Shown: positions 1-64,000 of the stretch, piece by piece
Layout: the number at the start of each line of letters is the position of its first letter
Position numbering within the stretch: position 1 is the first letter of the stretch
Source of the DNA: a virus
Lineage: Duplodnaviria > Caudoviricetes
Length of the DNA: 64,000 nt
Strand: one strand, 5' to 3'
Virus record (IMG/VR): IMGVR_UViG_3300013121_000041
Coordinates: 32,001 to 96,000 of that record
Notes under the pieces: model-generated
What the model was told of the DNA's origin: nothing
Databases searched by the model: none
The model's input: the letters and a program-made list of their open reading frames with translations, nothing else
Position numbers and translations under genes: made by a program

Positions 1-220
1 AATCAAGGAGCGGTCGATCATTCAAAAAATGCCAGTCTCCCAACCATTCGACGGCGAGCGTCTTGCCGGACCATTCACGTTCGAGCGTTTCAGTCACGTC
101 GACGAACGTCGTCCTCTCATCATCGGGATCATCGGAAATCAAAAATTTTCGCATCGCAGATGCGATCGTCTTCGAGCCATGGGGGAGGACGACGGCGGCC
201 CGCGCGTTCACAGTCGCCAT
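1..220 (-). CDS. hypothetical protein (partial, runs off window)
   Basis: ATG at 220 overlaps the ung stop; frame is open to position 1 (MATVNARAAVVLPHG...). Confidence 0.55.
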   Translation of the reverse strand, partial: MATVNARAAVVLPHGSKTIASAMRKFLISDDPDDERTTFVDVTETLEREWSGKTLAVEWLGDWHFLNDRPLLD

Positions 221-843
221 TCTATCCTCCCCGTTTTCAACGCAGCGTTAACGCGAGAGAACGGCCGCGATCCGAAGAAACCACGATGTGCGCTCAACGG
301 TGATGGGTGTGGTGATTCGATGATAGGATGCCATGGTGGAATGGACGATTTGAATTCCCCCGCGTGGTTCCCCCATAGAACCCAAACGACGTCATCGTTC
401 TCGGACACGGCGGCAATGATCTCTGCGATGAGCGATCTCCACCCCAAATCCTTGTGCGATCCCGGAGACCCGGCCTCCACGGTCAACGCCGTGTTCAAAA
501 GAAGGACCCCCTGTTTCGCCCACGGCGTCAGATCGCCGGTCGTCGGCTCAGGACAGCCGACGTCATCGACGAGTTCCTTGAAGATATTCATCAGCGATGG
601 TGGTGGTTTCTGGCCGGGATTGACCGAGAACGCCAGACCATTGGCGACGCCCGGCGTATGATAGGGGTCTTGTCCGATGATCACGACGCGCGTCTCCGCC
701 GGTTTGAAGAAAGAGAGGGCCGCAAAAATACGATCAGGTTCGGGCAGAATGATCTTGCCGGTCTCCTGCCGTCGCCGCAATTCATCGACGATCCCCGGAA
801 GACGTTCCTTGAAGAAGGGGAGGTCGGTCCAACGGTCGATCAT
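208..843 (-). CDS. ung: uracil-DNA glycosylase family 1
   Basis: GQDPYH, GLAFSV, GVLLLN and HPSPLS motifs. Confidence 0.96.
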   Translation of the reverse strand: MIDRWTDLPFFKERLPGIVDELRRRQETGKIILPEPDRIFAALSFFKPAETRVVIIGQDPYHTPGVANGLAFSVNPGQKPPPSLMNIFKELVDDVGCPEPTTGDLTPWAKQGVLLLNTALTVEAGSPGSHKDLGWRSLIAEIIAAVSENDDVVWVLWGNHAGEFKSSIPPWHPIIESPHPSPLSAHRGFFGSRPFSRVNAALKTGRIEWRL

Positions 844-1088
844 ATGACGCCATTGATGACGATGATCTCCGACGGAACGTCGGCAAACTTGACGTTATTG
901 TACATCGTGATGGCAACGTCGAGGGCCACGGCCGGATCGGAAAACAGACGACCCTCGTCCAGCAATTTGTCGGCGACGTCATCTTCGGCGATCCGATTAT
1001 CAACGTCGGTTCGCTCGCCCACGACTTCGATGACGCCGAACTTATCGTTGATCGGAGTTATGACTATCCACCGCATCTCGTCAACCAA
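840..1088 (-). CDS. hypothetical protein
   Basis: ORF translationally coupled to its neighbours. Confidence 0.6.
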   Translation of the reverse strand: MVDEMRWIVITPINDKFGVIEVVGERTDVDNRIAEDDVADKLLDEGRLFSDPAVALDVAITMYNNVKFADVPSEIIVINGVI

Positions 1089-1323
1089 GTTTCGGCCTCG
1101 TCGAGGACTGGACGCAATTCAACGTCACATCCTGACGTTTCAAGAGACGACCATCGTACAAGATGGTCCCCTTCTCGAAAGCCTCATCCACCTTCATGGC
1201 TATGCGCGGGAGGTTCGACGTACATTCAGCGAGCGTGAATGGAACCGGCCCCCACGCACCGACGGTCTTCCCCATGATGACGGCGATGATCCAGACTTCA
1301 ATCACCGGCCCTCTCCTTCTCAA
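1081..1323 (-). CDS. hypothetical protein
   Basis: Overlapping ORF in the minus-strand operon. Confidence 0.55.
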   Translation of the reverse strand: MRRRGPVIEVWIIAVIMGKTVGAWGPVPFTLAECTSNLPRIAMKVDEAFEKGTILYDGRLLKRQDVTLNCVQSSTRPKLG

Positions 1324-1609
1324 GGCGGGCCTTGGCCCGTTGAAAAAACACCCTGATCTCTCGACTCTGTTGCCGACACTTCGACAACGTAGCCTGCATC
1401 GTGAGGATGACGTGACCGACCTCGGCGTCCGTCATCGTATCGACATTGGGGACGGCGATCTTCGCGTCGGCACAGGACGTCGTGATGGGTGGTGGTGTGA
1501 GTGGAACGAATTGTGTCTTCGTGACCGTCTTCGTCGTTTCACAGCCACCGAGAATGGCGGCGACGCTGGCGACCGCGAGAAATTTAATTGCCGGACGAAC
1601 TCTCCGCAT
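1298..1609 (-). CDS. outer-membrane spanin (Rz1-like lipoprotein)
   Basis: Lipobox ILGG-C followed by a Pro-rich segment; overlaps the end of the i-spanin candidate. Confidence 0.7.
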   Translation of the reverse strand: MRRVRPAIKFLAVASVAAILGGCETTKTVTKTQFVPLTPPPITTSCADAKIAVPNVDTMTDAEVGHVILTMQATLSKCRQQSREIRVFFQRAKARLEKERAGD

Positions 1610-1955
1610 CGCGAACTCTCCTCATAATCTCTTTGATGTAATCGGACGCCATATTACCAGCGTCCTTCCGCTTTGCCAACTGAAATTCCGCCTCGGAGAG
1701 GGCCGTCTCGACGTCCCTCTGCTTCTTCGCGATTTCCTCGATCGAACGATCACGTTCGGCCGCGAGGTCCTTCAACAGGACCATTTCTTTTTCTTTGTCG
1801 GCGATCGTCTGTTCGAGTTGTGCGTTCTCGATCTTCAAACGTCCGTTCTGCTGTATGAGAGTTTTAAGCTGCCACCACGCACCACCGGCAAGTGCAACGA
1901 CGACGGCCCCGGCGATGACCTTCGCCCAAATACTCGCGAACAATCCGGCGAACAT
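1584..1955 (-). CDS. inner-membrane spanin (Rz-like)
   Basis: N-terminal TM helix followed by a coiled coil; precedes the lipoprotein gene. Confidence 0.7.
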   Translation of the reverse strand: MFAGLFASIWAKVIAGAVVVALAGGAWWQLKTLIQQNGRLKIENAQLEQTIADKEKEMVLLKDLAAERDRSIEEIAKKQRDVETALSEAEFQLAKRKDAGNMASDYIKEIMRRVRDAESSSGN

Positions 1956-1967
1956 GGTGATCTCCTT

Positions 1968-2318
1968 TTAACTGATGCAGACCGTTCCCACGCCAGAAAA
2001 GCCGATGGCTCTTGCGGCACCTGTACTCAGATCGATGTGTCGACCGCGAATGAACGGGCCACGATCGTTGATCCTGACGACGACACTCCTTCCAGTACGC
2101 GGGTTCGTGACGGTCACACGCGATCCGAACGGCATCGTCCTGTGGGCGGCCGTCAAACCATGGGGATTGAACCGTTCGCCGGACGCCGTGCGGGTGCCAC
2201 TCTCTGAACCATAATGCGATGCGACGACCTTGTTGCAGCCGAAGGCGACGGCATTAGCCTCTCCGATCCCGAATGAACAGGCGAAGGCGAAGGCGAAACT
2301 CGCGATGATCTTTTTCAA
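1968..2318 (-). CDS. rlpA: RlpA-like lytic transglycosylase (DPBB domain) with signal peptide
   Basis: ASHYG...TASGERF...[11 protein letters not shown]...VRINDRGPF...IDLS. Confidence 0.92.
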
Positions 2319-2716
2319 TTCTCACTCCACTCCGTTGAATACGAAACGTCCTGTCCACCGCGTCCCCGCAGGATCATCGTGGAGGTCGTCCTCTTTGGAT
2401 TAAAATATTTGGTGACGACGTCTTCGACGACATCCCCATCGAAATCCTTGCACGAATGGACGTTGAGATAAATCTCTCCGGTCGCATCGACGAAATGTGC
2501 AGTGATGGCGCTCGTCTCGATGGCCTGAAAAAGTGTGAACCCGCCCTTGGACGGATCGTGGGTGGCGAAGTGTTCGATCCACGGATCACCGTATGCCTTC
2601 ATGTCGATCCGTTCGACGAGTTCCTTCGTGAACGCCGCTACGTTATCCCGTGATGTGATCTTGTCAACGTCCGCGCCGTCACATGCGACGAGCAGTTCAT
2701 ATCCCCAGTAATCCAT
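2315..2716 (-). CDS. speD: S-adenosylmethionine decarboxylase-like proenzyme
   Basis: GFT...[10 protein letters not shown]...[10 protein letters not shown] resembles the SpeD self-cleavage (ES/TS) region. Confidence 0.8.
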
Positions 2717-2727
2717 CGATCTCTCCG

Positions 2728-3273
2728 TCAGTTCATTTTACGAAGGAAGAACGTCGCATCGGCGTCCACGTTCATCTTGTTCTTCACGGTGTCCCCCAGT
2801 GTGAGGGACCGCTTATTTATCCGACGGCGCGGGTGATACCACCCGGAATCGTAGAACGTCAACGTCCTGTCCGTCGTCGTGATGGCCACCGTCCAATGGG
2901 CCACCGGATTGTTGAGGCCGACGATCGCCACGGTGTTCCCGACGGACATCTCGTTTTCAAGGTGTGAGAGCCAGTCGTTGATCCTCACGAACGAACCGCT
3001 CGGCGGCCTGAACCAGACGATCTCCGCCCCGTAGATGATGTTCGCCGCCTCGACGGCAGTTTCCATGATTTTCTTCATGTCGGTCATCGTCAGACCGTCG
3101 ATCATGACGCCGGGAAATTTTTCAGCGATGGTGAGGACCATTTTCTTGAAAATTTTCCTCGCACCCGGCTTGTCCATATTCGGGATGTTCAAAGACGTGA
3201 GACCGTTGATGATGGCGTAAAAGCCGCACAACGCATCGAAGTGCCCCTGTTCATATGGATCGCCGTTCGCCAT
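2728..3273 (-). CDS. putative papain-fold cysteine peptidase
   Basis: Q...LCGFYAIIN (Cys), AHWTV (His), YDS (Asp). Confidence 0.5.
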   Translation of the reverse strand: MANGDPYEQGHFDALCGFYAIINGLTSLNIPNMDKPGARKIFKKMVLTIAEKFPGVMIDGLTMTDMKKIMETAVEAANIIYGAEIVWFRPPSGSFVRINDWLSHLENEMSVGNTVAIVGLNNPVAHWTVAITTTDRTLTFYDSGWYHPRRRINKRSLTLGDTVKNKMNVDADATFFLRKMN

Positions 3274-3280
3274 CCTTTAT

Positions 3281-3847
3281 TTAGGGGGGTCCGTACAGGG
3301 GCGGATCAAATCTGGGGACCCATTTGTTCGCCTCCGTCAGTACGGCGATGGTCCCGTCATCTCTGTGGAACGTCATTTCCGACGGTCCCCCACTGACGAC
3401 GGCGAACCCGAGTTTCGGCAAATATCCGACATAAAAGTGGCGGTTTTCCTCAAGCTGTTTGACGAGAACTTCGCCATTTTGCCGAGAGTCGCGGTTGCTA
3501 GCGGCCTGAACAAGCACTCGCTCGCGGGCGGGACCGTTCAGGCCAGAACCGAACCCCTCGGCGGTAGGGAAGACCGTCGCATCAGGGTTCGACTTGCGGG
3601 CGTAGTCGTACATCGCGGCTTCCAACTCGAAGGCCAAGTCGGTTGCACTTGCCTTAAGGCCCAGTGCGCGCAGTTCTCGCATCAGGTCGTCGCACGCATT
3701 TCCGATCACTTCGTTCAGTGCCTTGGCTTGGTCGTAACAACCTTCAGGCGCTTCTTCTGCGCATTGTTTGAAGTGCCCAAGAGCGGTGAGAAGACTTCTG
3801 TTCATGGCGTCGTTCCTTTCGGGTGTCGGGTTGGTGAAACACATCAA
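3281..3847 (-). CDS. hypothetical protein
   Basis: ORF downstream of a sigma70-type promoter; probable start at the internal MNRS. Confidence 0.6.
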   Translation of the reverse strand: MMCFTNPTPERNDAMNRSLLTALGHFKQCAEEAPEGCYDQAKALNEVIGNACDDLMRELRALGLKASATDLAFELEAAMYDYARKSNPDATVFPTAEGFGSGLNGPARERVLVQAASNRDSRQNGEVLVKQLEENRHFYVGYLPKLGFAVVSGGPSEMTFHRDDGTIAVLTEANKWVPRFDPPLYGPP

Positions 3848-3952
3848 AATCCGGTTTCATAGTAGCGCAACGCCGCAGCGTGGCACCGTCCTCACCCGGA
3901 TCACACATACATGATGATTGACATATCGCCCCTCCACCTTGAAAACACCACG

Positions 3953-4003
3953 TCAGATCACCATACAGGAAATTTCATTAAAGTCAAGAACCAATTTCGT
4001 CAA
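3953..4003 (-). promoter_or_regulatory. sigma70-like early promoter; copy A of a 51-bp inverted repeat
   Basis: Minus strand reads TTGACT-16nt-TATGGT; exact reverse complement of 7988-8038. Confidence 0.75.
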
Positions 4004-4093
4004 TGACCACGGCTATCGACACATCCCGACGAACGACGAAATACTTACAAAAGACACCGTTCGGCATTTTCCTAACGTCCATTTTCACGGATT

Positions 4094-4342
4094 TCATGAA
4101 GGCTTCCAATCCTTTGGATCGATGTGACGAACGGGTGACGCAGGACCAAACGTTCCAAGTTTACGATCATTGTACTTCCGTTGTTTTTCCGAAGACCATT
4201 TCGTGAGACCGACGTGTCTTCCAATGGAAGTTGATCCTTTCATGGATTTTGAAATCTTACGTAAACGTGATTTTTTCATGATGTTTCCTTTCACGGCAAA
4301 TGTAAATCGAGATTGAAAAAAATCAACCTTTACTTCGTTCAC
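4094..4342 (-). CDS. small basic hypothetical protein
   Basis: Lys/Arg-rich ORF immediately downstream of the LexA-like boxes; start uncertain. Confidence 0.4.
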   Translation of the reverse strand: MNEVKVDFFQSRFTFAVKGNIMKKSRLRKISKSMKGSTSIGRHVGLTKWSSEKQRKYNDRKLGTFGPASPVRHIDPKDWKPS

Positions 4343-4424
4343 GATTTGTTCTCATTCATGATGGTAATTCTGTTCACGTTTTGTTCTCATTTTTCATCAA
4401 AATAACTTTGTTCACGATTTGTTC
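4337..4424. promoter_or_regulatory. three alphaproteobacterial-type LexA (SOS) boxes
   Basis: GTTC-acgattt-GTTC (4337-4351), GTTC-acgtttt-GTTC (4372-4386), GTTC-acgattt-GTTC (4410-4424). Confidence 0.7.
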
Positions 4425-4464
4425 GCGTCAAACACTCTTAATGGATTCAATGAACTCTTTGATT

Positions 4465-4845
4465 CTGCTGGCGATCATCGGTGGTGGGTCTCTAGGTAGC
4501 GGACATCCCACGGACCACAGAGTGATCACGTCGGACGTCCGCTAACCTAGGGGCATCATCGTATGGAGCCGCTCTAGCATCCCGTCCGTCGATCCCCGGC
4601 GAAATGTCACTGACTGCTATCGGTGAGTAGATCGCTCACCGGGACGGCATGGGCCTTCAGCTTTCGCGCGCCCTTCCCGTTTATCCGTCCTTCCCACAGT
4701 ACGGGAGAGATCATCACCGCTGTCGTTGTCCGTAATCCCCGACCAGTGATGACGACGTTCGACACTGGAACCATTAATCCCGGAGGATGGTGCAGTGGCG
4801 TTCGCCTTTCGAATCGAGCCTCCTTAGACCCGTCGATCTGACTCG
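4465..4845 (-). ncRNA. candidate large structured ncRNA
   Basis: No credible ORF; many nested helices; late-promoter-like ACTAAATA (4846-4853, minus) upstream. Confidence 0.5.
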
Positions 4846-4883
4846 TATTTAGTCGGATTTTATTCCCATGTCAACACCCCTTT

Positions 4884-4891
4884 AATAAATA
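4884..4891 (+). promoter_or_regulatory. T4-type late promoter
   Basis: AATAAATA upstream of the endolysin RBS. Confidence 0.65.
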
Positions 4892-4906
4892 ATCGAGAGG
4901 TGGATC

Positions 4907-6199
4907 ATGGCACTGCAATTCAGCTTATCTTCCAATGTCTTACGTTCCGCGTGGCCTAAGGCGTCCGCAGAATTGATCGACGGTTTCGTCGAAAAATACG
5001 AGGACATCTTCTCCCGTTACGGCATCACCACGTGGATTCGCGCCGTCCATTTCATGGCTCAGATTTCCCACGAATCGAACGGGGGGACCGTCACCAAGGA
5101 ATCCCTGTATTACACGACGCCGGGGAGACTGCAACAGGTGTGGCCGTCGCGATTTCCGACGACGGCATCCGCCCTGCCATACGTTCGTAACGAACGGGCA
5201 CTGGCATCGAAGGTGTATAACGGGCGCATGGGGAACGTGCCGGGCACCGAAGACGGATACACGTATCGGGGGAGGGGCCTCCTGCAATTGACCGGACGGG
5301 AATCATACCGGAAGATCGGGGACAAGATCGGCGTCGATCTGATCGCCGATCCGGACAAGGTTTTCGATCCTGCCGTGGCCCTCGAAATCGCCGCCTGTGA
5401 ATTTCGCGACCTCAATACTCTGCCGTTCTGTGACCGTGACGATCTTCGTGGCGTCACCCACCACGTCAATGGCGGGCTTACGGGCCTCACTGATCGCGCC
5501 AATTGGTTGGCAAGGTGGAAGCGCATCCTTCCGAAAGACGCACCCACGGCCTCCCCTGTGGCTTTGGCGGGGGTATCCAAGAAAAAGGCATCTCCGGGGG
5601 TCACGGTCAACGAGGTTGGCGTGGTCAGCCAGCCCGAGCCTGACGGGCTGAAATACGGTGACAATGATTGGAAGGTTAAGGCCCTCCAGCAGCGGTTGAC
5701 GGACCTCAATTACTTCGTCGGGTCCGTGGACGGTGATTTCGGCCCATCGACGCGGGCTGCGGTCCTCGCCTTTCAGGCGGACAATGCCCTACCGACGACC
5801 GGCGTGGTCGATGCCGCCACGGAGGCGGCACTCGCGACCGCACCGCCGAAACCGGTTTCAGAGGCCCGGCAGAACAAGACGGTCGACGATCTGGCGAAAT
5901 CCGGTTCCGCGACGGCCCAGACGTCGTTCTCGATCTCCCGGTGGGCGAAGGTCATTCTCGGCGTCGGTGCGGCCGGTGCGGCGGACAATACCGGCCTCAT
6001 CGAATCGGCGAAATCCGTCACGGACAATTACGAGACGGTCAAGGGGATCATGGAAACTTTACAAGAGGCGATCACATGGGGACACGAACACATTTGGCTG
6101 GTCCTCGTTTTCGTGGCCATTTTCCTCATGTGGCAGGCGCGAAAGATCGCCATCGCCCGGTTGATGGACGCCCGAGACGGGGCGAATCTCCGTCGTTGA
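4907..6199 (+). CDS. endolysin: GH19 domain + peptidoglycan-binding domain + C-terminal TM
   Basis: FMAQISHES, YRGRGLLQLTGR, VNGG; VKALQQRL...DGDFGPST...FQ. Confidence 0.9.
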   Translation: MALQFSLSSNVLRSAWPKASAELIDGFVEKYEDIFSRYGITTWIRAVHFMAQISHESNGGTVTKESLYYTTPGRLQQVWPSRFPTTASALPYVRNERALASKVYNGRMGNVPGTEDGYTYRGRGLLQLTGRESYRKIGDKIGVDLIADPDKVFDPAVALEIAACEFRDLNTLPFCDRDDLRGVTHHVNGGLTGLTDRANWLARWKRILPKDAPTASPVALAGVSKKKASPGVTVNEVGVVSQPEPDGLKYGDNDWKVKALQQRLTDLNYFVGSVDGDFGPSTRAAVLAFQADNALPTTGVVDAATEAALATAPPKPVSEARQNKTVDDLAKSGSATAQTSFSISRWAKVILGVGAAGAADNTGLIESAKSVTDNYETVKGIMETLQEAITWGHEHIWLVLVFVAIFLMWQARKIAIARLMDARDGANLRR

Positions 6200-6301
6200 T
6201 TTGACAGTGGCGGTCGGACCGTTTATGAGGGCACCCTCGTTTCGGAGGCCCCATGACCATTTTCGAATCATCTGCAATGGCGACGTTCGATCGGTGCATA
6301 A

Positions 6302-6556
6302 ATGGATAGTACGATCGATTTTATTTCCGGGTTGATCGTCGGGTTCGTCGTCGAACACATTCATCTGTCCATCGTCGGGCGGGTGAATTATCTCATGAAA
6401 ATGGGGTCAATGGTCAGTGGAATCATCTTGTCCTTCCTCATTATGAAAACATTGGGGGCGACCGGCGTCTATCATGCGCCGTTCAACGTCGCCGCCTTCC
6501 TCTCCGGCAATCTCGTCTTTCCGTTGATATGGCTCCTGCGTGTGAGGATCGTATGA
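6302..6556 (+). CDS. small membrane protein (possible holin)
   Basis: About three hydrophobic segments; follows the endolysin. Confidence 0.4.
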   Translation: MDSTIDFISGLIVGFVVEHIHLSIVGRVNYLMKMGSMVSGIILSFLIMKTLGATGVYHAPFNVAAFLSGNLVFPLIWLLRVRIV

Positions 6557-6620
6557 TGGTGTTTTTCCATGAGGACGGTAGGAGGGACGTCGGTTTCTTC
6601 CTGCGCCAGCATCGAGCAGG

Positions 6621-7514
6621 ATGATGACGAATCTGGGGGCGTTATGGAAAAACAGGGTGCGGGGGTCGATCGTCGGTCTCGCAGTCGGCGATGCCCTCGG
6701 GGCACCACTGGAATTTTCGAAACGGGATTCCGTCCCCTTGGTGACGGATATGATCGGCGGTGGTCCATTCAATCTTGCCCCCGGAGAGTGGACCGACGAT
6801 ACGTCGATGGCCCTCTGCCTGATGGATTCCATGATTGCAAATGGTGGGTTCGACGGTCGTGACGTCATCGACGGTTTCCTGCGTTGGCGTGATCACGGCG
6901 AGAACAGTGTCACCGGCCGGTGTTTCGACATCGGCGGGGCGACGGCCGAAGGATTGCGTTATTTCGAACGGACCGGAAAATTCATCGGTGAGGGATCGCC
7001 GAACGATTCGTCCAACGGAAACGGATCGCTCATGCGGGTCGCCCCGGTCATCGCTTTTCCCGATGGACGAAAACTGGCCGTCCGACAAAGCCACCTGACG
7101 CACGCCGGTCACACTGCGGCTGTGTGTTGTGAGACGTTCGTTGGCCTGCTGATGTGGTGCACGACGGCCGACGATCCGACGAAATTTCCAGTTTTCTTTC
7201 CGTGGTCGAAAACGATCATCGAAAGAGATCGTGGTTCGATTCAATCCGACGGGTATTCTCTCCACACGATGGATGCGGCGATCTGGGCCGTGGGAAATTC
7301 CCGTTCGTTCGAGGACGCCCTGATCAAGGCCGTCAATCTTGCCGACGATTCCGATACGGTCGGTGCCGTCACCGGTCAACTTGCCGGGGTCGTGTGGGGG
7401 TACGATTCGATCCCGAGTCGTTGGCTCGATAAACTGGCGTGGCGGGACGACATCGTCGATCGCGTCGATCGTCTCATTGCAGTCGCAGGAGGGAATGATG
7501 TTAGACTTGGTTAA
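6621..7514 (+). CDS. ADP-ribosylglycohydrolase (DraG/ARH family)
   Basis: GLAVGDALG, WTDDT, GNGSLMR, DSDT motifs. Confidence 0.95.
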   Translation: MMTNLGALWKNRVRGSIVGLAVGDALGAPLEFSKRDSVPLVTDMIGGGPFNLAPGEWTDDTSMALCLMDSMIANGGFDGRDVIDGFLRWRDHGENSVTGRCFDIGGATAEGLRYFERTGKFIGEGSPNDSSNGNGSLMRVAPVIAFPDGRKLAVRQSHLTHAGHTAAVCCETFVGLLMWCTTADDPTKFPVFFPWSKTIIERDRGSIQSDGYSLHTMDAAIWAVGNSRSFEDALIKAVNLADDSDTVGAVTGQLAGVVWGYDSIPSRWLDKLAWRDDIVDRVDRLIAVAGGNDVRLG

Positions 7515-7755
7515 ACGAACCATCGAATGGCGGGGTGATCGTTGCGTCGTGACGGTATCGTCACCGTTCGTAACCGTCCCTGAGACCGTCACGCTCACGG
7601 TCGATCAGGCGAAGCGTTTCGTCGACTGGGAACGAACTGGGATCAAAATTCAAGACGCCCTCCCAGACTTGACGGACGACGATCGGGAGATCATCCTCAC
7701 CGGAATCGGACCCGCCAAGTGGGAGGAGATGTTCGGGGAAGATGACGATGATTGA
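7495..7755 (+). CDS. hypothetical protein
   Basis: IQDALPDL..DDREIILTGI motif typical of small phage proteins. Confidence 0.6.
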   Translation: MMLDLVKRTIEWRGDRCVVTVSSPFVTVPETVTLTVDQAKRFVDWERTGIKIQDALPDLTDDDREIILTGIGPAKWEEMFGEDDDD

Positions 7756-7945
7756 ACGGCTGCAAGATGAACTGAGGGCGGCGTGGGACCGCTGCGATCA
7801 TCTCGTCGAGGAGAACCGGCGGTTGCGTGCCGCCGTTAGAAAATACAGGGCGAAGGATCGCGGTAACGGGATTCGTCGGAGGGCCTTCGAGGGTTCGTTG
7901 TTGGTGGAACGGGTGGAACACGGCCGTCGAGAACTGGCAAAATGA
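7742..7945 (+). CDS. hypothetical protein with a chimeric 3' end
   Basis: 3' half is built from repeats of downstream sequence. Confidence 0.4.
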   Translation: MTMIERLQDELRAAWDRCDHLVEENRRLRAAVRKYRAKDRGNGIRRRAFEGSLLVERVEHGRRELAK

Positions 7946-7961
7946 GGCGCAAAAACTGATC
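7849..7961 (+). repeat. collapsed duplicate of the serS-dcm locus
   Basis: 7849-7895 = 8053-8099; 7921-7947 = 9213-9239; 7948-7961 = 10688-10701. Confidence 0.85.
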
Positions 7962-7987
7962 GGATCAATATTTTGTAAGGGCTATTT

Positions 7988-8038
7988 TTGACGAAATTGG
8001 TTCTTGACTTTAATGAAATTTCCTGTATGGTGATCTGA
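7988..8038 (+). promoter_or_regulatory. sigma70-like promoter upstream of serS; copy B of the 51-bp inverted repeat
   Basis: TTGACT-16nt-TATGGT; identical to the reverse complement of 3953-4003. Confidence 0.75.
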
Positions 8039-8107
8039 GTTTTTAATGCCTAGGCGAAGGATCGCGGTAACGGGATTCGTCGGAGGGCCTTCGAGGGTTG
8101 GTGGAAC

Positions 8108-9277
8108 ATGCACGACATTAAAAAGATACGAAAATTCCCGGCGGCCTTCGACGATGCAATGCGGCGTCGTGGGATCGATCCCATTGCGGACACTCTCATC
8201 GTCAAGGATGATTTGCGGCGGGGTCTCATTTTAGAATATGAAAAGGTTCGCGCCGAATGTCGGGGAACAACGGACCATGAAGTTCTTCGTCGTCGGCGCG
8301 AAGAACTCAGGAACTTTGAGCGTGATATTGATGTGGCGACCGATGACGTTCGGAATGCGATGGCCGCGATCCCAAATTTACCGGCCGACGAGACGCCAGA
8401 AAATCTCGTCGTCGTCAGGAACGTCGGCGAACCGACGAAATTTGATTTCCCAGTGAAGGATCACGTTGAACTTTTAGGCGCTGACTATCGTGCGGAAACG
8501 GCGACTAAGTTAGCTGGGGCGCGTTTGCCGATGTTGACGGGTCCCGCCGCCAGACTTGAGAGGGCGCTCGGGCAATTTGCCCTCGATCGTTTTGTTAATT
8601 TTGGGTTTCTAGAAGTATATCCTCCGTTCATCGTAAATGAATGTGCGATGTTCGGCACAGGACAACTGCCGAAATTTGCGGACGATCTGTTTACCACCAC
8701 TGACGGAAGATGGTTGATTCCGACGGCCGAAGTTCCGTTGACGAACGTGGTGATGGGGGACATTATCGACGCGGCGGAACTGCCGTTGCGTTTCACGGCG
8801 TTGACCCCATGTTTTCGTGCGGAGGCCGGGGCCGCCGGGAGGGATACCCGTGGATTGATGCGCAATCATCAATTCAACAAAGTGGAGGCCGTCGCTATCA
8901 CGACGCCGGAAAATGTTGACGTCAGACTCCATGAGATTTTGTGGACGACCGAAGGTATCCTTCGCGACCTTCGAATACCGTACAGGGTGGTTGAGTTACC
9001 GGCCAACGATCTTGGATTCGCGGCTCGACGGACGTTCGACATCGAAGCGTGGTTCCCCGGTCAGGGACGGTATCGTGAGGTCGGGAGCATTACCGATTGT
9101 GGGGATTTTCAAGCGCGTCGAATGAACGGACGGTTCAAACGTAAAATTGGAAAACCTGAGTTTCTGCGGACGATCAACGGCACGGGTATGGCAACCGGTA
9201 GGGTTCTCGCTGCGGCCGTCGAGAACTGGCAAAATGAGGACGGTACGTACACCGTTCCGGAGGGGGTATTTCGATGA
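8108..9277 (+). CDS. serS: seryl-tRNA synthetase
   Basis: LIPTAEVPL, CFRAEAGAAGRDTRGLMRNHQFNKVE, CGDFQARR, motif 3 TINGTGMATGR. Confidence 0.95.
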   Translation: MHDIKKIRKFPAAFDDAMRRRGIDPIADTLIVKDDLRRGLILEYEKVRAECRGTTDHEVLRRRREELRNFERDIDVATDDVRNAMAAIPNLPADETPENLVVVRNVGEPTKFDFPVKDHVELLGADYRAETATKLAGARLPMLTGPAARLERALGQFALDRFVNFGFLEVYPPFIVNECAMFGTGQLPKFADDLFTTTDGRWLIPTAEVPLTNVVMGDIIDAAELPLRFTALTPCFRAEAGAAGRDTRGLMRNHQFNKVEAVAITTPENVDVRLHEILWTTEGILRDLRIPYRVVELPANDLGFAARRTFDIEAWFPGQGRYREVGSITDCGDFQARRMNGRFKRKIGKPEFLRTINGTGMATGRVLAAAVENWQNEDGTYTVPEGVFR

Positions 9278-10650
9278 CACAAACCAAATCAAAGCGCCCA
9301 ATTGGGGTCGATCTATTCTCGGGCGCGGGCGGCATGAGCTTGGGCTTCGAGCAGGCGGGCTTTGATGTTCGCGCCGCCGTGGAGATCGACCCGATCCACG
9401 CGGCTATTCACAAGTTTAACTTCCCTGATTGTGCGGTGCTGGCTCGATCGGTCGTCGGCTTGACTGGCGACCAGATACGCAAGGCGGCGAGCATCAAAGG
9501 CCGCGACGTTGATGTGGTATTTGGCGGAGCGCCTTGCCAAGGGTTCTCGCTTATCGGTCAACGCGCGATCGATGACCCGCGAAACTCGCTCGTCAAAGAG
9601 TTCGTCCGCATCGTCAAGGAGTTGGACGCCAGATACTTTGTCTTCGAGAACGTCAAGGGCCTGACCGTAGGCAAGCACAAGCGGTTCCTTGAAGAGATCA
9701 TCGAAGCCTTCGAGACAAGCGGCTATCAGGTCCGTTGGCGCGTGCTGAATGCCGCAGACTATGGGGTGCCGCAACACCGCGAGCGTCTAATCCTGTTAGG
9801 CGCGAAGAATGGGATACCGCTTCCGAGTTACCCGACACCGACCCACTACCCAGCAGGCAAGGGCGAAAACAAACTCCTGTTGGCGGGGCCTTCCTGCAAG
9901 GATGCCCTTGGCGATCTGCCCGAGCCAGAGGACTACCCCGAACTGGAAGTGATTGATGCCGTATCCACGAACCGATGGGGCAAGCCTAGCCCGTATGCGG
10001 CTTCGCTACGTTGCGAGACGGCGGCGGATTGGCACTTCGGATACAGGCGTAAATGGAAAGGGTCGCTGCTCACTTCGAGCATGAGAACCGATCACACGGA
10101 GATTTCGCGGCGGCGCTTCGCCGAGACGGCGGGCGGAGATGTGGAACCGATTTCGCGCTTTTTCAGGCTTCCAGAGGGCGGAATCTCAAACACGTTGCGG
10201 GCAGGGACGGACAGTGCACGCGGCGCGTTCACCAGCCCGCGACCGATCCACTATGCATCGCCTCGATGCGTCACCGTTCGTGAAATGGCCCGCCTTCACG
10301 GCTTCCCCGATTGGTTCCGCTTTCACGTGACCAAATGGCATGGGGCACGTCAGATCGGTAACGCCGTGCCGCCGCCGCTTGCACGTGTGGTTGCAACGGC
10401 GGTCATGTCTTCCATAGGATACAAGCCCACGAGACAGACGACAGCGCTCGATCTCGGCGACGAAAAGCTGCTTTCGATCGGCATGGCAGAAGCCGCCGCC
10501 TATTGGGACGTGCCAGTGGTCATTGGTCGTCGCGACAAGAAAAGTGGCACGAAGAAACGGAAACAAGAAATGATCGAGGCGGAGCGTCGCGCCGCCGACA
10601 AGACCCGACAAGCGCCAGTCGGGTATGATCTGGAAAAGAGGACTCGATGA
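9274..10650 (+). CDS. dcm: C5 cytosine DNA methyltransferase
   Basis: DLFSGAGG, GAPCQGFS, FENVKG, QHRER, QIGNAVPP. Confidence 0.96.
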   Translation: MTQTKSKRPIGVDLFSGAGGMSLGFEQAGFDVRAAVEIDPIHAAIHKFNFPDCAVLARSVVGLTGDQIRKAASIKGRDVDVVFGGAPCQGFSLIGQRAIDDPRNSLVKEFVRIVKELDARYFVFENVKGLTVGKHKRFLEEIIEAFETSGYQVRWRVLNAADYGVPQHRERLILLGAKNGIPLPSYPTPTHYPAGKGENKLLLAGPSCKDALGDLPEPEDYPELEVIDAVSTNRWGKPSPYAASLRCETAADWHFGYRRKWKGSLLTSSMRTDHTEISRRRFAETAGGDVEPISRFFRLPEGGISNTLRAGTDSARGAFTSPRPIHYASPRCVTVREMARLHGFPDWFRFHVTKWHGARQIGNAVPPPLARVVATAVMSSIGYKPTRQTTALDLGDEKLLSIGMAEAAAYWDVPVVIGRRDKKSGTKKRKQEMIEAERRAADKTRQAPVGYDLEKRTR

Positions 10651-10683
10651 ATGATGACGGTACTCCGTTCCGGAGGGGAGTCG

Positions 10684-11058
10684 ATGACGCAAAAACTGAT
10701 CCTCGTTCGTGGTCTGCCGGGGAGCGGCAAATCCACGCTCGCGGCGATGCTTCCGGGGACCCACGTCGAGGCTGACGATTTTTTCATCGTGAACGGTGAA
10801 TACAAATTCGACGGCAGTCGGATCGGTGAAGCGCATGGGTGGTGTCTGTCGAAATGCCGGGAGGCGCTGGAGCGCGGTGAGGACGTCGTCGTGTCAAACA
10901 CCTTCACCAGACTGTGGGAAATGCGGCCGTACATCGATGCAGCAACGGAGTTCGGTATTGTTCCGTTCATCGTGATGTGTGAAAATTCATTCGGGTCGAT
11001 TCACGTTGGCGATGATGTGATCGAAAGGATGCGGGCACGGTGGGAAACGTTCAAATGA
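10684..11058 (+). CDS. P-loop kinase (AAA_33/PNK-like)
   Basis: RGLPGSGKST, EADDFF, VSNTF. Confidence 0.85.
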   Translation: MTQKLILVRGLPGSGKSTLAAMLPGTHVEADDFFIVNGEYKFDGSRIGEAHGWCLSKCREALERGEDVVVSNTFTRLWEMRPYIDAATEFGIVPFIVMCENSFGSIHVGDDVIERMRARWETFK

Positions 11059-11570
11059 GGAACGTCTGGTTTACGGCAGATACACATTTTGGTCACGCAC
11101 GGATCATCGATCTGTGTGGTCGTCCATTTTCGTCCGTTCATGACATGAACGAGGCGATGATCGATCGGTGGAATGCGATCGTCTCTCCGAGGGACGTGGT
11201 GTGGCATCTTGGTGATTTTGCGTTCGCCGATCATCAGAAATATTTCAGTCGATTGAACGGTGAGAAACATCTGATTCGCGGGAACCACGATCAACGCGGG
11301 CGTATGAAGAGCGCAAAATGGCAGTCTGTGTCTGATTTGAAGGAAGTGACCGTCAATGACAGTACGGTCGTCCTCTGTCATTATGCCCTTAGGACGTGGA
11401 ACAGAGCGCACTACGGTTCCATCCATTTGTACGGCCATTCGCACGGCAAATTGCCGCCGACGTTCAACAGTCTTGACGTTGGCGTCGATTGTTGGCAATA
11501 TGCGCCCGTTTCTTTGGAAGAAGTTCAAAAGAGGTTATCCGCTCACGTCGATGTGCCAGCATCGGTGTGA
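11055..11570 (+). CDS. calcineurin-like metallophosphoesterase
   Basis: DTHFGH, LGD, GNHD, HLYGHSH. Confidence 0.9.
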   Translation: MRNVWFTADTHFGHARIIDLCGRPFSSVHDMNEAMIDRWNAIVSPRDVVWHLGDFAFADHQKYFSRLNGEKHLIRGNHDQRGRMKSAKWQSVSDLKEVTVNDSTVVLCHYALRTWNRAHYGSIHLYGHSHGKLPPTFNSLDVGVDCWQYAPVSLEEVQKRLSAHVDVPASV

Positions 11571-11612
11571 ACGATCGAGTATGATCTGGCGAAGAGGACT
11601 TGATGATGGCCG

Positions 11613-11837
11613 ATGATAATGTTGAAAATCTCGACGTCACTCGATCCGGCGGTCATTCTCCGGACGACCAATCAACGTCGTTACGACGAAATTAAGGATT
11701 TTCAGACGGTCGAAGAAATTTCGACAGACGCAGATTTTTCCGAAACGAACGTGATCAACATCCTCGATCATTTGAAAACACGGGAACCCGTCACGGATCG
11801 TGATGACGTTGAGGCGCTTTTGAAATCCTTCGGATAG
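11613..11837 (+). CDS. hypothetical protein
   Basis: ORF within the operon. Confidence 0.5.
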   Translation: MIMLKISTSLDPAVILRTTNQRRYDEIKDFQTVEEISTDADFSETNVINILDHLKTREPVTDRDDVEALLKSFG

Positions 11838-11845
11838 GGAAGACC

Positions 11846-12175
11846 ATGATGGTTGAAATCGTTAATATCACTGACGAGGAAGATGGTGGTGCGATCATTT
11901 CGTTCGATTTAACGAACGAAGAATTAAAAAGGTTCGCCGAGATCGGAATTCTGGCGGCGCTCATGGATGCCGCCATGGAGGTGATCACAGACAAACCATA
12001 TTTGATATTTGAAGTTATCAGTGGGGAGAAGAAATTCATCGCCGAAACTGAAAATTATGAAGATGCCCGTAAGATCGCCAAAAAATTGTATTCGACGTTT
12101 CACAAGGATTCCAAACTCGTGATCGTCAAAATCATCGATGAAATCACGTCCCCGGTTTCTGGTTCCTCTGAGTGA
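11846..12175 (+). CDS. hypothetical protein
   Basis: ORF with RBS. Confidence 0.55.
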   Translation: MMVEIVNITDEEDGGAIISFDLTNEELKRFAEIGILAALMDAAMEVITDKPYLIFEVISGEKKFIAETENYEDARKIAKKLYSTFHKDSKLVIVKIIDEITSPVSGSSE

Positions 12176-12626
12176 TGCGGTGATCTCGATTGACGATGGT
12201 GACTGATCCGAAATTCACTGAAACCCATCTGTCGAAGAGCCTCTCATAGGGATTGCAGATGAAGTGGACGCGGGCGCGCAACTGATATTCTCCGGGAGGG
12301 ACGTTGGGTATCTCCAACGTTATTCCAACTGGTGTTGAATTTTTCGCCATCCTCGTCGTCCGTTCTTCTCCGATGGCCGTCTCCACACCATTACCGACGA
12401 TCTGTACGATCGTGTTATAAAAACACGATCGACGATCTGTAATTTCGTAAAAAATGGAGATCGCCTCACCGGCCGATATTTCAGCCGGAGTCGAAGATGC
12501 GTTCTTTTGAATGGGGACAGACGTGACGGATTCCACCCCCCAGTAGACGAACGCAGCCAATGCGATATATAATGGACATAAGAGGACGAATGGGACCGAA
12601 TTGCGTTTCACGAAATTCATGACCAC
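12144..12626 (-). CDS. membrane-anchored periplasmic Ig-like protein
   Basis: N-terminal TM, two Cys, PPGEY beta-rich region. Confidence 0.55.
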   Translation of the reverse strand: MVMNFVKRNSVPFVLLCPLYIALAAFVYWGVESVTSVPIQKNASSTPAEISAGEAISIFYEITDRRSCFYNTIVQIVGNGVETAIGEERTTRMAKNSTPVGITLEIPNVPPGEYQLRARVHFICNPYERLFDRWVSVNFGSVTIVNRDHRITQRNQKPGT

Positions 12627-12632
12627 ACTCCT

Positions 12633-12956
12633 TTAATGAATGTTTTTGTTGACCAGCGAGATGATCATTCCACCGACCGCGAGTAACAGGAATGACACGA
12701 CCCCATACACCAACTTTTTGACGGGTTCGAACTCGACCTTTTTCGTGTATCCGTCATCGATTTCTTTGCGAAGAGACTTGTGGGTATCCTTGATTTCGTC
12801 GATCTCATTTTTGTGGGTCTTCGACATTTCGTCGAATTTTCCACGCACCTCCGTGCGCATCTGGTCGATGTTGTCACGAATGGCCTTGGTTCGCTCGTCC
12901 AGACCAGATAAATGGGAAAGGACGTCCCTCACGAATTCGTCGATGTTGTTAGCCAT
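12633..12956 (-). CDS. coiled-coil protein with C-terminal TM (possible lysis accessory)
   Basis: Late-promoter-like AATAAATA at 12984-12991 (minus). Confidence 0.55.
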   Translation of the reverse strand: MANNIDEFVRDVLSHLSGLDERTKAIRDNIDQMRTEVRGKFDEMSKTHKNEIDEIKDTHKSLRKEIDDGYTKKVEFEPVKKLVYGVVSFLLLAVGGMIISLVNKNIH

Positions 12957-13017
12957 ACATTTCCCGCCTCGGTTTCGATGATTTATTTATTCAACCGAGC
13001 AATTTAGTGAAAATCTC

Positions 13018-14052
13018 ATGAACGAGTTACACTACATTACAATGTTGTCGACCGGGTTGCGGAATTTTCGCCGTCGCGGGCGGCTGTTTAATTTTTCTTG
13101 CCCGATCTGTGGGGATTCCAACACCAATCGGTTGAAGGCCAGAGGATACCTTTTCGAACGTCAGCGGGAGTATTTTTTCAAGTGTCACAACTGCGGGGCG
13201 TCGATGTCTTTCGGTAGGTTCCTGCGTGAGGTTAATCCCCATCTATGGTCACAGTGGAACGCCGAAAAGTTCCTAAAATCAGAACGGCCTGAGGATCATT
13301 CTCACAGGACGGTCGTCAAGTTGACTTCCGGCAATCCCACACTTTCGTCGATCATGTCGTCGATCGATCTTATGCCGACATCTTCTGAGGTCGTCCGGTA
13401 CATTGCCGGAAGAAAAATTCCCGAGGACCGATGGGCCAACATTTTTTTCACCGAAAATATCAACGTCGTCGGTGAAATTTTTCCGAAATACGCAGATCGA
13501 GAATTTGACGTTGAACCTCGGATCGTCTTTCCGATTCACGATCGCCGTGGGGCCGTCGTCGGTATCGTGTCTCGGGCACTTCGAAAAACGTCTAAAGTGC
13601 GCTATCAGACGTTCAAGGAGAACGACGAGGTTCCGCTCATCTACGGATTGGACCGCGTTGATTTTGGAAAACCGGTCGTCGTCGTCGAAGGACCGATAGA
13701 CAGTATTTTCATCGACAATTGCATCGCCGCCTGCGGTGGTGATTTCACGCACGTTTTCCCCCATCTGGTGGTCGGTCGCGATTTATTGGCGTTCGACAAC
13801 ACCCCCCGCAACATGCACGTCGTTAGACATATGAGAGCGGCGGCGAGGGACGGACATCGGGTCGTCGTGTGGCCGGATGAAAATGATAAAAAGGACGTGA
13901 ATGACATGATCCTTTCCGGGATCACCAAGGATGAACTCACGAGAATGATGTGGGAAAATTCCGCCACCGGAATGGAATTAAATCTCAAGATAGCGAAATG
14001 GGACAAGAGTAATGACAATCGTGGCGAAGGTCGTCGGGGATTCAATTTCTGA
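13018..14052 (+). CDS. 61: DNA primase (T4 gp61)
   Basis: CPICGDS...KARG...CHNCG zinc finger; TOPRIM VEGPIDS, KDVNDM. Confidence 0.95.
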   Translation: MNELHYITMLSTGLRNFRRRGRLFNFSCPICGDSNTNRLKARGYLFERQREYFFKCHNCGASMSFGRFLREVNPHLWSQWNAEKFLKSERPEDHSHRTVVKLTSGNPTLSSIMSSIDLMPTSSEVVRYIAGRKIPEDRWANIFFTENINVVGEIFPKYADREFDVEPRIVFPIHDRRGAVVGIVSRALRKTSKVRYQTFKENDEVPLIYGLDRVDFGKPVVVVEGPIDSIFIDNCIAACGGDFTHVFPHLVVGRDLLAFDNTPRNMHVVRHMRAAARDGHRVVVWPDENDKKDVNDMILSGITKDELTRMMWENSATGMELNLKIAKWDKSNDNRGEGRRGFNF

Positions 14053-14875
14053 TGAGGGTGTTCGGATCACCACACTTCAACTGAGATTTCCGAGGTTCAT
14101 TCTACCACAATTTAATACGCATAGGTGTTTTTCACGTTCAGCATCGTCGTCTCGTGCGATCCCCGTTGAACGCCTCATTCAGGACGTTCTGGACGATCCG
14201 GTCATCCCATCATTTTGGGGGGCGAATAAACCGGGGATGCAGGCGGACGTCGAATGCGATGAAATTGTCGTGATGAGCGACGGTAATGGCGATGACATCG
14301 AACTAGATAGGGAATTGGCGTGGCTGGAGTCCATGCGACTGGCCGTCGTCAGTGCCCGTGCGTTCTCCGCCGCTGGATACCACAAGCAGATCGTCAACCG
14401 TCTGTTGGAGCCGTTCGCTCACGTCAACGTCGTCTGTACGTCCACGCAATGGTCGAATTTTTTCGCCCTGCGCGATCATTCCGACGCACAGCCGGAAATC
14501 AGCATCCTCGCTCGTGAGATGAAACGGGTGATGGCGGCCTCGACGCCGAAACTCCTAGGTGTCGGTGAGTGGCACCTGCCGTATTGTGACGATCTGTCGA
14601 AATTCAGTGACATCGACGTTGCGATCAAGTGTTCCGTCGCCCGCTGTGCCCGTGTGTCATACGTGACGCACGACGGGAAGATTCCAAGTATAGATGCTGA
14701 TTTGAATCTGTACGACAGGCTGATCACATCCATCCCTGCCCACATGTCACCGTCGGAACATCAGGCTACCCCGGATGAACAGATCGATGGTGGGAAATGG
14801 CGGCAGTGTAAATTACACGGAAATTTCGTCGGATGGGTGCAATACAGGAAGACACTACCGAACGAATGCCTGTGA
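14012..14875 (+). CDS. thyX: flavin-dependent thymidylate synthase-like
   Basis: THRCFSRSASSSRAIP, HKQIVNRLLEP, HMSPSEHQA. Confidence 0.88.
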   Translation: MTIVAKVVGDSISDEGVRITTLQLRFPRFILPQFNTHRCFSRSASSSRAIPVERLIQDVLDDPVIPSFWGANKPGMQADVECDEIVVMSDGNGDDIELDRELAWLESMRLAVVSARAFSAAGYHKQIVNRLLEPFAHVNVVCTSTQWSNFFALRDHSDAQPEISILAREMKRVMAASTPKLLGVGEWHLPYCDDLSKFSDIDVAIKCSVARCARVSYVTHDGKIPSIDADLNLYDRLITSIPAHMSPSEHQATPDEQIDGGKWRQCKLHGNFVGWVQYRKTLPNECL

Positions 14876-14974
14876 AGTTTCAAATAATTCGTCGGTCTAA
14901 ATATCCGACGAGCCTTCCCGCGACTAGACCACCCGACGACGCGATGATACTGTCCGTCGACGTCATCCTTTTGC

Positions 14975-17401
14975 ATGGAGTTACCAATGTCCGACAAAAT
15001 CGTCCCCCTTCCGCAAAACGCCGAATACCGGTCGCTTTATCCCGGTCTAGGTCAGGCCGTCGCTGAAAGGACGATCCTGCGAAAGGGTGTGGACGGGGTT
15101 TTGGAAAATTGGGGAGAGGTCGCCCATCGGGTGGCCCTCGGCAATTCACTCCTCTGTCGCGATCTACAGGAACAGGCGAAGGAATATCAACTTCTTCGCA
15201 AGCACATCGCCAACGGGACGACGTTGATGAGCGGCCGTCACCTACAGCACGGTGATGAAACGCAGCCGACGCGAACGGCCGACGTTTTCGTGAATTGCGC
15301 CACGTCGGCGACGAGTTTTTCGGCGTTCCTGTTATTGCTGTCCGGCGCTGGTGTCGGGAGGTCGTATGACGACGACATGATGCTCGTCGATTGGAATAAT
15401 ATGCCGAACCTTCGCGTCGTACTGTCACACACGCACGGAGATTTCGATTGGAGTGCTAATGAGAGCGTTCGTGATGCCCTGCACAAATACGGTCCGCACT
15501 CGAAGCACGTGATGTGGTTCGAAGTGCCGGACACGCGCGAGGGATGGGCACAGGCCCTCGAAGTTCTTGAAGTGGCGGCGTTCGAAAAAATTCATAAGGA
15601 CAAGATGTTGATCTTGGATTTTTCGAACGTCCGACCGAAGGGATCGCCGATCGCCGGAATGCAGGGGCGTCCGGCGTCCGGTCCGATCCCGCTGATGAAC
15701 GCCTTCATGAAGATCGCCTCGATCAAGGGCGTTGGCTATGAACCTTGGCGACAGGCGATGTACGTCGACCACTATGCGGCGGAGTGCGTTCTCGTTGGTG
15801 GTGCCCGTCGCGCCGCCCGCATGTCCACAAAGTTCTGGAAGGATAAGAACGTCGTCGATTTCATCGGGGTCAAGAGGCCGATCGAGTTTGAGGGCAAGTC
15901 TCTCGACGAGATCGTCGAATATCGACGGGACAATCCCCCGGCGTTCGGCTTCCTCTGGTCATCGAACAATTCAGTCACCGTCGACGAAGAATTTTGGAAG
16001 CTCGTCGATCTAAAGAGGACGGACGACGCCTACAATTCCGAGATCGCCAAGCACGCTCGCAAGGTCTGGAATGAGTTGACGAAGTGTGCGTTCGCCGACG
16101 GGACCGGTGAGCCGGGGATCATCAACGTGGACAAATTGGTCCGCAATGATGAGGGTTGGAACGAGATGATCGGCGACGGCAATTTCATCGGATCGAAGAA
16201 GTACCACATTCGCGAAGAGACGGAACTGTATTTGAAGCGTCTCGCCAAGAGGGCCAAGGCGAAGCGTTATCCGATGATCGTTAATCCATGCAGTGAAGTG
16301 GCCCTCTCATTGCTCAGTGGATTTTGCGTCATCGCCGACGTCGTCCCGTTTCACGCCAACGATTTGTCCGACGCCGAGGAAGCGTTTCGCACGGTGACGC
16401 GGGCGCTGATCCGCGTGAATACGATGGATTCCATCTATCATCGTGAGGTCAAACGCACGAACCGAATCGGCGTCGGGATGACCGGCGTTCATGAGTTTGC
16501 GTGGAAGTTTTTCGGCGTTGGTTTCCGCGATCTCATCGATCCAGATTTTGATGGGTTTGGTCAGGTGTGTGTAGAGACGTTCGAAGATGAAGGGAAAACC
16601 GTATCCGAAGTTATCTCCGATGTGACGAAACGAGTTCTCGCGGGTGAAAAATCCGGGTTGTCAGATCGACAGATGGCGGCGGCATTTTGGCACACGCTTG
16701 AGAAATTTAACGCGGCCGTGAATGAGGAGGCGGAAGAATATTCGAAGAAACTCGGGATGACAATTCCGCATACAATTACTGTAATAAAACCGGCTGGCTC
16801 GGTTTCGAAGTTATTCGGCTTGACCGAAGGGTGGCACCTTCCATCGATGAAGTTTTACATGCGGTGGGTGCAATTTCGCCACGACGATCCGTTGATCGAA
16901 GTGCATCGGGCGAACGGTTATCCGGTCAAGGAGTTGAAGACGTATTCTGGGACGACGATCGTCGGTTTCCCGACCGCACCGACACTTTCAACGATCATGC
17001 CGGAAGATCGTCTTGTGACGGCGGCTGAGGCGACGCCGGAAGAACAGTACGAGTGGTTGCGCCTCGGGGAGCGATACTGGATTCGTGGTTATGGTGACGT
17101 TGATCGTGGCAATCAGATTTCATTCACACTTCACTACGACGCGAAAATAGTCGATCATAAAACGTTCAAGGATACGTTGCGGAAGCATCAGCGGACGGTG
17201 AAATGTTGTTCCGTCATGCCGAAGGGAGATTCATCGTCCTATGAATATCTGCCGGAGGAGATGATCTCCAAGGCCGAATATGAGGCCGTGGCACAGGCCA
17301 TCGTCAATTCTGGTGTGACGGAAGACGTCGGGTTCGAGCATGTGGACTGTTCGACGGGGGCGTGTCCGATTTCGTGGAAGGACGACGCGGCGTCAGCCTA
17401 G
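14975..17401 (+). CDS. nrdJ: class II (B12-dependent) ribonucleotide reductase
   Basis: NCA, NPCSE, KPAGSVS, C-terminal CSTGAC; no nrdB in the window. Confidence 0.85.
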   Translation: MELPMSDKIVPLPQNAEYRSLYPGLGQAVAERTILRKGVDGVLENWGEVAHRVALGNSLLCRDLQEQAKEYQLLRKHIANGTTLMSGRHLQHGDETQPTRTADVFVNCATSATSFSAFLLLLSGAGVGRSYDDDMMLVDWNNMPNLRVVLSHTHGDFDWSANESVRDALHKYGPHSKHVMWFEVPDTREGWAQALEVLEVAAFEKIHKDKMLILDFSNVRPKGSPIAGMQGRPASGPIPLMNAFMKIASIKGVGYEPWRQAMYVDHYAAECVLVGGARRAARMSTKFWKDKNVVDFIGVKRPIEFEGKSLDEIVEYRRDNPPAFGFLWSSNNSVTVDEEFWKLVDLKRTDDAYNSEIAKHARKVWNELTKCAFADGTGEPGIINVDKLVRNDEGWNEMIGDGNFIGSKKYHIREETELYLKRLAKRAKAKRYPMIVNPCSEVALSLLSGFCVIADVVPFHANDLSDAEEAFRTVTRALIRVNTMDSIYHREVKRTNRIGVGMTGVHEFAWKFFGVGFRDLIDPDFDGFGQVCVETFEDEGKTVSEVISDVTKRVLAGEKSGLSDRQMAAAFWHTLEKFNAAVNEEAEEYSKKLGMTIPHTITVIKPAGSVSKLFGLTEGWHLPSMKFYMRWVQFRHDDPLIEVHRANGYPVKELKTYSGTTIVGFPTAPTLSTIMPEDRLVTAAEATPEEQYEWLRLGERYWIRGYGDVDRGNQISFTLHYDAKIVDHKTFKDTLRKHQRTVKCCSVMPKGDSSSYEYLPEEMISKAEYEAVAQAIVNSGVTEDVGFEHVDCSTGACPISWKDDAASA

Positions 17402-17893
17402 GAGATCGCCGAAATTTTTAGCGATGGCCCGGCCATCGACGATCCGCTGCGTCTGCGTTCGATATTTTCCGATCGCATCGTTGTACCAACGGCCGTCGAT
17501 GAGGGAGACGTGGGCAAACTGATACCGTAATTCGGTGAAATTGGTGTCGCCGCGCGTTAGGTGGAGCGAGAGGATGTGGCGTTCGTATTCGGACGCCCCA
17601 TTCTTCTCGATGTCACTTTTCAGGCGGGTACTGGAACCCCAATAGGTCTTCCAATCTGACTCCTTCCTCGTTCGCCTCCTGTCGGTTTTTTTCTTTCGAA
17701 CGACGTTGTAGAAATACTTCCGACCGATGTACCGGCGGCCGGTTTCCTTGTGAAGGATGAGGTAGACGAAGCCTTCGAAATCCCCGATTTGGTCTTCGGT
17801 GAAGGGGACACCACCGTACAGCCACGGCGGTTCGACGGCGTCAATCTTCTTCAATTTCTTCGTCCTTTTCGACGAACGTTTCGTTCGAATCAT
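17393..17893 (-). CDS. GIY-YIG endonuclease (DenA-like)
   Basis: GFVYLI...YIGRK, WKTYWGS, WYNDAI; true start is probably near 17844. Confidence 0.8.
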   Translation of the reverse strand: MIRTKRSSKRTKKLKKIDAVEPPWLYGGVPFTEDQIGDFEGFVYLILHKETGRRYIGRKYFYNVVRKKKTDRRRTRKESDWKTYWGSSTRLKSDIEKNGASEYERHILSLHLTRGDTNFTELRYQFAHVSLIDGRWYNDAIGKYRTQTQRIVDGRAIAKNFGDLLG

Positions 17894-18008
17894 CTAGAGA
17901 AATTCCACAAAAGGGGCACCAATCCGGCGTTTCCACTTCATTTTCGGACTTCCACGATACCGTGTATTCGTAGGAGCCGCAGGGACATTCGACGGTCCTT
18001 TTCTTCAT
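17841..18008 (-). CDS. small zinc-ribbon protein (not in ORF track)
   Basis: MKKRTVECPCGS...WCPFCG followed by an acidic tail. Confidence 0.7.
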   Translation of the reverse strand: MKKRTVECPCGSYEYTVSWKSENEVETPDWCPFCGISLDDSNETFVEKDEEIEED

Positions 18009-18070
18009 CTGTTGACTTTACTCCATTTATGGGTCAGAATCCCTTTACTTATAATTTTCAGGAGATTGCC

Positions 18071-18346
18071 GTGGCCTCGTCAGCGTCGTTCGCCGCCAAT
18101 ACCGTCTTCAAAATCGAATACGGTGATTCCGTAGCCGTTTTGGACCTCGATGAGGTTTCGATGATCGTCTGTACCGACACGGCGTTCATCGTCTATTTCA
18201 AGACGGGACAGGAATTCGAGATTACGATTGAGGAGATCGAGGTACGGGAATATTTCAATACGGCGGTGAAGGATATGTATTCAAGAATGAAGAAACGTCG
18301 GGAGATCGACGTTGAAAATTTCGGAAAATTCATCGTTGGAGGTTGA
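18071..18346 (+). CDS. hypothetical protein
   Basis: GGAG RBS and GTG start. Confidence 0.55.
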   Translation: MASSASFAANTVFKIEYGDSVAVLDLDEVSMIVCTDTAFIVYFKTGQEFEITIEEIEVREYFNTAVKDMYSRMKKRREIDVENFGKFIVGG

Positions 18347-18699
18347 CCGTGCGTGTTATTATCGCTGGTTCTCGCTGGATCGGTGATCAGCGTTTCGTTG
18401 ATGAAGCTGTGAGCGAGAGTGGTTTCACCATCGACACCGTCGTTTCTGGTGGTGCCCGTGGCGTCGACCGTCTAGGTGAGCGCTGGTCGAAGGTTAATGG
18501 GACGAAGCTGTCCGTATTCCCCGCTGATTGGGCGAAGTACGGGAACGCCGCAGGGCCTATCCGTAATCGTCAGATGGGCGATTATGCCGATGCCCTGATC
18601 GCAGTCTGGGACGGTAAGTCTTCGGGGACGAAGGACATGATCGATTACATGAAGAAATTGGGCAAGCCGGTGTACGTCAAGGTGATGGGTGATAGATGA
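18343..18699 (+). CDS. SLOG/YspA-like (DUF2493) protein
   Basis: IIAGSR, SGGARGVD, AGPIRNRQM, WDGKSSGT. Confidence 0.85.
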   Translation: MTVRVIIAGSRWIGDQRFVDEAVSESGFTIDTVVSGGARGVDRLGERWSKVNGTKLSVFPADWAKYGNAAGPIRNRQMGDYADALIAVWDGKSSGTKDMIDYMKKLGKPVYVKVMGDR

Positions 18700-18858
18700 T
18701 TGACGCCGACGAAGCGACCGTCATTTTTGGATCGCCTGCCGGTGGGGTCGTGCGTGTGATGCCGGTGATGTTGCCGTTTCCGTCGGAGTCGTGTCTGACG
18801 ATCGCCGTCATGGATTCAGATGGAAACGTGACGATACGAACGGAAGTTCCGAAGGGCG

Positions 18859-19401
18859 ATGACGATGACGAAGGTCATTAACTTCAGCGGTGGCCCGGCC
18901 GCTGGTAAGACGACGATGGCAGCCGAACTTTTCGGCCACATGAAGCGAAATCGTCTTAACGTCGAGTACGTTTCAGAATTTGCCAAAGACTTGGTGTGGC
19001 GATCGTCGAATTCTTTGGAAGATCAGGTTTACGTTTTCGGACAGCAACATCATCGTCTGTACATGTTACTAAATCGCGTTGATTGGATCATCACAGACTC
19101 CCCCCTTTTCCTATCGGCGTTTTACGTGTCGGGAGCGATGGGAAAATTTGGTCATAAATTGGATGAATGGAAGGACGAATTTTCCAACGTCGTCTTTCAC
19201 ACTTTCAATCTATATGAAAATCTAAATTTTTTCGTCGATCGTGTTGGCCGTAAATTCATTCAGGCTGGTCGCAACGAAGACGAGGAAACGTCGAAGTCGT
19301 ATGACGTTAAAATACGACGTATGATGGACGATCGGGGCATACCGTACACGGTCGTCCGCACCGTCGAAGAGGTCGTAGATCGAATCGGTCCGGTGATTTA
19401 A
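18859..19401 (+). CDS. NadR/AAA_28-like P-loop kinase
   Basis: GGPAAGKTT, SEFAK, ITDSP. Confidence 0.8.
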   Translation: MTMTKVINFSGGPAAGKTTMAAELFGHMKRNRLNVEYVSEFAKDLVWRSSNSLEDQVYVFGQQHHRLYMLLNRVDWIITDSPLFLSAFYVSGAMGKFGHKLDEWKDEFSNVVFHTFNLYENLNFFVDRVGRKFIQAGRNEDEETSKSYDVKIRRMMDDRGIPYTVVRTVEEVVDRIGPVI

Positions 19402-19417
19402 TTCAACAGGAGATAAC

Positions 19418-19720
19418 GTGAAACAGAAAGCAAAATCTAGGCGCTTCGATCCGAGAACGAGTCGGGCCGCCGCCCGTTCCGTCAGGGACGATACCGTCAC
19501 CCGTCTTGAGGGCATGATTCACAAGGCCATCGCCAAGCGCGGTAAGAAGGGGGCCACTTGGGACGAGGTTCATCGTCTCACGAAAATCGACAAGGCGTCG
19601 ATCTCCCCACGCTTCAAGCCGATGCGTGACAAGGGTCTTATTTTCGCCAAGGAAGACGACGGCGGTCCGATCAAGCGTCCGGGAAATTCCGGTCGTGGTC
19701 AGATCGTCTGGTTTGCCTGA
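19418..19720 (+). CDS. winged-helix DNA-binding protein
   Basis: DPRTSRAAA...ISPRFKPM..KGL...GRGQIVW. Confidence 0.65.
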   Translation: MKQKAKSRRFDPRTSRAAARSVRDDTVTRLEGMIHKAIAKRGKKGATWDEVHRLTKIDKASISPRFKPMRDKGLIFAKEDDGGPIKRPGNSGRGQIVWFA

Positions 19721-19753
19721 TCATCGTCAAGATTTGCCTGATCATCGTCAAGA
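19712..19753. repeat. 21-bp perfect tandem repeat
   Basis: TTTGCCTGATCATCGTCAAGA x2. Confidence 0.9.
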
Positions 19754-19800
19754 TGGGTCGTGGCGTTCGTTACGACCCATCGCAACTCAAGGAGATCGCG

Positions 19801-20004
19801 ATGTACTATGTGATGAACGATGATAATGTGTCGTCATGGTCGGACGAAGTTTTAGATAAGGCCGAGATGTTCGAACGGGAAGAGGCGGCCGTGGCGCGGG
19901 CCAAAGCATTGTCGAAGGATTGCCCCGGTAAGGAATTTTTCGTCGCCAAACGGATCGCGCGGATTTTCACACCGATCGGCGATACGATGGTCGGCGTCGT
20001 ATGA
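19801..20004 (+). CDS. hypothetical protein
   Basis: AGGAG RBS upstream. Confidence 0.6.
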   Translation: MYYVMNDDNVSSWSDEVLDKAEMFEREEAAVARAKALSKDCPGKEFFVAKRIARIFTPIGDTMVGVV

Positions 20005-20816
20005 GACTTTTCGTTGGGGTATCTCCCGATGGACAGGATGCGGAATCGCAGGCGGTCCTTGAGTGGACCGTCAGGAAATGGTCGTCCGTTCCGATTGACA
20101 TCGTCTGGATGACCGTTTCCCGCGATCCGAATTCTTTCTGGTATTCGGAACCGGAGAAGGGGGCCGGGTGGCAGACGCAGCTTTGGTCGACGCCCTTCTC
20201 TGGATTTCGTTGGGCGATACCGGAGTTTTGCGGTTTCGAAGGCCGGGCGATGTATTGTGACTCCGATTTTATCTTCATGGCCGATGTTGCCGAATTGTGG
20301 CGACAGCCGATGAAAGGGAAAGTCGTCATTGCCAAGGGCGGGGACAACGGCTGGCGTTTTTGTTCCTGTCTGTGGGATTGTGCGGCGGCGAAGGGTCACG
20401 TCCTTCCGTTGGCGGCATTGAAGAAGGCTGATGGACATCGTCGGATGATCGCCCATTTCAGTGGTAATCGGGATTTGGTGGAACCTTTCATCGGAAACTG
20501 GAATTGTGTTGACGTGGAGGGTTACGAGGACGTCCTCGATCCTGAAATCAAGGCACATCATTATTCGTCCATGAACCATCAGTTGCACGTCAAACATGCC
20601 CTCCCCCGTCTCACCGCAGAAGGACGGAGACACTGGTTCGATGGTGTCGTCACCCCTCATTGGCGGGAGGATTATCAGAAGTTGTTCGACGACCTTCTGG
20701 TTGAAGCCACTGAAAATGGATACGGCATCGAACGTTACACTGCCGTCGAGCCTTACGGTAAACAGATCAAGTTGACGCAGGCCGACTATCGTCATGCACA
20801 TGAATGGGTCAAATGA
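20001..20816 (+). CDS. GT-A fold glycosyltransferase
   Basis: TPFSGFRW, AMYCDSDF (DxD), WN, HYS. Confidence 0.8.
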   Translation: MRLFVGVSPDGQDAESQAVLEWTVRKWSSVPIDIVWMTVSRDPNSFWYSEPEKGAGWQTQLWSTPFSGFRWAIPEFCGFEGRAMYCDSDFIFMADVAELWRQPMKGKVVIAKGGDNGWRFCSCLWDCAAAKGHVLPLAALKKADGHRRMIAHFSGNRDLVEPFIGNWNCVDVEGYEDVLDPEIKAHHYSSMNHQLHVKHALPRLTAEGRRHWFDGVVTPHWREDYQKLFDDLLVEATENGYGIERYTAVEPYGKQIKLTQADYRHAHEWVK

Positions 20817-20958
20817 TGAAACTCCCCATCGAAGATCGTTTTGTTCGTATGGCCGATGAAGAGGATTTGGATCGACGGTGGCCGTTCGACACTCCAATCG
20901 TCATCCGCGAATTGCGTGAGTTGAGTTTTTGGGATAAGGTGAGACTGACGTTGATCAT

Positions 20959-21435
20959 TTGGAGGGCATCGTGAAATCAAAGTTCAAGGTCTATCTCGCC
21001 GGGGCCATCTCAGGACAATCGTGGGGTGTTTCGACGGACTGGCGCAATGACGCCGTCCGCCTTCTCGATGATTACAGTGGTGGTCGTATTGAGGGGTACT
21101 CGCCTTTGAGGGCGAAGGATTTTCTCAAGAGCGTCGACGCCATTGCCGATAGTTACGCCGATCATCCGTTGGCTACGTCCAGAGGGATCATGACGCGCGA
21201 CCATTACGACTGTCAATCCGCCGATCTGGTTTTCGTTAATCTCTCGGGGGCCAGCAAGGTTTCCATCGGTACGGTGATGGAAATCGCGTGGGCATATGCC
21301 TATCGAACGCCGATCATCATGGTGCGCGATGAGAGCGGGGCGCACGATCATGCGATGATCAACGAGGCCGTCTGTTATTGGGCCGATGACGTTGAAGATG
21401 CCTGTGCCCTCGCTGCGAAGATATTGTTGCCCTGA
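20959..21435 (+). CDS. nucleoside 2-deoxyribosyltransferase-like
   Basis: VYLAGAI, RD..D, SIGTVMEIAWA. Confidence 0.85.
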   Translation: MEGIVKSKFKVYLAGAISGQSWGVSTDWRNDAVRLLDDYSGGRIEGYSPLRAKDFLKSVDAIADSYADHPLATSRGIMTRDHYDCQSADLVFVNLSGASKVSIGTVMEIAWAYAYRTPIIMVRDESGAHDHAMINEAVCYWADDVEDACALAAKILLP

Positions 21436-21686
21436 TGCCGTACATCAAAGAGGAAGATCGTGAACGACTCGCGTCCGGGTTGCCGATGTTGCAACCCGGA
21501 GAGTTGAATTACGCCATCACGATGCTCGTCGATGAATATATAAAGACGCACGGCGAGAGTTATCGAATTTTCAACGACGTCATCGGGGCGCTCGAATGTT
21601 CGAAACTTGAGGTCTATCGTCGTCTGATTGCTCCTTATGAAAATGGGAAGATCGAGGAAAATGGAGACGTGTTCGATGACCGATGA
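21435..21686 (+). CDS. conserved phage protein
   Basis: MPYI...PGELNY...GALEC.KLE.YRR...PYE..KI.ENGDV. Confidence 0.75.
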   Translation: MPYIKEEDRERLASGLPMLQPGELNYAITMLVDEYIKTHGESYRIFNDVIGALECSKLEVYRRLIAPYENGKIEENGDVFDDR

Positions 21687-21898
21687 TCACATTAAGTTAA
21701 TCGATGAAGTTACGAAGGATCACCCTCCGGTAAAGGATGGGTATGTTAGAATCTACGAGGACCACACGTATCGCTATTATACGGATTTCACAAAGGAAGA
21801 AATTCAGACGATGGTGGACGATCCTCTGTACAAACTTTTACAGGAAGAAATTACGAAAGTGATTAATGAGGAAATCATCAAGAAGATGATGGGTGTGA

Positions 21899-22054
21899 AT
21901 GATGAAAAAGTTTGATTTCGAGAAACATCTATACAGACAGCGTGAATTTTCCGAGAGAACTTTTGGTCCCGGAGCGAGGACCGCTGGCGTCGTCGATTGG
22001 AGAACGGCACCCGCTGATAAGGCGATCGAACATGTCGACGATGGTGCACGATGA
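21899..22054 (+). pseudogene. internally deleted DUF550 (dATP/dGTP pyrophosphohydrolase) remnant
   Basis: HLYRQREFSERTFGPGARTAGVVD is joined directly to WRTAPADKAIEHV; the MazG-like core is missing. Confidence 0.7.
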
Positions 22055-22794
22055 AACCGACGTTGTACGCCGCCTGTGATTTTTCATATTTTTGTGATCA
22101 TGGTTACGCTCTGGCGAAGTCGGCGGCCGATAACAACATGAAGATCGTCATCGAAATGTTCCCGACGCTCGACGGTGATTATGTTTCCATGTTCGACCGC
22201 TTCTTCGCCAATTGGGTGACGAAACGCGACGAAGCCATATTTGAACACGTCGATCTGCGTGGGGCCGACGAGAAATTATTCACCGATCTTCTCACGACAC
22301 TGACGATCGAAGATCGTAGGGCATTTTACGCCTGCTATCGTTTTCTCGCTGCCCCGAGGTGGTTGCACGACGACGACAACATCCTCATCATCGATGCTGA
22401 TTCGATCATTCGAAATCCCGTTGAGTTGCCGGACGGTTTCGACCTAGGTCTGTATCTTCGTGAGGGTAATGTCGTCGGTGCTAACACGTGGGAAGTCGAG
22501 GGGATGAAGGTCGCCGCCGGGGCCGTGTTCTTGACGCGGCGGGCGTCGGCGTTCGCCGTCGACGTCGCCAATCACATCATCTATAATCCGGTCAAATGGT
22601 TCGCAGATCAGGCCGCCCTTTGGGCTGCCTACGGCAAATACAAGGATACGTTGAATGTGGTTCGGCTCGACGAGTTGCCGGTCGTCGATTGGGATTTCAT
22701 TGATGGGACCATGATCTGGACGGGGAAGGGGCGGAGAAAATTCGATGATCCTAAGTATGTAGCGGCGAAGGCGACGATCGATGCCCTTGAGTAA
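22051..22794 (+). CDS. glycosyltransferase-like protein
   Basis: ACYRF, IIDADS (DxD), WFADQ, WTGKG. Confidence 0.7.
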   Translation: MKPTLYAACDFSYFCDHGYALAKSAADNNMKIVIEMFPTLDGDYVSMFDRFFANWVTKRDEAIFEHVDLRGADEKLFTDLLTTLTIEDRRAFYACYRFLAAPRWLHDDDNILIIDADSIIRNPVELPDGFDLGLYLREGNVVGANTWEVEGMKVAAGAVFLTRRASAFAVDVANHIIYNPVKWFADQAALWAAYGKYKDTLNVVRLDELPVVDWDFIDGTMIWTGKGRRKFDDPKYVAAKATIDALE

Positions 22795-24142
22795 ACGTGA
22801 TTTCCTGAAAACTGGATTTCTTTCTATCATTGCCGCTCCGTTTATAGGTGGGATGAAACTGCCGCCAGCACCGTCTCCCGTCGTTGCTCCTCCTCCTCCG
22901 TTGCCTTCCGACGTCAATCCCGTTGAAATCGTCGCCAACAAAATTTCACGAGAACAGCGGTATTGGCGCGAACAAATCATCAAACAGTACGGATCGATGG
23001 ACGCCTACAAGGCGGAACAGCAGCGGAAGATGTTGGTGTCGTTCGAAGAGGAATATGGTATTCGTGGTTGTGATGATGGTGCATTGCGATTGATGGATGA
23101 TGAGACGCGCAAAAAAGCCGAAGCTTTCATGATGGAATATGATGAAAAACTTATGAAAGCAAAGATGATGAAGATCGTCGTCAAATTTCCAAAACTGAAC
23201 GAGCCGTTCAAGAACATCGGTGGTGGCGACCCGTCAAAAAACTATTCACGCGAATCCCTCCCAGAGATCAGGCGTCATTGGTTCGATTTCCGCACTGCCA
23301 TCTCATCTCGCGGTGGCGTGACGATCGATGAGCGTCCCCTGTGGCAGTTTGATGGGGATACCTACGATCCCAATGTCGTCTATTTGATCCCCCACAAATG
23401 CAAGACCGACGGTGCGTTTCCCCCCTCCTGTCTGTTTTATGCACAGACGGTTTTCCCAAATTATTTTACGATCGATCCAGATGGGTGGGGGGCCGATCTA
23501 TCGTTCCTTTCCGACAAAAATTTTGGAAAAATGTCGTCCTTGACGACAAAAAAGCTGTCGTTGGCGGCGTCCGCACGGGAACGCACGTCGTCGGGAAATT
23601 CCAAATTCAGTCAGCCAGCAATCCGAGGGAGTATTTCTAAAACTCCCTACATCCTGTTCGTCTGTCAGATACCGCACGACGAGGCGATCGTCAGATTTTC
23701 GAAAGTGTCGGTGGCCGATGCCCTGCGTGATGCGATCCGTCTGTCGCGCGCCGTGGGCATCGACCTGATCGTCAAGGGCCATCCCGTCAATCCGGGGGCC
23801 ATGATGCCGTTGTGGGAGATCGCCGCCGCCGCTGGCGTCCGATGGGTCGACGATATATCCATCCACGACTGTCTGACGGCACCGTGCGTCGCCGCTTTTA
23901 TGGTCAATTCTGGTGTGGGGTTTGAGGCCCTTTTGATGGGGGTGCCCGTCTATCATTACGGGCGGGCGGAATACGCCAAAGTGGCCACGTTCGTTACTCC
24001 CGGCGACCTCGGGGATGGATGGTGCCCCACCCCAGTCGTCGATGCTGAGGTGGATATTTTCGTGGGGTCTTTTCTGGAACGATGTTTCGATGTGAAGGAT
24101 TTCATCAGTTTTCAACAGGTCGAGAAATTATTCTTGAAATAA
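22781..24142 (+). CDS. capsule-synthesis (KpsS/KpsC-like) GT-B protein with a Tat-like N-terminal extension
   Basis: CQIPHD, VKGHP, VNSGVGFEALL; N-terminus SKRDFLK followed by a hydrophobic stretch. Confidence 0.65.
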   Translation: MPLSKRDFLKTGFLSIIAAPFIGGMKLPPAPSPVVAPPPPLPSDVNPVEIVANKISREQRYWREQIIKQYGSMDAYKAEQQRKMLVSFEEEYGIRGCDDGALRLMDDETRKKAEAFMMEYDEKLMKAKMMKIVVKFPKLNEPFKNIGGGDPSKNYSRESLPEIRRHWFDFRTAISSRGGVTIDERPLWQFDGDTYDPNVVYLIPHKCKTDGAFPPSCLFYAQTVFPNYFTIDPDGWGADLSFLSDKNFGKMSSLTTKKLSLAASARERTSSGNSKFSQPAIRGSISKTPYILFVCQIPHDEAIVRFSKVSVADALRDAIRLSRAVGIDLIVKGHPVNPGAMMPLWEIAAAAGVRWVDDISIHDCLTAPCVAAFMVNSGVGFEALLMGVPVYHYGRAEYAKVATFVTPGDLGDGWCPTPVVDAEVDIFVGSFLERCFDVKDFISFQQVEKLFLK

Positions 24143-24146
24143 ATAG

Positions 24147-25070
24147 GTGATGCGATTCAGATCATTCATCACCGAACGGGCGTCCAAGGACATCACCGAA
24201 GTTGAGTTGAGTAACGACGTCTTCGATGCGATCCTGAAACTTCTCGGCGATATTGGCGGTCGCCGCAGGGACGGTGAGGTGAAGAGGGGGGAGATCACAA
24301 TCAACGGGAGCCGCGTTCCCGCAATCGTCAGTTTCTTTTCGAACCAAGCGCAGATGAATAGTGTTTCCGATTCGCCGATGTTCGGCCGTCTGGAAACCGA
24401 ACCATCGACCGGTTTCATGCACGCAGTTGTCATTAATATTGGCGATCTCATTTCCGTTTCTTTCGAATACATCACGTCCGGAACGAGAGGTTCGTTCTCC
24501 CCGTCAGAACGTCACATTACGCTCAACGTCAATCCCGTGGCGTTCGATTTTGACGATGAGATGGTGGACGTCGATCGTCTCGTCAAATTCCTTTCGAGAG
24601 AGCGAACGATCGTTCGCTCCACGTTCGTTCACGAATTTCAGCATCTCCGTCTGTTCGCCCGTGCTGTAGGGGCTTTTGATCGTGGTGCGATCACAAAAAT
24701 CAATGACAAATTGTTCTCGGCGAAGACGGCGGACGATCAACGGGCGGCGTTCGTCGACTATCAGTCGAACCCAAACGAATTTAACTCACATTACGAACAG
24801 ATGCTCCACACCATCCTCGATGACGTCCGTCGCATGGTGAACCTCAAGGTTTCACCACCGCGTTTCGACGAATTGTTCCCGACGCGACACGCCTTCGAAG
24901 ATTACGTGAAGAAATATCACGTCGCTAAAGTGTTTTTACATGGGTTGAAACCGAATATCGCCGATAATTTGGATCGGAGGATACGGGGTCTTTACGACGA
25001 ACTGTCGAAGGCCGGGGACGGTCCGTCCTTGAAGAAAAAACTGAATGACGGGTTCTTTCGTGGAAAATGA
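24147..25070 (+). CDS. late, probably internal virion protein with HEXXH motif
   Basis: AATAAATA at 24138-24145; N-terminus MRFRSFITE; VHEFQH plus a downstream E. Confidence 0.6.
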   Translation: MMRFRSFITERASKDITEVELSNDVFDAILKLLGDIGGRRRDGEVKRGEITINGSRVPAIVSFFSNQAQMNSVSDSPMFGRLETEPSTGFMHAVVINIGDLISVSFEYITSGTRGSFSPSERHITLNVNPVAFDFDDEMVDVDRLVKFLSRERTIVRSTFVHEFQHLRLFARAVGAFDRGAITKINDKLFSAKTADDQRAAFVDYQSNPNEFNSHYEQMLHTILDDVRRMVNLKVSPPRFDELFPTRHAFEDYVKKYHVAKVFLHGLKPNIADNLDRRIRGLYDELSKAGDGPSLKKKLNDGFFRGK

Positions 25071-25443
25071 TGCCTTCAAAAAGTTAACGGTCAAGTTGGC
25101 GGGGCGTTACGAGATTCCCACGGAGGCGGCGGCGTTTTGCGTGGGGGTCGTTTTCAACGTCCTTAAAAAGCGGGTCGGAAAGGCCGCCGATCCGGTGGTG
25201 GCTGCATATCCCGGAATTGGCCATTATATGGCCTCGGCAAGGGCTTCTGAGGGGTGGTCAATTTTCGGCGACCTGATGGTGGCGGCCAATCAGATGGCCA
25301 CCGTTGGCCTTCCTATGGGCACCATAGAGGCGTTCTGCACGACGGTATTGGTCGACGCCAGAGCGCGGGTCGGAAAGGCCCCTGTAGATGCGATTTTGTC
25401 GCAAATACCGGAGTTGAAAGGCCGTTTGCCTGACTTTTCTTAA
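25045..25443 (+). CDS. hypothetical protein
   Basis: ORF overlapping the previous gene. Confidence 0.55.
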   Translation: MTGSFVENDAFKKLTVKLAGRYEIPTEAAAFCVGVVFNVLKKRVGKAADPVVAAYPGIGHYMASARASEGWSIFGDLMVAANQMATVGLPMGTIEAFCTTVLVDARARVGKAPVDAILSQIPELKGRLPDFS

Positions 25444-25450
25444 ATTCTCT

Positions 25451-25479
25451 TGACAGGGGCTTGAGTCGCCTGTATGGTC
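25451..25479 (+). promoter_or_regulatory. sigma70-like early promoter
   Basis: TTGACA-17nt-TATGGT. Confidence 0.75.
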
Positions 25480-25506
25480 CTCCCACGATTAACGGGGAGC
25501 ACCGTC

Positions 25507-26163
25507 ATGGCGAAAACGAAGCCCAATCTCTTTGCATCTGCACAGAAGATCGAACCGAAGGCATCGAAGGCGAAAGCCAAGAAGGCCGAAGTCAGGATCG
25601 ATGGTCTCGCGGAATTGGCGTCCATCGCCGCCGTGGTCGAATCTCTCTCTTCCCTGAAAGAAACGTTCGAAGCGCAGGTGAAATCCCGGATGACGGAGTA
25701 TTTCGTCGAAGTCGGAACGGCGACCGGCGAACGTCCCGATAATTTCTACGGGTTCGATGATGCTGCGACGGCCTCCTGTGAATTGCGTCGGCGGTCGAGT
25801 GCGTCTGGCCTCACTGACGCCGAGGTCGATCTCCTCGTCCGCGTCGGTATTCCGACCGAACAGATCGAAGATCGCCCGGACACGTTCATCATCAATCCGG
25901 TTTACAAGGAAGACGCCGCCCTGATGGATCGGGTCGGCAAGGTGCTCGGTGGCATCAAGGACATTCCAGAGGATTTCATCCAGCATCAGGTGTCGCGTAA
26001 GAAGACGATCGTGAACGATCAGTCTCTCAGCGCCCTGTTCAAACTCGACGCGAATCAGATTCGTGAATTGATCTCCGTCGTCGGCACGCTCGCCGTCAAG
26101 CCGAAGATCGATGAAGAACTGTCGATCACCCTCAACCGCGTTCGCGCAATCCTCGGAGTCTGA
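25507..26163 (+). CDS. hypothetical early protein
   Basis: GGAG RBS; long ORF. Confidence 0.7.
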   Translation: MAKTKPNLFASAQKIEPKASKAKAKKAEVRIDGLAELASIAAVVESLSSLKETFEAQVKSRMTEYFVEVGTATGERPDNFYGFDDAATASCELRRRSSASGLTDAEVDLLVRVGIPTEQIEDRPDTFIINPVYKEDAALMDRVGKVLGGIKDIPEDFIQHQVSRKKTIVNDQSLSALFKLDANQIRELISVVGTLAVKPKIDEELSITLNRVRAILGV

Positions 26164-26164
26164 C

Positions 26165-26497
26165 ATGGGCGTTCTCTGTGATGATTTCATTCCGCCTCGG
26201 GCATGGGCAACGATCCCCGAACACATGGTCGAAGCCACCCGTCGTTACATCGAACGGGGCATCCCACCGGGCGGATTTCTCACGGCGGTCATCTGCAACG
26301 ATCTCGTCGGTGCCGTAGCCCGTGCCGATGAAATCAACGCCGTCCGCCTCGTCGATTGGGTCCGTTTCTTTCATATGTACGCACCGGCAACGTGTTGGGG
26401 CGACGAATACTGTTTCGACAAGTGGGTGGAAGCCGGTGGTCTCTCTGGTATGAAAATGGAGAAGGGTGATGAAGACGCTCGTCGAACGCCTGAATGA
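26165..26497 (+). CDS. conserved phage protein
   Basis: RYIERGIPPGGFLTAVICNDL. Confidence 0.65.
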   Translation: MGVLCDDFIPPRAWATIPEHMVEATRRYIERGIPPGGFLTAVICNDLVGAVARADEINAVRLVDWVRFFHMYAPATCWGDEYCFDKWVEAGGLSGMKMEKGDEDARRTPE

Positions 26498-26660
26498 ACG
26501 GACCGACGAACCCATTTGTGTCGAAGCGGCGGCGGAGATCGAACGGTTGCGTAAGGTCATCATGAGTCTGGCCCATACCATTGCCGCCGCCCGCCGGGTA
26601 TTGAAGGAATCTTGATACGAGACGGAAAACGGTCTCGTTAAAATATGGAGGAGAAATTCA

Positions 26661-27134
26661 ATGAGCACTCGTGCTGACATCATCGTTCGCCGCACCGACG
26701 ACAAGTGGGCGCGCGTCTATCTGCATTTCGACGGTTATCCCGATGGTGCCGGTCGAACGTTGTTCGAAAGTTACAACGATCAGGACCGGGCCGAACTCCT
26801 CGTTTCCGGCGGTGATATGTCGTCGCTCGCCGAGAGTTGCGATTGTCCCGAAGGACATACGTTCGATACGCGAGTCGATGGATATACGGTTTATTACGGT
26901 CGTGATCGTGGCGAGACCGATTGTGAGGCCAGCGTGTTCGACTCAGTTTCGGAGGCGTGGCCGCCGAAAGACACGTGGACGGAATTTACCTACGTGTGGG
27001 ACGGCTATCGTTGGTGGGTCGGCGATCCGGATGAAGGATTTCAGACAGTCAAACTGCTCGAAGATGTCTTGAGTGGGACCGCAACTATCCATCCTGACAT
27101 CAAGGCGTTCGGTGTTGCAATTGGGAAATGGTGA
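26661..27134 (+). CDS. conserved phage protein
   Basis: MSTR...YLHFDGYP..G, YGRDRGE. Confidence 0.7.
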   Translation: MSTRADIIVRRTDDKWARVYLHFDGYPDGAGRTLFESYNDQDRAELLVSGGDMSSLAESCDCPEGHTFDTRVDGYTVYYGRDRGETDCEASVFDSVSEAWPPKDTWTEFTYVWDGYRWWVGDPDEGFQTVKLLEDVLSGTATIHPDIKAFGVAIGKW

Positions 27135-27143
27135 CGTCAAATC

Positions 27144-27746
27144 ATGAAGTACGACAAGTTCGCTTTCATCACACCGCCGCGCGCGGAAAACCGCATACCG
27201 CCGGGATTGCTCGACGGTTACGAGGCGCGCGGATGGTGGGCACAGAGGAAATTGAACGGAACGAATTCCGTGATCTTCGTGTCGCCGGAGAAGACGTTGC
27301 GGGCGATGACACGCCACGGTGAAGATCATAAGATGTGGTCGTTCTCCGACGACTCTGCGGCCGTCTTCCGAAATCTCCCCGGAAGGGGATGGTGGGTCAT
27401 CAACGCGGAGTTGATGCACTCGAAGGGTGGTGGTATGAGGGACGTGAATTACGTTCACGACGTTCTCGTTGCCGACGGTGACTGGCTGTTGGGTTCGACG
27501 TACCAGCAACGATGGGGCATCCTCTCGTCCGTGTTGCCCGGCAAGGAAGACGGATGGCGGCGCATCGTCAACGCGAAGACGTGGCTCGCGAATAACGTCG
27601 TTTCCGGGTTCAAGGATGCTTTCAGTTCTCTCGTCGGGGTCGAATTTGAAGGTCTCGTCCTCAAAGACCCTCTCGGCAAATTGGCCACGAAGGGGGTGCC
27701 GTGGGCAGTGAAGTGTCGCCGTCCGGCGAAGAATTACGGCTTCTAG
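27144..27746 (+). CDS. ATP-dependent ligase-like nucleotidyltransferase (adenylation domain only)
   Basis: QRKLNG (motif I), NAEL, VHDVL, FEGLVLK, VKCR. Confidence 0.75.
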   Translation: MKYDKFAFITPPRAENRIPPGLLDGYEARGWWAQRKLNGTNSVIFVSPEKTLRAMTRHGEDHKMWSFSDDSAAVFRNLPGRGWWVINAELMHSKGGGMRDVNYVHDVLVADGDWLLGSTYQQRWGILSSVLPGKEDGWRRIVNAKTWLANNVVSGFKDAFSSLVGVEFEGLVLKDPLGKLATKGVPWAVKCRRPAKNYGF

Positions 27747-27806
27747 GAGGCATCATGTTCGGGGGGAGAAAAGATCGGTTCGAAAAACGGGAGACCTCAT
27801 TGGAGA

Positions 27807-28058
27807 GTGGAGATGTATAAGTTGCCTGAGTTGCGACGCATCGCGTTGCTGTTGGAAGATCATGAGAACGGCGTCGAAGTGTCGTATTATCACCTTCGAA
27901 AACTCGTCGGCATGGGTTTCCTGATCGCCGTCGACGAGAAGATTGAGATGGGACGGCCGCGCAAGGTGTACGTTAAATCCGGCAATTATGCCGCAAAGAT
28001 CGAGAGACTCCGCGAGGAAATCAGGAAGTTGGAAGATGGCGGGGATGAAGCGAAGTAA
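27807..28058 (+). CDS. hypothetical protein
   Basis: GRPRKVY HTH-like tail. Confidence 0.5.
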   Translation: MEMYKLPELRRIALLLEDHENGVEVSYYHLRKLVGMGFLIAVDEKIEMGRPRKVYVKSGNYAAKIERLREEIRKLEDGGDEAK

Positions 28059-28599
28059 AACGATAACTCTCACGATCCTGACGGCGAGCACGGCGTCCGT
28101 TCTGGCGGCCTGTCACGATACTTCGATTCCGCCACCGTCAACACTCGTGATGGACGTTCCGGCGAATTTCTCAGACGTCGGTGCCTGTGAGAAAATCCAC
28201 GGGTCGGGATCGTGCGTCGCTCCCTCCGTCATGACGGACGGGGAACACCCGCGCTTTCGTTCGATGGAAGAATGTGAGGCCGTGTTTCCCGGAGACTGTC
28301 GGCCGAAATTTCTGACGGCGGAGAACGATTTCACGTTCGTCGACGGTGGCCGCATATCGGAGGCCAATCGAAGTGGTGGTGTCTACGTATATTATCACCC
28401 GAATTACATTTCTGGCGTGACGCATTATTATGCGCCGGTTTACAGTGGTGGTCATTATACCGGTGGTTATGTTGGCGGTAGTTTGAAGGCCGCGTCGGCT
28501 CCGGCCGCGAAGGTGGCCGTGGTCCCCGGACGGATCGTTCCGTCGACGATCGGACGTGGTGGTTTCGGTGTTTCGGCACACGGATCGGTCGGTGGGTGA
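28045..28599 (+). CDS. YgiB/DUF1190-like lipoprotein
   Basis: MKRSK...LAAC lipobox; PRF.S.EECE..F; C-terminal RGGFG. Confidence 0.8.
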   Translation: MKRSKTITLTILTASTASVLAACHDTSIPPPSTLVMDVPANFSDVGACEKIHGSGSCVAPSVMTDGEHPRFRSMEECEAVFPGDCRPKFLTAENDFTFVDGGRISEANRSGGVYVYYHPNYISGVTHYYAPVYSGGHYTGGYVGGSLKAASAPAAKVAVVPGRIVPSTIGRGGFGVSAHGSVGG

Positions 28600-29759
28600 T
28601 GGAACGGTTAAAGACGCCGCCGCGCGAGAATTGGCAGGAGAAGGTTGAGTCCGTCGGCCTTACGTTTCATTCCAACGGCATCAGGCCGGTGAATGACGGT
28701 GGAACGTGGTGGGACGAAACGGCATATTACGAATTTACGTCCGCAGAGGTCGATGAACTCGAAGTTGCGACGGAGACCCTCCATCAGATGTCGATCGAAG
28801 CCGCCGAGAGGATCATCGGCGATCCGTCTCTCATGGAACACATGATGATCCCGTTCGAATATCGGGACATGATCAGGGCGTCGTGGGAGCGACGAGACCC
28901 GCACGTGTACGGACGGTTCGACGTCGTTTATGACGGCAATGGTCCGCCAAAACTCCTCGAATACAATGCCGACACGCCGACGTGTCTCATCGAATCCGCC
29001 GTCGTGCAATGGTATTGGTTACTCGATAAATTCGGCGACGCCGATCAATTCAATTCAATCCACGAGAAGCTGCTCGTCCGTTGGAATGAGATCGCCGCGA
29101 TGACGGTTGCACCGATTTACTTTTCTTCCATCAAAGATAACCTCGAAGAATTTGCCACCGTCGAGTACATGCGTGACGTGGCGACACAAGTCGGGATCGA
29201 CGGTCGTTTCATCCACATGGAGGACATTGGGTGGGACGGCGTGCGGCGACGTTTCGTCGATGAAAACGCCTCTCCGTTCGTCCACTGGTTCAAACTCTAT
29301 CCGTGGGAATGGCTGGCGCAGGAGGAATTCGGAAAGTATCTGCCGGAGGTCGCCGACGTCCTCGGGATCATCGAACCGCCGTGGAAGGCCGTCCTGTCCA
29401 ACAAGGGCCTCTTGCCGGTGCTGTGGGAGATGTTCCCCGGTCATGATTATCTCCTCCCGTCGTACTGGTCTCCCGGCCCTTTGGAAGGCCGTGGGAAAGT
29501 GTCCAAACCTCTCTATGGGAGGGAGGGAAAGAACGTCGGAATACATCACGGGGGCGCTGCGTCCGTTTCTGGCGGTCCCTATGGGAGTCGGACCATTTGG
29601 CAGGAGGCGGCCAACGTTCCGAATTTCAACGGCAATTACGCGATCCTCGGTTCGTGGGTGATCGGAGATAAAAGTGCTGGGATCATTGTGCGTGAGGATG
29701 ACGCCCCTTTAATCGTCGGAGGTAGTCGGGTCGTTCCACATATTTTCCGTCATAAATAG
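28596..29759 (+). CDS. glutathionylspermidine synthase-like ATP-grasp protein (YgiC family)
   Basis: YGRFD, EYNADTPT, FKLYPWEW, EPPWK..LSNK, KPLYGREG. Confidence 0.93.
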   Translation: MMERLKTPPRENWQEKVESVGLTFHSNGIRPVNDGGTWWDETAYYEFTSAEVDELEVATETLHQMSIEAAERIIGDPSLMEHMMIPFEYRDMIRASWERRDPHVYGRFDVVYDGNGPPKLLEYNADTPTCLIESAVVQWYWLLDKFGDADQFNSIHEKLLVRWNEIAAMTVAPIYFSSIKDNLEEFATVEYMRDVATQVGIDGRFIHMEDIGWDGVRRRFVDENASPFVHWFKLYPWEWLAQEEFGKYLPEVADVLGIIEPPWKAVLSNKGLLPVLWEMFPGHDYLLPSYWSPGPLEGRGKVSKPLYGREGKNVGIHHGGAASVSGGPYGSRTIWQEAANVPNFNGNYAILGSWVIGDKSAGIIVREDDAPLIVGGSRVVPHIFRHK

Positions 29760-29762
29760 AGG

Positions 29763-30323
29763 ATGACCGATGAACCATCCAGAACGACGGCCGGGGGAGC
29801 CTTCGCCCCACCCGAATCTGTGAACAATCTGTACACGAACAAATTTCGTCTCGTCTTCCTCAAAATTCCGACGACGACGTTTTTTTGTACGGACGCCGCT
29901 CTGCCCGACCTGTCCCTCAATTCCATCCCGATCACGACGCCGTTCAATCCCCATTTCGTGGGTGATACGTCCGTCACGTACTCCGATCTGACCGTGAGAT
30001 TTCAGGTCGATGAGGATTTGAAGAACTACAAGGAAATTCACAAATGGATGGTCGGCATCGCTTCGCCGGAACGTTACCCGCAATTCACCGATCTGATCAA
30101 TTCAAACACACCGTCCGGAACGTCCACCGGATACCACATCTATTCAGACGCCCGTTTATTGACGTTGAAAAATTCCCACCTCTATAATCTGTCCATCGTC
30201 TTTAGAGACGCTTTCCCAATTCGTTTGACTGGCATCCGTTTTCGCACGGGCGAGAACGTCGTCGCCACGGCCGACGCGACGTTCAAGTATAACTACTATG
30301 AGTTCGAGGACGGCTTGGCTTGA
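29763..30323 (+). CDS. 3: tail tube terminator/completion protein (T4 gp3)
   Basis: Late promoter CATAAATA at 29751; VDEDLKNYKEIHKW, SDARL, AFPI.L. Confidence 0.85.
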   Translation: MTDEPSRTTAGGAFAPPESVNNLYTNKFRLVFLKIPTTTFFCTDAALPDLSLNSIPITTPFNPHFVGDTSVTYSDLTVRFQVDEDLKNYKEIHKWMVGIASPERYPQFTDLINSNTPSGTSTGYHIYSDARLLTLKNSHLYNLSIVFRDAFPIRLTGIRFRTGENVVATADATFKYNYYEFEDGLA

Positions 30324-30354
30324 CGCCGACCGTTCGAATTTGTTATGATGGGCC

Positions 30355-30789
30355 ATGAAATTATCGGATTTACAGACAGAGTGGAAGGCCGATTCCAAGA
30401 TCGAGCCGATGACGATCGCGGAGTCGGCGATCGGCGTCCCAAACCTACATTCGAAATACCTGACGTTCCTCTCTTCTGAGAGGGTGCGTTTGCGTGCGCT
30501 CGTCGCCGAACGGGCGATCCTAGAGAAGAAACTCGAAGATTATTTCGAGGGGAGGATCGACGGTCGTGACATTGGGAGGGGACCGTTCCAGCACGTTGTT
30601 TCGACGAAATCAAAACTCGAAAAACTGATCAATTCCGATCCTGAGATGATGGCCGTCAATCTGGCGATGGTCGAGTCTGAGGAGATCGTCGGTTTCCTAA
30701 AAGAGGTGATCACGTCGATCAATGGCAGGAATTTTACGATCAAAAACTACATCGACTATCAACGGTGGCTCAATGGAGGATCGCTCTGA
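30355..30789 (+). CDS. uvsY: recombination mediator UvsY
   Basis: WKADSKI, PNLHSKYL, RNFTIKN; synteny. Confidence 0.88.
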   Translation: MKLSDLQTEWKADSKIEPMTIAESAIGVPNLHSKYLTFLSSERVRLRALVAERAILEKKLEDYFEGRIDGRDIGRGPFQHVVSTKSKLEKLINSDPEMMAVNLAMVESEEIVGFLKEVITSINGRNFTIKNYIDYQRWLNGGSL

Positions 30790-32249
30790 CGGAGGTCATC
30801 GTCGAACGGGTGGATGAGAGTTTCATCAAGATCGATGCCCCAAGTTCCATCCTCATGGAATTGCGGGACAGATTTTCGTATGACCTACCGAAGGCAGAAT
30901 ACTTAAAACGGCGGAACAAGAAATATCGTTACTGGGACGGGAAGTTACGGATTTTCAAATTGCGGAGCCGGACGATTTACGCCGGTCTCGTTCATAAGGT
31001 CGCGGAATTCTGTAAAGAGCGTGGGTATGAGTTCATAGATCGCAGCGGCGTTTTTGTGGAAACGCCGGTATCCGTTCAAGCGGCGCGCGACGTCATGGCG
31101 ACCGTCGTCCCTTCACTTGAAGGGCGCGATTATCAATGGGAGACGGTGGCACATTGTCTGTCGGTGCGACGGGCCGTCATCGTTTCACCCACGTCGTCCG
31201 GCAAATCCGCCATCATCTACACGTTGACCAGACATCTGAATCTACGGACGCTCATCATCGTGCCGACGACCGGCCTCGTGCTCCAGATGGCCAAGGAATT
31301 CAATAATTATGCGACCGACTGGGGGACGTTCAAGGACGATATATCCATCGTCATGGAGGGATACTCGAAGGTTGACCTAAATCGGGTGGTTATCGGAACG
31401 TGGCAGTCGATCTTCCGGTTGCCGCACGAATGGTTCGATCGATTCGACGTCGTCATCATCGATGAGGCCCATCTGGCGAAGGCGGCATCTCTCGTTTCGC
31501 TGATGGAAAAATGTGTGAACGCTAACTGGCGTTTCGGTTTTACCGGCACGCTGGACGGTCTCGAAATTAATGAGATGGTCCTAGAAGGGCTGTTTGGCCC
31601 GCCTCGGGCGATCATCAAGACGCGGGAACTCATCGAACGGGAGTTCATCTCGACGATTGAAATTCGTTGTATGATATTTTCCCACACTCCGACCGACCGT
31701 CGGGCTATGGTCGGGGCATCATATCAGGACGAGATCAATTTCATCGTCGGGTGTGACGCGCGCAACGAGTACATTAAAGATTTGGCGATGGCCCTGCCGG
31801 GGAACACTCTCATCCTCTTTCAGTACGTCGAGAAACACGGGAAGATCATTTACGATAAGCTGAGGGCCGCCGGGGCCAAGACATTTTTCGTCGATGGTAG
31901 TGTATCCGCAGAGGAACGGGAGATCATCAGGGCGACGATGGAACGCGAAACCGGATGGATTCTCGTTGCCTCGTTCGGGACCACGTCGACCGGGTGGAAC
32001 CTAGTCAATTTGAATAACATCATTTTTTCATCTCCGACGAAAAGCAAGATCAGGACCCTCCAATCGATCGGTCGCGGCCTGCGGCGTGGCGGGGAGAAGG
32101 ATCATTTTACACTATTTGACGTGGCCGATGATCTGTCGACGCAGGGACATAAAAATCACACTATTCTGCATTTTTCCGAGCGTCTGAAAAATTACATCGA
32201 CGAGGGGTTCCCTTATAAAATACACATAGTCACACGGAGAACCAAATGA
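30765..32249 (+). CDS. uvsW: UvsW helicase
   Basis: WDGKLR, SPTSSGKS, DEAH, QSIGRGLR. Confidence 0.95.
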   Translation: MAQWRIALTEVIVERVDESFIKIDAPSSILMELRDRFSYDLPKAEYLKRRNKKYRYWDGKLRIFKLRSRTIYAGLVHKVAEFCKERGYEFIDRSGVFVETPVSVQAARDVMATVVPSLEGRDYQWETVAHCLSVRRAVIVSPTSSGKSAIIYTLTRHLNLRTLIIVPTTGLVLQMAKEFNNYATDWGTFKDDISIVMEGYSKVDLNRVVIGTWQSIFRLPHEWFDRFDVVIIDEAHLAKAASLVSLMEKCVNANWRFGFTGTLDGLEINEMVLEGLFGPPRAIIKTRELIEREFISTIEIRCMIFSHTPTDRRAMVGASYQDEINFIVGCDARNEYIKDLAMALPGNTLILFQYVEKHGKIIYDKLRAAGAKTFFVDGSVSAEEREIIRATMERETGWILVASFGTTSTGWNLVNLNNIIFSSPTKSKIRTLQSIGRGLRRGGEKDHFTLFDVADDLSTQGHKNHTILHFSERLKNYIDEGFPYKIHIVTRRTK

Positions 32250-32611
32250 CCGTCGAGAGTGTCATTTCCATGATGTATATGACGACCGGAATCTACATTT
32301 TCGGCGAAACGACGTTCGAGCGGGACAAGGTCATTTGTCGCCATCCGATGGAGATCGACGTCGCCCGCAGTGGGATGGAGTACACGAACGTTTCGTTTCG
32401 TCAGTTGGTTCCGTTGGGAATAGATACGGTTATCGAGTTTGATCGGAAGAACGTCATTTTCGTCGTGGATAACCCATGCGAGATTCTGATCGACGCTTAT
32501 TTTGACGCGGTTGAGGAGATCAACAAATCGTTGTCCGACATGATCGTGCGGCATCATGAACGGAAGGCGTCATCATCGAAGATGGTGGAACCAAAGAAGA
32601 TGTGGAATTGA
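32246..32611 (+). CDS. conserved hypothetical protein between uvsW and gene 55
   Basis: Synteny with T4-like phages. Confidence 0.6.
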   Translation: MTVESVISMMYMTTGIYIFGETTFERDKVICRHPMEIDVARSGMEYTNVSFRQLVPLGIDTVIEFDRKNVIFVVDNPCEILIDAYFDAVEEINKSLSDMIVRHHERKASSSKMVEPKKMWN

Positions 32612-32612
32612 C

Positions 32613-33140
32613 ATGAAGCGCGCTGTGGTGAAAAAGAAGGGGACGACGAATTACATTGATAATAAAAAGTTCCTAGCTGAATTAACGGAATATCGAAAAA
32701 ATTACTATACGGAAGTCGATGCCGGGATGAGGCCACCGCGTTTGCCGGATTATCTCGCGACGTGTTTTTTACAACTCGCAGAAAAGTTTTCGAGACATAA
32801 GAAATATTTCGCATATCCGTTTCGCGATGACATGGTTTCCGACGCCGTTCTATGTTGCGTGAAATATGCACACAATTTCGATCCGGAAAAATCGTCGCAG
32901 GCGTTCGGATATTTTACGATGGTCGTGAAAATGGCCTTCCATCAGAGAATCGCCAAGGAAAAGAAGTATCTTTACACGAAATTCAAGTGCATCCAAGACA
33001 CCGAACTCTTTTCGGAGACCATCATTCAGGACGGGTCGGAACATGCCACGACCATGGCGATTTCTCCCGAAAGTCGTTATAATATGGTCAGATACATCGA
33101 GCAGTGGGAATCGAAGAATCTAGTCCCGAAGAAAAAATGA
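32613..33140 (+). CDS. 55: late sigma factor gp55
   Basis: NYIDNKKF, YPFRDDMVSDA, NFDPEKS..AFGYFT, RIAKEKK. Confidence 0.93.
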   Translation: MKRAVVKKKGTTNYIDNKKFLAELTEYRKNYYTEVDAGMRPPRLPDYLATCFLQLAEKFSRHKKYFAYPFRDDMVSDAVLCCVKYAHNFDPEKSSQAFGYFTMVVKMAFHQRIAKEKKYLYTKFKCIQDTELFSETIIQDGSEHATTMAISPESRYNMVRYIEQWESKNLVPKKK

Positions 33141-33182
33141 GGACAACGATGAGCGGCCGTAAATTATTGAAGGGATGCTGAC

Positions 33183-34217
33183 GTGAAGATCGCCATCATT
33201 TCCGACCTGCATTTCGGAGCGCGCGGAGATTCCGTCGCCCACCGAACGTACATCGGTAGGTTTTTTTCGGAAGTTTTTTTCCCATATATCGATGCTAACA
33301 ACATTGATCGGGTCATCAATCTAGGAGACACGTTCGACAAACGCCAGACGATCAATTTTGCTACGCTGAGCGCGGCCAATGAGTGTCTGTTCGTGCCATT
33401 GAAAAATCGCTTCATTGAATACACACAGATCGTCGGTAATCACGACGCTTTTTATCGCGACAGCCTTTCAATAAATTCTCCCGAACTGTTGTTACGCGGG
33501 TTTGGTTTTGACATCGTGAGTGCGCCTCAAATCAAGGTTTTTGATGGTCTGCGGGTTTTGCTCGTTCCGTGGATCACCGAAGAAAACAGGGAGGCGACGA
33601 TCAAATTGATGGCGGCCGGGGCGGATCATCTGTTCGGACATCTTGAGGTCAACGGGTTTGAAATTTCCCGTGGGTCGGCGTGCGACCACGGGATGGATGG
33701 GGCGACGCTCGGTGGATTCCGCAGTGTTTTGTCTGGACATTTTCACATACGGGCGACGCGCGGCAACATCACCTATGTCGGGACCCCCTATCAACTGACG
33801 TGGGAGGATCACGGACAACAAAAAGGGTTCCACGTTTTTGATACGGGAACCGGCGAATTGGAGTTCGTCCCAAATCCTCTTGAGTTGTTTCGCGTCATTG
33901 AATACGACGACAGTGGCAAGGTCACGATACCGGCAGATTTCGACGGGGGGTACGTCAAGGTTGTCGTCAGGAAGCGCACCGACCCGGTTAAATTCGACAG
34001 GATGATGTCATACCTCAATGGCGTGGGACTGACCGATCTGACCGTCGTTGATACGGAGACGGCCGTCGCCGACGTTGAGGTGTCTGCGTCTGAGTTAAGC
34101 GTCCGCGCTACCCTTGACATAATCATGGAAGTCGTCGAAAGTACCGACGTGAAGGTAGATAGGGGGCCGCTGTTGGATGAATTGTCATCCATCTATGCTG
34201 AGGCCGTGGCACAATGA
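33183..34217 (+). CDS. 47: recombination nuclease gp47 (Mre11-like)
   Basis: DLHFG, LGD.FD, GNHD, GHFH. Confidence 0.93.
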   Translation: MKIAIISDLHFGARGDSVAHRTYIGRFFSEVFFPYIDANNIDRVINLGDTFDKRQTINFATLSAANECLFVPLKNRFIEYTQIVGNHDAFYRDSLSINSPELLLRGFGFDIVSAPQIKVFDGLRVLLVPWITEENREATIKLMAAGADHLFGHLEVNGFEISRGSACDHGMDGATLGGFRSVLSGHFHIRATRGNITYVGTPYQLTWEDHGQQKGFHVFDTGTGELEFVPNPLELFRVIEYDDSGKVTIPADFDGGYVKVVVRKRTDPVKFDRMMSYLNGVGLTDLTVVDTETAVADVEVSASELSVRATLDIIMEVVESTDVKVDRGPLLDELSSIYAEAVAQ

Positions 34218-34444
34218 TGTACATCAAGGATGCGGAAAGATTGGCGACGATGAAAGGTAAAGTTCTGGCGGCTTTGAAATCCGGCGACGTCCGGCTTGCC
34301 AACGACATTCTGAGATGCGAGGAGGCGACTACTTTCACGTGTGGTGGACACATGAGCCTCAACGAGAGGATCATCACGGAAACCGTCGATCTCATTCGAT
34401 CCGGTCTGATTGATGAAGCGATTTTCCGCATTTCTAAACTCTGA
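34214..34444 (+). CDS. hypothetical protein
   Basis: Coupled ORF between genes 47 and 46. Confidence 0.55.
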   Translation: MMYIKDAERLATMKGKVLAALKSGDVRLANDILRCEEATTFTCGGHMSLNERIITETVDLIRSGLIDEAIFRISKL

Positions 34445-34617
34445 TGACTGAAAAATTGATAATGCCGAAAGGTCGTCCACACCCTTCCGGCAGACCCCTA
34501 AAAGGCGGGAAGCCGACGCCGCTCCCCTTTTTCCGACCGCCGTTTCAAGGGTCGTTCACACCGAGGCTTCGTGAAGATACCACGGTCAAACGCTTCGGTT
34601 TCATTCATTGGAAATGA
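34444..34617 (+). CDS. small Pro-rich hypothetical protein
   Basis: 57-aa ORF (MTEKLIMPKGRPHP...) overlapping the previous stop and filling the gap to gene 46. Confidence 0.4.
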   Translation: MTEKLIMPKGRPHPSGRPLKGGKPTPLPFFRPPFQGSFTPRLREDTTVKRFGFIHWK

Positions 34618-34620
34618 TCG

Positions 34621-36330
34621 ATGTACGTGCAATTTCATCGGCTGATTTACCGCAATTTTTTATCGACGGGGAACTCCCCGATCGAGATTGATTTTCGCAA
34701 GTGCCCGAAGACGTTGATCGTCGGGACCAATGGCGTCGGCAAATCGACGATCATTTCGGCACTTTCGTTCGCACTTTTCGGGAAGGACTTTCGGGGCATC
34801 AATAAGCCCGGTCTCGTCAATAGTGTGAATCGCCGCGAGTTAGAGACGATCGTCGAATTTTCCGCAGCGGGGAAAGAATATAAGATCGTCCGTGGTATCA
34901 AGCCGAATAAATTCGAAATATGGATCGACGGCGTCGAACAGCCGCAAATGCCCAACGTCAACGAACAGCAGGAATGGTTCGAGAGTAACGTGCTCAGGGC
35001 ATCGTTGAACAGTTTTCGACAGGTCGTGTTTTTGGGGACAGATTTCGTCCCCTTCATGAAACTCCCCGCTGCGATGCGCAGGAGCGTGATCGAAGACCTG
35101 TGGGATTTGACGGTCTTTTCTCGAATGAACGACGTCCTGAAAAAAAGATTGTCAGACACGAAGGATCGACTGGCGACGACCGTTACCGGCGTGAGTGTGG
35201 CCCGCGCCAAGATCGACGTCATACGTGACCGTCTCGCGAGGGACCGCGCCCGTCTGGCGGAGGACGTTGATCGCAAGCGTACTGAAATAGCGGAGATTGA
35301 GGGGAAAGTAGCGGAACTCGTCGGGTCGGCGGCGGAAATTGCCGCGACCATCGCGAAAATCGAAGCGAAGCACGCCGAACTAAATGGGAGGACCGCGACG
35401 CTCCCGAAACTGGAATTACGTCACCGCGAAATCAAGTTGGCGAGAGATCGCGTTGCGAGGGAATTGAAATTTTTCTCCGAACATGACGTCTGCCCAACGT
35501 GTACACAGGGTATCGACGCCGTCATTAAAAGCGAAAAGATGGAGGAATCGTCCGTCGCCGATGCGGCCTTGGCCACCGAATTTGACGAACTTGATGTGGA
35601 AATCGACCGCCTTAAAAAAATTCGCACGAAGATGGACGAACTGATGGTGGCCGTGAACGAATTGCGCAGGAACGCCGCGTCCGTGGACGCGGAAATTTCC
35701 GCCAATCGACGGGCCATCGTAAAGTTACAGACGGACATCACCGATGTAACGGCTCACAATACGATCGATGCTGATGAGATTGAAGTCGCAAAATTGATGG
35801 ATGGCGTCCGTGAACTGGAATGTGAACGGGAGACATTAACGCGCCAGCGGGACGTGCGTCTGGCCGCAGTCCCATTCCTTAAAGACGATGGTGTGAAGGC
35901 GAACATCGTCGATAGTTACATTCCCGTCGTCAATCGTCTGATTAACGAGTATCTGGCGAAGTTCAATTTTTACGTACAGTTTGAATTGGATTCCGATTTC
36001 AACGAAACGATCCGCTCGCGGTATCGAGATGATTTCCAGTACGCCAATTTTAGCGCCGGGGAGCGACAGCGCATCGATCTGGCGATCCTCCTCGCATGGC
36101 GGGAGATCGCCAGAATGCGTAATTCCGTGGCTACGTCCATCCTGTTTCTCGACGAGACGCTGGATTCGTCAATGGACGCCAACGGCATCAGTGATCTGAT
36201 GACCATTCTGGGTGAACGCCCGGACCTCAATCTATTCGTGATTTCGCATCGGGAGAACATGGAAGATCAATTTGATCGGACCCTGCAATTTACGAAGAAC
36301 GGCCATTTTACGACGATGACGGAGAAATAG
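34621..36330 (+). CDS. 46: recombination ATPase gp46 (Rad50-like)
   Basis: GTNGVGKS, CPTC hook, FSAGE, LDE, ISH. Confidence 0.95.
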   Translation: MYVQFHRLIYRNFLSTGNSPIEIDFRKCPKTLIVGTNGVGKSTIISALSFALFGKDFRGINKPGLVNSVNRRELETIVEFSAAGKEYKIVRGIKPNKFEIWIDGVEQPQMPNVNEQQEWFESNVLRASLNSFRQVVFLGTDFVPFMKLPAAMRRSVIEDLWDLTVFSRMNDVLKKRLSDTKDRLATTVTGVSVARAKIDVIRDRLARDRARLAEDVDRKRTEIAEIEGKVAELVGSAAEIAATIAKIEAKHAELNGRTATLPKLELRHREIKLARDRVARELKFFSEHDVCPTCTQGIDAVIKSEKMEESSVADAALATEFDELDVEIDRLKKIRTKMDELMVAVNELRRNAASVDAEISANRRAIVKLQTDITDVTAHNTIDADEIEVAKLMDGVRELECERETLTRQRDVRLAAVPFLKDDGVKANIVDSYIPVVNRLINEYLAKFNFYVQFELDSDFNETIRSRYRDDFQYANFSAGERQRIDLAILLAWREIARMRNSVATSILFLDETLDSSMDANGISDLMTILGERPDLNLFVISHRENMEDQFDRTLQFTKNGHFTTMTEK

Positions 36331-36331
36331 A

Positions 36332-36820
36332 GTGGATTTGAAGATCGTTGCCGACGCCCTCAATACACCTACCGAAGATTTTAATTTTGCCTCGCCCCAG
36401 TATGATCCGATCGAATTGGTAGACGGGATGGTCGCCGTCGCCGTCGCGAACAGGGGTCTCGGTCTGGCGGCGAATCAGGTCGGTCTCCGTGTGTCCGTCC
36501 TCGTGTTCGGAGACCCCGGTGACCCGTCATCCTACGCGGCGTTGTTCAATCCGCGAATCATCGATCTTGCCGGTGAGGCGTACTACGCTCAGGAGGGGTG
36601 CCTATCGTTCCCCGGTCTGTGGCCGAAGGTCAAACGTTCACCTTCCGTTCGCGTCCGCTACGCGGATCGTTCGGGGGTCGTGACGACGGAGCTATTTCAA
36701 GGGGTTACGGCGAGGGTCGTCCAACACGAGATCGACCATCTGTTGGGGATCACGTTCATAAAACGGGCGACCAAGTTTCACATCGATCAGGCTCGTCGTC
36801 AGGCCAGACGAGTTAAATGA
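36332..36820 (+). CDS. def: peptide deformylase
   Basis: GLGLAANQ, EGCLS, QHEIDH. Confidence 0.95.
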   Translation: MDLKIVADALNTPTEDFNFASPQYDPIELVDGMVAVAVANRGLGLAANQVGLRVSVLVFGDPGDPSSYAALFNPRIIDLAGEAYYAQEGCLSFPGLWPKVKRSPSVRVRYADRSGVVTTELFQGVTARVVQHEIDHLLGITFIKRATKFHIDQARRQARRVK

Positions 36821-36881
36821 AAAATATCTTGACATTTTTGCCGAAACCAGTTACGTGGGACTTCTTTCATCGGGGGTCATC

Positions 36882-38630
36882 ATGAAACAAAATTCCGGCG
36901 TCGTGGAAATGGGAGCACATTCCGTCTTCTCGCGGTTGCTCGCGGCCGAAGACGTCACCGTCCTTCACACCGACGATCCGACGGCCTCTTTTGACGTCGT
37001 GAAACGTGTTCTCCGTCTCCCACGCTGGGACGTGTCCGACACCGTTTATAGCTGGTTGATCGTTCATGAGGTCGGCCACGCACTCCTGACGCCGCCAGAC
37101 GAATTGCACACCGCGATCATGTCGAAAGAGAAATGGGAGCGGCCGATCTTCGCACAGGTGCTGAACGTCGTTGAGGACGTGCGGGTTGACCGTCGCCAGA
37201 AACGGAAATTTCCGGGCGTGAAAACGTGGTACGCGGCGGCGGCCGAAGAGGCCGTCGCGGAAGACCTGTTTCAGTTGTCGAAGGTAGAAGACGTCAACAA
37301 AATGTCCTTCGTTGATCGCATCAACCTGTACTTCAAACTCGGTATTTACGATCTTTCGGACGTGTCGTTCACGGACGAAGAGATTGAAATCGTCGAACGG
37401 ATTCGCGGCCTCGAAGAATTTCACGAGGTCGTAGCCGAGGCCGAAAAATTGTTCGAACGCCATAAGCAGGACGCGCAGAAAATCCTCACTGCGTCCGACG
37501 ATTCTGGCGACTCCGCTGGTGATGGTAAAGGCGTAGACGTGATCGAAGTGTCTGGCGACGAACTCACAGACCTCCTGAAAAAAGCATTTCGTTATGGGAA
37601 GATGGACGTCAAATCACAGAAGAACCTTGAAAAGGCCGTCGCGGCGACGATCGTAAAATCGACGTCACACGTCGAGCACATCGTCGATCCTGTGAAAAAT
37701 GTCGTCGTGACTAAATCTTATCTGGGCCTTCCAGATGCCGGGTGTTTCAGGACGGCTACAGATTCGGCCGCCAATATTTCGTTCATGGTGTCGTCCTTCG
37801 AACGACGGAAGCGGGCACGTGCACTTGAGAAGGTGGGCGAATCGAAGACCGGTTCAATCGACACGAAACGGTTGTGGAGTTTCATGACGGAGGACGACAT
37901 TTTCTTGCGCCGGGCGACTGAACCGAAACACACGAATCATGGGTTCGTGTTGTTGATCGACATGTCCGGTTCGATGTCCGATTCACAACGCGGTGTTTTT
38001 TATCAGGCGTGGTTAACGGCCAGTTTCGCCCGCCGCATCGGCGTACCTTTTGAAATCTATGGTTTCTCCTCTGGCGGTGAAAACAAGAATGTTTTTGGAT
38101 CACACCAACTCACGAAGTTTTGCACTAACCTCTCCACTCCAGAAGAGATCGTGTCTCTCCTGAAAGTGGCGACCGGTTCGTCGAGCATTGCACAGGGAGG
38201 GACGCCGTTGACTTCGACGATGGTGTCGATGGTGCATCTGGTTGATGATTTTCGCCGTCGTACTGGCGTCGATGTGATGAATTTCTTCCTCCTGTCGGAT
38301 GGCGAGTGTGATATTTCTACCGACGACAAATCATCGTTCATCGATCAGAAGACGAAGGGTCGGTATTCGGCCGAACTGTCGTATCACGGGGGCATGAACC
38401 TCGTTCCGGGGATGCTTCGTTTCATGAAGGATCACACGGGCGCTCGGGTGACGGTGTTCTACATCACCGACGAACAGAAAAGTGAGGGGAAGAATTACGG
38501 CAATTTCACCACGGTCGAAGGAAAATACGGGGCCGACACGACGTTTTTCGTGCGGTCGGCGTCGTTTGGCCAATTGACCAATCGCAATAATAGGGTTATG
38601 TTCGACAAGATCGTCGAAGCCATGGCTTGA
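36882..38630 (+). CDS. CobT-like HEXXH/VWA protein
   Basis: HEVGHAL, NVVED.R, DMSGSM, GGTPL, SDGE. Confidence 0.8.
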   Translation: MKQNSGVVEMGAHSVFSRLLAAEDVTVLHTDDPTASFDVVKRVLRLPRWDVSDTVYSWLIVHEVGHALLTPPDELHTAIMSKEKWERPIFAQVLNVVEDVRVDRRQKRKFPGVKTWYAAAAEEAVAEDLFQLSKVEDVNKMSFVDRINLYFKLGIYDLSDVSFTDEEIEIVERIRGLEEFHEVVAEAEKLFERHKQDAQKILTASDDSGDSAGDGKGVDVIEVSGDELTDLLKKAFRYGKMDVKSQKNLEKAVAATIVKSTSHVEHIVDPVKNVVVTKSYLGLPDAGCFRTATDSAANISFMVSSFERRKRARALEKVGESKTGSIDTKRLWSFMTEDDIFLRRATEPKHTNHGFVLLIDMSGSMSDSQRGVFYQAWLTASFARRIGVPFEIYGFSSGGENKNVFGSHQLTKFCTNLSTPEEIVSLLKVATGSSSIAQGGTPLTSTMVSMVHLVDDFRRRTGVDVMNFFLLSDGECDISTDDKSSFIDQKTKGRYSAELSYHGGMNLVPGMLRFMKDHTGARVTVFYITDEQKSEGKNYGNFTTVEGKYGADTTFFVRSASFGQLTNRNNRVMFDKIVEAMA

Positions 38631-38643
38631 AGGGGAGAATATC

Positions 38644-39738
38644 ATGGAACTGGCAGTCGCTTTGAAGCGTCATTACAAGCGGGACGTCATCGATCAGAAT
38701 GACGTTGAAAAATTCATCGCTGAAAACGGGATCGACGCCAAGAAGGCGTGGAAGTCTCTCTCTTCGTATCGGAAGCAGAAGACGGTCGATCTCACTGACA
38801 TTGAGGGTTCGATGATCGAAGAATACGCTGAACAGATGTACGTCCCCGAAAAGGAAGACCTGTACGTCGTCACGACGTATCACAACGAGATCAAGAACAT
38901 CATCGAGTCGAAGATTTTCTTTCCGACCATGATCACCGGACCTTCCGGTGTGGGAAAGACGATGACCGTCAGGCAGGTGTGTGCGGAACTCGGTCGTGAG
39001 ATGATTCGCGTCAACATCACGATCGAAACCGACGAGGACTCCCTGATGGGTGGGTTCCGTCTCGTGAACGGTTCGACCGCGTTTCACAAAGGTCCTGTCA
39101 TCACCGCCATGGAACGTGGTGCCGTCCTCGTTCTCGACGAGTACGATCTGGGATCGCCGACCCGGATGATGTGCCTTCAGTCGATCATGGAAAATCAGGG
39201 CTACCTGATCAAACGGACGGGTGAACTCGTGAAGCCCGCTCCGGGGTTCATGATCTTCGCCACGGCCAACACGAAGGGCGCGGGTGACGTTGACGGCCGT
39301 TACATCGGAACGCAGATTTTCAACGAAGCGGCCCTCGACCGCTTTCCCTGCACGATCACCGCCGACTACCCGTCGCGGGAACACGAGAAAGGCGTCCTTG
39401 AACGGGCTTTCTCGGCGTATAACGTCGATGATGCGGGGAAGATTGAACTTCTTTTGAACTGGGTGGAGCAGGTTCGAAAATTGGGTGAAAAGAACGCTAA
39501 TCTCCGCGATCTGTCGATTTCCACCCGTCGCCTCGTGGACATCAGCAAGGCCGCCAAAATCTTCGGGGGAGACCTTCGGGCGGCGATCGAGGCTTGCATC
39601 AACCGATATACGGAGGATCAGGTCGTTTCTTTAATGAAAGTCTACGATTCCTTGATTCCGACCACCGACACTCCGGAGGCTAAACCCAAGCGTCGGACCA
39701 AGTTGGATGAGACCCTTGAATCGCTCGAAGCGTGGTGA
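38644..39738 (+). CDS. CobS/MoxR-like AAA+ ATPase
   Basis: GPSGVGKT, ETDEDSLMGG, LDE, TANTKG, NEAALDRF. Confidence 0.88.
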   Translation: MELAVALKRHYKRDVIDQNDVEKFIAENGIDAKKAWKSLSSYRKQKTVDLTDIEGSMIEEYAEQMYVPEKEDLYVVTTYHNEIKNIIESKIFFPTMITGPSGVGKTMTVRQVCAELGREMIRVNITIETDEDSLMGGFRLVNGSTAFHKGPVITAMERGAVLVLDEYDLGSPTRMMCLQSIMENQGYLIKRTGELVKPAPGFMIFATANTKGAGDVDGRYIGTQIFNEAALDRFPCTITADYPSREHEKGVLERAFSAYNVDDAGKIELLLNWVEQVRKLGEKNANLRDLSISTRRLVDISKAAKIFGGDLRAAIEACINRYTEDQVVSLMKVYDSLIPTTDTPEAKPKRRTKLDETLESLEAW

Positions 39739-39750
39739 TATAAGAAGATG

Positions 39751-39777
39751 AAAGGGGGCGGCTTCGCCCTCTTTTTT
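39751..39777 (+). terminator. rho-independent terminator
   Basis: GGGCG-gctt-CGCCC hairpin followed by a T run. Confidence 0.75.
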
Positions 39778-39787
39778 CAACTAACCG

Positions 39788-40663
39788 ATGGGAATATTTT
39801 CACAAATGCAGATCGATCTAGTCAAGCTGCGGTCGAAGAAAATGATGATCGCAACGCCGATGTACGGGGGACAGGGGCACGGTCTTTATTTTGATTCCAT
39901 GTTGAAATTGAAGTCTCTCGTGAGAGAATTGAATCTACCTGACTTCATTTTTTACTCTCAATTCTCGGAATCGCTCATCCCGCGAGCGAGAAACTACTGT
40001 GCGGCGGATTTTCTCGACACCAAGGCGACCCACCTCCTATTCATCGACGCCGACATCCACTTCAATCCGCAGGATGTGATCGCACTTCTGCACCTATCGG
40101 AACAGGACGGTCCATACGACGTTCTCTGTGGACCATATGCGAAGAAACACGTCGCATGGGAAAAAATCCGCGAGGCCGTGAACAAAGGGGTCGCCGATAA
40201 AGACCCGACTGTCCTAGAAAAGCTGGTCGGCGATTGTGTTTTCAATCCCATCAAGGGCGGTGAATTCAAGGTTTCGGAATTGATGGAAGTGGCGGAATCC
40301 GGCACCGGGTTCATGTTGATTAAACGCCACGTTCTGGAACGAATCGCCGAACAGAGGCCAGACCTACGATACAAGCCGGATCACGTCCGCTCGTCCTTCG
40401 ACGGGTCGAAGGAAATCACCTGTTTCTTCGATGCCGGTATCGATCCCGACAGTCGTCGCTACCTCAGCGAAGACTATTCTTTCTGTAAAATCGTCAGACA
40501 GCTTGGTATGAAAATCTGGATCGCCCCGTGGATGAAGACGATCCACATCGGGCAGATGTATTACCATGCCGACATCACTGCACAGAGTGCGTTGAACTTG
40601 ACGCCGACCGTCGATGCTGAAAAGATCGGCAAGAAACACCTCGCGTCGAAGGTGAAGAAATGA
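39788..40663 (+). CDS. GT-A glycosyltransferase-like protein
   Basis: ATPMYGG, ESLIPRARN, FIDAD, GTGFMLI, YLSEDY.FC. Confidence 0.8.
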   Translation: MGIFSQMQIDLVKLRSKKMMIATPMYGGQGHGLYFDSMLKLKSLVRELNLPDFIFYSQFSESLIPRARNYCAADFLDTKATHLLFIDADIHFNPQDVIALLHLSEQDGPYDVLCGPYAKKHVAWEKIREAVNKGVADKDPTVLEKLVGDCVFNPIKGGEFKVSELMEVAESGTGFMLIKRHVLERIAEQRPDLRYKPDHVRSSFDGSKEITCFFDAGIDPDSRRYLSEDYSFCKIVRQLGMKIWIAPWMKTIHIGQMYYHADITAQSALNLTPTVDAEKIGKKHLASKVKK

Positions 40664-40971
40664 CCGACGGAGATTTCAAATTTCGATTTGGCGAGGGGGA
40701 ATTGCTCGCTCGCGTCGAGGAATACGTGAGAAAAACTTACGGTCAACACTATGCGGCCGGGAATCACAAGATACAGGCCATTGAATTCATCATGGATTCG
40801 TGTGAAGGGGGGATCGATTTCCTGCGCGGTAATGCCTTGAAGTACATCGCTCGATGGGGGAAGAAGGACGGTCGCAACGAGAAGGACCTTTTCAAAGCGA
40901 TCCACTACATTATCCTCATGCACCACTATTCACAGAGAGACGAAAATGAAACTATCTCCGACGACAATTGA
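40660..40971 (+). CDS. DUF3310-like protein
   Basis: TYGQHY, GNALKY..R.GKK, DLFKA.HY. Confidence 0.8.
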   Translation: MTDGDFKFRFGEGELLARVEEYVRKTYGQHYAAGNHKIQAIEFIMDSCEGGIDFLRGNALKYIARWGKKDGRNEKDLFKAIHYIILMHHYSQRDENETISDDN

Positions 40972-41617
40972 AGTTCTCCAGTCGTTCGCTGGCATCAACA
41001 ACTCCATGTTGTTTTACGGTGGGACGAAACAGCGTATCCTCACACCGACGCAAACGCTCATCGCCGAAGTTGAGTTGGCAGATTCGTTTCCGATGGATTT
41101 CGGCATTTACGACCTGTCACAATTTCTCGGTCTGATCTCCCTGTTCAAGGACCCGGAATTTGAATTTGGTTCGGGGAACGTCACCATTCGTGAGGGTGGG
41201 CAGGAGGTCAATTATCGGTATTGTAATCCAGACTTGATCAAGACCATCCCGAAGGACAAGAACGTCGTCTTCGGAACGACGGCCGTGGCCATCACACTCA
41301 CCAGAGAAATTCTCAATCGGCTGATGAAGATGACCCGTCTTCTCGGGATCGACCACATTGCCATCGTCGGAGACGGAACGAAGATCGTTGCGAAGACGTT
41401 GAACCTAAAAGACCCCAACGCTTCGAACGCTTCGTTCGACGTCGGCGAGAGCGACCTTCGTTTTACGCTCGTCGTGTCGGCCGACAATCTGCGGATCATG
41501 CCGCATGATTATGACGTGAAGATTTCGAAAAGCAGTCTCCTGCGTTTCGAGTCCAAGACGATGCCCCTGACGTACACGATGTCGGCGGAGAAGAAACACT
41601 CGTCGTGGAGTGAGTGA
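40946..41617 (+). CDS. 45: sliding clamp gp45
   Basis: MKLS..T...L..FA.IN, FGIYDL.QFL. Confidence 0.93.
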   Translation: MKLSPTTIEVLQSFAGINNSMLFYGGTKQRILTPTQTLIAEVELADSFPMDFGIYDLSQFLGLISLFKDPEFEFGSGNVTIREGGQEVNYRYCNPDLIKTIPKDKNVVFGTTAVAITLTREILNRLMKMTRLLGIDHIAIVGDGTKIVAKTLNLKDPNASNASFDVGESDLRFTLVVSADNLRIMPHDYDVKISKSSLLRFESKTMPLTYTMSAEKKHSSWSE

Positions 41618-42555
41618 TGGACGTCCGTGAGACCATCTGGTTTCAGAAACATCGGCCGAAGACTATCGACGATTGCATCCTTCCGGCGGACCTCAAGGAC
41701 CTGTTCAAGAAGTTCGTCGCGAAGGGTGACATCCCCAATCTGATTTTTTCCGGGCCTTCCGGTGTCGGTAAAACGACCGTCGCGAGGGCGATGTTGGAGG
41801 AAATGGGATTGGAGTATTACTTCATCAACGCCTCGTTATCGGGAAACATCGACACTTTACGCAATGAGATCACCCAGTGGGCGTCATCCGTGTCGTTCAA
41901 TGGAAAACGCCGTTTCATCATCCTCGACGAGGCCGATCATCTGACGGGGGCGACGCAGGCGGCGTTGCGGGGGTTCATGGAAGAATTTTCCATGTCTTCG
42001 GGATTTTTGCTCACGTGCAACGCTCTCCCTCGAATAGTCGAACCAATCCAAGGACGTTGTGCGATCGTCCATTTCACCGTTCCCGACTCCGAGAAGAACG
42101 ACATGCTCAAGGCCACGGCTCAGGCTATGTTTAACGTTTTAGATATGGAGGGCGTCGATTACGATCCGAAGGCCGTCGTCAAACTCGTCAAGGGATTGTT
42201 CCCGGACGTTCGGCGGATCGTCAATGAATTGCAACGACACGCTTCGCGCGGACCCATCGATGATGGTGTTCTGGCGTCGTTGCGTGACGGCAAGATGGAG
42301 GAACTCGTCGGCGCGCTGAAACGGGGAAAGTTCAATGACATGCGCAAATGGGTGACGGATAACGCTGACGTCGAGTTTAACGTGTTGTGCGAACGTCTCT
42401 ACGGGGCCATCGTCAACGTGGCACAGCCGGAGTCCATTCCCGCTGCGATCATGATCCTCAATCGCCACGATTATCAACATTCTTTCGTCGCCAACAGGGA
42501 ATTGAACCTCGTGGCGATGCTCACGTCCCTGATGATCGAGGTTCAATTCAAATGA
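41614..42555 (+). CDS. 44: clamp loader large subunit gp44
   Basis: KHRPKTI.DCILP, GPSGVGKTT, DEAD. Confidence 0.95.
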   Translation: MMDVRETIWFQKHRPKTIDDCILPADLKDLFKKFVAKGDIPNLIFSGPSGVGKTTVARAMLEEMGLEYYFINASLSGNIDTLRNEITQWASSVSFNGKRRFIILDEADHLTGATQAALRGFMEEFSMSSGFLLTCNALPRIVEPIQGRCAIVHFTVPDSEKNDMLKATAQAMFNVLDMEGVDYDPKAVVKLVKGLFPDVRRIVNELQRHASRGPIDDGVLASLRDGKMEELVGALKRGKFNDMRKWVTDNADVEFNVLCERLYGAIVNVAQPESIPAAIMILNRHDYQHSFVANRELNLVAMLTSLMIEVQFK

Positions 42556-43019
42556 CCGGGGACATCCGCGCCGAGGACCTGATCGTCGATATGTCGGCGG
42601 ACGCCGATGAAGGCGGTCCGGTCATGAAAGCACCGTCGAAGAAAAAGAAGAAAGAGGGGCGTCGTCCATACTGGTTCTACACGGATTCCATCGATAAGGG
42701 TAATTATGAGTGGGATTCCGCTTCTGCCGTTGAGTACAATCAATTTGCCGTCGGGCAGCATTATTCCTTCTTCAAAGATACGGTCATGCTCGCAAACGTC
42801 ATGAACGTCACGCAAACTGACGTCCCTAAGAGACATTATGATTTCCTGTTTCATTCCGTTCCCCACAAGAAACGGTGGTATCCCGCAGAGGACAAAAAAC
42901 GTGGCGTCGTGGATCGAATTGACGAAATCAGTCACTTCCTCGAAGTGTCGCGGTCGCGTGACAATATTTCACCCACTCCCCTTGTGCCCGACCAGGGTCG
43001 CCACCACATCGTTACCTGA
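42552..43019 (+). pseudogene. 62: 3'-truncated copy of clamp loader small subunit gp62
   Basis: Closely similar to 43839-44324 up to ...SHFLEVS, then unrelated sequence. Confidence 0.75.
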
Positions 43020-43106
43020 AAGGTAACAAGGAAGCAAACAATGCCCTTTTCAAAGCGATCCACTACATCATCCTCATGCACCACTATTCACAGAGAGACG
43101 AACTTG

Positions 43107-43820
43107 ATGTGGCCATTTTTCACATTCTACGGCAGTAAATGGCGCGCTGCGCCGCGCTATCCATCTCCCGCCTATAGCACGATAATTGAGCCTTTTGCGG
43201 GCGCGGCAGGCTATGCCGTTCGACACTACGACCACGATGTCATATTGGTCGAGAAAGACCCTGAAATCGCAGCGTTGTGGCGCTACCTGATCGCGGCGAC
43301 CCGCACGGAGATCGAGGCGCTTCCGCTGATAGAAATGGATCAGTCAGTAAACGACTTGGCGGTCTCGCCAGCAGCGCGAACCTTGATCGGGTTTTGGTTA
43401 AACAAGGGAACCGCCTCGCCATGCAAGACGCCGGGCGCTTGGATGCGTGAGGGACTTAGACCGAAGTCGTTTTGGGGTCCTGAAATACGCGCCAGAATTG
43501 CGGATCAGGTGGATCGCATTTCACACTGGCGCGTGATTGAAGGTTCTTATGAGAACGCACCAGACATTAAGGCTACGTGGTTTATCGACCCTCCCTATAA
43601 GGGCGCGGGAAAGCTATATCGCCACAACTCCAAAAGCATAGATTTTGCCGATCTGGGTCGGTGGTGCCAAGAGCGGCGCGGTCAGGTCATGGTGTGCGAA
43701 AACGATGGAGCTGACTGGCTTCCATTCGAACCGTTCATTGAAATCAAATCGACCGAAGGAAAGCGCGGAAAGGCCAAGAGCCGTGAGGCCCTTTGGACTA
43801 GGGATAGCGGCAATGGGTGA
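43107..43820 (+). CDS. DNA N6-adenine methyltransferase (Dam/D12-like)
   Basis: YGSK, EPFAGAAG, IDPPY. Confidence 0.9.
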   Translation: MWPFFTFYGSKWRAAPRYPSPAYSTIIEPFAGAAGYAVRHYDHDVILVEKDPEIAALWRYLIAATRTEIEALPLIEMDQSVNDLAVSPAARTLIGFWLNKGTASPCKTPGAWMREGLRPKSFWGPEIRARIADQVDRISHWRVIEGSYENAPDIKATWFIDPPYKGAGKLYRHNSKSIDFADLGRWCQERRGQVMVCENDGADWLPFEPFIEIKSTEGKRGKAKSREALWTRDSGNG

Positions 43821-43838
43821 AAACCGAAGAGGCGTGAA

Positions 43839-44324
43839 ATGAGTGACGACGTTCGTGCCGAAGACCTGATCGTCGACCCATCGGCCTCTCAGGACGAAGG
43901 TGGGCCTGTCGTCAAGTCAACGCGGAAAAAGAAGAAAGAGGGGCGACGGCCCTATTGGTTCTACACGGATTCCATCGACAAGGGGAATTATTCATGGGAC
44001 GGTGCGTCGGACGGGGAGTACAACCAGTTTGCCGTCGGACACCATTACTCCTTCTTTAAGGACACCGTTCTACTCGCCAATATTTTGAACGTAACGCAGT
44101 CCGACGTTTCGAAACGGCACTACGACTTCCTGTTCCATTCCGTGGCCCATCGGAAGCGGTGGTATCCGGCGGAGAATAAAAAGCGGGGGGCGATCGACAG
44201 GATCGACGAGATCAGTCATTTCCTGCAATTATCTCACGCCCGCGCCGTGGAGTTCATCGGCATCCTCACGGAAGGACAGTACGTCGATTTAATTGCAAAA
44301 ATCGACGAGGGGGGTCGTTCATAA
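43839..44324 (+). CDS. 62: clamp loader small subunit gp62 (full length)
   Basis: YNQF, DTVLLAN..N, HYDFL, C-terminal GG; synteny. Confidence 0.85.
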   Translation: MSDDVRAEDLIVDPSASQDEGGPVVKSTRKKKKEGRRPYWFYTDSIDKGNYSWDGASDGEYNQFAVGHHYSFFKDTVLLANILNVTQSDVSKRHYDFLFHSVAHRKRWYPAENKKRGAIDRIDEISHFLQLSHARAVEFIGILTEGQYVDLIAKIDEGGRS

Positions 44325-44349
44325 ATACACCGTAACCATTCGGTGTGTG

Positions 44350-44808
44350 ATGAAAATTGATCCCCCTTCGGTGAAGGTCGCCTCGTTCATTCAGGTTCGT
44401 CTCGCGGCCCCCGACGATTTCCTGAAAGTGAGGGAGACCCTCACGCGAGTCGGCAGATCGTCGGTGCCGAAAAAGACGTTATGGCAGGCGTGCCACATCC
44501 TTCACAAACGGGGCAATTATTACATCGTCCATTTCAAGGAGATGTTGGGTCTGGACGGAAAGCAGATCATCCTCACGGAGGAGGACGTGGCGTGGAGGAA
44601 TACGATCGCCAACATGCTGGCGACGTGGGGCCTCGTCGAACTCGTTGATCCGCCGAAATCGGCGTTTCCGACGGTACCCATATCCAAAATAACGGTCCTC
44701 CCCTTCAAAGAGAAGGCCCGTTGGCGGATGGAATCGAAGTACACGGTCGGTCGTAAGGTGAAACAACGAGGTCCCCTGCACGATTTCGACGATTTCACCG
44801 CTATTTGA
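44350..44808 (+). CDS. regA: translational repressor RegA
   Basis: DDFLKVRETLTR.G, CHILHK.G.YYIVHFKE. Confidence 0.95.
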   Translation: MKIDPPSVKVASFIQVRLAAPDDFLKVRETLTRVGRSSVPKKTLWQACHILHKRGNYYIVHFKEMLGLDGKQIILTEEDVAWRNTIANMLATWGLVELVDPPKSAFPTVPISKITVLPFKEKARWRMESKYTVGRKVKQRGPLHDFDDFTAI

Positions 44809-44832
44809 TTTTTTCTCCCGGCGATATAAATA

Positions 44833-44884
44833 GTGGCGACTGGCCTACGGGCAGTCCATCATCTCGCTAGTATAGGAGAAAACC
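44833..44884 (+). promoter_or_regulatory. ROSE-like RNA thermometer leader, downstream of late promoter TATAAATA (44825)
   Basis: GACTG/CAGTC hairpin, then CTCGCT positioned to pair with the AGGAG SD. Confidence 0.6.
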
Positions 44885-45325
44885 ATGACTAAGAATTTTT
44901 TTGATTTTGGCGACGTCCTCAAGAATGATCGCTTCCTCATCGGATTTGACGACATCTTCAAACGGCTGTCTGATTTCAATACGACGGTCGCCAAGAACGT
45001 CGCCGACACGTATCCCCCGTTTAATATCAAGAAAATCGACGAAAATCACTTCGTCCTTGAGGTTGCCGCCGCCGGATTTGGGCGCAGTGACATCGACGTT
45101 CAGATCGATGGTGGAACCCTCACGATTTCCGGAAAGATGAAATCGGATGGAAAGGACGAGGATTATCTGTATCGGGGCATCGCTGGCAGGGCATTCACAA
45201 GGTCGTTCAGTCTCGCCGACACAGTGCAGATTAAAGACGCCGAGTTGTTTAACGGACTCCTCAAAGTCTATTTCGAGAACCTCGTTCCGTTAGCGAACGC
45301 AGCCCGCAAGATCGAGATCAAGTGA
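44885..45325 (+). CDS. small heat shock protein (Hsp20/IbpA-like)
   Basis: YPPFNI, AAAGF, YLYRGIA.R.F..SF, NGLL. Confidence 0.95.
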   Translation: MTKNFFDFGDVLKNDRFLIGFDDIFKRLSDFNTTVAKNVADTYPPFNIKKIDENHFVLEVAAAGFGRSDIDVQIDGGTLTISGKMKSDGKDEDYLYRGIAGRAFTRSFSLADTVQIKDAELFNGLLKVYFENLVPLANAARKIEIK

Positions 45326-45471
45326 TGAGAAAGTTCCTCGCACTTCTTCGAAAAATTTGGCGTCGGGCGTTCCCGACCGACCTCGATCGTTACATGCGTG
45401 GCGTCAAGACTCACAGTGACATCGAATATCGAATGGACAGGTTTCTTCGCGGAAGCCGTGGCTTTTCATGA
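45325..45471 (+). CDS. small protein downstream of hsp20
   Basis: MRKFLALL...DLDRYM...SDIEYRM; coupled to the hsp20 stop. Confidence 0.55.
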   Translation: MRKFLALLRKIWRRAFPTDLDRYMRGVKTHSDIEYRMDRFLRGSRGFS

Positions 45472-45480
45472 CGACGGCAG

Positions 45481-45511
45481 CCGGGGAGTTTTCTCCCCGG
45501 TTGACTTTTTT
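45481..45511 (+). terminator. terminator hairpin
   Basis: CCGGGGAG-tttt-CTCCCCGG followed by a T-rich tail. Confidence 0.7.
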
Positions 45512-45528
45512 AGAAAAAGCTGATACAC

Positions 45529-45789
45529 TTGACTCCTTCAACGGAGTGTATCATGATAGATAAATCTGAGATCGTCCTCGTCAAACGTGGAAAGCGGGAG
45601 ACGGAGACGCAGATCATTGAGGTCGATGGCATCGCCTGCGGCTTCAATGAAGACGGTTCGGTTACGATCGAACTGTACGGTGACGATCCCCGCTCGAACG
45701 GAGTTCGCGTCAGGATCGCCGCAGAAGACGTCAAATCGCAGATCGCCGTTTTTCAACGTTGGTCTCGTAACGGTGGGCTGGCACAGTAG
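45529..45789 (+). CDS. hypothetical protein
   Basis: ORF after sigma70-like promoter(s). Confidence 0.5.
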   Translation: MTPSTECIMIDKSEIVLVKRGKRETETQIIEVDGIACGFNEDGSVTIELYGDDPRSNGVRVRIAAEDVKSQIAVFQRWSRNGGLAQ

Positions 45790-45809
45790 GTGCAAACTAG
45801 TCCCACAGA

Positions 45810-46571
45810 ATGGAGAGAGAAATGATGAAACTACCAGAAGCGTTCCCAGATGGAACGGTCGTCGCCGTTGCTGGCGGCTCGAAGATGATTTCCCCCGGCA
45901 TGGGAGGAAATTTAGCGGTCTTGATCCTCGACGAATCGGGATCGATGGCATCGCAACGAAATGACACGATCGGTGGCGTCCGTTCATTCGTCGAAAATCT
46001 GGCGGATGGGACGTTGGTGACGATCGTGAATTTTTCATATCACAGTCGCAACGTTGTCGTCACACGGCCGAAAGGGTCCTTCTCTTTCGGTCCCGGAGAT
46101 TATAATCCGTCCGGTGGGACCGCGCTCAACGACGCCCTCTGTTCGACGATCCTCCGAACTAACGATCATCTCGCCAGTCTTCCGGCAAACGAGCGACCGT
46201 CCGTCGTCTTCTGCGTCGTGACGGACGGAGAGGAGAATTCATCCTCCAAATTTTCCACCGAAGCCGCGAGGAAGATGGTCGGAGAGTGTAAGGACGCCGG
46301 ATGGGGGTTCACGTTCCTCGGTGCCGACATCGATTCTTTTCAAAGTGGAGCGCAATATACGTTCTCCGCTCAGGCGACGGCGAACGTCTCGAAGGCGAAC
46401 ATCGGGGTCGGTCTCCGCAGTGCGTCGGCGTTCGCGAATCGATTCGGCTCGACTTACGCCAATTCCCTCGCGTCCGGCGATACGATCCATCAAGTGAGGG
46501 CGAATTGCGACGCCGTCGGTTATACCGATGAGGAGAGGACGAAGATGGGAGGCGGCCATGATAAGCGTTGA
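45810..46571 (+). CDS. VWA domain protein
   Basis: MIDAS DESGSM, GGTALND, TDGEENSS, FLGA. Confidence 0.85.
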   Translation: MEREMMKLPEAFPDGTVVAVAGGSKMISPGMGGNLAVLILDESGSMASQRNDTIGGVRSFVENLADGTLVTIVNFSYHSRNVVVTRPKGSFSFGPGDYNPSGGTALNDALCSTILRTNDHLASLPANERPSVVFCVVTDGEENSSSKFSTEAARKMVGECKDAGWGFTFLGADIDSFQSGAQYTFSAQATANVSKANIGVGLRSASAFANRFGSTYANSLASGDTIHQVRANCDAVGYTDEERTKMGGGHDKR

Positions 46572-47196
46572 TGTCCTCGTCAAAAATCGTCCGATCCGTC
46601 GTTACGTGGATCGTGCTGGAAATTCCTTCGTCGAAGGGCGGCGTGGTTCCGCCTACAAACTACACATACGAAACGGCGGTCTCGATCGCATCAAAGCCGT
46701 CGTCTCCGTCGATGGGTTGAATATCTTGACCGGCGACCACGTGTGGGATCGCGGGTACGTCGTCGAACCCAGATCGTCGATCGATGTCCCCGGCTGGCGG
46801 ATAGACCGACGCACCGCCGCCGAATTTGTTTTTGGCGACGTCCGTGAGGCATACGCGAGCGATCGTGAAAATTTCGGCGTCATTGGCGTCATGGCGTTCC
46901 GTGAAAATGTCCGGTATCCCCCATTGAGGGGAGGCATCATCTTTGTTAATACGTCATATTCGCCGTCGAGTCTCGGAACAGGATGGGGTGAGGAAGTCTC
47001 TTTCGAAACGAAGGAGACGACGCACCAATTCGAGGTCACACCGTTCGAAAGGGTCGTCGTGTATTATGATGATGCCAAGGGATTGGCTCGGCGGGGGATA
47101 ATCGTCGGGTGTGATCCCCTGCCTCAAGACCCGTTCCCGAATTACGTTGGAGATGATTATGGATGCAAACCCCCGCGAAGTCGAGGACGTGGTTGA
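46558..47196 (+). CDS. conserved hypothetical protein
   Basis: VSVDGLN..TG, GY.V, PGWR, GVIG...F.E. Confidence 0.7.
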   Translation: MISVDVLVKNRPIRRYVDRAGNSFVEGRRGSAYKLHIRNGGLDRIKAVVSVDGLNILTGDHVWDRGYVVEPRSSIDVPGWRIDRRTAAEFVFGDVREAYASDRENFGVIGVMAFRENVRYPPLRGGIIFVNTSYSPSSLGTGWGEEVSFETKETTHQFEVTPFERVVVYYDDAKGLARRGIIVGCDPLPQDPFPNYVGDDYGCKPPRSRGRG

Positions 47197-47427
47197 AGGA
47201 CGCAAGATTTTAGGCGTTCTATCTGCGATCGTCAGCACCGCGAAACTCGTCGGTGCTGGCGTCGCCGGTATTGCGGGCGTTCTCGTCGTGAATGACCGTA
47301 ACAATAGAAAGACCGAAGTGACGTGTCGATGTGATCGACAGTGGTTGGTGAAGACAGACAACGATGTACACAAGGTCATCGACAACAGTGAACAATATCG
47401 TCTGGAATTTATGCGGAGGAACGGCCG

Positions 47428-47628
47428 ATGAAAACGATCCGCGAATTTTATGATAAGTGTGAGTGGGAAGGTGGTCTTTCGGAGTTTGTATTTGGATATG
47501 GCGTCGATACGTCTGGATTTGTCGGGACGGACCTCGAAACGCTGATCGCTCCGATAGAGAAACTGAAAGCCGCAATGGAAGAACTTGAAACGGCCCTCGA
47601 AAAACTCGGGTATTTTGATTTGGAATAG
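47428..47628 (+). CDS. hypothetical protein
   Basis: GGAGG RBS upstream. Confidence 0.6.
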   Translation: MKTIREFYDKCEWEGGLSEFVFGYGVDTSGFVGTDLETLIAPIEKLKAAMEELETALEKLGYFDLE

Positions 47629-47631
47629 GGG

Positions 47632-47660
47632 TTGACGGCCGTCGAATCCCCCTGTATGAT
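47632..47660 (+). promoter_or_regulatory. sigma70-like promoter for the Y RNA/Ro60 unit
   Basis: TTGACG-17nt-TATGAT. Confidence 0.75.
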
Positions 47661-47666
47661 GTTCGA

Positions 47667-47732
47667 ACGATGGTGAAGTTAACGGATACTTCTGCTGTTG
47701 AAAGTAAGACGCCGTTAGCGCCCGTTCCTCGT
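47667..47732 (+). ncRNA. Y RNA-like ncRNA, copy 1
   Basis: GATGGTGAAGTTAACGG.TACTTC...CCGTTAGCGCC.GTTCCTC; located upstream of Ro60. Confidence 0.7.
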
Positions 47733-47742
47733 GTCAAATTTC

Positions 47743-47803
47743 GTGTGATGGTGAAGTTAACGGTTACTTCGCCTAAGATACCGTTAGCGCCAGTTCCTCA
47801 CAC
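47743..47803 (+). ncRNA. Y RNA-like ncRNA, copy 2
   Basis: Same conserved blocks as copy 1; compensatory terminal stem GTGTGA/TCACAC. Confidence 0.7.
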
Positions 47804-47823
47804 ACTACTTTGGGAGACGGCCG

Positions 47824-56159: not shown

Positions 56160-57171
56160 CATCATTAAGGGCGTTGATCCGAATTACGAAGAAGTCGAAA
56201 TCATCACGACAGGTTTCCTAGACACAGGTTCCTACGCACTGAACGCCCTCCTATCCGGGTCGATTTACGGAGGTCTTCCAAATAATCGGACGTCGATGTT
56301 CGCGGGTGATCCGTCGACAGGTAAGACGTACCTAACGTTATCCGTCGTCAAACACTGGATGGATGAAATACCAGAAGCACGCATCCTCTGGTTCGACACG
56401 GAATTCGCACTCGACAGAGAGATGCTGGAACGGCGTGGTATCGACGCATCGCGCTTCTACATTCAACAGCCAGACACGTTGCAGGAATTTCGAACGAAGG
56501 CCCTCAAGATTCTCGAAGATTACGATGGGATGTCCGAACGCCCTCCGTTGATGATGGTCCTCGATTCTCTCGGCAATTTGCCGACGGCGAAAGAGGTCGA
56601 AGATTCTCTCTCCGGTTCTGAAACGAGGGACATGACGAAAGCGCAGATCATCAAGTCGATTTTCCGTCTTTTGACGTTGAAGTTGGGGAAACTCGGCGTA
56701 CCGATGGTGATCTGCAATCACACGTATGATTCGATGTCGGCTTACACGCCGAAGGAAATCAGCGGAGGTTCTGGGAGCAAGTACGCCAGTAGTACGGTAG
56801 TTACACTTTCCCGGTCGAAGGAAAAGGACGGCGACGTCGTCGTCGGCAATATCATCAGGGCCACGACGTACAAGAGCCGGTATTCCAAGGAACATCAGCA
56901 AGTCGAATTGGAATTGAACTTCGATACTGGCCTCGACAAATATTACGGTCTGTTGGACATGGCCGAATCTGCGGGCATATTCAAGAAAGTCGGTAACAAA
57001 TACGAGTTGCCCGACGGTTCGACCGAATTCAAAAAGACGATCAACGGCAATCCACGGAAATTCTACACGAAGGAAGTCCTCGATCGTATTGACGCCTTTG
57101 CGAAGGAACGTTACGGCCTTGGCACCGGCTTCATTCACACCAACGTCGATGCCGACGGAGAGGATGAATGA
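56113..57171 (+). CDS. uvsX: RecA-like recombinase UvsX
   Basis: DTGSY.LN.LLSG, GDPSTGKT, DSLG, DMTKA, GGSG. Confidence 0.95.
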   Translation: MAKKSKKVVKDDPFLDIIKGVDPNYEEVEIITTGFLDTGSYALNALLSGSIYGGLPNNRTSMFAGDPSTGKTYLTLSVVKHWMDEIPEARILWFDTEFALDREMLERRGIDASRFYIQQPDTLQEFRTKALKILEDYDGMSERPPLMMVLDSLGNLPTAKEVEDSLSGSETRDMTKAQIIKSIFRLLTLKLGKLGVPMVICNHTYDSMSAYTPKEISGGSGSKYASSTVVTLSRSKEKDGDVVVGNIIRATTYKSRYSKEHQQVELELNFDTGLDKYYGLLDMAESAGIFKKVGNKYELPDGSTEFKKTINGNPRKFYTKEVLDRIDAFAKERYGLGTGFIHTNVDADGEDE

Positions 57172-58547
57172 GGGTCAGTGAAATTCTTCTGAATAATCTG
57201 ATTCGAAACGAAGATTTCATCCGTCGCGCCAATCCGTACTTCAAGGAAGAATACTTCGAGACCGCTGCGGAACGGGCGACGTATCGTCACGTCGATCAGT
57301 ATATCGCGACGTACAACGTCCCCCCGACGTTCGACGCCATTCTCGTTGCGATGTCTCAAGACAAGGCGATTTCCGAAGTCGCGGAAAAGGAGATCGACGC
57401 TCTCGTCGGGCGGCTGAAGACGGCGACCGAAAAACAGGAGCTAAACTGGCTCCTGACGACGGCGGAACATTTCTGCCGTCAGCGGGCGCTGTATAACGCC
57501 ATCATGTCCTCGATTCAGATTTATGAGGGGAAGGACAAGACCCACGATTGGGGGGCGATCCCATCGATCTTGAACGAGGCGCTCGCCGTGTCGTTCGATA
57601 ATTCCGTCGGCCACGACTGGATGTCCGATGCCCCAGAGAGGTTCACGTATTACAACACGGTCGAGGACAAATTTGAGTTCGACGTCGATTTCCTCAACAA
57701 AATTACATTGGGGGGCGTGGCAAAGAAGACCCTCAATGTCCTCGTGGCAGGACCCCACGCCGGTAAGACGGCCATGTTATGTCACCTCGCAACGGGATAC
57801 TTGAAAAAAGGATTGAACGTCCTCTACATCACGAATGAAATCGCAGAGAAGGAGATTGGACGCAGGATCGACGCCAATTTACTCGACGTGAACATCGAGG
57901 ATTTGGCCAACGTGCCGAAGTCGTTGTTTTTCTCGGGCATCGATGCGATCAAGCAGAAGACCGGGGGGACGCTCAAAATCAAAGAATATCCCGCAACGCA
58001 CTGTCACGTTGGTCACATCGCCGCTTTGTTGGATGAACTTCGCCTGAAACAGGGGTTCGAACCTGCGATCCTCATCGTCGATTATCTCAACATCATGTCG
58101 TCGAACAGGATCAAGTTGGGCCAATCGGTGAATACTTACGTCTACATCAAGTCCATTTCCGAAGAACTACGGGGTCTCGCCACGGAACGACAGTTGCCAG
58201 TATGGACGGCGACGCAGTTCAATCGCACGGGGGCGAAGTCGTCCGATCCTGATATGGATACCGTGAGTGAATGTGTCCACGTCGATGAATTGGTCACATT
58301 GAGTTCCGGCGAAATGCGGCGCATCGTCGACGTTCAAATCGGCGACGGTATAATGTCGCACGACGGGATTAGGACGATCCTCAACAAATCAGACGTAAAA
58401 CGCAAACGCTGCTTTCGTGTTGGGACGAAATCCGGGAGGAGTATCGTCGTTAGCGGTGAACACGTCATCCCCACCGCGCGCGGTCGGCTGTCGATCGTCG
58501 GTGGACTGTGTGTGGGCGATAAAGTAAGGTCGGCCGATGCTGGATGA
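57168..58547 (+). CDS. 41: replicative helicase gp41, N-fragment fused to split intein N-part (58272-58544)
   Basis: AGPHAGKT, IKEYP, VDYLN, EELRGLA, ATQ; then SE|CV..D...QIGD...VSGEH. Confidence 0.92.
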   Translation: MRVSEILLNNLIRNEDFIRRANPYFKEEYFETAAERATYRHVDQYIATYNVPPTFDAILVAMSQDKAISEVAEKEIDALVGRLKTATEKQELNWLLTTAEHFCRQRALYNAIMSSIQIYEGKDKTHDWGAIPSILNEALAVSFDNSVGHDWMSDAPERFTYYNTVEDKFEFDVDFLNKITLGGVAKKTLNVLVAGPHAGKTAMLCHLATGYLKKGLNVLYITNEIAEKEIGRRIDANLLDVNIEDLANVPKSLFFSGIDAIKQKTGGTLKIKEYPATHCHVGHIAALLDELRLKQGFEPAILIVDYLNIMSSNRIKLGQSVNTYVYIKSISEELRGLATERQLPVWTATQFNRTGAKSSDPDMDTVSECVHVDELVTLSSGEMRRIVDVQIGDGIMSHDGIRTILNKSDVKRKRCFRVGTKSGRSIVVSGEHVIPTARGRLSIVGGLCVGDKVRSADAG

Positions 58548-58974
58548 GCGCCGATGTTTAGGTATTTTGGGCGTTTCTGACCGGGCTTCATTCGAGGACG
58601 TCGTTCGAGCGTATCGTAAAATTGTGAAGGCCGTCCATCCAGACCTCAATGGTGGCGTCGGTGATGTGGATAGACTGAGGACCGTTGTTGAAGCGTACAA
58701 TTTTCTCAAAAAGCGCCATTGGAAAATCCATCAACGGAGTTCGCCGCAGAGTGGGATAAACATTTTCAGAATTTTGGACAGCACGTTCAAAATTCACGTG
58801 GCGGTGGAGATCATCGAAGAAGATGACGTGATCTGTCATTGCATGAAAGATGATAAGGAGTTTAGATTTAGGATTCCGAAATCAACGACGTTGCCGACGA
58901 AAGCGACGATCCGCATTGGTTCTGAAACCATCGTGTTGAACATTTATGATGAGGCGTTGAACTATGATCGATGA
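58537..58974 (+). CDS. J-domain (DnaJ-like) protein
   Basis: ILGV....SFEDV.RAYR...K.VHPD...V.EAY..L. Confidence 0.9.
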   Translation: MLDERRCLGILGVSDRASFEDVVRAYRKIVKAVHPDLNGGVGDVDRLRTVVEAYNFLKKRHWKIHQRSSPQSGINIFRILDSTFKIHVAVEIIEEDDVICHCMKDDKEFRFRIPKSTTLPTKATIRIGSETIVLNIYDEALNYDR

Positions 58975-59377
58975 CTTGAAATACAACGATGAGATCGTGA
59001 CCATTGAAGAAATTGGTGAAATGGACACCGTGGATATTTCAGTTACCGGAGATCAGCTATTTTACTGTTCCGGCGTCCTCGTGAAGAATTCCTTCGGTCT
59101 GAATTTTACCGCCGACCTTGAGTTGGCGATGATCACCACGCCGGAAATGCGACAGAACGGCGTCGTCTTAATCAAACAATTGAAGAACAGGTACGGCGAT
59201 TACAACAAATACCCAAAATTCTACGTCGGCTTCGACCGCAACAAAATGCGTTTCTACGATCTCGGCGACGCGGCAACGCAGGGCGTCGGAGAGGAGGCGA
59301 CCGCCACCCCACGACAACCGACGGAGACGAAGCTGCCGGAACGGAAGCGGCCGATCAAAAAACTGGATTTCACATGA
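58964..59377 (+). CDS. 41: split intein C-part (58964-59089) fused to gp41 C-fragment
   Basis: DEIV.IE.IG...TVDISV.GD.LFY..GVLVKN|SFGL..TAD...KQLKNRY.D...MRFYD. Confidence 0.92.
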   Translation: MIDDLKYNDEIVTIEEIGEMDTVDISVTGDQLFYCSGVLVKNSFGLNFTADLELAMITTPEMRQNGVVLIKQLKNRYGDYNKYPKFYVGFDRNKMRFYDLGDAATQGVGEEATATPRQPTETKLPERKRPIKKLDFT

Positions 59378-59697
59378 TGATGACAGAAGAGGAAGTGCGG
59401 GCAACGTTAGAGACCGGCATCTGTCGGGTGGAATATACGACGTTAAAATGTCGTCGTGTCTCCATGTATTGCACGCTGTCAAAAATAATGATCCCCTCCA
59501 CCGTCCCCGATCTACCTCGTGAGGAGGGGACTTTCCTCGGTGAATTGCAGAAATACGTCGATGGGCGGAGGCCGAAGGGTTTCATCGTAGCGTGGGTAGT
59601 CCCGGCACCGAAAGCTTCATTCACGACCATCGGCGGCTGGCGCTCGTTTTACGTCGATCGTCTCCATTCCATAACCGTCGAGGTTCCCCTTGGATGA
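59374..59697 (+). CDS. SH3/WYL-like small protein
   Basis: VEYTT...R..M.CTL, GWRSF. Confidence 0.6.
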   Translation: MMMTEEEVRATLETGICRVEYTTLKCRRVSMYCTLSKIMIPSTVPDLPREEGTFLGELQKYVDGRRPKGFIVAWVVPAPKASFTTIGGWRSFYVDRLHSITVEVPLG

Positions 59698-60067
59698 AAT
59701 GACTTTCGTCGATGGGGTCCGTTCATTTCTCGGTCTTCGTGATGTGAGGGTGATCGTGACCGACAGGCCGTTCGACGAAGATTACGTTGGTTACATTCTG
59801 GAGGGGGCGTGCGACGCGAAGGAGGGCGTCATCTATCTCTACAGACCGTTCACCGAACGAATTTACGACGTCATCGTCCATGAACTTCTCCACGTTCGAC
59901 AGGCGAGGGATTGGGGGATGACGGCCGTGGGTGAGATCGTCATTTATAAGGGTGGTATTTACAACGTTTCTGAATTGGATTATGAGGACAGACCGTGGGA
60001 GAGAGATGTCATCTCTATGGAGGCCGCCGTCAAAGAGGCCGTCCTTAGACGAATGGGTGAGACGTGA
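59690..60067 (+). CDS. HEXXH metallopeptidase-like protein
   Basis: VHELLHVRQ, Y.DRPWE. Confidence 0.7.
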   Translation: MDEMTFVDGVRSFLGLRDVRVIVTDRPFDEDYVGYILEGACDAKEGVIYLYRPFTERIYDVIVHELLHVRQARDWGMTAVGEIVIYKGGIYNVSELDYEDRPWERDVISMEAAVKEAVLRRMGET

Positions 60068-60342
60068 TAGTTACGGTGTTTTTCGGGGATAATAAATGGA
60101 AGGTGATTGGACCCCCCGAATGCCCGCTCGTTCGCGTCGGCAATTACGATGAGATGATGGCGTTCGTCGCTGTCGGTGGGTGGGAGGTCCTTTCACACGA
60201 CGGGACGCCGATCGACCTGAGAGACCTCCGTTACTGGTCGGTCGATGATCAGGTGGCGTTCGTCGATCCCGCCGACGCGGTGAAATACATGATGAGAAAA
60301 GGAGATGATGGTGAAGTCCGGAAAATCGATCGAGAGGATTGA
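60064..60342 (+). CDS. hypothetical protein
   Basis: Coupled ORF. Confidence 0.5.
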   Translation: MIVTVFFGDNKWKVIGPPECPLVRVGNYDEMMAFVAVGGWEVLSHDGTPIDLRDLRYWSVDDQVAFVDPADAVKYMMRKGDDGEVRKIDRED

Positions 60343-62020
60343 AGAAGATCGCGATCTCGCGAGGGGCGAGATCATCGCCGCATACCTAGAATTCGTGAAA
60401 AAAAGCGGGAAACTTCCTAATTTCAGCGATCTCATGGCTGCCGGTATCAGCCGCGCCAAAGTTCGTCATCATTTTTCAAATCTTGACGGTCTGCACAACG
60501 AGATCGTCGATAATTATGCCGCCGATCTGGCAATGTACGTTGCCCACGAGGCGGTCGTTTTTTCGAACGACAAACTCGACGAGTTACGTGAGGAGATCGG
60601 AAAGTACAAGCGGTTCGTCATTACGACGGCGGTCAACGCGAAGGCCGTGTTCAAGCCTTTCTACGATTCCATCGTCAGTTATTGTGCGAAGAAGGAGGCG
60701 AAACTTTTGATCATCCCGTGCGCCGACATCTGGGATCGGTCGGCGTCGATGGCATGGACGTTCGATCCTGCCCTCGGTGGGGAGTCCTTCATTTTCGTCG
60801 ATACGAAACTCAACGATAACCTATCGATCTCGTCGATTCGGATGTCGGCCAAACAGATCAATCCGGTGACGGGGATGTCGCGCTTGGGGCAGCGTAACGG
60901 GTCTTTCATCTTCGCGTCGCCGAAGCAATTTTTGGAATTTGTGATGGGGTCTCCGGACCCCGATCGTCTACCGCACGCGATCATGACTACGGGGACGATC
61001 ACGATCCCAGACTATAACACCGATCGTTATATGTCGGAACGCATTTCCTATATTGCCGAAAACGATCATACTATCGGGGCCGTGATCGTTGAAATTGAAA
61101 ATGATCGGATTTTTCATTTTCGTCAAATGCAGGCAGACGCCGACGGTTCGTTCATCGATCTCGGCGTGCGGTACGCTCAAGACGGATCGACGAAAAAGGT
61201 TACGACCGACATCGTATTGGGTGACTACCACGCTGGTGTGACCGACGAGGTCGTCAAGAAGTGCACCGCCGAAATGTGCACCGAACTAGAAGTGGAAGAC
61301 ATGTTTCTTCACGACTTTTTTGACGGGAAGTCAATATCACACCACGATTTGGCCCAGCCGTTGAAACTGGCGATGAAGGCGGATCGCGACAATCAGCAAA
61401 ACGATCTTTTGAAAGAGATCAAGATCGGCGGCGCTGAGATCAATTGGCTGCACGGACTGATCCGTGGTGGCATCGTCATGGTTCGCGGCAACCACGACGA
61501 ATTCCTCGAACGGTATCTGTATCGGGGGACGTACATCAACGATCCGACGAACCATCGGCTGTCCCTCGAATTGGCCGCGAAGTTGCACGATGGGGTCAAT
61601 CCCCTCGAATACGCATATCTGACTTACGGTGACATCAAAGACGTGGATCGGGTGATCTGGCTCGATCGTGATCAGGAATACAAGGTCGGTGGCGTCGAAT
61701 TGGGACAGCACGGCGATCTTGGGTTTAATGGCTCCCGTGGGTCGCTCCTGTCGGTTGAAAAGGCATACGCAAATTGCGTCGTCGGTCACACACATTCTGG
61801 GGCGATCCTACGCGGCGTTTTTCGTGTCGGTACGTCTTCGAAACTGCGCCTCGATTATAATCGCGGTCCGTCGTCGTGGACGCAGACGCACTGTCTCGTT
61901 TATCGTAACGGCAGTCGACAATTGGTGAACGTCATCGACGGCAAGTGGAGGCTTCCCACTGTAGCGACGACGGGTAAGGTAAAGACGAAGAGGCGACGGG
62001 CCGATGCTGTATCGACATAG
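60305..62020 (+). CDS. large metallophosphoesterase-fold protein
   Basis: GDYH.G, HD.FDG, GNHD, QHGD.G.NG.RG, GHTH. Confidence 0.75.
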   Translation: MMVKSGKSIERIEEDRDLARGEIIAAYLEFVKKSGKLPNFSDLMAAGISRAKVRHHFSNLDGLHNEIVDNYAADLAMYVAHEAVVFSNDKLDELREEIGKYKRFVITTAVNAKAVFKPFYDSIVSYCAKKEAKLLIIPCADIWDRSASMAWTFDPALGGESFIFVDTKLNDNLSISSIRMSAKQINPVTGMSRLGQRNGSFIFASPKQFLEFVMGSPDPDRLPHAIMTTGTITIPDYNTDRYMSERISYIAENDHTIGAVIVEIENDRIFHFRQMQADADGSFIDLGVRYAQDGSTKKVTTDIVLGDYHAGVTDEVVKKCTAEMCTELEVEDMFLHDFFDGKSISHHDLAQPLKLAMKADRDNQQNDLLKEIKIGGAEINWLHGLIRGGIVMVRGNHDEFLERYLYRGTYINDPTNHRLSLELAAKLHDGVNPLEYAYLTYGDIKDVDRVIWLDRDQEYKVGGVELGQHGDLGFNGSRGSLLSVEKAYANCVVGHTHSGAILRGVFRVGTSSKLRLDYNRGPSSWTQTHCLVYRNGSRQLVNVIDGKWRLPTVATTGKVKTKRRRADAVST

Positions 62021-62045
62021 AATGGATAGAAGGGAGAACCCCTCG

Positions 62046-62603
62046 ATGCGTGCGAAGATACCGGTGGTCGTCGTCTTATTCTTCGTCGGTCTCATCATTG
62101 GGTTGTCGTGGTCGACGAAATCACATCCGACGGGCGTAGTGCCAACAAATATAGAATGGGAAGTCGGGTTCTCGCCACGTCGAGGGTCGCAGGATGCGGT
62201 CATTCGTGTCATTAATTCGGCCACCAAAGAGTTGAGGATGGCGACGTACTCGTTCACGAACAAAGAGATCGTCGCGGCGCTCATCGCTGCGAAGGCCCGT
62301 GGCGTTGACGTGAAAATCGTCTCCGACGAGAAATCTAATGGCGGCGATGGGAGTGCCGTGCGGTCGACGGCCGCCAAAGGAATACCGACGAGGTTGAACG
62401 GCAATTACGCGATCCACCACCACAAATTCATCGTGGCTGACGGGACGACGGTTCAGACCGGGTCTTTCAATTACTCGCGTGCGGCGTGGGTCTCGAACGC
62501 CGAAAACGTCATCGTCCTCAGGGGTGTACCGGACATTGCGACGACGTACATCACTGAATGGAATCGTCTGTGGGAGGAATCTTATGATTACGTTGGACAG
62601 TGA
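62046..62603 (+). CDS. phospholipase D family nuclease (Nuc-like) with signal peptide
   Basis: GFSP, HHKFIVAD, TGSFNYS, NAEN. Confidence 0.9.
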   Translation: MRAKIPVVVVLFFVGLIIGLSWSTKSHPTGVVPTNIEWEVGFSPRRGSQDAVIRVINSATKELRMATYSFTNKEIVAALIAAKARGVDVKIVSDEKSNGGDGSAVRSTAAKGIPTRLNGNYAIHHHKFIVADGTTVQTGSFNYSRAAWVSNAENVIVLRGVPDIATTYITEWNRLWEESYDYVGQ

Positions 62604-62785
62604 ACCTAAATTTCTCGTCGGTGACACCGTTGAAAAGGTCTCCGGCTACGTGGAGGACGACTTGGGGTTCGTCCACGTTTTCAACGGCAACCAGTTGCGC
62701 CAGAGAAACCCTTACGTCGAGACTTGACGGCCGACCCCATTTTCGATAGGATCATTTTCCCATTAACAACCAGACGGATCGTCCG

Positions 62786-63139
62786 ATGACGAACAAGAAA
62801 CACAGACTAGTCCTACAGGCAATTTCCCACTGGGAGAAAAACGCCAATATTTCACATATTAGAGAGGCGGATATTTCCCCAAAATCGTGCCCGTTGTGCG
62901 TAAAGTACATGGAGACCAGATGTGGGGGCTGTCCCGTGGCGGAGAAGACCGGTGAGGCCCTTTGCGTGGGCACCCCCTACTATGCCGCCCACGATATTGT
63001 CGAGCGCTACAGGACCGCTACGACGGTTTCTGGGGCCGATCTAGGGAGGTTCTTGACCGAATTCCAAGAGATTGCGATCCGTGAAATCGCCTTCCTTCAA
63101 ACGGTCCTAACTGGGGAGGACGCCAGTGCGCCAAGGTAA
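62786..63139 (+). CDS. Cys-rich hypothetical protein
   Basis: CPLC...C.GCP...C; promoter TTGACG-17nt-TAGGAT at 62725. Confidence 0.6.
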   Translation: MTNKKHRLVLQAISHWEKNANISHIREADISPKSCPLCVKYMETRCGGCPVAEKTGEALCVGTPYYAAHDIVERYRTATTVSGADLGRFLTEFQEIAIREIAFLQTVLTGEDASAPR

Positions 63140-63530
63140 AATATGGGGCGTCACCAGTCCCGTCCTCATGACGCCGATGATTGAAATTCACGCTATCTCC
63201 GTTCTGCCGAAATCCCACTGTTCGCAGCACCGCCATCAGTTCAAATGGAACGGGTTCTACGTCCTGTCCGGGGAATTGGACGTACTCGTTCAAAAAAATG
63301 ATTACGATCTGATCGACCGGACCCGCCTGTCGGCGGGGGAATTTACGACGGTCACTCCGGGGGAACTTCATTGGTTCGAATCGGGAGACACTGCCGTCGA
63401 AGCTCTCGAAATCTACTACATCGAACCGATCGACGGACATGACATCGTGAGGGAGAGCGTCGGTGGTCGCGACGACCGTGTTCTGAACGTCGTGAACGTC
63501 GTTCATTCCAAACGAAACGGGGGGGAATGA
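63126..63530 (+). CDS. cupin domain protein
   Basis: KIWG, CS.H.H..K...FYV.SG, PGE.H.F. Confidence 0.8.
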   Translation: MRQGKIWGVTSPVLMTPMIEIHAISVLPKSHCSQHRHQFKWNGFYVLSGELDVLVQKNDYDLIDRTRLSAGEFTTVTPGELHWFESGDTAVEALEIYYIEPIDGHDIVRESVGGRDDRVLNVVNVVHSKRNGGE

Positions 63531-63709
63531 TGTGGTTCATTTTGACGTGGGTCGTCAGTATTTTTTATTTTTGGATGGCCGTCATGGCGTTTTGGGTGAG
63601 CGTCGTGGTGTTAAACTCGTCGCTCACCGTCGGTTTTATGAGGGCCGCGTTCTGGCCTCTGTGGTTCGTGACGAGGTGGTTGAACTTCAATGAAACCAGA
63701 AGATATTAA
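63527..63709 (+). CDS. small membrane protein
   Basis: Hydrophobic ORF. Confidence 0.45.
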   Translation: MMWFILTWVVSIFYFWMAVMAFWVSVVVLNSSLTVGFMRAAFWPLWFVTRWLNFNETRRY

Positions 63710-63941
63710 CGTTACGAAAGTGACGCGCGACGACTTTTCGATGCGCGTCAAGAGTCGGGTGGCCGAAGACGGGTCGGATTGGTTGGACGCAATCCTATCT
63801 GTCGCCGCCGAGTGCAAGATCGAAGTTGAAAGTGTGCCCCGGCTGCTCACGGTGGACATCAAGGAAATGCTGGAAGATGAGGTCAGTGGTTTGAACCTCA
63901 TCAAGGGCGGTGAACGCCACGATAAATTGTCGTTCAAATGA
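63690..63941 (+). CDS. 33: late transcription coactivator gp33
   Basis: WLDAI.......IEVE.V..LL...IKE.LE.E...LNLIK. Confidence 0.85.
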   Translation: MKPEDINVTKVTRDDFSMRVKSRVAEDGSDWLDAILSVAAECKIEVESVPRLLTVDIKEMLEDEVSGLNLIKGGERHDKLSFK

Positions 63942-64000
63942 CGGACGCCGTGACGCCGGAAAGGGCGAGGGAGATTTTCATCGCCGTGTCCCTACATTTC
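63938..64000 (+). CDS. 59: helicase loader gp59 (partial)
   Basis: IFIAVSLHF resembles the gp59 N-terminus; synteny after gene 33. Confidence 0.55.
   Translation, partial: MTDAVTPERAREIFIAVSLHF

What the first reader, a model, noticed from the sequence alone, without database searches (positions are those of the whole stretch)
57168..59377. gp41 helicase fractured by a split intein, with a J-domain gene between the halves
Seen: gp41-N ends ...DTVSE|C followed by a 91-aa IntN. A separate ORF begins with a 42-aa IntC ending VLVKN|SFGL, so splicing restores the conserved SESFGL. Established: fractured gp41 genes with split inteins are known, typically flanking a free-standing homing endonuclease. 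Here the intervening, overlapping ORF is an HPD-containing J-domain protein. Inference: a co-chaperone replaced the endonuclease and may recruit DnaK for trans-splicing or helicase assembly. The penultimate intein residue is Lys rather than His.
Basis: partly seen in the sequence, partly recalled or inferred. Interest (0 to 1): 0.8.

Follow-up and report, generated by a model that had tools for sequence, protein, structure and literature searches.

The report
Split-intein phage helicase with J-domain gene
A sewage-sludge phage encodes its replication helicase in two halves that a split self-splicing element should rejoin, and the gap between them holds a small chaperone-helper gene instead of the usual DNA-cutting gene; this is unusual and probably a passenger.

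Summary
On the + strand there are three overlapping ORFs:
- gp41 residues 1-368 followed by a 91-aa IntN (57168-58547);
- a 145-aa J-domain protein with an HPD motif (58537-58974);
- a 42-aa IntC followed by the last 95 gp41 residues (58964-59377).

The exteins abut exactly on intact P-HM1 gp41, at residues 367 and 368. The intein halves match the gp41-1 intein structure 6QAZ.

Lys as the penultimate intein residue is a subgroup trait. All six relatives aligned have it.

The J ORF is a real gene. About 40 metagenomic proteins of roughly 140 aa match it over its full length.

The proposed functional link has no support from the comparisons I could make:
- 0 of 12 related split-helicase contigs carry a J gene. 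Five have a ~365-aa ORF in the gap and seven have nothing.
- Both J-family members with readable context lie in phage tRNA arrays.
- 0 of 35 phage DnaJ-like loci have a helicase nearby.

My best reading is that the J gene is a horizontally acquired accessory that targets host DnaK and sits in the gap of an already split gene. It is a new variant of the known "fractured gene" layout.

The parts
57168..58271 (+). gp41 (DnaB-like replicative helicase) N-extein, 368 aa, ending ...DTVSE
   Evidence: phrog_19 E 4.5e-88 and Pfam DnaB_C 7e-15. 48% identity to P-HM1 gp41 residues 3-367.
58272..58547 (+). IntN: 91 aa starting with Cys1, block B ..SGEH.., then the TGA stop
   Evidence: phmmer against the PDB hits gp41-1 intein 6qaz_A at E 1.4e-10, residues 16-84. 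35-48% identity to the IntN of 6 related loci.
58526..58529 (+). AAGG Shine-Dalgarno-like motif, with 7 nt between it and the J ORF ATG (58537)
   Evidence: Read directly from the sequence. Inference only.
58537..58974 (+). 145-aa J-domain protein gene. It overlaps the IntN ORF by 11 nt and the IntC ORF by 11 nt
   Evidence: About 40 of the 150 best hits are proteins of ~130-160 aa that match full length (e.g. P0004 at E 1.5e-12 over query residues 7-131). Alignment A1.
58564..58713 (+). J domain (residues 10-59) with HPD at residues 34-36
   Evidence: Pfam PF00226 at 36.1 bits, above the 27.8 cut-off. 13 PDB J domains match at E <= 1e-3.
58759..58956 (+). Family-specific C-terminal domain (..FRIL.. 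..CM..EFR..P..LP..), fold unknown
   Evidence: Conserved across the 29 sequences of A1. No Pfam family. hhalign against DnaJ C-terminal regions gives only 2% probability.
58951..58954 (+). GAGG Shine-Dalgarno-like motif, with 9 nt between it and the IntC ORF ATG (58964)
   Evidence: Read directly from the sequence. Inference only.
58964..59089 (+). IntC: 42 aa ending ..GDQLFYCSGVLVKN (terminal Asn, penultimate Lys)
   Evidence: phmmer hits 6qaz residues 96-128 at E 0.0011, aligned to the last residue. 67-83% identity to the IntC of 6 related loci.
59090..59377 (+). gp41 C-extein: 95 aa starting Ser+1 (SFGL...), then the stop
   Evidence: T4 gp41 structure 8dtp residues 371-446 at E 7.5e-9. P-HM1 gp41 residues 368-433 at 50% identity.

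Best explanation
The phage is a T4-like myovirus from activated sludge or wastewater. Its only DnaB-family helicase gene, gp41, is broken at the conserved SE|S site by a mobile class-1 split intein of the gp41-1 type. The two halves are translated separately. IntN and IntC then associate and trans-splice to give a 463-aa helicase; this step is inferred, not shown.

The gap between the halves usually holds a free-standing homing endonuclease gene or nothing. Here it holds a small type-III J-domain protein gene. It is translationally coupled to both halves through 11-nt overlaps, each preceded by a Shine-Dalgarno-like motif.

This J protein belongs to a metagenomic phage family of ~140-aa proteins. 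It most likely stimulates the host DnaK ATPase as a general host-takeover or proteostasis accessory, as Rki of phage RB43 does. Its position is most likely opportunistic: a horizontally acquired, lower-GC gene sitting where insertion costs nothing because the host gene is already split. There it is co-expressed with the replication genes.
For: Split intein and junction.

Single helicase: the 111-kb record has only one DnaB-family helicase. That helicase must therefore be rebuilt or work as two pieces.

Mobile intein: it is closest to the inteins of L005/L006 (IntN 47-48%, IntC 72-83% identity), while their exteins share only 21-23% identity with ours.

The J ORF is a real family member with HPD and an above-threshold Pfam DnaJ hit. 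The record has one J gene and no Hsp70, so the partner must be the host's.

Composition:
- J ORF: GC 0.46, GC3 0.54.
- IntC: GC 0.42, GC3 0.55.
- Exteins: GC 0.53-0.54, GC3 0.71-0.73.

No association of J genes with split helicases:
- 0 of 12 related contigs have a J gene in the gap.
- The A1 profile finds no full-length family member in the 9 of those records searched.
- 2 of 2 family members with context lie in tRNA arrays beside SegE-like GIY-YIG genes.
- 0 of 35 DnaJ-like phage loci have a helicase ORF within 3.5 kb.

Rki precedent: PMC3486835, abstract and passages.
Against: - The tight coupling (11-nt overlaps on both sides, no spacer) is closer integration than Dassa et al. describe for endonuclease inserts, which have 27-51 nt spacers and their own control elements (PMC2677866 section 10). 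It guarantees co-expression with the helicase halves, which would also suit a dedicated role.
- J-domain proteins with DnaK are needed for lambda replication. I saw this only as a reference title; the mechanism (release of DnaB from lambda P) is recalled. A helicase-directed role is therefore biologically conceivable.
- Neither splicing nor DnaK stimulation has been tested.
Confidence: 0.6

Rival explanations
1. Dedicated co-chaperone. The J protein delivers DnaK to the intein-tagged helicase fragments. It keeps the truncated RecA-like N half soluble, promotes IntN-IntC association or splicing, or helps load or assemble the helicase hexamer.
For: - Translational coupling with both halves.
- This intein subgroup lacks both assisting histidines: the block-F His and the penultimate His of gp41-1 are Gln and Lys here.
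- The IntC ORF lacks the 52-60-aa N-terminal extension present in all 6 aligned relatives.
- There is a lambda precedent for J-domain dependence of replication, seen only as a reference title.
Against: - 0 of 12 related split loci have a J gene, yet they share the same His-less intein. That subgroup evidently manages without a locus-encoded J protein.
- The extension is also short (16 aa) in P0154, so its absence here is not unique.
- The extension profile shows no homology to the J family (hhalign probability 0.3%).
- The J-family members with readable context lie elsewhere.
- I found no paper that links the two. One paper holds both 'split intein' and 'J-domain', and its title and abstract start (a review of cancer-cell chaperones, listing) look unrelated; I did not open it.
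Confidence: 0.12
2. Endonuclease-driven hitch-hiker. The J gene arrived as cargo of a homing-endonuclease cassette. The endonuclease was later lost and the cargo remained in the intein gap.
For: - In L056 the family member lies about 320 nt downstream of a SegE-like GIY-YIG gene.
- The window's own DNA polymerase gene is split by an HNH homing endonuclease, so endonuclease traffic in this genome is real.
- The J ORF and IntC are low in GC.
Against: - There is no endonuclease remnant at E < 0.03 in 58200-59200, and none in the whole window at E <= 0.01.
- The link to an endonuclease rests on a single locus.
Confidence: 0.2
3. Decaying locus. The split helicase is non-functional and the phage depends on a helicase encoded in the unsequenced ~39% of its genome, so the arrangement has no functional meaning.
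For: The record is only 61% complete.
Against: - All three ORFs are intact.
- The catalytic Cys1, block B His, terminal Asn and Ser+1 are present.
- Extein identity to P-HM1 gp41 is 48-50% with no stops.
- Identical sequence pieces occur in runs of four studies, 2019-2025.
- No second helicase lies in the 111 kb held.
Confidence: 0.05

Closest known systems
Fractured gp41 genes with split inteins (gp41-1 to gp41-8; Dassa et al. 2009, PMC2677866; gp41-1 structure PDB 6QAZ)
   Same: - The host gene and the layout match: three same-strand ORFs, with the N half plus IntN first and IntC plus the C half last.
- The intein is homologous to gp41-1 (E 1.4e-10 and 0.0011).
- IntN (91 aa) and IntC (42 aa) fall within the published ranges of 88-105 and 33-54 aa.
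   Different: - The middle gene is a J-domain protein, not a GIY-YIG or Vsr-like endonuclease.
- The ORFs overlap by 11 nt. The published loci have a 27-51 nt spacer.
- The two histidines that gp41-1 has in ..GNHLFYANDILTHN are Gln and Lys here.
- I could not compare with gp41-2 to gp41-8, because their sequences are in supplements that were closed.
gp41-7 locus (fractured gp41 without an endonuclease; Dassa et al. 2009, section 10)
   Same: It shows that the gap need not hold an endonuclease. 7 of the 12 related contigs I examined are like this.
   Different: Its gap is empty. Here the gap holds a different gene.
Rki (gene 057w) of T4-related phage RB43 (Perrody et al. 2012, PMC3486835)
   Same: It is a type-III J-domain protein encoded by a T4-like phage, with an N-terminal J domain and HPD, acting on host DnaK (abstract and passages).
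   Different: [quoted passage not shown]
- I did not test sequence relatedness beyond the J domain. A tblastn of the J ORF against 50,697 phage records gave only 2 J-domain-only hits, and neither was RB43.
Lambda replication dependence on DnaJ/DnaK (helicase release from lambda P; recalled, apart from the title of Wall et al. 1994 seen in the reference list)
   Same: A J-domain protein with DnaK acts on a replicative helicase complex of a phage.
   Different: That system uses host DnaJ and a helicase loader. It involves no intein and no phage-encoded J protein. I found no evidence that T4-type gp41 needs DnaK.

Membership tests
Fractured gene (Dassa et al. 2009) | [quoted passage not shown] | tested here: met
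Fractured gene (Dassa et al. 2009) | A free-standing homing endonuclease gene lies between the halves | tested here: not met
   The middle ORF hits only Pfam DnaJ and PHROGs of unknown function. No similarity to the relatives' ~365-aa ORFs. The paper itself lists one exception, gp41-7.
Fractured gene (Dassa et al. 2009) | A non-coding spacer of 27-51 nt with control elements lies before the middle gene | tested here: not met
   There is an 11-nt overlap instead. The promoter/terminator scan was not above shuffles: 5 against 3.5 and 9 against 5.1.
Class-1 split intein of the gp41-1 type | N-terminal Cys1 and block B (T/S)xxH | tested here: met
   Cys369 directly follows the extein end. ..SGEH.. 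aligns with ..SEEH.. of 6qaz.
Class-1 split intein of the gp41-1 type | C-terminal Asn followed by a Ser/Cys/Thr +1 nucleophile | tested here: met
   ..VKN|S aligns to the terminal ..THN of 6qaz. Ser43 aligns with P-HM1 gp41 residue 368.
Class-1 split intein of the gp41-1 type | Assisting histidines (block F His and penultimate His G:6) | tested here: not met
   Gln and Lys occupy these positions. Penultimate Lys is shared by all 6 aligned relatives; none of those 6 has His at the block-F position (5 Gln, 1 Asn). These positions are described as assisting and less conserved (PMC4031507 passage). Titles in that reference list report splicing without the penultimate His.
Class-1 split intein of the gp41-1 type | Protein trans-splicing activity | not testable with these tools
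   Needs co-expression and detection of the 463-aa product.
J-domain proteins (PF00226) | J-domain profile match above the curated cut-off, with the HPD tripeptide | tested here: met
   36.1 bits against 27.8. H34-P35-D36 are invariant or nearly invariant in A1. PDB J domains match.
J-domain proteins (PF00226) | Stimulation of the Hsp70/DnaK ATPase | not testable with these tools
   Biochemical assay needed. The record holds no phage Hsp70.
T4 gp41 / DnaB-like replicative helicase | Full-length collinear match once the intein is removed | tested here: met
   phrog_19 positions 165-522 and 522-589. P-HM1 gp41 residues 3-367 and 368-433. T4 gp41 8dtp residues 371-446.

The most novel reading that the evidence does not exclude
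The J protein is a locus-specific assembly factor. It is made in step with the two helicase fragments and recruits host DnaK to the aggregation-prone N fragment or to the intein halves. This split-intein subgroup lacks both assisting histidines, and in this phage the IntC also lacks the long N-terminal extension. On this reading, efficient trans-splicing or hexamer formation here depends on Hsp70. That would be the first natural chaperone-assisted protein trans-splicing system.
Probability: 0.1. Interest if true: 0.8.

Novelty: new variant of a known kind. Interest (0 to 1): 0.45.

Why it matters
Fractured genes are seen as the step by which homing endonucleases split inteins, and natural split inteins such as gp41-1 are major protein-engineering tools.

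This locus shows that the gap of a fractured gene can hold non-endonuclease cargo, tightly coupled in translation. I did not find this described in the two literature searches run for it.

It also belongs to a gp41 split-intein subgroup with Lys at the penultimate position, where gp41-1 has His. At the block-F position, where gp41-1 also has His, most members have Gln or Asn, though P0154 keeps His. This subgroup could supply further orthogonal split inteins.

If the J protein did act on the helicase fragments, it would link Hsp70 chaperones to protein splicing. The comparative evidence makes that unlikely, but a simple E. coli co-expression experiment would test it.

Tried and rejected
1. Is the 52-60-aa N-terminal extension of IntC in the relatives a degenerate J domain? 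hhalign of the extension profile A4 against the J family A1 gave probability 0.3%. Rejected.

2. Is there an endonuclease remnant under or beside the J ORF? tblastn of three relatives' ~365-aa ORFs against 58200-59200 gave nothing better than E about 1. Against the whole window nothing reached E <= 0.01. Rejected.

3. Is the C-terminal domain of the J family a DnaJ C-terminal domain? hhalign against 17 phage DnaJ-like ORFs gave probability 2%, E 0.024. No Pfam DnaJ_C hit in any of the 29 members. Unproven.

4. Close relatives of the J ORF:
- The word-index search found only the ORF itself.
- blastn of the locus against phages found nothing.
- tblastn against phages gave 2 J-domain-only hits, and 4 with P0004 as query.

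5. Context of J-family members:
- The search for related loci with P0005 gave 35 loci. All are ordinary longer DnaJ-like genes; none is a full-length family member.
- P0014 and P0012 gave nothing.
- A degenerate DNA pattern gave 0 hits in viral contigs.
- It gave 3 hits in metagenome contigs, of which 2 are true members and 1 (L057) is a chance hit.
- It gave 1 chance hit in a Streptomyces genome.

6. Fused or contiguous forms of this IntC in longer proteins: none of 45 candidates scored (weak evidence). The near-length search found only 3 other proteins.

7. The ~365-aa ORFs of the relatives had no Pfam hit. They had only weak PHROG hits: phrog_559 'HNH endonuclease' at E 8e-5, and phrog_22677 of unknown function. 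PDB gave nothing. Calling them Vsr-like endonucleases rests on position, size and my own reading of a motif, not on a test.

8. Sequencing runs. No RNA holder was listed. No contig bridged the J/IntC junction, and large parts of the stretch had no cover. I draw no conclusion from these gaps.

9. ESM Atlas. The best feature hits were viral J-domain clusters of 127-128 aa at scores of 0.88-0.89, below the 0.9 level. I treat them as leads only. The Atlas's own model of this protein is poor (pLDDT 0.57).

Full report
WHAT IS THERE

The window is bases 32001-96000 of a 110,965-base IMG/VR virus record estimated at 61% complete.
- 57168-58547 (459 aa).
- 58537-58974 (145 aa).
- 58964-59377 (137 aa).

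Both junctions are 11-nt overlaps of the form ATG...GATGA. AAGG precedes the second start with 7 nt between, and GAGG precedes the third with 9 nt between. The promoter and terminator scan over 55800-60400 was not above shuffled controls. I therefore read the three ORFs as one translationally coupled unit within the uvsX - gp41 replication block. uvsX is at 56050-57171 (RecA family).

THE HELICASE AND THE INTEIN

The first ORF matches PHROG 19 (DnaB-like replicative helicase) over profile positions 165-522 at E 4.5e-88. The third ORF matches the same profile over positions 522-589 at E 1.4e-12.

I aligned the two halves separately to the uninterrupted gp41 of Prochlorococcus phage P-HM1 (locus L059). 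The N half covers residues 3-367 and ends ...TSE. The C half starts at residue 368 with SFGL. T4 gp41 (8dtp) matches the C extein at residues 371-446. So residues 1-368 and 43-137 are the exteins, and the junction is exact.

The 91 residues after Glu368 start with Cys. They match the gp41-1 intein crystal structure 6qaz at E 1.4e-10, including the block B ..SGEH.. against ..SEEH... The first 42 residues of the third ORF match the end of 6qaz (residues 96-128) at E 0.0011, right up to the terminal Asn.

That alignment shows two differences from gp41-1. Where gp41-1 has ..GNHLFYANDILTHN, this intein has ..GDQLFYCSGVLVKN. Both the block-F His and the penultimate His are replaced. A review describes these as assisting, less conserved positions, and its reference list includes papers on splicing without the penultimate His (PMC4031507, passages only).

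The 111-kb record has no other DnaB-family helicase; the only other hit is uvsX at E 1e-3. It has no other copy of the intein either.

RELATIVES OF THE SPLIT LOCUS

Two scans of IMG/VR with the IntC half found 12 distinct contigs with the same IntC subtype. I read their ORFs.
- Five carry an ORF of about 365 aa between the halves: L002, L003, L004, L006 and L007. In L003 it is broken into 242 and 131 aa.
- Seven have the halves adjacent or overlapping with nothing between: L005, L047, L048, L049, L050, L051 and L052.
- None has a J-domain gene.

Several contigs are near-identical. By eye I count about six lineages, three with the ORF and three without.

The ~365-aa ORFs have no Pfam hit and only weak PHROG hits: phrog_559 'HNH endonuclease' at E 8e-5 and phrog_22677. 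I take them to be the free-standing endonucleases of Dassa et al. 2009 from their position and size, not from a test.

That paper (PMC2677866; abstract and sections 10 and 12 read) describes 26 fractured loci with an endonuclease gene in the gap. It reports a 27-51 nt spacer and one gp41 locus (gp41-7) without an endonuclease.

All six aligned relatives end ..TKN|S, so the penultimate Lys is a subgroup trait.

The intein here is closest to those of L005 and L006 (IntN 47-48%, IntC 72-83% identity). Their helicase exteins share only 21-23% identity with ours. This is the pattern expected of a mobile intein that moves between helicase lineages at one conserved site.

The relatives carry a 52-60-aa extension in front of IntC. 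Ours has only 6 residues there. A database protein, P0154, has 16, so a short extension is not unique to this phage. The extension is not related to the J family (hhalign probability 0.3%).

THE MIDDLE GENE

Pfam DnaJ matches residues 10-59 at 36.1 bits, above the 27.8 cut-off. HPD is at residues 34-36, and 13 PDB J domains match at E <= 1e-3.

An exhaustive HMMER search of 1.84 billion representatives gave 380 proteins at E <= 0.001. Among the 150 listed, about 40 (my count from the table) are proteins of about 130-160 aa that match from the J domain through to query residue ~120-140. An example is P0004 at E 1.5e-12 over residues 7-131.

I aligned 28 of them with the window protein as A1. 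Besides HPD they share a C-terminal ..(F/Y)RIL.. ..CM..EFR.. ..LP.. domain. That domain has no Pfam family in any of the 29. It is not demonstrably a DnaJ C-terminal domain (hhalign probability 2%).

So the ORF is a real gene of a recurrent family, and its start codon fits the family's N termini. The ESM Atlas lists viral J-domain clusters of 127-128 aa as the nearest, at scores below its reliable range.

The record has one J gene and no Hsp70.

DOES THE J GENE BELONG WITH THE SPLIT HELICASE?

Everything I could test says no, or is silent:
- 0 of 12 related split loci have a J gene in the gap.
- The A1 profile found no full-length family member in the 9 related records searched. One of those records is 100% complete; the other eight are 14-47% complete.
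- Context could be read for only two family members, L056 and L058 from JGI metagenomes. They are close to each other. Both lie inside phage tRNA arrays of 7 and 8 tRNA genes. In L056 the J gene sits next to two SegE-like GIY-YIG/NUMOD3 endonuclease genes. No helicase is present.
- 0 of 35 IMG/VR loci with ordinary DnaJ-like phage genes have a gp41/DnaB-like ORF within 3.5 kb.

Composition marks the J ORF (GC 0.46, GC3 0.54) and IntC (0.42, 0.55) as different from the exteins (0.53-0.54, 0.71-0.73). That fits later arrival from a lower-GC donor.

On the other side, the double 11-nt overlap is tighter than the published endonuclease inserts, and it guarantees co-expression with the helicase halves.

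I found no paper connecting split inteins with J-domain proteins:
- In one search, 47 papers held at least 2 of the 3 terms, and none of the 12 listed held 'J-domain'.
- In one search, one paper held both terms; by its title and the start of its abstract (a review of cancer-cell chaperones) it looks unrelated, and I did not open it.

IS THE ASSEMBLY REAL?

Logan contigs of four sludge or wastewater runs from four studies (2019-2025) carry pieces of the stretch with 0 differences. Pieces from X3 (58357-58628) and X4 (58434-58572) cross the IntN/J junction. No piece crosses the J/IntC junction, and no piece spans the whole locus. One of the runs may be the sample of origin.

VERDICT

It is a fractured gp41 gene of the known kind, with a gp41-1-type split intein of a Lys-penultimate subgroup and an unusual occupant of the gap.

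The most likely mechanism has two parts. The halves trans-splice to give a 463-aa helicase (inferred). The J protein acts on host DnaK as a general accessory, as Rki does in phage RB43 (PMC3486835, abstract and passages), and its position is opportunistic. I give this reading 0.6.

The rival readings are:
- Endonuclease-borne cargo that outlived its endonuclease: about 0.2.
- A dedicated role in splicing or helicase assembly: about 0.1.
- A decaying, non-functional locus: about 0.05.

I classify the finding as a new variant of a known kind, of moderate interest.

Noticed in passing
window 50876-54488: The family-B DNA polymerase (gp43) is also in two ORFs: 50876-52342 (exonuclease domain plus polymerase profile positions 23-138) and 53469-54488 (profile positions 162 onward). 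A 384-aa HNH homing endonuclease gene lies between them at 52251-53405 (phrog_655 E 2e-25; GC 0.39) and overlaps the end of the first ORF. I saw no intein motifs. This looks like a second fractured gene in the same phage, of the intein-less type that Dassa et al. mention for other T4-like phages.
   Followed up: partly
L047, L048, L050, L051 (positions ~500-2960): In these related contigs the uvsX recombinase gene just upstream of the split gp41 is itself fractured. The N half ends with an intein-like segment starting with Cys, then comes a 322-aa ORF, then a short intein-like C part ending ..VVTHN followed by the rest of UvsX. L052 has the intact gene. That makes two split-intein genes side by side in one phage lineage.
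   Followed up: no
L049:1826-4355: This relative's gp41 appears to carry a second interruption near the P-loop. One ORF ends ...LAGCVHPETKVKV..., and a separate ORF resumes ...HNTGVGKS.... This comes on top of the split intein at the SE|S site.
   Followed up: no
L002:3851-4003 and equivalents in L004-L006, L047, L049: A conserved 52-60-aa N-terminal extension precedes IntC in all six aligned relatives, including those without an endonuclease gene. It has no Pfam or PHROG hit and its role is unknown. It is absent from the window's IntC.
   Followed up: partly
window 47824-49215: A 463-aa ORF with a TROVE domain (Ro60-like; Pfam E 1.5e-11). This is an unusual gene for a phage.
   Followed up: no
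window 50283-50822: A 179-aa ORF with a peptide chain release factor RF-1 domain including GGQ (Pfam RF-1 E 1.5e-20, PCRF E 2.9e-10). It lies just upstream of the DNA polymerase gene.
   Followed up: no
L056 and L058: Members of the small J-domain family lie inside phage tRNA gene arrays (7 and 8 tRNAs within 4.1 and 1.9 kb). L056 also has two SegE-like GIY-YIG/NUMOD3 endonuclease genes.
   Followed up: partly
window 58537-58547 and 58964-58974: Both ORF overlaps have the same 11-nt form (ATG, three bases, GATGA). This may be coincidence or a trace of how the J gene was inserted.
   Followed up: no
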